Below the pieces are notes generated by a model that was given only the letters and a program-made list of their open reading frames with translations, did not search any database and was not told the origin of the DNA. This document shows positions 1 through 40,650 of a stretch of 40,650 nucleotides of DNA, in pieces. The translations under genes were made by a program, and so were the position numbers. The stretch comes from an uncultured Candidatus Saccharibacteria bacterium (GTDB lineage Bacteria; Patescibacteriota; Minisyncoccia; Minisyncoccales; PEYH01), in contig CAYRCT010000002.1 in assembly GCA_964422845.1 (NCBI GenBank), positions 1-40,650 of the forward strand, given 5' to 3'. Every line of letters starts with the position of its first letter. Within the stretch, counting starts at the first letter, position 1.

Positions 1-26
1 TTTAATTAAAACAATTTAAATTTATT

Positions 27-794
27 ATGCGAAATCCAGAAAACTTTGAACCACAATTAGAACCAGAATCAGAACCGCAACCAGAGTCAGAGTCAGAATC
101 AGAAACAGTGACAAATGAAGAAGAAACAGAAGTAGAATCTTCTTTAACGGAAAAACGATTTAAAGAAATAGAACAGGAAGTTGACCAAATGGACGATTTT
201 TTAGGATCTCCAGTAGATTCTGAGATAAAAGACACGGTAATTGCGTTAAATGCATGGGAACTCCCTACTTCTGCCTCTTGCGAGGGGCACGTGATACCAG
301 GGCGTGTCCCAGTTCCTTGGGTTGAGATAACAGCTCCTGATGAGCCAGAAGAGAGATTCAAGGGAGATGTAAAACTTTCTGAAGAGATAGCTAAAAAATA
401 TGATGTTTCTTCTGAAGATGTAAGGAGAAACATCCATCCTGAAGCATATCTAGAGTGGGTAAAAAAGAGTACCAACGAAGAGACCGAAGAATACAAGGAA
501 TGGAATTTACAGAATGAAGAACTATGGCAGAGAATAAAAAAGTCCTTAAATGAATTTTATAACGAAAGAGAGAATAAGGTGGGAGAGGATAGATTAATCT
601 TAGGCGATTGGCACGATGGGTTCAGAATTTCTAATAAAAATGAGGGGCATAATCATGTTCCAGAAAATCTTTCAGAAGAGGAAAAAGAAATTTTAGGCAA
701 AAGATTAAAAATTCGTCAAAAAGAAATGCAGGAATTTGCTAAATTTTTGAAAAAAAATTATCCAAAATATATTTCTGGAAAAACAAAGGTTTAA
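27..794 (+). CDS. hypothetical protein with acidic low-complexity N-terminus
   Basis: 255-aa ATG ORF, unbroken in AT-rich DNA. The N-terminal tract is EPQLEPESEPQPESESESE. I can assign no catalytic motif. Confidence 0.5.
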   Translation: MRNPENFEPQLEPESEPQPESESESETVTNEEETEVESSLTEKRFKEIEQEVDQMDDFLGSPVDSEIKDTVIALNAWELPTSASCEGHVIPGRVPVPWVEITAPDEPEERFKGDVKLSEEIAKKYDVSSEDVRRNIHPEAYLEWVKKSTNEETEEYKEWNLQNEELWQRIKKSLNEFYNERENKVGEDRLILGDWHDGFRISNKNEGHNHVPENLSEEEKEILGKRLKIRQKEMQEFAKFLKKNYPKYISGKTKV

Positions 795-854
795 ATGTTA
801 TTAAATTGTAATCTTTAAAAGGTCGGATTAGATAATTATTAATTTTAAATAAAT

Positions 855-2342
855 ATGACCAATCAAGAGAAACCATTACCAGAATCAGGGAGGGAGACAG
901 AGGGGGCAGTCGAGGAAGATGAGGCAAGAGTCGAGGAAGAGGCAATCTTTGATGAATTGAGCAGAGAGAGAGACACTAGTCTGTTTGAAAAATATTCGGA
1001 GAAGATGGAGTTTAGCGATGATTTAAAAGAGACTGTTGATAAACATCTTTTATGGGAAGCAGACGAATCAAAAGAAGAATTCGTTACTACTTGGGCTGAA
1101 GACAATAGAGAGAGAATAAAGGGCGATAAGGGGGTGGATATAGAAGAATGGGATATGCCTGCTAAATTCAAATTGTGCGAAGAGCAAGGAGGATTTGAGA
1201 AACTAAAGACAGACGAACAATACCAAGAGCAGTATGACGAGATTAAGAACATAGACACGCTCTTATATGACTTAAAAAAGGATAATATTCCGGCAGATAG
1301 TCAAATTTTAATCTTAAATAGATTGAGTCACAGGGTAGAAAAGACGGAAAATGAGTTAGACGAGGCCCAAAAACAAGGTAAAGAGATAGAAGCAATAGCT
1401 AAGGAGGGAGAGTTAAGAGAATTATTGCAAGCGACTCAAGAGATAAGTCAAAAATTTAGCAAAGACGACTTAGAGAAGACAGCTGAAGATGAAGGACTTA
1501 AATCATTGATTAAGTCCTTTGGCGGGAAAGAAGATTATACTAATGATAGGTTCTCCAAAGAAAGAGATGATTATGTTGATGAGAATTTAGAAAACGAGTT
1601 AGAAAAAGCGGGAGAAAACGGAGGATATCTGCAGGTCTTGGGTTACAGTATGGAGACAAAGGGGTTTTTAAGAAAGAAAACAATTATTACAAACGAGAAA
1701 GGAAATGTAGTTCGTACTTTCGCGAGACCAGAAGGAGCGGTTCAGTTTTTAAAAATAAAAGGAGAAGGAAAAATAAGGGAAGATTTAAAGAAGCAATTTG
1801 AAGAAGAAATAGGCAAAGACTGGGAAGATTTAAAAACAGTCGAGATTGAAAAAGCTATGCGTCTAGAGGTTAAGAATTTTGCTCACTCTCCAGAGAAAGC
1901 AGAAAAAGGCATTGAGTTCTTATATCAGGAGGCGAGACAGAAGTTAATTCAAGAATTTAAAGAAAAGGAATTACAGAAAGACTTTAAGGATGAGAAGAAA
2001 GAAAAGAGTGAAAGAAAAAAAGAGAAAGATATAGAAAGCAAAGAAGATAAAAAAGAAGCAGGAGAATCTGTGGAGAAATTTACAAAAGATTTATTAGAAG
2101 GAGAAGGCCCGTTTAAGAATTTGGAGGGCAGATGGGCTACTGATGAAAACGAGATAAGAAAATTTTGTGATAGCATAGGTCTTTCTACAGAAGCTTTAGA
2201 TCCTGTCGAAGGGGAAATGCGTAAGAAAGGAATGGTTTATGAAAAGAGGAAAGGAATAGGATTGATAGCATTTTTTATAGAACTTTTCTTTCAGTTAATG
2301 CAAGCCATTGCTAAAGAGGAAGAGAAAAAAATAAAGGAATAA
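855..2342 (+). CDS. hypothetical Glu/Lys-rich coiled-coil protein with C-terminal hydrophobic helix
   Basis: 495-aa ORF, highly charged (E/K/D) throughout. It ends in the hydrophobic segment GIGLIAFFIELFFQLMQAI. No recognisable family. Confidence 0.5.
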   Translation: MTNQEKPLPESGRETEGAVEEDEARVEEEAIFDELSRERDTSLFEKYSEKMEFSDDLKETVDKHLLWEADESKEEFVTTWAEDNRERIKGDKGVDIEEWDMPAKFKLCEEQGGFEKLKTDEQYQEQYDEIKNIDTLLYDLKKDNIPADSQILILNRLSHRVEKTENELDEAQKQGKEIEAIAKEGELRELLQATQEISQKFSKDDLEKTAEDEGLKSLIKSFGGKEDYTNDRFSKERDDYVDENLENELEKAGENGGYLQVLGYSMETKGFLRKKTIITNEKGNVVRTFARPEGAVQFLKIKGEGKIREDLKKQFEEEIGKDWEDLKTVEIEKAMRLEVKNFAHSPEKAEKGIEFLYQEARQKLIQEFKEKELQKDFKDEKKEKSERKKEKDIESKEDKKEAGESVEKFTKDLLEGEGPFKNLEGRWATDENEIRKFCDSIGLSTEALDPVEGEMRKKGMVYEKRKGIGLIAFFIELFFQLMQAIAKEEEKKIKE

Positions 2343-2367
2343 AAAGCAAAAAAATAATCAAAACAAT

Positions 2368-2580
2368 ATGACTAATCTTTTGATCAATAACTCGGGTTTG
2401 ACCAAATCTATTGAGGAGGCCAATATTGAGCAAGCTGATAAAGATTTTTTGCTTTCTAAATTACCAGAGATGGACGAGAAAACAAGAATATCGCTTTTTA
2501 AAACTCTAGGCGAGATTTGTCTTTTAGACGCAGAAGAAGAACAAGCCAAAGAGAGGATAAGAAAGCACTGGGTGAAATAG
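2368..2580 (+). CDS. small hypothetical protein (70 aa)
   Basis: ATG ORF 26 nt after the previous gene on the same strand. No motif recognised. Confidence 0.35.
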   Translation: MTNLLINNSGLTKSIEEANIEQADKDFLLSKLPEMDEKTRISLFKTLGEICLLDAEEEQAKERIRKHWVK

Positions 2581-2589
2581 CGCTTAATT

Positions 2590-4509
2590 TTAGAGATTAT
2601 TAAGCGCGACTTGTATAAATTGATTCCAGATGGGGCCGGCTATGGTGACTCCGGGTTTTCGAGCAGTGGAGCTATTGTCATTGTTTCCGGTCCATACGCC
2701 TACTGCTATAGAGTGGGTGTAACCAATAGTCCAGGCGTCTCTATACCCATCCGTAGTTCCTGTTTTGGCAGCTACCCAATTGTTTGGGAAATAAAGACGT
2801 GATTTTGCTCCGAACATTGGAGTTCTTGCCACATTGTCAGAAAGAATATCGTTAATTGTTTCGGCAATTTCTTCATTCAAAACCCGTCTTGGGGTTTTTT
2901 TGTTTTCCTCTATTATATTTCCATAACGATCTTCAATTTTCAATATGCCTGTATAAGGAATTTTAAGTCCATTGTTGGCAAAAACTCCGTAAGCAGAAAC
3001 CATGTCTATGAGTTTTACTTCTCCAGCCCCTAGAACTAACGATGGTCCATAAAATGAAGGTTTTTCATTTAGTGTAGTAATCCCTAAATCATGCGCTGTA
3101 TCAATGGTATCTCCGATACCGGCAGCAAGAAGAACTTTAATTGATGGTATATTTAAAGATTGAGCTAGTGCTTGCCGTATAGTTACTGGTCCCCTGTATA
3201 GTCCGTCATAGTTTGTTGGGATATAATCTTTGTCGCCCCATTTGCCAAAATTAGTTTTTTCATCAACGAAAATACTGTCAGGAGTGTAGCCCTTTTTAAA
3301 AGCGGTAGCATAAGCAAACGGCTTAAAGGCGGAACCTGGCTGTTGTCCTTGTCCATAAGTGGCTACATTAACTTTCGGTTCAAATTTGCAATTGAAACCC
3401 GGCGTGCAATCCTCGGGATATGGGTCAGCAAAATAATCTTTTGATCCGACCATGGCTAAAATTTCTCCATTTTTAGGATCAATGGCCACAAGGGAAGCGT
3501 TATAAGATCTATACATTTTATTTCTTTCTACTCCTTCTTTAACTGCCTTTTCTGCTGATTGTTGGAGATCCAAATTAAGAGTGGTGTAAACTTTTAAACC
3601 GTGTTCTTTTAGAAAACTGCTTCCATACTTTTGATATAAATAATTTTCAATATAAAGAATAAAATGAGCCGCTTTTCCAAAGGCAAAGCCCGGTTCAGTA
3701 AATTCAATTTTTTGTTCTTTTGCGCTTAGTGCCTGTTCTTCAGAGATATAACGCTCTTCAGTCATTCTGTTTAAGACATAATTTTTTCTATTAAGTAAGT
3801 TTTCCAGATTTGGGCCATAAGGATAATAATAGCTTGGAGCACGGATAAGCGAGGCAAGAATAGCCGCTTCAGCTATGCTAATTTCCTGTAAAGGCTTATT
3901 AAAATATGTGCTATTGGCTTCACCGACTCCGTAAATATTCGGTCCGAACGATACCTGATTAAGATACCATTCTAAGATCTGTTCCTTTGAATAACGCCTT
4001 TCAAGCTCTAGAGTAAGAATTGCTTCTCTGACTTTTCTTTGAACTGTTTTTTCAAGAGATAAAAAAGTTGAACGAATAAGTTGTTGACTAATAGTAGATG
4101 CACCCTGAACCGGCTTTCTTAATTTTATATCAATTAAAATAGCTCTACCAACAGCTCGAAAGTCTACACCTTTGTGGTTGTAAAAGTTGGCATCTTCTGT
4201 TGCTAAAACAGCATTAATGAGATGCTCTGGTATTTCAGATAAAGTAACTGTTTCTCTTTTCTCTTCTTCAAAAATAGTTCTAAGCAGAGTTTCTCCTGTG
4301 CGATCATATATTCTTGTAGGCATTACTTGTTCCCTTTCATTGAACATTTCGGGTCTAGGAAGGTCTTTAGCATAATAAATAAAAAATCCTAATCCGATAA
4401 ATCCAGTTATTAGGATAAAGAATAAAAATAAAAGCCCCAAACTTTTTATAAACCGTTTTAGCTTTGCTTTTTGGTTATATGTTTGATGATGGTAATTTTT
4501 TTGAGCCAT
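2590..4509 (-). CDS. class A penicillin-binding protein (PBP1A-type transglycosylase/transpeptidase)
   Basis: N-terminal TM helix. GT51 motifs are EDANFYNHKGVD and GASTISQQL. Transpeptidase motifs are SAFKPF (SxxK) and KTGTT. Confidence 0.9.
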   Translation of the reverse strand: MAQKNYHHQTYNQKAKLKRFIKSLGLLFLFFILITGFIGLGFFIYYAKDLPRPEMFNEREQVMPTRIYDRTGETLLRTIFEEEKRETVTLSEIPEHLINAVLATEDANFYNHKGVDFRAVGRAILIDIKLRKPVQGASTISQQLIRSTFLSLEKTVQRKVREAILTLELERRYSKEQILEWYLNQVSFGPNIYGVGEANSTYFNKPLQEISIAEAAILASLIRAPSYYYPYGPNLENLLNRKNYVLNRMTEERYISEEQALSAKEQKIEFTEPGFAFGKAAHFILYIENYLYQKYGSSFLKEHGLKVYTTLNLDLQQSAEKAVKEGVERNKMYRSYNASLVAIDPKNGEILAMVGSKDYFADPYPEDCTPGFNCKFEPKVNVATYGQGQQPGSAFKPFAYATAFKKGYTPDSIFVDEKTNFGKWGDKDYIPTNYDGLYRGPVTIRQALAQSLNIPSIKVLLAAGIGDTIDTAHDLGITTLNEKPSFYGPSLVLGAGEVKLIDMVSAYGVFANNGLKIPYTGILKIEDRYGNIIEENKKTPRRVLNEEIAETINDILSDNVARTPMFGAKSRLYFPNNWVAAKTGTTDGYRDAWTIGYTHSIAVGVWTGNNDNSSTARKPGVTIAGPIWNQFIQVALNNL

Positions 4510-4520
4510 TTAGATAGAGG

Positions 4521-4550
4521 AAAACCCCTTTGCTGGGCAAAGGGGTTTTT
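4521..4550 (-). terminator. GC-rich hairpin between small acidic ORF and PBP1A start
   Basis: AAAACCCCTTTGC-TGG-GCAAAGGGGTTTTT is a perfect 9-bp stem flanked by A and T runs on both strands. It lies 12 nt upstream of the PBP1A start codon. Confidence 0.5.
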
Positions 4551-4554
4551 GTGA

Positions 4555-4692
4555 TTAAAGCTCTTCTGTAACTTCCTCTGTTGTCTCTTCCTCAGGCTTT
4601 TCTTCTGTCTCTTCCTTGGTCTCTCCCTCAGTATCTTCTCCTGTCTCTTCCTCGTTAGTTAAGGTTTCTAAACCTTTATCTTCGTATTCCAT
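4555..4692 (-). CDS. possible 45-aa hyper-acidic peptide
   Basis: Below the ORF-track cutoff. My hand translation is MEYEDKGLETLTNEEETGEDTEGETKEETEEKPEEETTEEVTEEL*. The hairpin at 4521-4550 follows it directly. Confidence 0.3.
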   Translation of the reverse strand: MEYEDKGLETLTNEEETGEDTEGETKEETEEKPEEETTEEVTEEL

Positions 4693-4777
4693 GATTATTA
4701 AATTTTTTTAATTTTAATAGTAGATTGTAAGCGACCTTTTCCTACGTATTGCCATTATATGTATATACAAGCCTTTG

Positions 4778-5272
4778 TCAAGTGTTTTTTGGTCGTTTTG
4801 GTTTTTTAGGAAGGTAACTATAAGAAATCGCAAGACCCAGGGCATCTGCTGCATCATCTGGCCTCGGAATATCCCTGAGTTTAAGCAGAATTTTTACCAT
4901 TTTTTGAACCTGTTTTTTGTCTGCCCTGCCATAACCAACAATATTCATTTTTACCTGTAGGGGAGTGAATTCGTAGATTGGAATTCTTTTTTTGGCTGCG
5001 GCCAGAAGAACTACTCCCTTAGATTGACTTACGGGAATTAGCGTTTTTGCGTTTTTAAAAAAAAATAGCTTTTCTATTGCTAAGACGTTCGGTTTGTATT
5101 CTTTTATCAATTTGTTTATTTGATTGAAAATTTGATTTAAACGAATTTCAGGAAGATCATCAGGAGATGTTTTAATACATCCGCAAGCAATAAATGTAAT
5201 TTTTTCTTTTGTTTCTTTTATCACGCCAAATCCAGTAGTGGCTGTTCCCGGATCTATGCCTAGAATAATCAT
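4778..5272 (-). CDS. ruvC: crossover junction endodeoxyribonuclease RuvC
   Basis: MIILGIDPGTATTGFGVI is the RNase H-fold N-terminus typical of RuvC. Length is 164 aa. An ATGA overlap joins it to the upstream yebC-like gene. Confidence 0.92.
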   Translation of the reverse strand: MIILGIDPGTATTGFGVIKETKEKITFIACGCIKTSPDDLPEIRLNQIFNQINKLIKEYKPNVLAIEKLFFFKNAKTLIPVSQSKGVVLLAAAKKRIPIYEFTPLQVKMNIVGYGRADKKQVQKMVKILLKLRDIPRPDDAADALGLAISYSYLPKKPKRPKNT

Positions 5273-5985
5273 TGTTTTACATTAGAGAATACTTCATGTA
5301 CATCATCATTGTCTTCCAAGTCAGAAAATAATTTTTTTATAGAATCATTTTCTTTTTCGTTAACAGTTATCTCCTCTTTCGATACCCAACCTAATGTGCT
5401 TGATTCTATGCTTAAGCCACTTGTTTCTATTTCCTTTTTAATTTGCGCTAGCTTGTTTGGTTCGGTAAAAATCTCTAAAAAGTTTTTTTTCCACCTCATG
5501 TCATCAGCCCCCACTTCAATGGCTGTCATTTCTAATTTTTCTTTTTCTCTTTCTCCCTCGTCTACAACTATTATTCCCGTATTTTTAAATTGCCACTTTA
5601 CAGAGCCTTCTTCTGCTAACTTGGCATTATTTTGGCTTAAAATTTGTTTGATTTCACCCAGCGCCCGATTTTTATTGCTCGTAATTCCGATTATAATTAG
5701 AGCGCTTTTGGCTGGGCCATATGCTTCAAAACAAAACTCCTCTAGTGTTTCTCCTTCAAGCTCTCCTGTTCCCTTCTTAATAGCCCTATCAATATTCTCG
5801 TTCGGCATATTGACTCTTTTAGCTTGCTCTATTGCCATCCGTAATCCGGGATTCATATCTGAATCTCCTCCATTTTTTGCGGCGAGTGAAATAACACGAG
5901 AAAGCTTAGAGAAGATTTTCCCCCGTTTTTTGGCGGCAGCTTCTTTGGTGTGCTGAACTGTTTTAGCGTGACTATGACCACTCAT
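5269..5985 (-). CDS. YebC/PmpR family DNA-binding regulator
   Basis: The N-terminus MSGHSHAKTVQHTKEAAAKKRGKIFSKL is characteristic of the family. Length is 238 aa. It sits in the classic position next to ruvC. Confidence 0.9.
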   Translation of the reverse strand: MSGHSHAKTVQHTKEAAAKKRGKIFSKLSRVISLAAKNGGDSDMNPGLRMAIEQAKRVNMPNENIDRAIKKGTGELEGETLEEFCFEAYGPAKSALIIIGITSNKNRALGEIKQILSQNNAKLAEEGSVKWQFKNTGIIVVDEGEREKEKLEMTAIEVGADDMRWKKNFLEIFTEPNKLAQIKKEIETSGLSIESSTLGWVSKEEITVNEKENDSIKKLFSDLEDNDDVHEVFSNVKQ

Positions 5986-5997
5986 GTTTTGATTAAA

Positions 5998-6708
5998 TTA
6001 ATGTATTTTTATCTTATCCTTTTTCTGTTTAATTTTCAACCAAATAGCGAAGATAAGCATTGAAGCAAACGAAGAGACGACCAAACCGATTATTAATAGA
6101 AAAGAAAATCCTGAACCATTAGAAACCGTCGAAACTGTTTTTATATTTTTTTCTTTTGTGATTTTCGTTTTAGGACTGTTCTCTTGAGCTGGTGTGCCTC
6201 CGGTTTTCTGACTTGTTTTCCAATTGTTTGAATCTGATTCAAATAAGATTGAATCAATTCGTTCCATTGTTTTTTTAGTCTCATTACTACCGTTAAACCA
6301 ACCCAAAAGGCAATCTGTCTCATCAACTATTTCCCCAAGATTATTTAGAAGAATTAAATGCTCGCCTTGATTATTTAGTCCCCCTTTATAAATTTGGTGA
6401 GCAGAAATTTCAGGAACAGTAGTGTCATCAGTTCTCTCTAATAAAAAATAGGAGCGCGCTCCTATTTTTCCTGATAACTCTATTTTTGGACTGTCGTCTT
6501 TCGCTTTTAAAATCCACTTATCAAGCGAAATAGGCGAGTCAGTTGGATTATATAATTCAATCCACTCATTTTGCCACTGTTCTTCTGTCCCCATCCATGC
6601 GATTTCGTTAATAACGATTCTTTTTTCTTGACCTGAAACAAAATTGACTGGGAAAATAGTCAGTATTGCGAAAATTAAGAAAAGATAAGTTAAGATTTTA
6701 ATGTTCAA
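5998..6708 (-). CDS. secreted/membrane-anchored lamin-tail-domain (LTD) protein
   Basis: N-terminal signal-like helix. LTD signature is VINEIAWMGT...NEWIELYNPT...GEHLILLN. There is a C-terminal TM helix followed by a KKDK tail. Confidence 0.7.
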   Translation of the reverse strand: MNIKILTYLFLIFAILTIFPVNFVSGQEKRIVINEIAWMGTEEQWQNEWIELYNPTDSPISLDKWILKAKDDSPKIELSGKIGARSYFLLERTDDTTVPEISAHQIYKGGLNNQGEHLILLNNLGEIVDETDCLLGWFNGSNETKKTMERIDSILFESDSNNWKTSQKTGGTPAQENSPKTKITKEKNIKTVSTVSNGSGFSFLLIIGLVVSSFASMLIFAIWLKIKQKKDKIKIH

Positions 6709-7756
6709 ATAATTTTTGATTTTTAGAGAAAGGTTTTTTGAGATGTTTGTAGGCTTTTTGGGTGGCTGTTCTACCCTTGGGGGTTCGGCTTATTAAGCCA
6801 AGCTGTAGAAGATACGGTTCATAAACTTCTAAAATATTATTTTCTTCTTCAGAAGCGGTAGCTGCTAATGCTTGAAGCCCCACTGGTCCGCCTTGGAATT
6901 TTTCTATAATAATTTCTAAAAGTTTTCTATCTTTGGGCTCAAGTCCTAATTCGTCTATCTCCATTTCTTTTAGTCCGAAACGAGTGATTTTTTCATCAAT
7001 TATCCCCTTACCCTCCACTTGGGCAAAATCCCTGATTCTTTTCAAAAGTCGGTTGGCTACGCGAGGAGTAAATCTGGAACATTGACTAATAATCTCAATA
7101 GCTGATTGATCTATCTCTGTTTTTAAAACTTTAGCTGATTTTTTTATAATTTCTTGAATGTTTTTTGGCTCATAAAAATCAATTTGAAATGTAGCTCCAA
7201 ACCGACTTCTTAACGGAGACGAGAGCAGTCCGATTCTTGTTGTTGCTCCAATTAATGTAAAACGAGGAATTTCTATTTTTAATATTTTTGCCATAGGCCC
7301 TGTGCCGGTCATGATATTAAGATTAAAGTCCTCCATTGCAGGATAAATGATTTCTTCACAAATTTTATTTAATCTATGTATCTCATCTATAAAAAGAACA
7401 TCTCCGTCAGAGAGAGATGTTAAAATAGCGGCTAAATCTCCTGGTCTTTGGATTGATGGTCCAGAACTGGTTTTTATATTAGTCCCAGCTGTTTGAGCAA
7501 CAAGATGAGAAAGGGTTGTTTTTCCAAGACCGGGTCCACCGCAAAAAAGCAAATGATCAACGGCTTCCTTTCGTTCTTGAGCCGCTTTCAGCATTATTTG
7601 AATATTCCTTTTTATTTTTTCTTGACCAACAAAGTCGTCCCACTTTTTTGGTCTTAATGTTTGATCGAGAGCATGTTCCTTTTCTAGAATAGAGTATTTT
7701 TCTGAAGGAGGGGAGTTTTGAGAATCTAAGGAAGCGTTATTTTGCTTGACAATCAT
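6698..7756 (-). CDS. ruvB: Holliday junction branch migration helicase RuvB
   Basis: Walker A is GGPGLGKTT and Walker B is LFIDEIHRL. The C-terminal winged helix is YEPYLLQLGLISRTPKGR. Confidence 0.95.
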   Translation of the reverse strand: MIVKQNNASLDSQNSPPSEKYSILEKEHALDQTLRPKKWDDFVGQEKIKRNIQIMLKAAQERKEAVDHLLFCGGPGLGKTTLSHLVAQTAGTNIKTSSGPSIQRPGDLAAILTSLSDGDVLFIDEIHRLNKICEEIIYPAMEDFNLNIMTGTGPMAKILKIEIPRFTLIGATTRIGLLSSPLRSRFGATFQIDFYEPKNIQEIIKKSAKVLKTEIDQSAIEIISQCSRFTPRVANRLLKRIRDFAQVEGKGIIDEKITRFGLKEMEIDELGLEPKDRKLLEIIIEKFQGGPVGLQALAATASEEENNILEVYEPYLLQLGLISRTPKGRTATQKAYKHLKKPFSKNQKLFEH

Positions 7757-7898
7757 TTTGTTTTTTAGTATAATAATAACATCCCTGGTTGAATAGGGGT
7801 TTTTCTTAGATCGGGTAAGCTGGCTCTGGCTGGGTTATTCCTCGGGAAAATTCTGGTCTTTGTGGTTATGAAGATATTTCAGCCAGGGTTTTTGGTTT

Positions 7899-9212
7899 TT
7901 ATTCACCAGTTACCCGATTTATTTCTTCTATTGTGGTTACTCCTTGAAGAACTTTAATCAAGCCATCTTGACGCATGTATAGCATTCCGTTCTTAGATAT
8001 TAATTCTTCAATCTCAAAAATAGCTGGATTTTTTAAAATAAGCGCCTCAACCTCTTTTGTTATTAAAAATGCCTCAAAAATTCCTACTCTTCCTTTGTAT
8101 CCAGTAAAATTACAGTCTTCGCATCCTTTAATCTTAGGGATGCGAATTCCTTCTTTAATATTCAAATTAGAAAGAATAGATTTAGGCACATTTTTAAGAC
8201 TCTTTTTTATTTTTTCTTTTTCTTCTGCGGAAGCAGGCATTAAGGTCGAGCATTTTTTACAAACCTTTCTAACTAATCGCTGGGCAACTATCATATTTAT
8301 AGCAGGTCCGATATTAATAGCATTAGCGCCGAGAGAAGTAAGTCGGGGGATAGAGCCAGCTGCATCGTTGGTGTGCAAAGTGGAAAAGACTAAATGGCCG
8401 GTAAGCGCTGCTTGGAGAGAAATCTTAGCTGTTTCCAGGTCTCTTATTTCTCCTACAAGAATAACATCTGGGTCTTGTCTAACAATGGATCGTAGCCCGC
8501 TAGCAAAGTCATATCCCCTTTTAGCATTAATCTCTGTTTGAGAGGCACCTTTTAATCGGTATTCTATTGGATCTTCAATCGTAATAATCTTAATCTCTGG
8601 TTTTTGGATATACTTTAAAAAAGCATATAATGTAGTCGTTTTGCCTGAGCCAGTGGGACCAGTGATAATTATCATCCCATTGGGTTTCTGAATTTGTTTT
8701 TTGAAAAGTTCTGCAAGGTCATTTCTTAATCCAAGATCCTCTATATTTTTTAAACTTTCTGGATTTAGTATCCTCATTACTATTGATTCTCCAAAATCAG
8801 CTGGCAATGATGAGGTCCTAATTTCAATAAGTTGATCAACTTTATCTTCTGAAGGAAGCACAACCTCAAAGCTTCCGTCTTGAGGTTTATTATGAACATT
8901 TAGTTTTAATCCAGCTAAAAGTTTAATACGGGATAGCAGAAGACGATAAGTCTCGTTAGGGAGAAATAAAACATCGTGAAGCATTCCATCTAATCGTATC
9001 CTCATCTTAACTTTTTTTTCTTGTGGTTCGAAATGAATATCGGAAGCAGAGAGGTAAACACCGCCAGATAATACTACTCCTATAATATCTGTTATCTCCT
9101 TTTCTATATTTTTTTCAATCTCTTTTTGGAAAGAATCAATACCTAATACATTTTTTTTGATTGATGCAGCTTTTTCCTTAGAGATTTGTATTTTGCCGGT
9201 AACTTTAGCCAT
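7899..9212 (-). CDS. type II/IV secretion (GspE/PilB-family) ATPase
   Basis: Walker A is GPTGSGKTTT and the Asp box is EDPIEY. Walker B is PDVILVGEIRD and the His box is TGHLVFSTLHTN. The tetra-Cys motif is CKKC...CEDC. Confidence 0.85.
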   Translation of the reverse strand: MAKVTGKIQISKEKAASIKKNVLGIDSFQKEIEKNIEKEITDIIGVVLSGGVYLSASDIHFEPQEKKVKMRIRLDGMLHDVLFLPNETYRLLLSRIKLLAGLKLNVHNKPQDGSFEVVLPSEDKVDQLIEIRTSSLPADFGESIVMRILNPESLKNIEDLGLRNDLAELFKKQIQKPNGMIIITGPTGSGKTTTLYAFLKYIQKPEIKIITIEDPIEYRLKGASQTEINAKRGYDFASGLRSIVRQDPDVILVGEIRDLETAKISLQAALTGHLVFSTLHTNDAAGSIPRLTSLGANAINIGPAINMIVAQRLVRKVCKKCSTLMPASAEEKEKIKKSLKNVPKSILSNLNIKEGIRIPKIKGCEDCNFTGYKGRVGIFEAFLITKEVEALILKNPAIFEIEELISKNGMLYMRQDGLIKVLQGVTTIEEINRVTGE

Positions 9213-9225
9213 AAATAGATAAGAA

Positions 9226-10320
9226 TTAAAATAACGCGTTGATTAATTTTGTTTTTGCTTCATTGATATTTTTTTCTTTTGTATTGAAAATTATTCCCTT
9301 ACCCTTTCTCTCTCCGTCAAAATGATTTGAAATTTTTTTAATCGTATTATTATTTAAAGAATAAAAAACTCCCTTTATAATATTATCAGGAGTGTCTGTT
9401 TCCCACAAAAGGAGAAAAGAAGAAAAGCGAAAGAATTTATTTATTAATTGTTCTAAAACGAATCTTAAATCTTTTGGCAAGCTGCCAGAGTTCTCGAAAT
9501 CTTTTTTTGTTATATAAATAAATGGTATTTGCTGTGTATTAAAAAGTTCTAATTTTTTTAGTGCTATTTCTAAAAGTCTCATCCGACCAGAGTTTTCTTT
9601 TGTATTGAAAAAATTTATTATTTTCTGATAATTTAAATTTGGATCAGCCAAATTAAAAATACTTTCAAATGCCTCTTGATTTATTTCTTTTTTTTGCGAG
9701 AATTCTATTATTCCAGATAAGAGCCACGTTCTAACACTTCCCCGCGGTTTTTTGTTAAAAGCGTTAATCAACTTAGCCGATATAACGGCAATCGGTAGAT
9801 CATTAAAAATTAAATTGATATTTCCGAATTTATTATTTAATGATTTGTTATCAAGGTTTAGAATTGGCGTTTGATAGAAAAATTTGAAGTTTTTTTCATA
9901 AAAATCATCTAGGTCTTCCAATCTTTCTATTCCTACAGTAATTAAAAGGTCTGATTCTTGGCGTATGCCATTTTGTTTCTGAGGAGCGCTAAATTTTATA
10001 TCTTGTTTCTCAATTTTATTATTTTTTGAGCAAAGGAAAATGTTTAGTATTTGATTTTCTTTTTCATAGTATAGCTCGGAAATTTCTTTGCCCTTTATGG
10101 ATATAATGAATTCTTCTGGTATTGCTTTTGATGGAAGCAGAGAAGAGTATTTTTTAGGAATTTGTTCCGGAAAAAAATTTACAATCTTACCCATATCGTT
10201 TAATGTATAAGAAAGAGAAAGAGCTGATCCAAAACCATCAACTCCAGAATTTTTAGAAGTTAAAACAAAAACACTTTGCGCATCATCAATAAGTTTTTTT
10301 GCTTGAAATAATCCCTCCAT
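9226..10320 (-). CDS. hypothetical protein, possibly a degenerate DHH/NrnA-like fold
   Basis: The N-terminus SVFVLTSKNSGVDGFGSALSLSY resembles DHH motif I-II, and SGIIEFSQ sits where GIxTDTGxF is expected. The catalytic Asp/His residues are not conserved. Confidence 0.35.
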   Translation of the reverse strand: MEGLFQAKKLIDDAQSVFVLTSKNSGVDGFGSALSLSYTLNDMGKIVNFFPEQIPKKYSSLLPSKAIPEEFIISIKGKEISELYYEKENQILNIFLCSKNNKIEKQDIKFSAPQKQNGIRQESDLLITVGIERLEDLDDFYEKNFKFFYQTPILNLDNKSLNNKFGNINLIFNDLPIAVISAKLINAFNKKPRGSVRTWLLSGIIEFSQKKEINQEAFESIFNLADPNLNYQKIINFFNTKENSGRMRLLEIALKKLELFNTQQIPFIYITKKDFENSGSLPKDLRFVLEQLINKFFRFSSFLLLWETDTPDNIIKGVFYSLNNNTIKKISNHFDGERKGKGIIFNTKEKNINEAKTKLINALF

Positions 10321-10356
10321 GTTTTTTTAATTTAGCTTTTTCCTTTAAGAAAGTCA

Positions 10357-10806
10357 ATGGTCAAAAAGTTTAAAACTACAAGTTTTCAAGAAACTCAAAA
10401 TTTGGGCAAAAAATTAGCTCAAGGTTTTTTGGTATCTAGACATCTGGAAAAAGGCGCTCTTGTGATTGGACTTGAGGGCGATTTGGGAGGAGGTAAAACA
10501 ACTTTTGTCCAGGGATTTGCTAGGGGGTTGGGAATAAAAGAGAAGATTCTTAGTCCAACTTTTGTCATACTAAAGAAATTCGAAATTCCAAAGAGAAAAT
10601 TTAAAACCCTTTATCATATTGACTGTTATAGATTCGAGGACCTAAAAGATATTTTAGATTTGGGCTTTAATGAAATAATTTCTAATCCCGAGAATATTGT
10701 TATTATTGAGTGGGCGAACAAGATTAAAGAGATTCTACCTAACGGAACGATAATTTCGAAATTTGAATTTATCGACGAAAAAACTAGAGAAATTATGTTA
10801 GAATAA
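10357..10806 (+). CDS. tsaE: tRNA t6A37 biosynthesis ATPase TsaE
   Basis: GDLGGGKTTFVQGFARGLG, SPTFVI and YHIDCYRF are the canonical TsaE motifs. Confidence 0.85.
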   Translation: MVKKFKTTSFQETQNLGKKLAQGFLVSRHLEKGALVIGLEGDLGGGKTTFVQGFARGLGIKEKILSPTFVILKKFEIPKRKFKTLYHIDCYRFEDLKDILDLGFNEIISNPENIVIIEWANKIKEILPNGTIISKFEFIDEKTREIMLE

Positions 10807-10810
10807 CAAT

Positions 10811-11737
10811 ATGAATGAGGATAAAAAAAGATTAGTAATTATTGATGGGAATGCATTAGTCCATAGGGCATTTCATGCGCTTCCCCCAATGTTTTCGGCA
10901 AAAGGAGAGTCGGTTAATGCTGTCTATGGTTTTTTATTGGTTTTTTTTAAGGCACTAAAGGATTTGCAGCCAGATTATATAGCCGCAACATTTGATTTAC
11001 AAGGACCAACCTTTAGAGATAAAATTTACGACAAGTATAAAGCTAAGCGAAAAAAAGCTCCAGACGAGCTTTATGCTCAACTTCCAATAATCAAAAATGT
11101 TCTCCATGTTTTTGGGGTATCAATTTTTGAGAAACAAGGATTTGAGGCAGACGATGTTATTGGCACTATTGCTAAGTTAGTTGAAAGACAAGAATCTTTG
11201 CCAAAGATAGAAACAATTATTATAACTGGCGACCTTGATGCCCTTGCTTTAGTCAATAATCAAACTAAGGTTTATACTTTGAAAAAAGGACTTAAGGATA
11301 CAATTATATATGATAAAGACTTAGTCATGGAGAGATATGATGGCTTAATGCCCGAACAATTGAATGATTTTCGCGGTTTGAGAGGAGATCCATCGGACAA
11401 TATACCAGGTGTGCCTGGCATAGGAGAGAAAACAGCCATTCAATTATTAAAAGAATTTAAAACAATAGAGAACCTTTATTCAGAGATTGATAGCGACCGA
11501 GCACCGTTGGTCAATGATCGAATTAGAGGAAAACTCAGACAAGCTAAAGAACAGGCGTTTCTTTCTAAAAAGTTAGCTGAAATTAATTTTAACGTGCCAA
11601 TTGATTTCAATTTAGAAAATTGTTGTCAAAAAAAGATTAACAAAAAAGATCTGATAAAACTTTTTCAGGATTTAGGTTTTTATAGTTTGATAAAACGATT
11701 GCCAGATTTGAGAGAAGTTAGATTGGGGAAATTTTAG
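10811..11737 (+). CDS. stand-alone 5'-3' exonuclease (Pol I N-terminal/FEN-type domain only)
   Basis: Motifs LVIIDGNALVHRAFHALP, GFEADDVIGT, ITGDLD and GDPSDNIPGVPGIGEKTA. At 308 aa it has no polymerase domain. Confidence 0.85.
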   Translation: MNEDKKRLVIIDGNALVHRAFHALPPMFSAKGESVNAVYGFLLVFFKALKDLQPDYIAATFDLQGPTFRDKIYDKYKAKRKKAPDELYAQLPIIKNVLHVFGVSIFEKQGFEADDVIGTIAKLVERQESLPKIETIIITGDLDALALVNNQTKVYTLKKGLKDTIIYDKDLVMERYDGLMPEQLNDFRGLRGDPSDNIPGVPGIGEKTAIQLLKEFKTIENLYSEIDSDRAPLVNDRIRGKLRQAKEQAFLSKKLAEINFNVPIDFNLENCCQKKINKKDLIKLFQDLGFYSLIKRLPDLREVRLGKF

Positions 11738-11742
11738 CATTG

Positions 11743-11751
11743 TGATATAAT
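11743..11751 (+). promoter_or_regulatory. candidate extended -10 element upstream of the histidine kinase gene
   Basis: TGaTATAAT matches the extended -10 consensus exactly, about 70 nt upstream of the ATG at 11821. Confidence 0.3.
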
Positions 11752-11820
11752 AATAGAATATTTCTGTTATTAATAAATAATAAAAAGTTTAAAATTTGTA
11801 TAATATTTTTAAAAAGAGAA

Positions 11821-13407
11821 ATGCCCGTAGCTAAAACTAAAAAATTTAATCAAATAAAAAATAAGGAGAAAGAAATTGAAAAGTCTCAGAATGGCTTAGA
11901 TGAAGCGGACGCTTACATAAAAGATTCCTTAGCTTTTTTACCTTTATCAATTTGCGATATTAGCCCAACTGGAATGATAGAAAATATTAATAAGTCATTT
12001 GAAGAACTTAGTGGATTTACGAAAGCAGAAGCGGTAGGAAAATATTTATTAGATTTTTTCTTGGAGAAAGATAAAATCAAAAAATTACTAAAGAAAACTG
12101 AGACCGATAGAATAGTTAAAGACGAAGAGTTAGTTTTGATTGTAAAAGCGGGACGAAGAATAGCAGTTAGCGTTTCATCTTCGTCTAAAAAGGATTTTCA
12201 AAATAATTTAACAGGTTATTTTGTGAGTATTTTAGATATTAGTATCCGAAAAGAAATCCAAGAGCAAACAGAAAGAGAAGTAAAGATTAGAACAAGAGAT
12301 TTAGAGGAGTCGAGAAGAGCAGTTTTGAATATATTAGAAGATACTGAGGCCGCTAAGATAGGGGTTGAGCAGGAGAAAATTAGAACTCAGATTATTCTAA
12401 ATAATTTTTTGGATGGTCTTTTAATCTTTGGCTCAGATCAAAGATTGTGGTCAATCAATCCAAAAGCAGAGGAATTTTTGAAGATAAAGAAAGAAGAAGC
12501 CCTAGGACTATTAATGACGGAACTCGGCAAAATAGTGAAGATTAAAGAGTTAGTTGTTGCCGCGAAAAGAAAAGATAAAGAAATTTTTCGTGAAGAATTA
12601 GAACCTCAAGAAAAAGGATTAGTTATAGAGATGACTATTCAAAAAGTTGGTCTTTTAAATAAACCAACGACAGATACACTAGTCATTTTTCATGACATCA
12701 CGAGAGAAAAAGTTATAGAACAATTAAAAAGCCAATTTGTTTCGGTCGCCGCTCATCAATTGAGGACTCCTTTGTCTATTATAAAATGGTCATTATCAAT
12801 GATGATTCAAGGAGAATTGGGTGATTTAACAGGCGAGCAAAAGGAAATACTTGAGAAAACAAATCAAACAAACGAGAGAATGATACGATTGATTAATGAT
12901 TTATTGAATGTAGCACGAATTGAAGAGGGGAGATTTATCTATCGTCCTCAAGCGGTAGACTTTACAGAATTGTTGGAGACAGTGCTTGAGCCCATTGAAC
13001 AATTGGCCAAAGAGAAGAAGGTTAAACTAGAAATTAATTTAACAGAAGGAGTAAAAGTGGTAAAAGCAGACACAGAAAAATTAGCCTTGGCTGTAAAAAA
13101 TCTTATAGAGAATGCTATTTATTATACCGATTCTGGAGGCAGAGTTATTGTTTCCCTTAAGAGAAAGGGCAATGAGCTTGAATTTTTTGTAAAAGATACT
13201 GGTATTGGTATTCCCAAAGACCAACAACATAGAATTTTCGGTAAATTTTTTAGGGGAGATAACGCGGTTAGAAAAGAGACAGAAGGAACGGGGCTCGGGC
13301 TATTTATTGCTAAAAACATTATTGAGGCTCATAAAGGAAAAATTTGGTTTGAATCGACAGAAGGAAAAGGAACTACTTTTTTCTTCTCTTTGCCGGTTAT
13401 TGGTTGA
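11821..13407 (+). CDS. cytoplasmic PAS-domain sensor histidine kinase
   Basis: H-box is SVAAHQLRTPLS, N-box is NLIENAIYYT, G-boxes are DTGIGIP and GTGLGL. PAS-like segments lie upstream. I see no TM helix. Confidence 0.85.
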   Translation: MPVAKTKKFNQIKNKEKEIEKSQNGLDEADAYIKDSLAFLPLSICDISPTGMIENINKSFEELSGFTKAEAVGKYLLDFFLEKDKIKKLLKKTETDRIVKDEELVLIVKAGRRIAVSVSSSSKKDFQNNLTGYFVSILDISIRKEIQEQTEREVKIRTRDLEESRRAVLNILEDTEAAKIGVEQEKIRTQIILNNFLDGLLIFGSDQRLWSINPKAEEFLKIKKEEALGLLMTELGKIVKIKELVVAAKRKDKEIFREELEPQEKGLVIEMTIQKVGLLNKPTTDTLVIFHDITREKVIEQLKSQFVSVAAHQLRTPLSIIKWSLSMMIQGELGDLTGEQKEILEKTNQTNERMIRLINDLLNVARIEEGRFIYRPQAVDFTELLETVLEPIEQLAKEKKVKLEINLTEGVKVVKADTEKLALAVKNLIENAIYYTDSGGRVIVSLKRKGNELEFFVKDTGIGIPKDQQHRIFGKFFRGDNAVRKETEGTGLGLFIAKNIIEAHKGKIWFESTEGKGTTFFFSLPVIG

Positions 13408-13435
13408 TAGATGGAATCAAATACAGTCTTAGCTC

Positions 13436-13463
13436 TTGACATCAATTGCTTGGGCGGTAAAAT
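13436..13463 (+). promoter_or_regulatory. candidate sigma-70-type promoter for the response-regulator genes
   Basis: TTGACA, a 16-nt spacer, then TAAAAT. An 8-bp hairpin (ATAGACAA / TTGTCTAT, 13473-13506) follows in the leader. Confidence 0.35.
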
Positions 13464-13566
13464 AGATTAAGGATAGACAATTAATAATTAAATTTTTCTT
13501 GTCTATTACGATATTATAAGCTAAACTTATTATATATAATTTTTAAGCATTTAATAACAAACAATT

Positions 13567-13944
13567 ATGGCTAAGAAAATTTTAATAATTGAAGACGAAG
13601 AAATTCTTTTAAATCTTCTGAAAAATAAATTTTCTGAAATAGGATATGAAGTTTCTATCGCGACAGATGGGGTTCTTGGACTTAAGGCAATGAAAGAAAT
13701 ATTGCCGGACTTAGTTTTGCTTGACTTAGTAATGCCAAAGATGGGAGGATTTGAATTATTAGAAAAAAGACAGGAAGATGAGACAATAAATGGAATTCCG
13801 ATAATCATCATATCTAATTCCGGTCAGCCAGTAGAACTAGGTAGAGCAAAGGAACTAGGAGTAAACGATTGGTTAATTAAAACAGAGTTTGACCCAAAAG
13901 AAGTGATACAGAAAGTGGTCGCTCAAATTGGAGAAAGTAATTAG
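13567..13944 (+). CDS. stand-alone response regulator receiver protein
   Basis: ILIIEDEE, DLVLLDLVMPKMGG and a conserved K in LIKT. At 125 aa it has no output domain. Confidence 0.85.
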   Translation: MAKKILIIEDEEILLNLLKNKFSEIGYEVSIATDGVLGLKAMKEILPDLVLLDLVMPKMGGFELLEKRQEDETINGIPIIIISNSGQPVELGRAKELGVNDWLIKTEFDPKEVIQKVVAQIGESN

Positions 13945-13993
13945 ACAATTAAGTAATCAAATTAATAAAAATAAATATTATTAAAATAAAATC

Positions 13994-14374
13994 ATGGAAG
14001 AAAATATTCTTATTATAGAAGACGATAAATTTCTTCGAGAATTAATTTCAAGGAAAATTATTAATGAAGGATTTAAGATGGAGGAAGCCATAGACGGAGA
14101 AGAAGGGCTTAAAAAACTTCAAGAAGTAAAGCCAGATTTAATTTTGCTTGATTTAATTTTGCCAGGGCTTGATGGTTTTGAGGTTTTAGAGAGGATAAAA
14201 GATAATCCAAGCACTAGCATGATTCCTGTTCTTATTTTGTCTAATCTTGGACAAAGAGATGAGATAGAAAAAGGTTTAAAACTCGGCGCAGTTGATTTCT
14301 TAGTTAAGGCACATTTTACTCCGGAAGAAATAGTAAATAAGGTTAAGGAAATTTTATCTAAGAAACCACAATAA
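13994..14374 (+). CDS. stand-alone response regulator receiver protein
   Basis: ILIIEDDKF, DLILLDLILPGLDG and FLVKAHF. At 126 aa it has no output domain. Confidence 0.85.
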   Translation: MEENILIIEDDKFLRELISRKIINEGFKMEEAIDGEEGLKKLQEVKPDLILLDLILPGLDGFEVLERIKDNPSTSMIPVLILSNLGQRDEIEKGLKLGAVDFLVKAHFTPEEIVNKVKEILSKKPQ

Positions 14375-14437
14375 TTAAATTTGTTAAAAATTTAAAACTA
14401 GGAAAAAGTCCCTTAACAGGACTTTTCTTTGTATCTA

Positions 14438-15382
14438 ATGTTTATTTTAATTTACGGCAAAGACGCTTTTAGATCGCGCGAAAAGCTCAAAGAGACAGTC
14501 AAAAAATATCAAAAAGGAGTCCAATTGGATCTGTTCTTGAATATTTTAAAAGCAGACAACTTAAGCTTTCAGGATTTCAAGGATGAATTGCGTCAATTAT
14601 CAATGTTCAAGGAACCGCAGATTGTTGTTTTAAGGAACACTTTTTGGGACATTGAATTTAGAACTGAATTTTTGAAAGAAAGCGAGGGGTTAAAAAAATA
14701 TAAAAATAACGACAAAATTTTTATTTTTTTTGAAGAAAAAAGTGATTTTTTGATTGGTGACTTATTAAAATTTTTTAAAAATCAGGGACAGCTTTATAAA
14801 TTTGATTTTTTGAAACCAGCAGCACTAAAAGATTGGGCGCAAAAGAAAATTTCCAATTTAGGAGCAAAAATTGATTCTTCTGCTTTAACTCTTTTAGTAA
14901 ATTCGACAAGCAGTGATTTGTGGCGAATGTCAGCAGAGATTAATAAACTTGTCGCTTACAGAGGAACAAATAAAGCAATTAGAGAAAAAGACGTAGAATT
15001 GCTTGTTAGGCCGAAAATTGAAGTAGGAATTTTTAAGACTATTGACGCCATTGCGGCTAAAGATAGAAAAACCGCTTTGGCCTTACTCTATAAGCATTTA
15101 GAAAAAGGCGATTCTCCTTTTTATATTCTCACAATGATAAATTTTCAATTTCGTAATCTTTTATTAGTAAAGGATCTAGAAGCCATGTCTTTACCAGAGA
15201 TTACGACCGCATTAAAGCCAATGCATCCATTCGTAATTAGAAAAAGTTTATGGCTGGCAGAAAAATTTACCATTCAGGAGCTAGAGAGGATATATGTTAA
15301 GCTTTTTCAAATGGATTTAGCCGTTAAAACAGGGAAAATAAAACCAGAGATGGCTCTGGAATTATTAATCGCTGATATTTAG
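14438..15382 (+). CDS. holA: DNA polymerase III subunit delta
   Basis: The N-terminus ILIYGKDAF, the length and the helical C-terminal half resemble HolA. I prefer the ATG at 14438 to the TTG at 14429 given in the ORF track. Confidence 0.7.
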   Translation: MFILIYGKDAFRSREKLKETVKKYQKGVQLDLFLNILKADNLSFQDFKDELRQLSMFKEPQIVVLRNTFWDIEFRTEFLKESEGLKKYKNNDKIFIFFEEKSDFLIGDLLKFFKNQGQLYKFDFLKPAALKDWAQKKISNLGAKIDSSALTLLVNSTSSDLWRMSAEINKLVAYRGTNKAIREKDVELLVRPKIEVGIFKTIDAIAAKDRKTALALLYKHLEKGDSPFYILTMINFQFRNLLLVKDLEAMSLPEITTALKPMHPFVIRKSLWLAEKFTIQELERIYVKLFQMDLAVKTGKIKPEMALELLIADI

Positions 15383-15399
15383 GATTTTGGGGAGATGTC

Positions 15400-15669
15400 T
15401 CAATGTTTTGTGACTTCGGCAAGAGGACGGGTAATCCTTGATTTTTTTCTGGCTGCTGTATTTTTTTTGATTATTCCAACTTTAGCCGCTTTGTCCACTG
15501 CCTGATAATATTTAGGAAGCAAGTTTTTTGCTTCTTTTGTTTTTTCCTCTTTAACCAAAGAAACAATCTGTTTTTTCAGATTTTTTATTACCTGCTTCTT
15601 TTCGCTATTATAGTCTCTTCTTTTGAGTTCTTGTCTTAATGTTTTTTTTCCTGATTTTGATATTGGCAT
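15400..15669 (-). CDS. rpsT: 30S ribosomal protein S20
   Basis: MPISKSGKKTLRQELKRR...AVDKAAKVGIIKKNTAARKKSR. The protein is 89 aa and basic. Confidence 0.9.
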   Translation of the reverse strand: MPISKSGKKTLRQELKRRDYNSEKKQVIKNLKKQIVSLVKEEKTKEAKNLLPKYYQAVDKAAKVGIIKKNTAARKKSRITRPLAEVTKH

Positions 15670-15853
15670 ATTTGTTCCACTTAACGAGGATTAGTTAAAT
15701 TGAAAATTAATTTTCGTTTACGATTGACAGAATACCACAGCTCCCAAAAATTTTCAAGTTTTTTGCGTTGATTAATGCGACATAATTCATTTAAAAAAGT
15801 TGAAAAATAAGATAAGATGAGCTAAAGTTAAGATAGAAACATTGGATAAAAAG

Positions 15854-16156
15854 ATGAAAAACATTCCTCAATTTTTAGAAAAATATTTTTGGGATGTGAA
15901 TTTTTCCGAATTAAGCAAGGAGAAACATCCTGAATTTATTATTGAGAGAATTTTGGAGAATGGTGATAAAAAAGCAGTTCAATGGATGAAAAATAATTTT
16001 TCTTTAGAACAAATTAAAAAAAAGATTTTAAACTCCAAAAATCTTTCTCCAAAATCAGCTAATTATTGGAGAATCATTTACAATTTAGATAAAAGCAAAA
16101 TTTTATGTCTAAAAAAATTATTTCAGAAAAAACAAAAGAGAATCTGGAAATATTAA
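15854..16156 (+). CDS. small protein, putative partner/antitoxin of the downstream AbiEii-type nucleotidyltransferase
   Basis: The FWDVNFSELSKEKHPEFIIERILENGD pattern recurs upstream of AbiEii-family genes (from memory). I prefer the ATG at 15854 to the TTG at 15842. Confidence 0.45.
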   Translation: MKNIPQFLEKYFWDVNFSELSKEKHPEFIIERILENGDKKAVQWMKNNFSLEQIKKKILNSKNLSPKSANYWRIIYNLDKSKILCLKKLFQKKQKRIWKY

Positions 16157-16725
16157 AAAAAGCAGGATTGCTTGATGATTTTTATCTTGCTGGTGGCACA
16201 GGACTGGCTTTGCAATTGGAACATCGCACTTCTATTGATTTAGATTTTTTTAGTCGAAGAGAGCTTGATAATCAAGCACTGCTTCAGAAGATAAAAAAAT
16301 TAGGCGATTTTTCTTTAGAAAAAGAGGCCGAGAATACCTTAACTGGCATATTTAATAATACGAAAATAACTTTTTTAACATATGATTATCCTCGTCTTTT
16401 CCCCTTTAAAGAGATTAATAATATAAAAGTTGCTGATATAAAAGATATTGTTTGTATGAAGATTTCCGCAATTTCTTCCAGGGGTAGCAAAAAGGATTTT
16501 ATTGATTTATTTTTTATCTGCCAGCAAGACATCCCTTTAGAAGAAATTTTAAAATTGTTTGAAAAAAAATACGAGAGTGTTGATTATAACATCACACATA
16601 TTTTAAAAAGTTTGTTATATTTTAAGGACGCAGAGAAAGAGCCAATGCCCGTGATGTTAGTTCCTGTGGAATGGGGAGAAATAAAAGATTTTTTTAAACG
16701 AACAGTAGCAAAATATAATCAATGA
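16105..16725 (+). CDS. nucleotidyltransferase, AbiEii/AbiGii toxin family
   Basis: FYLAGGTGLALQLEHRTSIDLDFF is the family's N-terminal nucleotidyltransferase motif, and KKDFIDL lies later in the protein. Length is 206 aa. Confidence 0.75.
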   Translation: MSKKIISEKTKENLEILKKAGLLDDFYLAGGTGLALQLEHRTSIDLDFFSRRELDNQALLQKIKKLGDFSLEKEAENTLTGIFNNTKITFLTYDYPRLFPFKEINNIKVADIKDIVCMKISAISSRGSKKDFIDLFFICQQDIPLEEILKLFEKKYESVDYNITHILKSLLYFKDAEKEPMPVMLVPVEWGEIKDFFKRTVAKYNQ

Positions 16726-17285
16726 TTTCATATATTAAAGGAAAAATTTTAATCAAAAAGGATAAATTTCTGGTTATAGAGAGACAAGGAATTGGGTATA
16801 AAATTTTTGTTTCCGAGAAAACATCAGAAAAAGTTAAACAGGGTGAAGAAAGAGAATTTTTCACTTTTTTTGTTTTGAAAAAAGAGAAGCTAGAACTTTA
16901 CGGATTTTTGACCCCAGAAGAATTAACTGTTTTCGAAACAGTTGAAAAAATTTCCGGTATTGGGCCAAAGGGCGCAATGCTTGTTGCTTCCTTGGGGACG
17001 ATTCACCAATTGAAAAAAGCAGTAGAAACCCATGATTTTAAGTATTTTTCCAAGATTAAAGGGATTGGTAAAAAGAAAGTCCAAAAAATAATTTTAGAAT
17101 TAGGGGGGAGCTTAAAAGAATTTAACAAAAGTTCAATTGAAAAAGATGACGAAGCCTTAAAGGGCCTTTTGTCTTTGGGTTTTCCTTCAAAAGAAGCAAA
17201 AGAGGCCTTGGAAAAAGTGCCAGATGACATAAAAGAGCCAGAAAAAAGAATTCAAAAAGCACTTCAATTTTTTGCTAGAAAATGA
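16722..17285 (+). CDS. ruvA: Holliday junction DNA helicase subunit RuvA
   Basis: MISYIKGKI, the OB-fold segment GIGYKIFVS, and HhH motifs GIGPKGA and IKGIGKKKVQKI. Length is 187 aa. Confidence 0.9.
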   Translation: MISYIKGKILIKKDKFLVIERQGIGYKIFVSEKTSEKVKQGEEREFFTFFVLKKEKLELYGFLTPEELTVFETVEKISGIGPKGAMLVASLGTIHQLKKAVETHDFKYFSKIKGIGKKKVQKIILELGGSLKEFNKSSIEKDDEALKGLLSLGFPSKEAKEALEKVPDDIKEPEKRIQKALQFFARK

Positions 17286-17351
17286 TTAAAAATATTGCCT
17301 CGATCAAACTCCTTCTCCCCATCGGAAGAGAGGGGGGCAAAGGTGGAAACT

Positions 17352-18641
17352 ATGATTAAGAAAATTTTAAAAAGGATTATTCCCTTAAAGATTTTAAACT
17401 CGTATTATCAAGCATTTCCTGCTCTTGGTGCCTTTCTCTATCGTTTTCCTTCTAAAAAATTAATTGTTATTGGAGTGACAGGAACCAATGGTAAATCAAC
17501 CGTAATTCAGTTGATAACTAATATTTTAAAACAGGCAGGATTTAAGGTTGCTTCAATTTCTTCAGTTCGCTTTCAGATTAACGATGAAGAATGGCAGAAT
17601 GATTTGAAAATGACCATGCCTGGTCGCTTGAAAGTACAAAAATTTTTGAGAAAAGCAGTAAATGCGAGATGTAAATATGCTGTGTTAGAAATTACTTCAG
17701 AAGGGATCAAACAATTCCGTCATAAATTTATTAATTTTAATACAGCAGTTTTTACTAATTTGACGAAGGAACATATTGAAGCTCATAAAGGCTTTGAAAA
17801 TTATCGTAAAGCTAAGGGAGAGCTTTTTAATACTACAGGGCTTAAAACGATAATAGTAAACGAAGACGATAAGAATGCCGAATATTTTTTACATTTTAAA
17901 GCAGGCGAAAAATGGGGGTACGGGATAGAAAATCGAAAATCAAAGATTGAAGGCCAAAAATTTGTTGGGGCTGTTGATATTAGAATGGCTACGGATGGAG
18001 CGAACTTCACAGTAGAAGATACACAATTTCATTTAAAACTTTTGGGTCGTTTTAATATCTATAATACTTTAGCTGCAATTTGCGTAGGTTTTTCAGAGGG
18101 AGTTTCGCTTGAAGTGTCTAAACAAGCGTTAGAAAAAATGGATGGCGTGACTGGAAGAATGGAGCTTGTAATAAAAGAACCGTTTAAGGTTTTTGTTGAC
18201 TATGCTCACACTCCAGATGCTTTAGAAAATGTTTATAAAACTCTTGCTGGAAGTCGATTGATATGTGTTCTTGGCTCTTGTGGCGGCGGAAGAGATAGAT
18301 GGAAACGGTCAGAATTTGGACGACTAGCAGCTAATTATTGTAGTCAGATTATATTAACCAACGAAGACCCTTATGAGGAAAGGCCCCAGAAGATATTAGA
18401 AGAAATAGAGAAAGGAATTTTGGAATACAAAACGCCAAATATTAATCATCAACTGATTTTTAACAGGAGAGGAGCTATAAAAGAGGCGTTAAGTTTGGCA
18501 AAACATGGAGATATAGTAATTATCACAGGCAAGGGCTCTGAACCATGGATGTGTGTTGCTGATGGTAAGAAGATTCCTTGGGATGATAGAAAAATTGTTA
18601 GGAAGGAGATGAAAAAATTAAATTTAAAAAACAGAAAATAA
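17352..18641 (+). CDS. murE: Mur ligase, MurE-like (UDP-MurNAc-L-Ala-D-Glu: diamino acid ligase)
   Basis: VIGVTGTNGKST is the P-loop. DYAHTPDAL is the MurE-type motif. I prefer the ATG at 17352, preceded by GGTGG, to the TTG at 17295. Confidence 0.7.
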   Translation: MIKKILKRIIPLKILNSYYQAFPALGAFLYRFPSKKLIVIGVTGTNGKSTVIQLITNILKQAGFKVASISSVRFQINDEEWQNDLKMTMPGRLKVQKFLRKAVNARCKYAVLEITSEGIKQFRHKFINFNTAVFTNLTKEHIEAHKGFENYRKAKGELFNTTGLKTIIVNEDDKNAEYFLHFKAGEKWGYGIENRKSKIEGQKFVGAVDIRMATDGANFTVEDTQFHLKLLGRFNIYNTLAAICVGFSEGVSLEVSKQALEKMDGVTGRMELVIKEPFKVFVDYAHTPDALENVYKTLAGSRLICVLGSCGGGRDRWKRSEFGRLAANYCSQIILTNEDPYEERPQKILEEIEKGILEYKTPNINHQLIFNRRGAIKEALSLAKHGDIVIITGKGSEPWMCVADGKKIPWDDRKIVRKEMKKLNLKNRK

Positions 18642-18720
18642 ATTTTATTCTGGACTTTTTCGCGGATAGCTGATAGAGTAATGTCTCTATACGACAAAGA
18701 ATATTTTTGTAATTTAAACA

Positions 18721-18984
18721 ATGGAAAAGAAACGATTAACCAACTCAACCCGAAAATTTATTCGTCAAGAAAAAGCCCGGATTCGCCGAGAGGTTTTGGA
18801 TTCAGAAAAGCGAAAAGAATTGATTCAGCAATTATATACTAAATTTGATAAAAGCGTTTCTGACGAAAAAGAAATTCTTGTGCCAAAGAAAAAAAGGATA
18901 GCCAAATCAACTAAAGTAACTAAGGATAAAACAATTAAAACTAAAATAGACAAGACAAAGAAGGTTGTCTTAAAAAAGAAATAA
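18721..18984 (+). CDS. hypothetical lysine-rich small protein
   Basis: 87-aa ATG ORF, very basic (K/R-rich). No family recognised. Confidence 0.4.
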   Translation: MEKKRLTNSTRKFIRQEKARIRREVLDSEKRKELIQQLYTKFDKSVSDEKEILVPKKKRIAKSTKVTKDKTIKTKIDKTKKVVLKKK

Positions 18985-18985
18985 T

Positions 18986-19107
18986 CTTTCCTTCCGCCTC
19001 ACTCTCTCCGTTCAGCTCTCTCTGCTCTCTCTCCGCCCCACTTTCACGCCCCCGGCCCTATTCGCCTTCTCTCCCCCCTCGCCCTCTCCAGCAGGGAGGA
19101 CGGGGGG
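18986..19107 (+). other. pyrimidine-rich, GC-rich island with strong hairpin (candidate small RNA or structured 3' UTR)
   Basis: By my hand count, 18991-19090 contains 84 pyrimidines in 100 nt (55 C, 10 G), inside otherwise AT-rich DNA. The hairpin CCCCCC..CCTCTC-CAGCA-GGGAGG..GGGGGG spans 19073-19107. Confidence 0.3.
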
Positions 19108-19127
19108 TGAACTATTATCGCTCAATT

Positions 19128-19151
19128 AGCTGGCTCAATAGCCAGTTTTTT
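19128..19151 (+). terminator. rho-independent terminator
   Basis: AGCTGGCT-CAAT-AGCCAGTT stem-loop followed by a T run. Confidence 0.6.
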
Positions 19152-19250
19152 GATATTATGGATTAAAACAGGGATGAAAAAACATTCTTCAAAAAAAGCG
19201 GGGAAAGGCAAATTAAAATTTAGAACCCCTTCCCGTTTCATTTCTAAAAA

Positions 19251-20123
19251 ATGCCAGGTAAAAAGAAAATTTTTCAAAAAAGGATTAAAAAAAACATAGC
19301 TTTAAAAATCTTTAGCTGGGAAGCCTTTTTGTTTTGTTCAACTCTTATTTTAGGAATTGTTTCCGCAACAAAAATTCAGAGCTTTTTGGACAACGAAAAA
19401 ATTATTTTGCCTACTATTTCTTTCAGTAATTTTATTAATTATTTTATTTTTGCGACCCTTGTGATTCTTTTAATCATTTATCTGCCTAAAATTAAAAAGA
19501 TTAAAACAGGGATTTATAAATTCTTTTTTGTTTTTGCCGTTATTTATGGCGCCTTGGTGATTTTGCCTCTATTCTTCGGAGACGTTTTAGCATTATTTAT
19601 AATTCTCATTTTACTCTATCTTTGGTTTAAACATCCAACTGTGGTTATCCATGATCTTTTAATGGTTATTGGCATAGCTGGGATTGGGTCAATGTTTGGC
19701 CTAAGTTTTGAGCCGAAAATTATTATTCTACTTTTAGTGATTCTTTCTGTTTATGATTTTATTGCGGTTTATAAGACAAAGCACATGATTAAAATGGCAA
19801 AATCAATGCTCGAAACAGGAGCGATTATGGCTTTAATTATTCCTCAAAAAGCTTCTGATTTTTTAGAAAATCCAAAAAAGATTAAACTAAAAGGGAAATT
19901 TGTTATTTTAGGAGGTGGAGATGTGGCTTTTCCTTTAATATTTAGTGTTTCTATGCTTTCTCAAGGAATTATTGATACTTTCATTGTGGCATTTTTCAGC
20001 TTATTGGGTCTTATTCTTAGTTTCACACTTTTCGTTTTGCAAAAAAAGAAACAGCCGATTCCAGCCTTGCCTCCGATTGCCTTGCTTTCAATAATTGGTT
20101 ATATCATTACATTATTGATTTAG
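19251..20123 (+). CDS. presenilin/signal-peptide-peptidase-like intramembrane aspartyl protease (A22 family)
   Basis: Polytopic membrane protein carrying all three signatures in order: YD (LSVYDFIAVY), GxGD (LGGGDVAFP) and PAL (QPIPALPPI). Confidence 0.75.
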   Translation: MPGKKKIFQKRIKKNIALKIFSWEAFLFCSTLILGIVSATKIQSFLDNEKIILPTISFSNFINYFIFATLVILLIIYLPKIKKIKTGIYKFFFVFAVIYGALVILPLFFGDVLALFIILILLYLWFKHPTVVIHDLLMVIGIAGIGSMFGLSFEPKIIILLLVILSVYDFIAVYKTKHMIKMAKSMLETGAIMALIIPQKASDFLENPKKIKLKGKFVILGGGDVAFPLIFSVSMLSQGIIDTFIVAFFSLLGLILSFTLFVLQKKKQPIPALPPIALLSIIGYIITLLI

Positions 20124-20139
20124 TCATTAATTTAAAAAC

Positions 20140-20922
20140 ATGTTAAATAAAAAGAAAAGATATTTACAAATTGCCCTTAACGGCACGCTAAATGATGCCC
20201 GAGATATCATCTCAAAAATTCCCATAGACAGTCGATTGATTATTGAGGCCGGCACTCCGTTAATAAAAAATTATGGAGCTAATGGGATAAGAACAATAAG
20301 AAGATTATGGGAGCAGCGGCTTTTAGGAAGGACTATTCAAACCAAACAAACCGTTGACTTGATTTCTCTTTATAAAATTTTGAAACAAAAGAAAAGTCGA
20401 CAATCAATAATCAACAACAACCAGAACAAAGAAAATGTGCCTTTAGTTCCATATATTGTTGCCGACCTCAAATGCATGGATAGAGGCCTCACAGAAGTAA
20501 CGATTGCTCAACAGGGAGGTGCAAGCGCTGCGACCGCTCTAGGATATGCTCCGATTGAAACATTGGACGCCTTTATCGAAAAGTGTAAAGAATTAGGGCT
20601 AGATTCAATGATCGATATGATGAATGTTGAATACCCCTTGAATATTCTCCGAGCATTAAAACAAATCCCCGATGTGGTGATATTACATCGAGGAGTTGAT
20701 GAAGAAGATTATAATCGAGAAAAACAGATTCCCTATCACGAGATTCAACGTATTAAAAGTAATTACGATATAATGCTGGCTGTGGCAGGAGGCGATACTA
20801 TTCAAGAAGTCCAGAGAGCTATTTTCAATGATGTTGATATCGTTGTTCTCTGGAGAGCTTTTTACAAAAAAAGCGATGAAACAGTTAAATTAATTCAGGA
20901 ATTTTTAAAAGAAATTCGTTAA
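20140..20922 (+). CDS. orotidine-5'-phosphate decarboxylase/HUMPS family protein (3-hexulose-6-phosphate synthase-like)
   Basis: YLQIALNG, VADLKCMDRG, VILHRGVDEE and AVAGGDT resemble the HPS TIM-barrel motifs. A roughly 45-aa Q/N/K-rich insertion is present. Confidence 0.55.
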   Translation: MLNKKKRYLQIALNGTLNDARDIISKIPIDSRLIIEAGTPLIKNYGANGIRTIRRLWEQRLLGRTIQTKQTVDLISLYKILKQKKSRQSIINNNQNKENVPLVPYIVADLKCMDRGLTEVTIAQQGGASAATALGYAPIETLDAFIEKCKELGLDSMIDMMNVEYPLNILRALKQIPDVVILHRGVDEEDYNREKQIPYHEIQRIKSNYDIMLAVAGGDTIQEVQRAIFNDVDIVVLWRAFYKKSDETVKLIQEFLKEIR

Positions 20923-21686
20923 TCAGAGATATCTTTCTTTTTTGATACCAAGCTTTTGAATCCTTCTAAAATTTCTACTGGTAAAGCGAAGATAACAGTT
21001 TTCGATGGATCGGGTTGTAAATTGTCAATTGTTCCTAAGGTCCTCAAGGATAGACCGCCAGGCGTTGATGAAAGTAATCCAGCCGCAGTACTTAGATTCT
21101 GAGCAGCGGTGATTTCACCCTCGGACTTAATAACAATCGCTCTTTTTTCTCTTTCTGCTTCTGCTTGGGCAGCCATTGCCCTTTTCATTCCTGCAGGCAA
21201 TTCTATGTCCTGCATTTTTATTGCCGTAATATCTATGCCCCATGGGTCTGTCTCTGTATCCACTATTTGTTTAATCTCTGTAGCTACTTTATCTCTCTCT
21301 ATAAGTAAAGTATCTAAATCAACTCCGCCAATAACATCTCTTAATGCAGCCAAGGCATATTGCGAGACAGCATAACGATAGTTTTCCACTTTCAAGACGG
21401 CGTATTCAGGTTTTTGAACTCTAAAATATACTACTGCGTTAACTCCAACAGGAAGATTATCTCTGGTAATTGCTTCCTGTCTTGGTACGTCCACTGTGGT
21501 AATTCGTAAATCCACTTTTATCATTTTTTGAACCGCAGGAAAAATCCATCGGAAGCCAGGCGTTTTTGTGCCAGTATATTTGCCGAAAGTTAAAATAACC
21601 CCTCTTTCGTATTCGTTTATAATTTTTATGCCTGATAAGAATAAAACAAAAAAGAAAACTAATACAGGGACAAAAAATTCAAACAT
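20919..21686 (-). CDS. SPFH/band-7 (stomatin-like) membrane protein
   Basis: N-terminal TM helix, then YERGVILTFGKY...ITRDNLPV...AQAEAEREKRA. Confidence 0.9.
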   Translation of the reverse strand: MFEFFVPVLVFFFVLFLSGIKIINEYERGVILTFGKYTGTKTPGFRWIFPAVQKMIKVDLRITTVDVPRQEAITRDNLPVGVNAVVYFRVQKPEYAVLKVENYRYAVSQYALAALRDVIGGVDLDTLLIERDKVATEIKQIVDTETDPWGIDITAIKMQDIELPAGMKRAMAAQAEAEREKRAIVIKSEGEITAAQNLSTAAGLLSSTPGGLSLRTLGTIDNLQPDPSKTVIFALPVEILEGFKSLVSKKKDISD

Positions 21687-21749
21687 ATTTTTATAGTTAA
21701 TTATAATTGAATTACATTAATTTAAATAAATATTATGATAAATTCAATT

Positions 21750-23351
21750 TCAATGTTCTGCCGAAGGCAGGTTCTTATTTAATGATTTTATCATATATGT
21801 TTGCTTTAATCTATAACCGAGCTTTCTGTAATATCCTCTAACACCAACGCCGGAAATAACAGCAATTTTTTTGAGAGAGAATTCTTTCTTAGTAATTTTT
21901 TCCGCTTCTTTCATTAACTTTTTGCCAAGCCCTTTATGTTGAGGAGCTTTTTCTTTTTCGTTAACAGGGACTAATTGTCCGTAAGTGTGGAGCTCTCTCA
22001 CCATAGAGGCATTTTTTAAAACAGGAATAATGGTCTGTCCAGGTATTCTTAGGCGGAGCAAACTAAATAAACGAGTTCTTTCTTTGTTTTCAAAACTTAA
22101 GAAAATTTCTTTTCCCTTAGAAGCGCTATAATCTTCTCTAAAAAGATATATTTTTTCTTTTGAATCATAGCTACTCTTAACTTCTCGGCATCTGATACAA
22201 TTACAGCGCCAGCCCTCTTTTTTTGAAATTTTTTCTATAATTTGGCGAATGTTAGAAGTTTTCGTTCCACCCTCTACTATATAATAGGAAGGAATATCTC
22301 TAATAATTCTTTGGATACGACAATAATAGGGAATTGATTTTTTAATTTTTATTAGAAGAATAATTAGTTCGTCTGTTGTATAAGGCATATACTTCCCCTT
22401 TTTCCAAACATTATATAAGGGAGTTTCTTTTAAAAGAGCACAAGGATAAATCTTTAAATAATCTGGCTGAAAATCAGGATTTCTAAATAGTTCTTTAAAC
22501 ATTTCTTCATCTTGCTTTAGATTGGAGCCTAAGAGATTTGGCATCATTTGATAACAAATTTTGAAACCAGCATCTTTCAATAATTGAGTCGCCCTAATTG
22601 TTACCTCTATATTATGTCCTCTTCTGTTGAGTTTTAGAATATTGTTATAAATACTTTGTACGCCAAGCTCTACTCGCGTTATTCCAAGTTCTCTTAATCG
22701 ATTAATTTCTTCTTTGTTTATAAAATCAGGCCTTGTTTCAATGGTTATTCCAATAATCCTATGTTTGGCAATTTCATTTTCTTTTTGTAACAGACATAAG
22801 GCCTTTCTTTCCTTTTTCGTTTTAAGATAATCGTTTGCTCCCTGAAAACATTTTTTTATAAACCAGGTCTGATAATTTTTAGGATAAAAAGACCAAGTTC
22901 CACCGATAATTCTCAAATCGATTTTATCAGTTGGATGCCCGTTTGCCTCAAGTGCTCGAATCCGTAATTGAACCTGTTTATAAGGATGATATTCGCATTT
23001 GATAGCCCTTGCCACAGCTGGCTCTTCTTTGAGATAGCTTTTGGGTGCGCCAGCTTGTTCTGGGCAGTAAATACATTTTCCTGGGCAAGGGTAAGGTTTT
23101 GTTAAAACTGATACAATAACAATTCCTGAAAGCGACCTTATTTTTCTAATTCTTAAAACTTCTTCTATTTTTAAATCTTTTTTGATTCTTTTTTCTTTAA
23201 TCAAGTCATGATAAGCTGATAGTAAGAAGGAATTAGGTGTCATCTTGAACCTTTCTTTTTTAGCGAATTTACGTTTTAATTTATCTAAAATTTCCCGATT
23301 TTTTATCGGTTCCTTAGAAAAAGCAATAATAATTTTCTCTTCTATAGTCAT
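21750..23351 (-). CDS. Elp3-type radical SAM / GNAT acetyltransferase (tRNA U34 cm5 modification)
   Basis: The PCPGKCIYCP cluster context, a radical-SAM barrel (ITIETRPD, RVELGVQS) and a C-terminal GNAT (HKGLGKKLMKEAE). Length is 533 aa. Confidence 0.85.
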   Translation of the reverse strand: MTIEEKIIIAFSKEPIKNREILDKLKRKFAKKERFKMTPNSFLLSAYHDLIKEKRIKKDLKIEEVLRIRKIRSLSGIVIVSVLTKPYPCPGKCIYCPEQAGAPKSYLKEEPAVARAIKCEYHPYKQVQLRIRALEANGHPTDKIDLRIIGGTWSFYPKNYQTWFIKKCFQGANDYLKTKKERKALCLLQKENEIAKHRIIGITIETRPDFINKEEINRLRELGITRVELGVQSIYNNILKLNRRGHNIEVTIRATQLLKDAGFKICYQMMPNLLGSNLKQDEEMFKELFRNPDFQPDYLKIYPCALLKETPLYNVWKKGKYMPYTTDELIILLIKIKKSIPYYCRIQRIIRDIPSYYIVEGGTKTSNIRQIIEKISKKEGWRCNCIRCREVKSSYDSKEKIYLFREDYSASKGKEIFLSFENKERTRLFSLLRLRIPGQTIIPVLKNASMVRELHTYGQLVPVNEKEKAPQHKGLGKKLMKEAEKITKKEFSLKKIAVISGVGVRGYYRKLGYRLKQTYMIKSLNKNLPSAEH

Positions 23352-23417
23352 ATAATAACCTGCTCACTTTGCTCGCAGAACCTTGAAATTAAAGTGGCCG
23401 GCAAATATCCTTTAATT

Positions 23418-24134
23418 ATGGAAAAAGAATACGCGAAATTTTTATTAAAAAAGAATCAAGACGATTATAATAAAATTGCTGATACTTTTGACAGAACACG
23501 GGATTGGATTCCTCCCGATTTTACAATTTTAGGAAAATATATCAATAAAAAAGAAAAAATTCTTGATTTGGGTTGCGGAAATGGCAGATTTTCAGAAATT
23601 GTTGGAAACAAAGCAGATTATTATGGCGTTGATGTTTCAGAAAAATTAATTGAGATTGCCAAAGAGAAATATTCTAATAGAAAGTTTGTCGTGAACGAAC
23701 CATTTGCCTTACCTTTTAAAAATAATTTTTTTGATAAGATTTTTTGTCTCGCTGTTTTGCATCATATTCCATCAAAGAAATTCAGAAAGGATTTTTTAAG
23801 AGAGATTAAAAGAGTGACTAAGCCTGGAGGGAAGCTTATCTTAACGGTTTGGGACTTGAACGATAATTCAAAAGCAAAGCGACTCTTACTCAAATATACC
23901 TTTTTTAAACTAATCGGCAAGTCGAAGCTTGATTATAAAGATGTTTTTTATCCATGGAAAAATAGTAGAGGAGAGATATTGATAGATAGATATATTCATG
24001 TTTTTTTTGAAAAAGAATTGAAAAAATTAGTTCAGAGCGTTGGCTTTATTGTAAAAGAAAAAGGAATTCTTGGGCGTTCTAAAAAAGAAAAAAATCTTTT
24101 TTTAGTTGCTCAAAAATCAAAAGGGTCCCTGTAG
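23418..24134 (+). CDS. Trm9/ALKBH8-like class I SAM-dependent methyltransferase
   Basis: YNKIADTFDRTRDW, LDLGCGNGRF, AVLHHIPS, GGKLILTVW, DVFYPW, RYIHVFFEKEL and NLFLVAQK parallel yeast Trm9 motifs recalled from memory. An alternative GTG start lies at 23394. Confidence 0.7.
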   Translation: MEKEYAKFLLKKNQDDYNKIADTFDRTRDWIPPDFTILGKYINKKEKILDLGCGNGRFSEIVGNKADYYGVDVSEKLIEIAKEKYSNRKFVVNEPFALPFKNNFFDKIFCLAVLHHIPSKKFRKDFLREIKRVTKPGGKLILTVWDLNDNSKAKRLLLKYTFFKLIGKSKLDYKDVFYPWKNSRGEILIDRYIHVFFEKELKKLVQSVGFIVKEKGILGRSKKEKNLFLVAQKSKGSL

Positions 24135-24198
24135 TTCAACTGGACAGAACATCGGCCTCCGAAGCCGAAGATTGCGCGTTCGAATCGCGCCAGGGACA
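24125..24198 (+). tRNA. tRNA-Arg (anticodon CCG)
   Basis: My hand fold gives acceptor GTCCCTG/CAGGGAC, D stem GTTC/GAAC and anticodon stem TCGGC/GCCGA. The anticodon loop is CTCCGAA and the T arm is GCGCG-TTCGAAT-CGCGC. The discriminator is A and no CCA is encoded. Confidence 0.9.
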
Positions 24199-24339
24199 TA
24201 TTAAAAATCGTCAGATATTGACTTTTTATTTTTTATATAGTATTTTATTCCGTAGCACAAAAAAAGGAGGTAAAAAGCAGTTCTTTTCAACAATGAATTT
24301 CAAGACGTAGGATTAAAAAATTCCACAGAGGGGGAATAG

Positions 24340-24729
24340 ATGACAGAAAAAAAGATCACCATAGGATTAGTCTCTCACAATGGAAGAAAATTGAAGATGG
24401 CTGAGTGGGTAAATCTTAATCGTGAGAGTTTACGAAAATTTAGACTTGTAGGGACAGGAGGCACGGCTAAAAAGATTAGCAAAATCACCGGATTAAACGT
24501 TGAGGATTTAGGTCACGGGCCGAATGGTGGTGACATCAGAATCGCTTACAATATTTTAGAGCGGAACATAGGAGTTCTGATCTTTTTTGTTGATACTAGC
24601 GAGCCACATGGCCACGAACACGATATCCAAGCTCTAATAAGAACATGTGTGAAAGAGAAAATACCCCTTGCGCTCAATGCAAAAACGGCAGACTGTATTC
24701 TTGAACATTTATTAAAGGAATCGCTGTAG
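24340..24729 (+). CDS. mgsA: methylglyoxal synthase-like protein
   Basis: IGLVSHNGRK, LVGTGGTAKKI, GPNGGD and EPHGHEHDIQALIR follow the MGS motif order. Length is 129 aa. The SD GAGGGGG lies 5 nt upstream. Confidence 0.65.
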   Translation: MTEKKITIGLVSHNGRKLKMAEWVNLNRESLRKFRLVGTGGTAKKISKITGLNVEDLGHGPNGGDIRIAYNILERNIGVLIFFVDTSEPHGHEHDIQALIRTCVKEKIPLALNAKTADCILEHLLKESL

Positions 24730-24743
24730 TTACCACTACGATT

Positions 24744-24771
24744 AGACCCGACATGGCTCGGGTCTTTTTTT
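24744..24771 (+). terminator. rho-independent terminator
   Basis: AGACCCGA-CATGGC-TCGGGTCT followed by TTTTTTT. Confidence 0.7.
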
Positions 24772-24938
24772 GAAATTTTACGTGAGCATAAAATTTGATA
24801 AAATTTTATAAAGATTTATAATCATGGTTTTTAAAATATTGTTCGTGCTAAAAGGAGTTTTTTTTGATATAATAAACACGTATTTATATTTTACAGGTAA
24901 CTAAAGGTCGCATTATTAACATTAATAAATTATTATTT

Positions 24939-25199
24939 ATGGCGGAAGAGATCGAAGGAAAACCAATAGGTAAAATAGTTCACTATTTTGATCACATACA
25001 GGTAGCAGTTATTGCTTTAACTGATAAGTTGAATAATGGAGAAACAATCAGAATCATAGGTGGCGATACTGATTTCGAGCAGGTTGTTGATTCAATGGAA
25101 GTCGAGCACAAGAAAATAGATAAAGCCAAGAAAGGAGACGAAGTGGGTTTTAAGATAGATCAAAAAGTTAGAGACGGCTATAGAGTTTATAAGGTTTAA
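24939..25199 (+). CDS. translation elongation factor-like small beta-barrel protein
   Basis: 86 aa. IGKIVHYFDHIQVAVIAL...IRIIGGDTDFEQVVDSMEVEHKKIDKAKKGDEVGFK matches the EF-Tu domain-2-like small protein family. Confidence 0.6.
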   Translation: MAEEIEGKPIGKIVHYFDHIQVAVIALTDKLNNGETIRIIGGDTDFEQVVDSMEVEHKKIDKAKKGDEVGFKIDQKVRDGYRVYKV

Positions 25200-25222
25200 A
25201 TAAAATTTTAAAATTTTAATTT

Positions 25223-26341
25223 ATGAGTGCTTTTTGGAAAGCCTTATCTGTTTTTGTTGGGACAATCATCGGGGTAGGAATTTTTGGCCTGCCATGGGTT
25301 GCCTATAAAAGTGGATTTTTTGTCCTACTTTTTTATTTTTTGATTTTGGCCACAATAGCCATTGTTGTCCATTTGATGCTGGGGGACATTATTCTTGAAA
25401 CTAAAGGGAAACATCGATTTCCCGGCTATGTTAAAGAATATTTGGGTGCCCATTGGAGCAAAATTTCTTTTTTTGCCATATGTTTTGGTTTATTCGGCGC
25501 TCAACTTGCTTATTTAGTGGTTGGTGGAGTTTTTCTAACTAACTTGTTTTCTCCCTATTTAGGCGGAGACATTTTGGTTTATACTCTTGTTTTTTTCGCC
25601 TTGGGCGGTTTATTAATCTACAAGGGAATAAAAAGCATTTCTTTTACGGAATTTTTTGTACTTTTATTTTTCTTCGGACTTTTAATCTTTTTTGCTCTTG
25701 AGGCGTTTCCTAATATAAGGATGGAATATTTTTCGCAATTTAATCTTAAATTTCTTTTTTATCCCTATGGAGTAGTACTTTTTTCTCTTTGGGGGTCCGC
25801 TATTTTACCCGAATTGAAAGAGATTTTAAAGGGAAACAAAAAACAATTAAGAAAGACAATAATTTCAGGCATTATAATCTCTGCGTTCATTTATCTTGTT
25901 TTTGCAGCGATTATTTTAGGAGCTTGCGGTAGCGCAACCTCTGAAGACGCCATTACTGGGTTGGGCTTAAAGCTTGGATCAGGAGTTGCTATGGCGGGAT
26001 TTATCTTTGGATTTATTGCCTGCTTTACTTCTTTTTTAACGATTGGATTGACTCTAAAAAAAGTTTTTTGGTATGATATGCATTTTTCAGAAAAGATCTC
26101 TTGGACAGTTGCTATTTTTATCCCTTTGATTCTTTTCCTTCTAGGATTTAGGCAGTTTATTAACATCATCGGATTGACAGGCGCTTTTGCCGGAGGCATT
26201 GAAGGTTTTATTATAATTCTTCTCTATAGAGCATTTTTGAAGCAGAAGTTTTCCAAAAAGATGAATCCTGTGTATTTTCTTTTATCAATATTTTTTATAT
26301 TAGGAATCGTTGCCGAGATTTCCTATTTCATTCTAAAATAA
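25223..26341 (+). CDS. amino acid permease-like transporter
   Basis: 372 aa with about 11 hydrophobic helices. The N-terminus GTIIGVGIFGLPWVAYKSG is typical of the amino acid/aromatic permease superfamily. Confidence 0.55.
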   Translation: MSAFWKALSVFVGTIIGVGIFGLPWVAYKSGFFVLLFYFLILATIAIVVHLMLGDIILETKGKHRFPGYVKEYLGAHWSKISFFAICFGLFGAQLAYLVVGGVFLTNLFSPYLGGDILVYTLVFFALGGLLIYKGIKSISFTEFFVLLFFFGLLIFFALEAFPNIRMEYFSQFNLKFLFYPYGVVLFSLWGSAILPELKEILKGNKKQLRKTIISGIIISAFIYLVFAAIILGACGSATSEDAITGLGLKLGSGVAMAGFIFGFIACFTSFLTIGLTLKKVFWYDMHFSEKISWTVAIFIPLILFLLGFRQFINIIGLTGAFAGGIEGFIIILLYRAFLKQKFSKKMNPVYFLLSIFFILGIVAEISYFILK

Positions 26342-26388
26342 TTTTATAAAATATTTAGTCGAATCATTTACTAATACTTGATATTTTT

Positions 26389-26418
26389 TTGACAGACACT
26401 ACCAAAATGTGGTAATTT
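26389..26418 (+). promoter_or_regulatory. candidate promoter for greA, possibly giving a near-leaderless mRNA
   Basis: TTGACA, an 18-nt spacer ending in TG-G, then TAATTT. The greA ATG lies only 8 nt downstream of the -10 element. Confidence 0.3.
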
Positions 26419-26426
26419 ATAGTGTC

Positions 26427-26900
26427 ATGACAGAAGATAACAAAATTTATTTAACCAAAGAGGGGTTGAAAAAGCTTGAGCAAGAGTATCAGGCTTTACA
26501 ACAGATTAAAAAAGCTAAGACGAAAGAGGAATCATTGGTTATTGATCCCTTGGACGTTTCTGATTCGGAATTTTCTACATTTCAAGAAGATATAAATTTG
26601 CTTGAAGCAAGAGTAGAAGAATTGGAGACCGTTTTAAATAATTACACCATTATTACCGTTCCTCCGAAGAACAAGCAAAAAGTAATTTTTATGGGAGCAA
26701 CCATTCTTGTAGAAATAGAGGGACAGAAAGATGAATTTACCATTGTCGGCTCTTTGGAAGCAAATCCTATGCTTGGCAGAATCAGCAACGCGTCTCCTGT
26801 CGGAAGATGTCTTTTGGGTCATAAAGTTGGCGATGAAGTTAAAATTCAATCAGCCGTGGTTTCTGTTTATAAAATTATGAAAATTATATATAAATATTAA
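26427..26900 (+). CDS. greA: transcription elongation factor GreA
   Basis: The N-terminal coiled coil is YLTKEGLKKLEQEYQAL. The C-terminal FKBP-like domain is ISNASPVGRCLLGHKVGDEV. I prefer the ATG at 26427 to the GTG at 26409. Confidence 0.85.
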   Translation: MTEDNKIYLTKEGLKKLEQEYQALQQIKKAKTKEESLVIDPLDVSDSEFSTFQEDINLLEARVEELETVLNNYTIITVPPKNKQKVIFMGATILVEIEGQKDEFTIVGSLEANPMLGRISNASPVGRCLLGHKVGDEVKIQSAVVSVYKIMKIIYKY

Positions 26901-26908
26901 GTTAAAAA

Positions 26909-26930
26909 AAGAGGACTAGAGCCCTCTTTT
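26909..26930 (+). terminator. hairpin after greA
   Basis: AAGAGG-ACTAGAGC-CCTCTT followed by TT. The next start codon is only 8 nt downstream. Confidence 0.4.
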
Positions 26931-26938
26931 CAAATGCT

Positions 26939-28249
26939 ATGAGTTCTCTTCTTAAATTTTTTATCCAAATAGGAAAATTAAGGGAAGCAAAAAGAAGCGG
27001 TTGGTTGGCTTATGGAGTTAAAAATCCTGAAACTACTGCTGACCACGTTTTCAGAGCAGCGATTTTGGGCTGGCTGTTAAATAAGAAGAAAGGATTAAAT
27101 GAAGGTAAGATTATAAAAACAATTTTAATCCATCATTTATATGAATCCTATATCAGCGATGTAACTCCTTATGGTTATCTTTTGCCCAAGGGAGTTGCTT
27201 CTCAGAAAGAGAAGACGATTCTGAAAGAAATTCTTAAAAATCCGCCTCCTTTTAGTTTAATAGAGGAGCAAAAACGGCTTACCAAGAGACACGAAGAAGA
27301 AAAAAAAGCCGTTAAAAAGCTTATTTCTAAATTGTCGAACAACGTTAGAGTAGAGATAGAAAGTTTATGGCAGGATTATTTAAATAGAAAAACTAAGACA
27401 GGTAAGTTTTCTTGGCAAGCGGCTAAAACAGAATCATTTTTGCAGGCAATGGAATATTGGAAAAAAGAGGGCAAGATTGAACATAAATTATGGAATCGTT
27501 GGGCAAAGAAAGCATTGAGAGATCCAGTTATTTCAAAATTTAAAAAAGAAATAGATAGAAAATTTTTCAATCCCCGGAAAAAGAAAGATAGAAATATTTT
27601 AACCGAAATGTTAGATTTTTTTATTGAGATTGGCAAATTAAAAAGATTGAAAAGAACAGGATGGTTACTCAGAGGAGTTAAAGATGCCGAGACAGTTGCT
27701 CAGCACACATATAAGATGACGATGATGAGCTGGTTTTTGGGAAGCGTCAAGGGATTAGACACAGATAGGACTGTCAAGATTGCTTTAGTCCACGATTTAT
27801 GCGAAGTGTATGCTGGCGATCAAACTCCTTATGACTCAATCATTGATTCAAATAATTTAAGCAAAAAAGAAATACATGAAATAGTCAGAAAATTACCTAG
27901 AATTCCGTATTCTAAGAAACTAGAATGGCTACTCAAGAAAAGGACTAAAGAATGGAAGGCAATTGTAAGATTAACCTCTAGTCTTCCCAAAGAATTGCAA
28001 GATGAAATTATTGGACTTTGGGTAGATTTTGAAGAGGGACTGACCAGAGAGGGACGATTTGTTGCCCAAGTGGATAAGATGGTTAATCTTTTCCAAGCCA
28101 TTGAATATTGGAAAAAAGATAAAAAATTTCCAATAATTCCCTGGTGGATTAGCGTGAAAGAACAGGTAGATGATCCGATTTTATTAAAATTTATAGGAGA
28201 ATTAGACAAAGAATTCGCTATAGCCAAACAGGTTAGTAAGAAAAGATAG
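26939..28249 (+). CDS. tandem HD-domain phosphohydrolase (two YfbR/HDDC2-like 5'-nucleotidase domains)
   Basis: Two homologous halves start IQIGKLREAKRSGWLAYGVKNPETTADHVFRAAILGW and IEIGKLKRLKRTGWLLRGVKDAETVAQHTYKMTMMSW. Each also has an HH/HD and a D motif. Confidence 0.75.
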   Translation: MSSLLKFFIQIGKLREAKRSGWLAYGVKNPETTADHVFRAAILGWLLNKKKGLNEGKIIKTILIHHLYESYISDVTPYGYLLPKGVASQKEKTILKEILKNPPPFSLIEEQKRLTKRHEEEKKAVKKLISKLSNNVRVEIESLWQDYLNRKTKTGKFSWQAAKTESFLQAMEYWKKEGKIEHKLWNRWAKKALRDPVISKFKKEIDRKFFNPRKKKDRNILTEMLDFFIEIGKLKRLKRTGWLLRGVKDAETVAQHTYKMTMMSWFLGSVKGLDTDRTVKIALVHDLCEVYAGDQTPYDSIIDSNNLSKKEIHEIVRKLPRIPYSKKLEWLLKKRTKEWKAIVRLTSSLPKELQDEIIGLWVDFEEGLTREGRFVAQVDKMVNLFQAIEYWKKDKKFPIIPWWISVKEQVDDPILLKFIGELDKEFAIAKQVSKKR

Positions 28250-28278
28250 AAATGTGCAACAATTAAATAAATTTTAAG

Positions 28279-28306
28279 TCTCCTCTGTTTAAAGAGGGGA
28301 TTTTTT
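28279..28306 (+). terminator. rho-independent terminator
   Basis: TCTCCTCT-GTTTAA-AGAGGGGA followed by TTTTTT. Confidence 0.7.
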
Positions 28307-28358
28307 GTCTTGCTTTCCCATTTTTGAAAAGATTTAATTATGATAAGATAGAAAAGAC

Positions 28359-30095
28359 ATGATAAATCAAGAAATAGCTAACATTTTATACGAGATTGGA
28401 TATCTCTTAGAAATAGAAGGGATTGCCTTTAAACCGCAGGCCTATGAAAAAGCGGCTATTGTTTTAGAAAATTTAAAACAAAGCATTGCTGACATATATA
28501 AACAAGGAGGAACTAAATCGTTGATAATTGTTCCCGGGATTGGGAATGGCATTGCTAAGAAAATAGAAGAGTATTTAATAACAGGGAAAATTAAGCATTA
28601 CGAAGAACTAAAAAAGAAATTTCCCGTAGACATTAATGGACTAATTGCCGTAGAGGGTGTAGGACCCAAAACAGTTAAAAGATTGTACAGAGAGTTAGGT
28701 ATAAAAAATGTAAACGATTTGGAAAGAATAGTAAAAGAGCATAAAATAGCACCTTTATTTGGTTTTGGAGAGAAGAGAGAGAAAAATATTTTAGAAAGTA
28801 TAAAATTTTTGAAAAAAAATAAAAGCAAATTTCTTTTGGGAGAAATTTTGCCCGCAGCGGACAAAATAAAAAATGTATTATGTCGATTAGCGGAAGTTAA
28901 AAATTTTAGCATTGCCGGTTCCTTGAGGAGAAAGAAAGAGACAATAGGAGATGTTGATTTTCTGGTTGTCTCAAACGAGCCCGAGAAAGTAATGGATGTT
29001 TTTGTAAAACAACATGGGATAATTAAAGTTTGGAATAGAGGAAAGACCAAAAGCTCAATTCGCTTGGACTCCGGGATTGACGTGGATTTAAGAGTAGTGC
29101 CTGCAAAAAGTTTCGGTTCCGCGCTTCAGTATTTTACAGGGTCTAAATATCATAATATTGCTTTAAGGAAAATAGCCATTGATTTGGGTTTTAAACTCAA
29201 CGAATATGGGCTTTTTAAGGGACACAAAATGATTGCCGGAAGGAGTGAAAAGGGTATTTATAACGCACTGGGAATGGATTATGTGGCACCGGAACTTAGA
29301 GAGAATAAAGGAGAAATAGAGGCGGCTTTGGAAAACAATCTTCCCAGATTGATTAATTATGGAGATATCAGAGGAGATTTGCATTGTCATTCTAGTTGGG
29401 ATGGCGGGAAAAATTCTATTAAACAAATGGCGGAAACAGCCATGAACATGGGTTATCAATATCTTGGGATTTCCGATCATACTAAATTTTTAAGAATAGA
29501 AAACGGACTTAACGAAAAACAACTTGTTCAACAAAGGAAGGAGATAAATAAATTAAATTTACGATTCGTAGCGCGTAATTTAGAATTCAAAATTTTGCAG
29601 GGAGCAGAAGCCAATATTTTAAAAGACGGTTCGATTGACATAAACGACGAAGCCCTTAAAAAATTAGATTATGCTATTGCTGGCATTCATTCTCATTTTA
29701 AGCTTTCTAAAAATCAAATGACGGAAAGGATTATTAAAGCGATGAGAAATCCACACATAAAGATTATTTCTCATCCTACGGGCAGGATTTTGAAAAGAAG
29801 AGATGAATACCAAATTGATTTTGATAAAATTTTGCGCGCAGCTAAAGAAACGAACACTATTCTAGAGATTAATTCTTTTCCTAGCAGAATAGACTTAAAC
29901 GATATTAATGTTAGGAGGACAAAATTAGCGGGAGTGAAAATGGTGATTAATAGTGATGCTCATCATAAAAATCATTTGCGATTTATCGAATTTGGAATTG
30001 CTCAAGCTCGACGTGGTTGGGCAGAGAAAAAAGATATTATTAATACTGCTCCTCTTAATGGATTGTTGGGGATAAAAAAATTATTGGAATTTTAG
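28359..30095 (+). CDS. polX: family X DNA polymerase with C-terminal PHP domain (PolX)
   Basis: N-terminal HhH segments NQEIANILYEIGYLLEIEG and GIGNGIAKKIEE. The Pol-beta nucleotidyltransferase motif is GSLRRKKETIGDVDFLV. PHP motifs are GDLHCHS and SDAHH. Confidence 0.9.
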   Translation: MINQEIANILYEIGYLLEIEGIAFKPQAYEKAAIVLENLKQSIADIYKQGGTKSLIIVPGIGNGIAKKIEEYLITGKIKHYEELKKKFPVDINGLIAVEGVGPKTVKRLYRELGIKNVNDLERIVKEHKIAPLFGFGEKREKNILESIKFLKKNKSKFLLGEILPAADKIKNVLCRLAEVKNFSIAGSLRRKKETIGDVDFLVVSNEPEKVMDVFVKQHGIIKVWNRGKTKSSIRLDSGIDVDLRVVPAKSFGSALQYFTGSKYHNIALRKIAIDLGFKLNEYGLFKGHKMIAGRSEKGIYNALGMDYVAPELRENKGEIEAALENNLPRLINYGDIRGDLHCHSSWDGGKNSIKQMAETAMNMGYQYLGISDHTKFLRIENGLNEKQLVQQRKEINKLNLRFVARNLEFKILQGAEANILKDGSIDINDEALKKLDYAIAGIHSHFKLSKNQMTERIIKAMRNPHIKIISHPTGRILKRRDEYQIDFDKILRAAKETNTILEINSFPSRIDLNDINVRRTKLAGVKMVINSDAHHKNHLRFIEFGIAQARRGWAEKKDIINTAPLNGLLGIKKLLEF

Positions 30096-30169
30096 AAATA
30101 TTAGATTATAATAAAGAATTGCAGAAGTCGTTAAGTTTAAAAATAATTAATAATTAATTTATAAAAATT

Positions 30170-33100
30170 ATGAACAATTATTCTCAAAAAAATAAAATAA
30201 AATTTTCTAAATTTATTTTTTCTCTAGTTTTTGTAAATATTTTAGTTTTAATTTTTGTTATTAATATTAAAAGAGTGGATGCTTATTCTCCAATCCCTCC
30301 AGGATATAAGTTTGAGAATAATCTTGATCTAAATGATCGCAACGAAGACGTCAAATATTTGCAAAAATTTTTAGAATATCAAGAATTTTTTCCCGCAGAT
30401 ACAAACACTGGTTATTTCGGAAATATAACCAATAAAGCAGTGATTAAATTTCAAGAAGAATATTCAGACGAGATTTTAAAACCGTGGGGGATATCTTATG
30501 GAACAGGACATGTAGGTAGAACTACCATTGCAAAACTTAATAAATTCCTTGATGTTTTTGACGAAAATAATCCCAGTATTCCTTGGCCAGAACCGTTATC
30601 GGACAATACAGCGGGTCGCGAAGAATACGAGCAAAGATTTCCATCGTCAGAGTCGCAATCTATCAAGGAAGTTTATCAAACTCCCTCCGGTCATTCCATA
30701 AACATTGTGGTGATTGTTAATTCCGTTCTCCAGAATTCTATCCAAGATTCGCTAGATCAATATATTGTAGATTTAGAGAATGACGGATATTCAGTTACAC
30801 TAGTCAGTTATAGCGGGGGTACGCCAAAGAAATTAAAGACCTATTTACAAGAGAGATATTCAAATGGTTTAGATGGTTGTTTATTAATAGGAGATCTTCC
30901 AGTTCCTTGGTTTCATCGAGCCTATCGTAATCAATACCGCCAAGTTGTGCAAGAGGAATTCCCTATAGACTTGTATTATATGGATTTAGACGGAAGTTGG
31001 ACTGATTCTAATCGCGACGGAACACTTGATGTTCATTCAGATGGATCGGGAGATAAGGAGCCAGAAATATGGGTAGGAAGACTTACTGCTTCTTCTTTGG
31101 GGAACGAAGCTGAATTGTTGAAAAATTATTTCATTAAGAATCACAAATACAGAACAGGTGTTTTATTGTTAGAAAATAAAGGTTTAGTTTACTCTGATGA
31201 CGATGGGAACAGTTATTATCCATTAGATTTAGCATACGACAAAGTTACTACTATACATAATAGGACCACAACTAATAGTATAGATTATGAAAGAAGACTT
31301 ACCCAAAACTATGAATTTGTTTATGTAGCGGTTCATTCTTCTCCTCAATTTCATCGTTTTGAAATACCTGGCGGATGGGACGGATTCACTTATAATCACG
31401 AAATAAAGTCTATTGATCCAAAAAGTTCTTTCTATCTTCTTAACGCTTGTTCTAATTCAAGATATACCTCACCTCAATATATGGGAGGTCATTATATTTT
31501 TTCAGATACTTACGGATTAGTGGCAATAGGAAGCACCAAGGCATGTAATATTTTAGATACAAGGTCTTACTTTAAAACTCTTGGGAGTGGAGGGAGTTTT
31601 GGAGACGCACTTAAAAATTGGTGGATTAGCAGGGCTCCTTATGGAGAAATGGATCGTCATCTTTTTTATGGCGTGACTTTATTAGGAGACCCTACACTTA
31701 AAGTTTCTAGCAAAATGGTAACCATTTCTCCGGACGTTGCTTCAAATACGTATTCCGAAATCAAAGAAAAAGAGTGTGCTACCAAAGGATGCAGTAATTC
31801 AGTGATCTTTGAGTGTTCAGAATTCGAATGCGATCCAGCTTCAGACGGAAGACTTGTTATTTCTCTTAATGGAGATTACGATTCTCCTGGTAAATACTCT
31901 AAAATATATATTGATGATAATTATCTTGCTGATATAGGAAGCTTTAATCCAGGAACTGCTTGCGAGTGGCAATCCGAAACTCTTACTATTCCAAAATCCG
32001 ATCTTCAATCATATTTTTCAGACGGTTTTTTAGAAGTAACATTTAAAGATCAAAATGAAGTTGATTGCTGTTGCAACTCTAAACATAGAGCTAGCCTGGA
32101 ATTTGAATATGAAAACACAGAAGAAGATTCTACTGGTAATAAAACAGATCAAGAAGATCCTGTCTCCGGAACTATTTCTATAAACAAAACAAGAGCAAAT
32201 ATTGGGGAGATTATTACACTCACAGTTACAGGAGAAGACGATAATGGTCTTAATTCTCTATGGGCTAATTACCAAGGGGATTGGCACGAGGAACAAGTTA
32301 ATGGGACTGAAGCTACTAAATCGTTTGCTTTTTCTGAATCAAAAGTAGGAACTTATAAATATTATGGTTATGTATATGGCTCTAAATTAAACGGGGATTC
32401 AGAAAACACATGGACAGAACCGAGTGTGGCAACGGTAGTTATTGAAAGAGACACAGATTCTGGAGACTCTGGTGGAGACTCTGGTGGAGATTCGGGCGGA
32501 GATTCTGGAGGAGATTCTGAAACAGACACCGGAGGAAACATCGAAATAGAAATCAAAATAGATATCACAGAAGATACTACAGAGAACATCACTTGCTCCG
32601 ACACAGATCAAGGTGACATTTATATTAAGGGCTATTGCGAGGATTCTCACCACACGAATGATGGTTGGGACGTATGCTCTGACGACGTATCTCAAGGAGG
32701 ACTATCAGAATATACTTGTAGTAATTCGTGCTCGGGTCAGAGTGATTCAGAAAACACTTTCTCGTGCTCGGGTCAGAGTTGTAATCTTGAAGATTCAGAA
32801 CATGCTTGCAGTGATTCATCCTCGAGTCAAAGTTGTAATATTAAACATTATTCTTGTCCCAATGGATGCAAAGACGGAGCTTGCATTAAAGATAAAGCAG
32901 AGCAAGCAGAGCAAGAAGACCCTGTTTCCGGAGCTATTTCCGTAAACAAAGAAACAGTCAATGTTGGGGAGAATATTACACTCACAGTCACAGGACAAGA
33001 CGATAATGGGCTTAATTCTCTATGGGCCTATTACCAAGGGGATTGGCACGAGGAACAAGTCAGCGGGACTGAAGCTACTAAATCATTTACTTTTTCTGAA

Positions 33101-33928
33101 TCAAAAGCAGGAACTTATACATATTATGGTTATATATATGGCTCTAAATCAAACGGAGAGTCAGAGAATGCATGGACAGGGTCGAGTGTGGTAACGGTGA
33201 TTGTTGGAGGAGATACAGACTCTGAAGGAGACGCTACAGAAGACAATTCTTGTTCCGACACAGACAAAGGGAATATTTATGCTAAGGGATATTGTGAGGA
33301 TTCTCGCCACATAAACGATGGTTGGGATATGTGCTCTGGTGGAAACGACTTGTTAGAATATAATTGTGTTGACTCATCTTCTGGTAAGGTTTGTGGGACA
33401 AAACATTATTCTTGTCCCAATGGATGCAAAGATGGGGCTTGTATTAGGGATTCTGTAGAAGAAACTACAGAAGATAATTCTTGCTCTGACACAGACAAAG
33501 GGAATATTTATGCTAAGGGATATTGTCATGATTCTCGTGGAACAAATAATGGTTGGGATATGTGCTCTGGTGGAAACGATTTATTAGAATATAATTGTGT
33601 TAATTCATCTTCTGGTCAAGTTTGTGGAACAAAGCATTATTCTTGTCCCAATGGATGCAAGAATGGGGCTTGTATTAGGGATTCTGCAGAAGATACTACA
33701 GGAAACATCACTTGCTCTGACACAGACAATGGAAACATTTATTTTAAGGGATATTGTCATGATTCTCGTGGAACAAATAATGGTTGGGATATGTGCTCTG
33801 GTGGAAACGATTTATTAGAATATAATTGTGTTAATTCATCTTCTGGTCAAGTTTGTGGAACAAAGCATTATTCTTGTCCCAATGGATGCAAGAATGGGGC
33901 TTGCGAGTTTGCCAATGTCACCATGTAA
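30170..33928 (+). CDS. giant secreted modular protein: PG-binding domain, clan-CD (gingipain-like) peptidase-like domain, Ig-like and 8-Cys repeat modules
   Basis: 1252-aa ORF with an N-terminal hydrophobic helix. The PG_binding_1-like motif is DVKYLQKFL...GYFGNITNKAVIKFQ. The His/Cys contexts are YVAVHSS (H389) and YLLNACSNS (C427). It has 2 Ig-like and 4 Cys-rich modules. Confidence 0.8.
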   Translation: MNNYSQKNKIKFSKFIFSLVFVNILVLIFVINIKRVDAYSPIPPGYKFENNLDLNDRNEDVKYLQKFLEYQEFFPADTNTGYFGNITNKAVIKFQEEYSDEILKPWGISYGTGHVGRTTIAKLNKFLDVFDENNPSIPWPEPLSDNTAGREEYEQRFPSSESQSIKEVYQTPSGHSINIVVIVNSVLQNSIQDSLDQYIVDLENDGYSVTLVSYSGGTPKKLKTYLQERYSNGLDGCLLIGDLPVPWFHRAYRNQYRQVVQEEFPIDLYYMDLDGSWTDSNRDGTLDVHSDGSGDKEPEIWVGRLTASSLGNEAELLKNYFIKNHKYRTGVLLLENKGLVYSDDDGNSYYPLDLAYDKVTTIHNRTTTNSIDYERRLTQNYEFVYVAVHSSPQFHRFEIPGGWDGFTYNHEIKSIDPKSSFYLLNACSNSRYTSPQYMGGHYIFSDTYGLVAIGSTKACNILDTRSYFKTLGSGGSFGDALKNWWISRAPYGEMDRHLFYGVTLLGDPTLKVSSKMVTISPDVASNTYSEIKEKECATKGCSNSVIFECSEFECDPASDGRLVISLNGDYDSPGKYSKIYIDDNYLADIGSFNPGTACEWQSETLTIPKSDLQSYFSDGFLEVTFKDQNEVDCCCNSKHRASLEFEYENTEEDSTGNKTDQEDPVSGTISINKTRANIGEIITLTVTGEDDNGLNSLWANYQGDWHEEQVNGTEATKSFAFSESKVGTYKYYGYVYGSKLNGDSENTWTEPSVATVVIERDTDSGDSGGDSGGDSGGDSGGDSETDTGGNIEIEIKIDITEDTTENITCSDTDQGDIYIKGYCEDSHHTNDGWDVCSDDVSQGGLSEYTCSNSCSGQSDSENTFSCSGQSCNLEDSEHACSDSSSSQSCNIKHYSCPNGCKDGACIKDKAEQAEQEDPVSGAISVNKETVNVGENITLTVTGQDDNGLNSLWAYYQGDWHEEQVSGTEATKSFTFSESKAGTYTYYGYIYGSKSNGESENAWTGSSVVTVIVGGDTDSEGDATEDNSCSDTDKGNIYAKGYCEDSRHINDGWDMCSGGNDLLEYNCVDSSSGKVCGTKHYSCPNGCKDGACIRDSVEETTEDNSCSDTDKGNIYAKGYCHDSRGTNNGWDMCSGGNDLLEYNCVNSSSGQVCGTKHYSCPNGCKNGACIRDSAEDTTGNITCSDTDNGNIYFKGYCHDSRGTNNGWDMCSGGNDLLEYNCVNSSSGQVCGTKHYSCPNGCKNGACEFANVTM
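32153..33904 (+). repeat. intragenic module array in gene 1
   Basis: Ig-like modules lie at 32153-32446 and 32915-33205. A GGDS 12-nt tandem repeat lies at 32456-32518. The 8-Cys modules lie at 32594-32884 (expanded), 33251-33442, 33482-33673 and 33713-33904. Confidence 0.85.
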
Positions 33929-34084
33929 TCAGAAAAGAATAATTTTTTTAAGATAATTAAAGTTCTAATCTTTGCTAAAACGAAATTTAAAAGTTCCGGA
34001 ATTACGGGGCTTTTAAGATATTAAGAATAATATTTAAAAATGTATTTTAAATATCTGTTTTTGTTTTCTCTACAATTTTCTCAA
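33929..34084. repeat. copy 1 of a ~156-nt downstream flank (copy 2 at 37040-37195)
   Basis: My hand alignment gives roughly 90 percent identity. It includes a degenerate copy of the 37101-37125 terminator and the last 12 codons of rplT. Confidence 0.85.
34047..34084 (-). pseudogene. relic 3' fragment of rplT (last 12 codons plus stop)
   Basis: It reads EKIVEKTKTDI*, against the intact rplT C-terminus EKIIEKTKTDI* at 37158-37193. There is no upstream rplT body. Confidence 0.75.
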
Positions 34085-34200
34085 TGCGATTTATCGAATC
34101 TGGCATTGCTCAAGCTCGACGCGGTTGGGCAGAGAAGAAAAACATTATTAATGCTCAATTTTTAAAAAAGTTATCAACATTCTTCAGCGCTAAATAATTC
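34085..34200 (+). pseudogene. relic 3' fragment of polX
   Basis: 34085-34152 aligns to 29977-30044 with about 6 mismatches in 68 nt. Its frame reads RFIESGIAQARRGWAEKKNIIN, against the genuine RFIEFGIAQARRGWAEKKDIIN. Confidence 0.75.
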
Positions 34201-34249
34201 GTATTTTTTATAAATTAAGGTTATCATAAATTAATAATCATAATTATTA

Positions 34250-40650: not shown

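Follow-up and report, generated by a model that had tools for sequence, protein, structure and literature searches.

A probable tandem segmental duplication, joined bluntly, between polX and rplT of an uncultured Patescibacteria genome

Introduction

How did two giant genes come to stand side by side between polX and rplT, and why does the short spacer that separates them carry what look like the ends of both neighbouring genes? This question is raised by a 40,650-nucleotide stretch of DNA from an uncultured Candidatus Saccharibacteria bacterium, which was analysed at its full length and is called the window here. The initial annotation had read the spacer as the junction of a tandem duplication, with a piece of the rplT 3' end fused to a piece of the polX 3' end at 34084/34085. 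Tandem duplications whose join point is the only new sequence are textbook events and arise with or without microhomology. We thus looked at whether the junction, its two sides, the relatives of the locus and the structure of the two genes fit such an event, and at what else could have produced them.

Results

The polX-rplT locus

The G+C content of the window is low (about 30-40%), and the features discussed below are collected in Table 1. The relatives of PolX, with 57-69% identity, are found in Nealsonbacteria, Staskawiczbacteria, Gribaldobacteria and other Patescibacteria genomes. An Rfam search over the whole window returned the tmRNA and one tRNA only. Two details of the right-hand neighbourhood were noted in passing. 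The infC and rpmI reading frames overlap by 50 nt as listed (37665-37714) and the sister loci show the same overlap, so that one start or stop assignment may be wrong or the overlap may be real and conserved. The tmRNA gene follows smpB directly, with an overlap of 8 nt at the listed smpB end.

Table 1. Positions, in the window, of the genes, relics and candidate signals of the polX-rplT region.
Feature	Position	Strand	Remarks
HD-domain protein	26939-28249	+
polX	28359-30095	+	family X DNA polymerase, 578 aa; pol beta-like domains and PHP; Pfam: DNA_pol_B_thumb, HHH_8, HHH_5, PHP
Last 119 nt of working polX	29977-30095	+	left end of duplicated unit 1
Promoter-like site upstream of giant gene 1	30084-30112	+	TTGGAA-17-TATAAT; consensus scan 10/12
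Giant gene 1	30170-33928	+	1252 aa
Spacer between the giant genes	33929-34261		333 nt
Decayed terminator hairpin downstream of gene 1	33987-34016	+
rplT relic	34047-34084	-	right end of duplicated unit 1; last 11 codons, stop and 2 nt
polX relic	34084-34197	+	left end of duplicated unit 2; homology starts at 34085; ends with TAA at 34195-34197
Copy 2 of the polX/giant-gene spacer	34198-34261	+	with the presumed gene 2 promoter
Giant gene 2	34250 or 34262 to 37039	+	925 aa from ATG 34262; 929 aa from ATG 34250
Intact two-way terminator hairpin between gene 2 and rplT	37098-37127		predicted by terminator scan
rplT (L20)	37158-37511	-	Pfam Ribosomal_L20, E = 2.5e-38; L35 and IF3 adjoining
Last 38 nt of working rplT	37158-37195	-	right end of duplicated unit 2
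rpmI	37514-37714	-
infC	37665-38177	-
tmRNA	38253-38594	-	Rfam
smpB	38587-39036	-

The ends of rplT and polX meet at a blunt junction

The sequences that follow the two giant genes (33929-34084 and 37040-37195) are about 89-90% identical over 156 nt, and this match is the end of a 398-nt alignment (33688-34084 against 36799-37195) with 88.9% identity and an E-value of 1e-139. Its last 38 nt, which form the rplT relic, agree with the end of rplT at 37 positions. From 34085 to 34152 the sequence matches polX at 29977-30044 in 62 of 68 positions (blastn E = 1e-19 to 1e-21). The flank match of roughly 90% and the significant similarity of both fragments to their parent genes thus bear out the initial annotation, but three of its details needed correction. 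The rplT fragment is made of 11 codons, the stop and 2 nt and not of 12 codons and the stop; the polX segment matched, with exactly the 6 mismatches reported approximately before, is not the end of the gene, which continues to 30095; and the polX relic does not stop at 34152 but continues in frame to its own stop codon.

We assigned the bases at the junction one by one. Base 34084 is A, as in rplT but unlike polX, and base 34085 is T, as in polX but unlike rplT. Each flanking base matching one parent only, the breakpoint 34084|34085 is exact and blunt, at the place first proposed. Microhomology-mediated illegitimate recombination is recognised by bases common to the two parental breakpoints, and there are none here (0 nt); the nearest common word, GATTT, is 2 nt out of register. 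Unequal crossing-over between repeats or insertion sequences is recognised by a long repeat or a mobile element at both borders. Comparison of the window with itself revealed no repeat common to the polX and rplT tails, and no transposase, integrase or IS-like reading frame is present at the borders of the duplicated unit.

The rplT tail, up to 34084, therefore directly abuts the polX tail, from 34085, meaning that right-end sequence is joined to left-end sequence. The two units that meet there (29977-34084 and 34085-37195) lie on the same strand, head to tail, and are colinear at both ends and in their 3' halves. This is the arrangement that the tandem-duplication reading had predicted: a piece of the right flank abutting a piece of the left flank between two direct copies.

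The junction is found in independent assemblies

Repeats of 230-300 nt abound in the giant genes, several contigs (L082, L083) end within gene 1, and the window and other assemblies disagree by one 231-nt unit in this gene; these are the circumstances in which repeat mis-assembly could have made the copies or their junction. The junction itself, however, lies in unique, non-repeated sequence. It is identical, together with the whole spacer 33929-34261, in three other short-read contigs (L081, JGI 3300039186; L092, JGI 3300039187; L084, ENA ERZ27316679) that come from three samples and different assemblers and that all carry both giant genes between polX and rplT. Since three independent metagenome contigs agree, the junction is not an assembly artefact, which answers the concern raised with the initial annotation as far as short-read assemblies, the only kind compared, can answer it. 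The two units differ by about 10%, so that they are not a collapsed or expanded repeat, and their 5' halves are entirely different. E-values of 1e-19 to 1e-139 also speak against chance similarity. An origin by artefact or by chance is thus extremely unlikely. A slightly degenerate 35-nt junction pattern gave 0 matches in metagenome_contigs, a collection that evidently does not hold the source contigs, and this result is silent on prevalence.

The 231-nt difference concerns a cysteine-rich unit of gene 1 (B module, 33218-33903) that is present in the window and missing from all three contigs (1252 compared with 1175 aa). It is either real copy-number variation or a repeat collapse.

The polX relic resembles the sister genes and the working polX tail does not

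The join A|TG makes an in-frame ATG at 34084 and thereby opens the 37-codon reading frame of the polX relic, MRFIESGIAQARRGWAEKKNIINAQFLKKLSTFFSAK, which for this reason was called as a gene in two assemblies (L081, L092). The relic encodes ...RRGWAEKKNIINAQFLKKLSTFFSAK, fitting the tail of PolX in the sister species, DIINTQPLKKLLTFFN; the tails of about 200 relatives, of the DIINTQPLEKLLKFFK type, fit it more loosely. Past 34152 the relic is recognisable only against the polX tails of the sister species and not against the polX of the window. The working polX ends with DIINTAPLNGLLGIKKLLEF, a form seen in none of the about 200 relatives, and its C-terminal tail (30045-30095) reads TAPLNGLLGIKKLLEF. 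This tail appears to be the product of an 18-nt (six-codon) internal insertion, and such a remodelling would account for the local alignment of the two copies stopping at 30044/34152. A foreign polX locus was considered as the source of the 17 C-terminal codons of polX and the spacer of copy 1. The tail is absent from the PolX of about 200 relatives, and the idea was dropped as unnecessary since the pattern fits an internal insertion and the copy 1 spacer matches the sisters near the start codon.

The 6 mismatches within the 68 nt were compared with the sister genes. Four are private to the relic (including Phe to Ser and Asp to Asn) and two fall at sites that vary among the sisters; in addition, relic and working polX have in common two derived bases against all sisters. 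At the single difference in the rplT relic, the relic keeps GTA (Val) as in the sisters and the working rplT has ATA (Ile). Both relics thus seem to behave as unselected fossils of the state at the duplication, presumably without function.

Beyond the 68-nt match, the end of the polX tail and the spacer of copy 2 (34153-34264) align with the sister-species spacer at a score that 0 of 500 shuffles reached. Over this stretch the score of copy against copy (11.5) is below that of each copy against the sisters (18-31). A simple recent duplication does not predict such an order, which calls for either indels that occurred separately in the two copies or a boundary of recombination near 30045/34153.

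A role for the relic itself was also weighed, either as a 37-residue peptide of the PolX C-terminus driven by the ATG at 34084 or as a regulatory leader of gene 2. The reading frame is open from the ATG made by the join, and two pipelines called it a gene. No Shine-Dalgarno-like sequence stands upstream, however, and Rfam gave no family match within 33929-34261. The changes are a mixture of non-synonymous and synonymous ones and the ancestral stop is lost, as neutral decay predicts, and 37 formerly coding codons are expected to be still open at about 10% divergence. We consider a functional relic scarcely credible, and there seems to be no reason to assume that the frame is expressed. The frame 34084-34197 should not be called a gene.

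The duplicated unit would be a complete transcriptional cassette

The promoter-like site of gene 1 overlaps the last polX codons, with its -35 element inside the codons of the C-terminal polX tail described above. It aligns with a conserved TTGTAT...TATTAT found in the sister species just after the polX stop and before the giant gene. The sites proposed for gene 2 (34171-34198 and 34231-34260; 9/12 in the consensus scan) are weaker than that of copy 1.

At the other end of the unit, the sisters and copy 2 carry a hairpin AAAAGCCCCG-N6-CGGGGCTTTT (GCCCCG-N6-CGGGGC) that separates the giant gene from rplT. In copy 2 it folds equally well on either strand, at -20.4 kcal/mol (+ strand) and -18.9 kcal/mol (- strand). 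In copy 1, two C-to-T changes have left the + strand fold (-14.8 kcal/mol, via two G.U pairs) and broken that of the - strand (only -7.9 kcal/mol). The loss of the - strand fold fits the fact that no rplT transcript would reach copy 1. Judged by these motifs and predicted folds, what was duplicated would be a complete cassette running from promoter to terminator.

The two giant genes are alike in their 3' halves only

Both products begin with a signal peptide and end in a series of two modules, A being Ig-like and B a cysteine-rich module of roughly 70 residues. In gene 1 the signal peptide is followed by PG_binding_1, a C25-type cysteine peptidase domain and modules A-B'-A-B-B-B. Gene 2, according to Pfam, has a signal peptide, a coiled coil, PG_binding_1, a Kre9/KNH-like Ig domain, a PKD domain and then A-B-A-B-A-B. 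The C25 domain of gene 1 (Peptidase_C25, PF01364) scores 46.5 bits, the curated cut-off of the family profile being 23, with E = 3.9e-12, and the match extends from position 25 to position 374 of the 374-position profile; the domain is a predicted peptidase by this match. The B module (C-S-D-T-D...C-P-N-G-C-K-D-G-A-C; for example 32594-32900) has no Pfam match. It recurs in the proteins of the sister species and in the more distant L001. A literature search on giant cysteine-rich surface proteins of Patescibacteria found nothing relevant. An exact look-up of the gene 2 product of the window returned no record, because the other assemblies differ by a few residues. The start of this product, MNKKFKISIL, matches MNKKFKFLII of the sister L089 at the nucleotide level, and the start codon is likely to be the one at 34262.

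From the first A module (about 32142 in gene 1 and 35330 in gene 2) to their ends, the two genes are 83-94% similar at the nucleotide level. Their N-terminal halves have only PG_binding_1 in common, with 41% amino acid identity over 83 residues. Whether these halves "diverged or were swapped" had been left undecided: since they are nearly unrelated while the non-coding flanks of the same units differ by only about 10%, a swap is favoured and slow divergence disfavoured.

Which half is the newcomer is suggested by more distant relatives. The N-terminal architecture of gene 2 is found after polX in L001, L060 and L062, at the same locus, which points to gene 2 as the resident form and to the N-terminal half of gene 1 as a later replacement. 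The best outside matches of that half are C25 peptidases of Zixibacteria and other phyla, 46-52% identical, and no relative exceeds 52%. These distances are too great for a donor to be named.

The duplication is younger than the split from the sister species

The sister loci aligned (L088, L089, L091) belong to species whose PolX is 83-84% identical to that of the window. The initial annotation had suggested a comparison with relatives carrying one copy, and the sisters provide it: L089/L090 (1200 aa) and L091 (890 aa) have one giant gene between polX and rplT, and neither relic was found in the three sister loci that span the gap (L089, L090, L091). Their giant genes use the same A and B modules, plus CARDB-type domains, in a completely shuffled order. 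The databases yielded no single-copy strain of this species; they contain near-identical copies of PolX and the 84% species and nothing between 100% and 84% identity. The state before the duplication is thus reconstructed from the species at 83-84%.

At third codon positions the window and the sisters are 62-73% identical (polX, rplT, rpmI), compared with about 90% between the duplicated non-coding flanks, which makes the duplication much younger than the species split. From these comparisons we infer that it arose in this lineage after the split from the nearest sampled relatives.

The reverse order, a duplication that predates the sister split, was lost in the sisters and was kept similar here by repeated gene conversion, would draw on the sequence exchange that these paralogues do undergo (the seven sites at 35407-35454 in L081, see below) and on module identities that overlap within and between genes (81-97%). 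Yet the 68-nt polX relic ends at the junction, and a conversion tract there would lack a second flank of homology. The relic, with four private substitutions and an ancestral tail, was not overwritten by the working polX, and the derived bases common to the two point to their separation after the species split. With three gap-spanning sister loci that are single-copy and free of relics, we regard an old duplication as very unlikely.

Possible import of a copy from a close strain

A further possibility is that the second copy came from outside. A DNA piece taken up from a close strain, reaching from the polX tail of that strain through its allele of the surface-protein gene to its rplT, would have been anchored by homology in or beyond rplT at one end. 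Its other end would have been joined illegitimately to the resident rplT tail, at a point 38 nt into it, by what is called homology-facilitated illegitimate recombination or transformation-driven merodiploidy. Such an import would readily account for N-terminal halves unrelated save for the 41% match in PG_binding_1, since they could have differed from the start; for a relic with the ancestral polX tail beside a resident polX whose tail is unique; and for the stretch after the 68-nt match, where each copy is more like the sisters than like the other copy. In Streptococcus pneumoniae, tandem duplications are known to arise through transformation (Johnston et al. 2013, PMC3784515). Against it, relic and resident polX have two derived bases in common. 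With about 90% identity, the 68 nt and the 3' flank also stand close to the resident copy, and the sisters are distant from them. Only a very close relative could thus have been the donor, and the databases contain no such lineage, PolX sequences between 100% and 84% identity being missing from them. The illegitimate end shows 0 nt of microhomology. An import would moreover require the C25-peptidase gene 1 to be the resident, yet it is gene 2 that has the architecture of the relatives at this locus. We therefore take an import to be unlikely, though with a chance large enough to be kept in mind; the junction is the same whether the second copy came from within the genome or from a close relative by one-sided homologous recombination.

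Probable exchange between the modules of the two genes

The assemblies differ within the first A module of gene 2. In L081, seven variant sites at 35407-35454 all equal module A1 of gene 1, and L084 has a shorter gene 1-like patch in the same module (A1 region 35326-35487). With module identities that overlap within and between the genes at 81-97%, these patches suggest gene conversion between the tandem paralogues or, less probably, mixing of short reads.

The gap between polX and rplT is itself variable. Among the Patescibacteria loci examined, 50 have the two genes as convergent neighbours. Between 40 nt and 6.5 kb separate them there, and the content is mostly unrelated from genome to genome, so the gap is likely an insertion hot spot. 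One could go further and see it as a dedicated site of surface-protein diversification, in which the tandem pair would act as a variation system of two cassettes. The exposed repeats would then be continually shuffled, through gene conversion and unequal crossing-over among modules 81-97% identical, much as an episymbiont might vary its antigens or its host range, and this would be why the duplication is maintained. The gene 1-identical patches in gene 2, the presence or absence of the 231-nt unit, the shuffled module order of the sisters and the variable gap content across 50 genomes hint at this reading, which we hold to be unlikely.

Discussion

Taken together, these results indicate that the locus is probably the product of a genuine intragenomic tandem duplication, made by an illegitimate join that was blunt, with a later replacement of the 5' half in copy 1. 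The course of events may have been as follows. A single surface-protein gene, with its own promoter and terminator, would have stood between convergent polX and rplT. A blunt end-to-end illegitimate join would then have linked a point 38 nt inside the rplT 3' end to a point about 116 nt inside the polX 3' end, leaving two head-to-tail units with polX whole at the left and rplT whole at the right. The redundant tails caught at the join would have become unselected relics. Later, the 5' half of copy 1 would have been exchanged for an N-terminal half with a C25 peptidase domain, copy 2 keeping the resident architecture; a six-codon insertion would have remodelled the tail of the working polX; the terminator of copy 1 would have decayed on the strand where it was no longer needed; and the repeat modules of both genes would have continued to exchange sequence. 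The molecular mechanism of the join is read from its product, and bluntness does not point to any particular enzyme or process.

In mechanistic terms the event is ordinary: it is a well-supported example of a known process and reveals no new mechanism or kind of element. Its value is that of a clean and datable natural case, in which a very small, streamlined genome gains a second gene for a large surface protein. An illegitimate, blunt join would have doubled the whole cassette, and one of the copies would later have been remade to include a peptidase domain. As fossils, the relics retain the ancestral ends of the two flanking genes and indicate that it is the working polX tail that changed after the event.

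The proteins resemble the modular, fast-evolving secreted or cell-wall repeat proteins, with their signal peptide, PG_binding_1 anchor and Ig-like or PKD repeats. With the C25 peptidase domain in gene 1 and a module order that is shuffled between sisters, they also recall the modular C25 (gingipain-type) proteins. Unlike the known modular surface proteins (Ig-like, PKD, CARDB, Cys-rich), they contain a B module without a Pfam match, and unlike the known C25 peptidases, gene 1 has its nearest relatives at only 46-52% identity and in other phyla.

As to the duplication, the merodiploidy triggered by transformation in S. pneumoniae needs repeats (IS861 fragments) at both ends and yields duplications of 100-900 kb (PMC3784515). 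It resembles the present case in being a tandem duplication with a spare copy free to evolve, and a process of this type would suit organisms thought to rely on DNA uptake. The unit here, however, measures 3-4 kb, with no repeat common to its borders.

There is also a likeness to the RecA-independent tandem duplications of Salmonella, E. coli and Acinetobacter, for which microhomology is reported not to be strictly required (PMC11111574). As in these, the copies are direct and head to tail, the only new sequence is the join of right end to left end, the flanking genes are each intact once, and no mobile element stands at the borders. Laboratory duplications are unstable amplifications under selection, whereas the present one is old, fixed, about 10% diverged and found in a natural population; it also differs from them in belonging to an uncultured bacterium with a small genome, in having 0 nt of microhomology and in that the 5' half of one copy has since been replaced.
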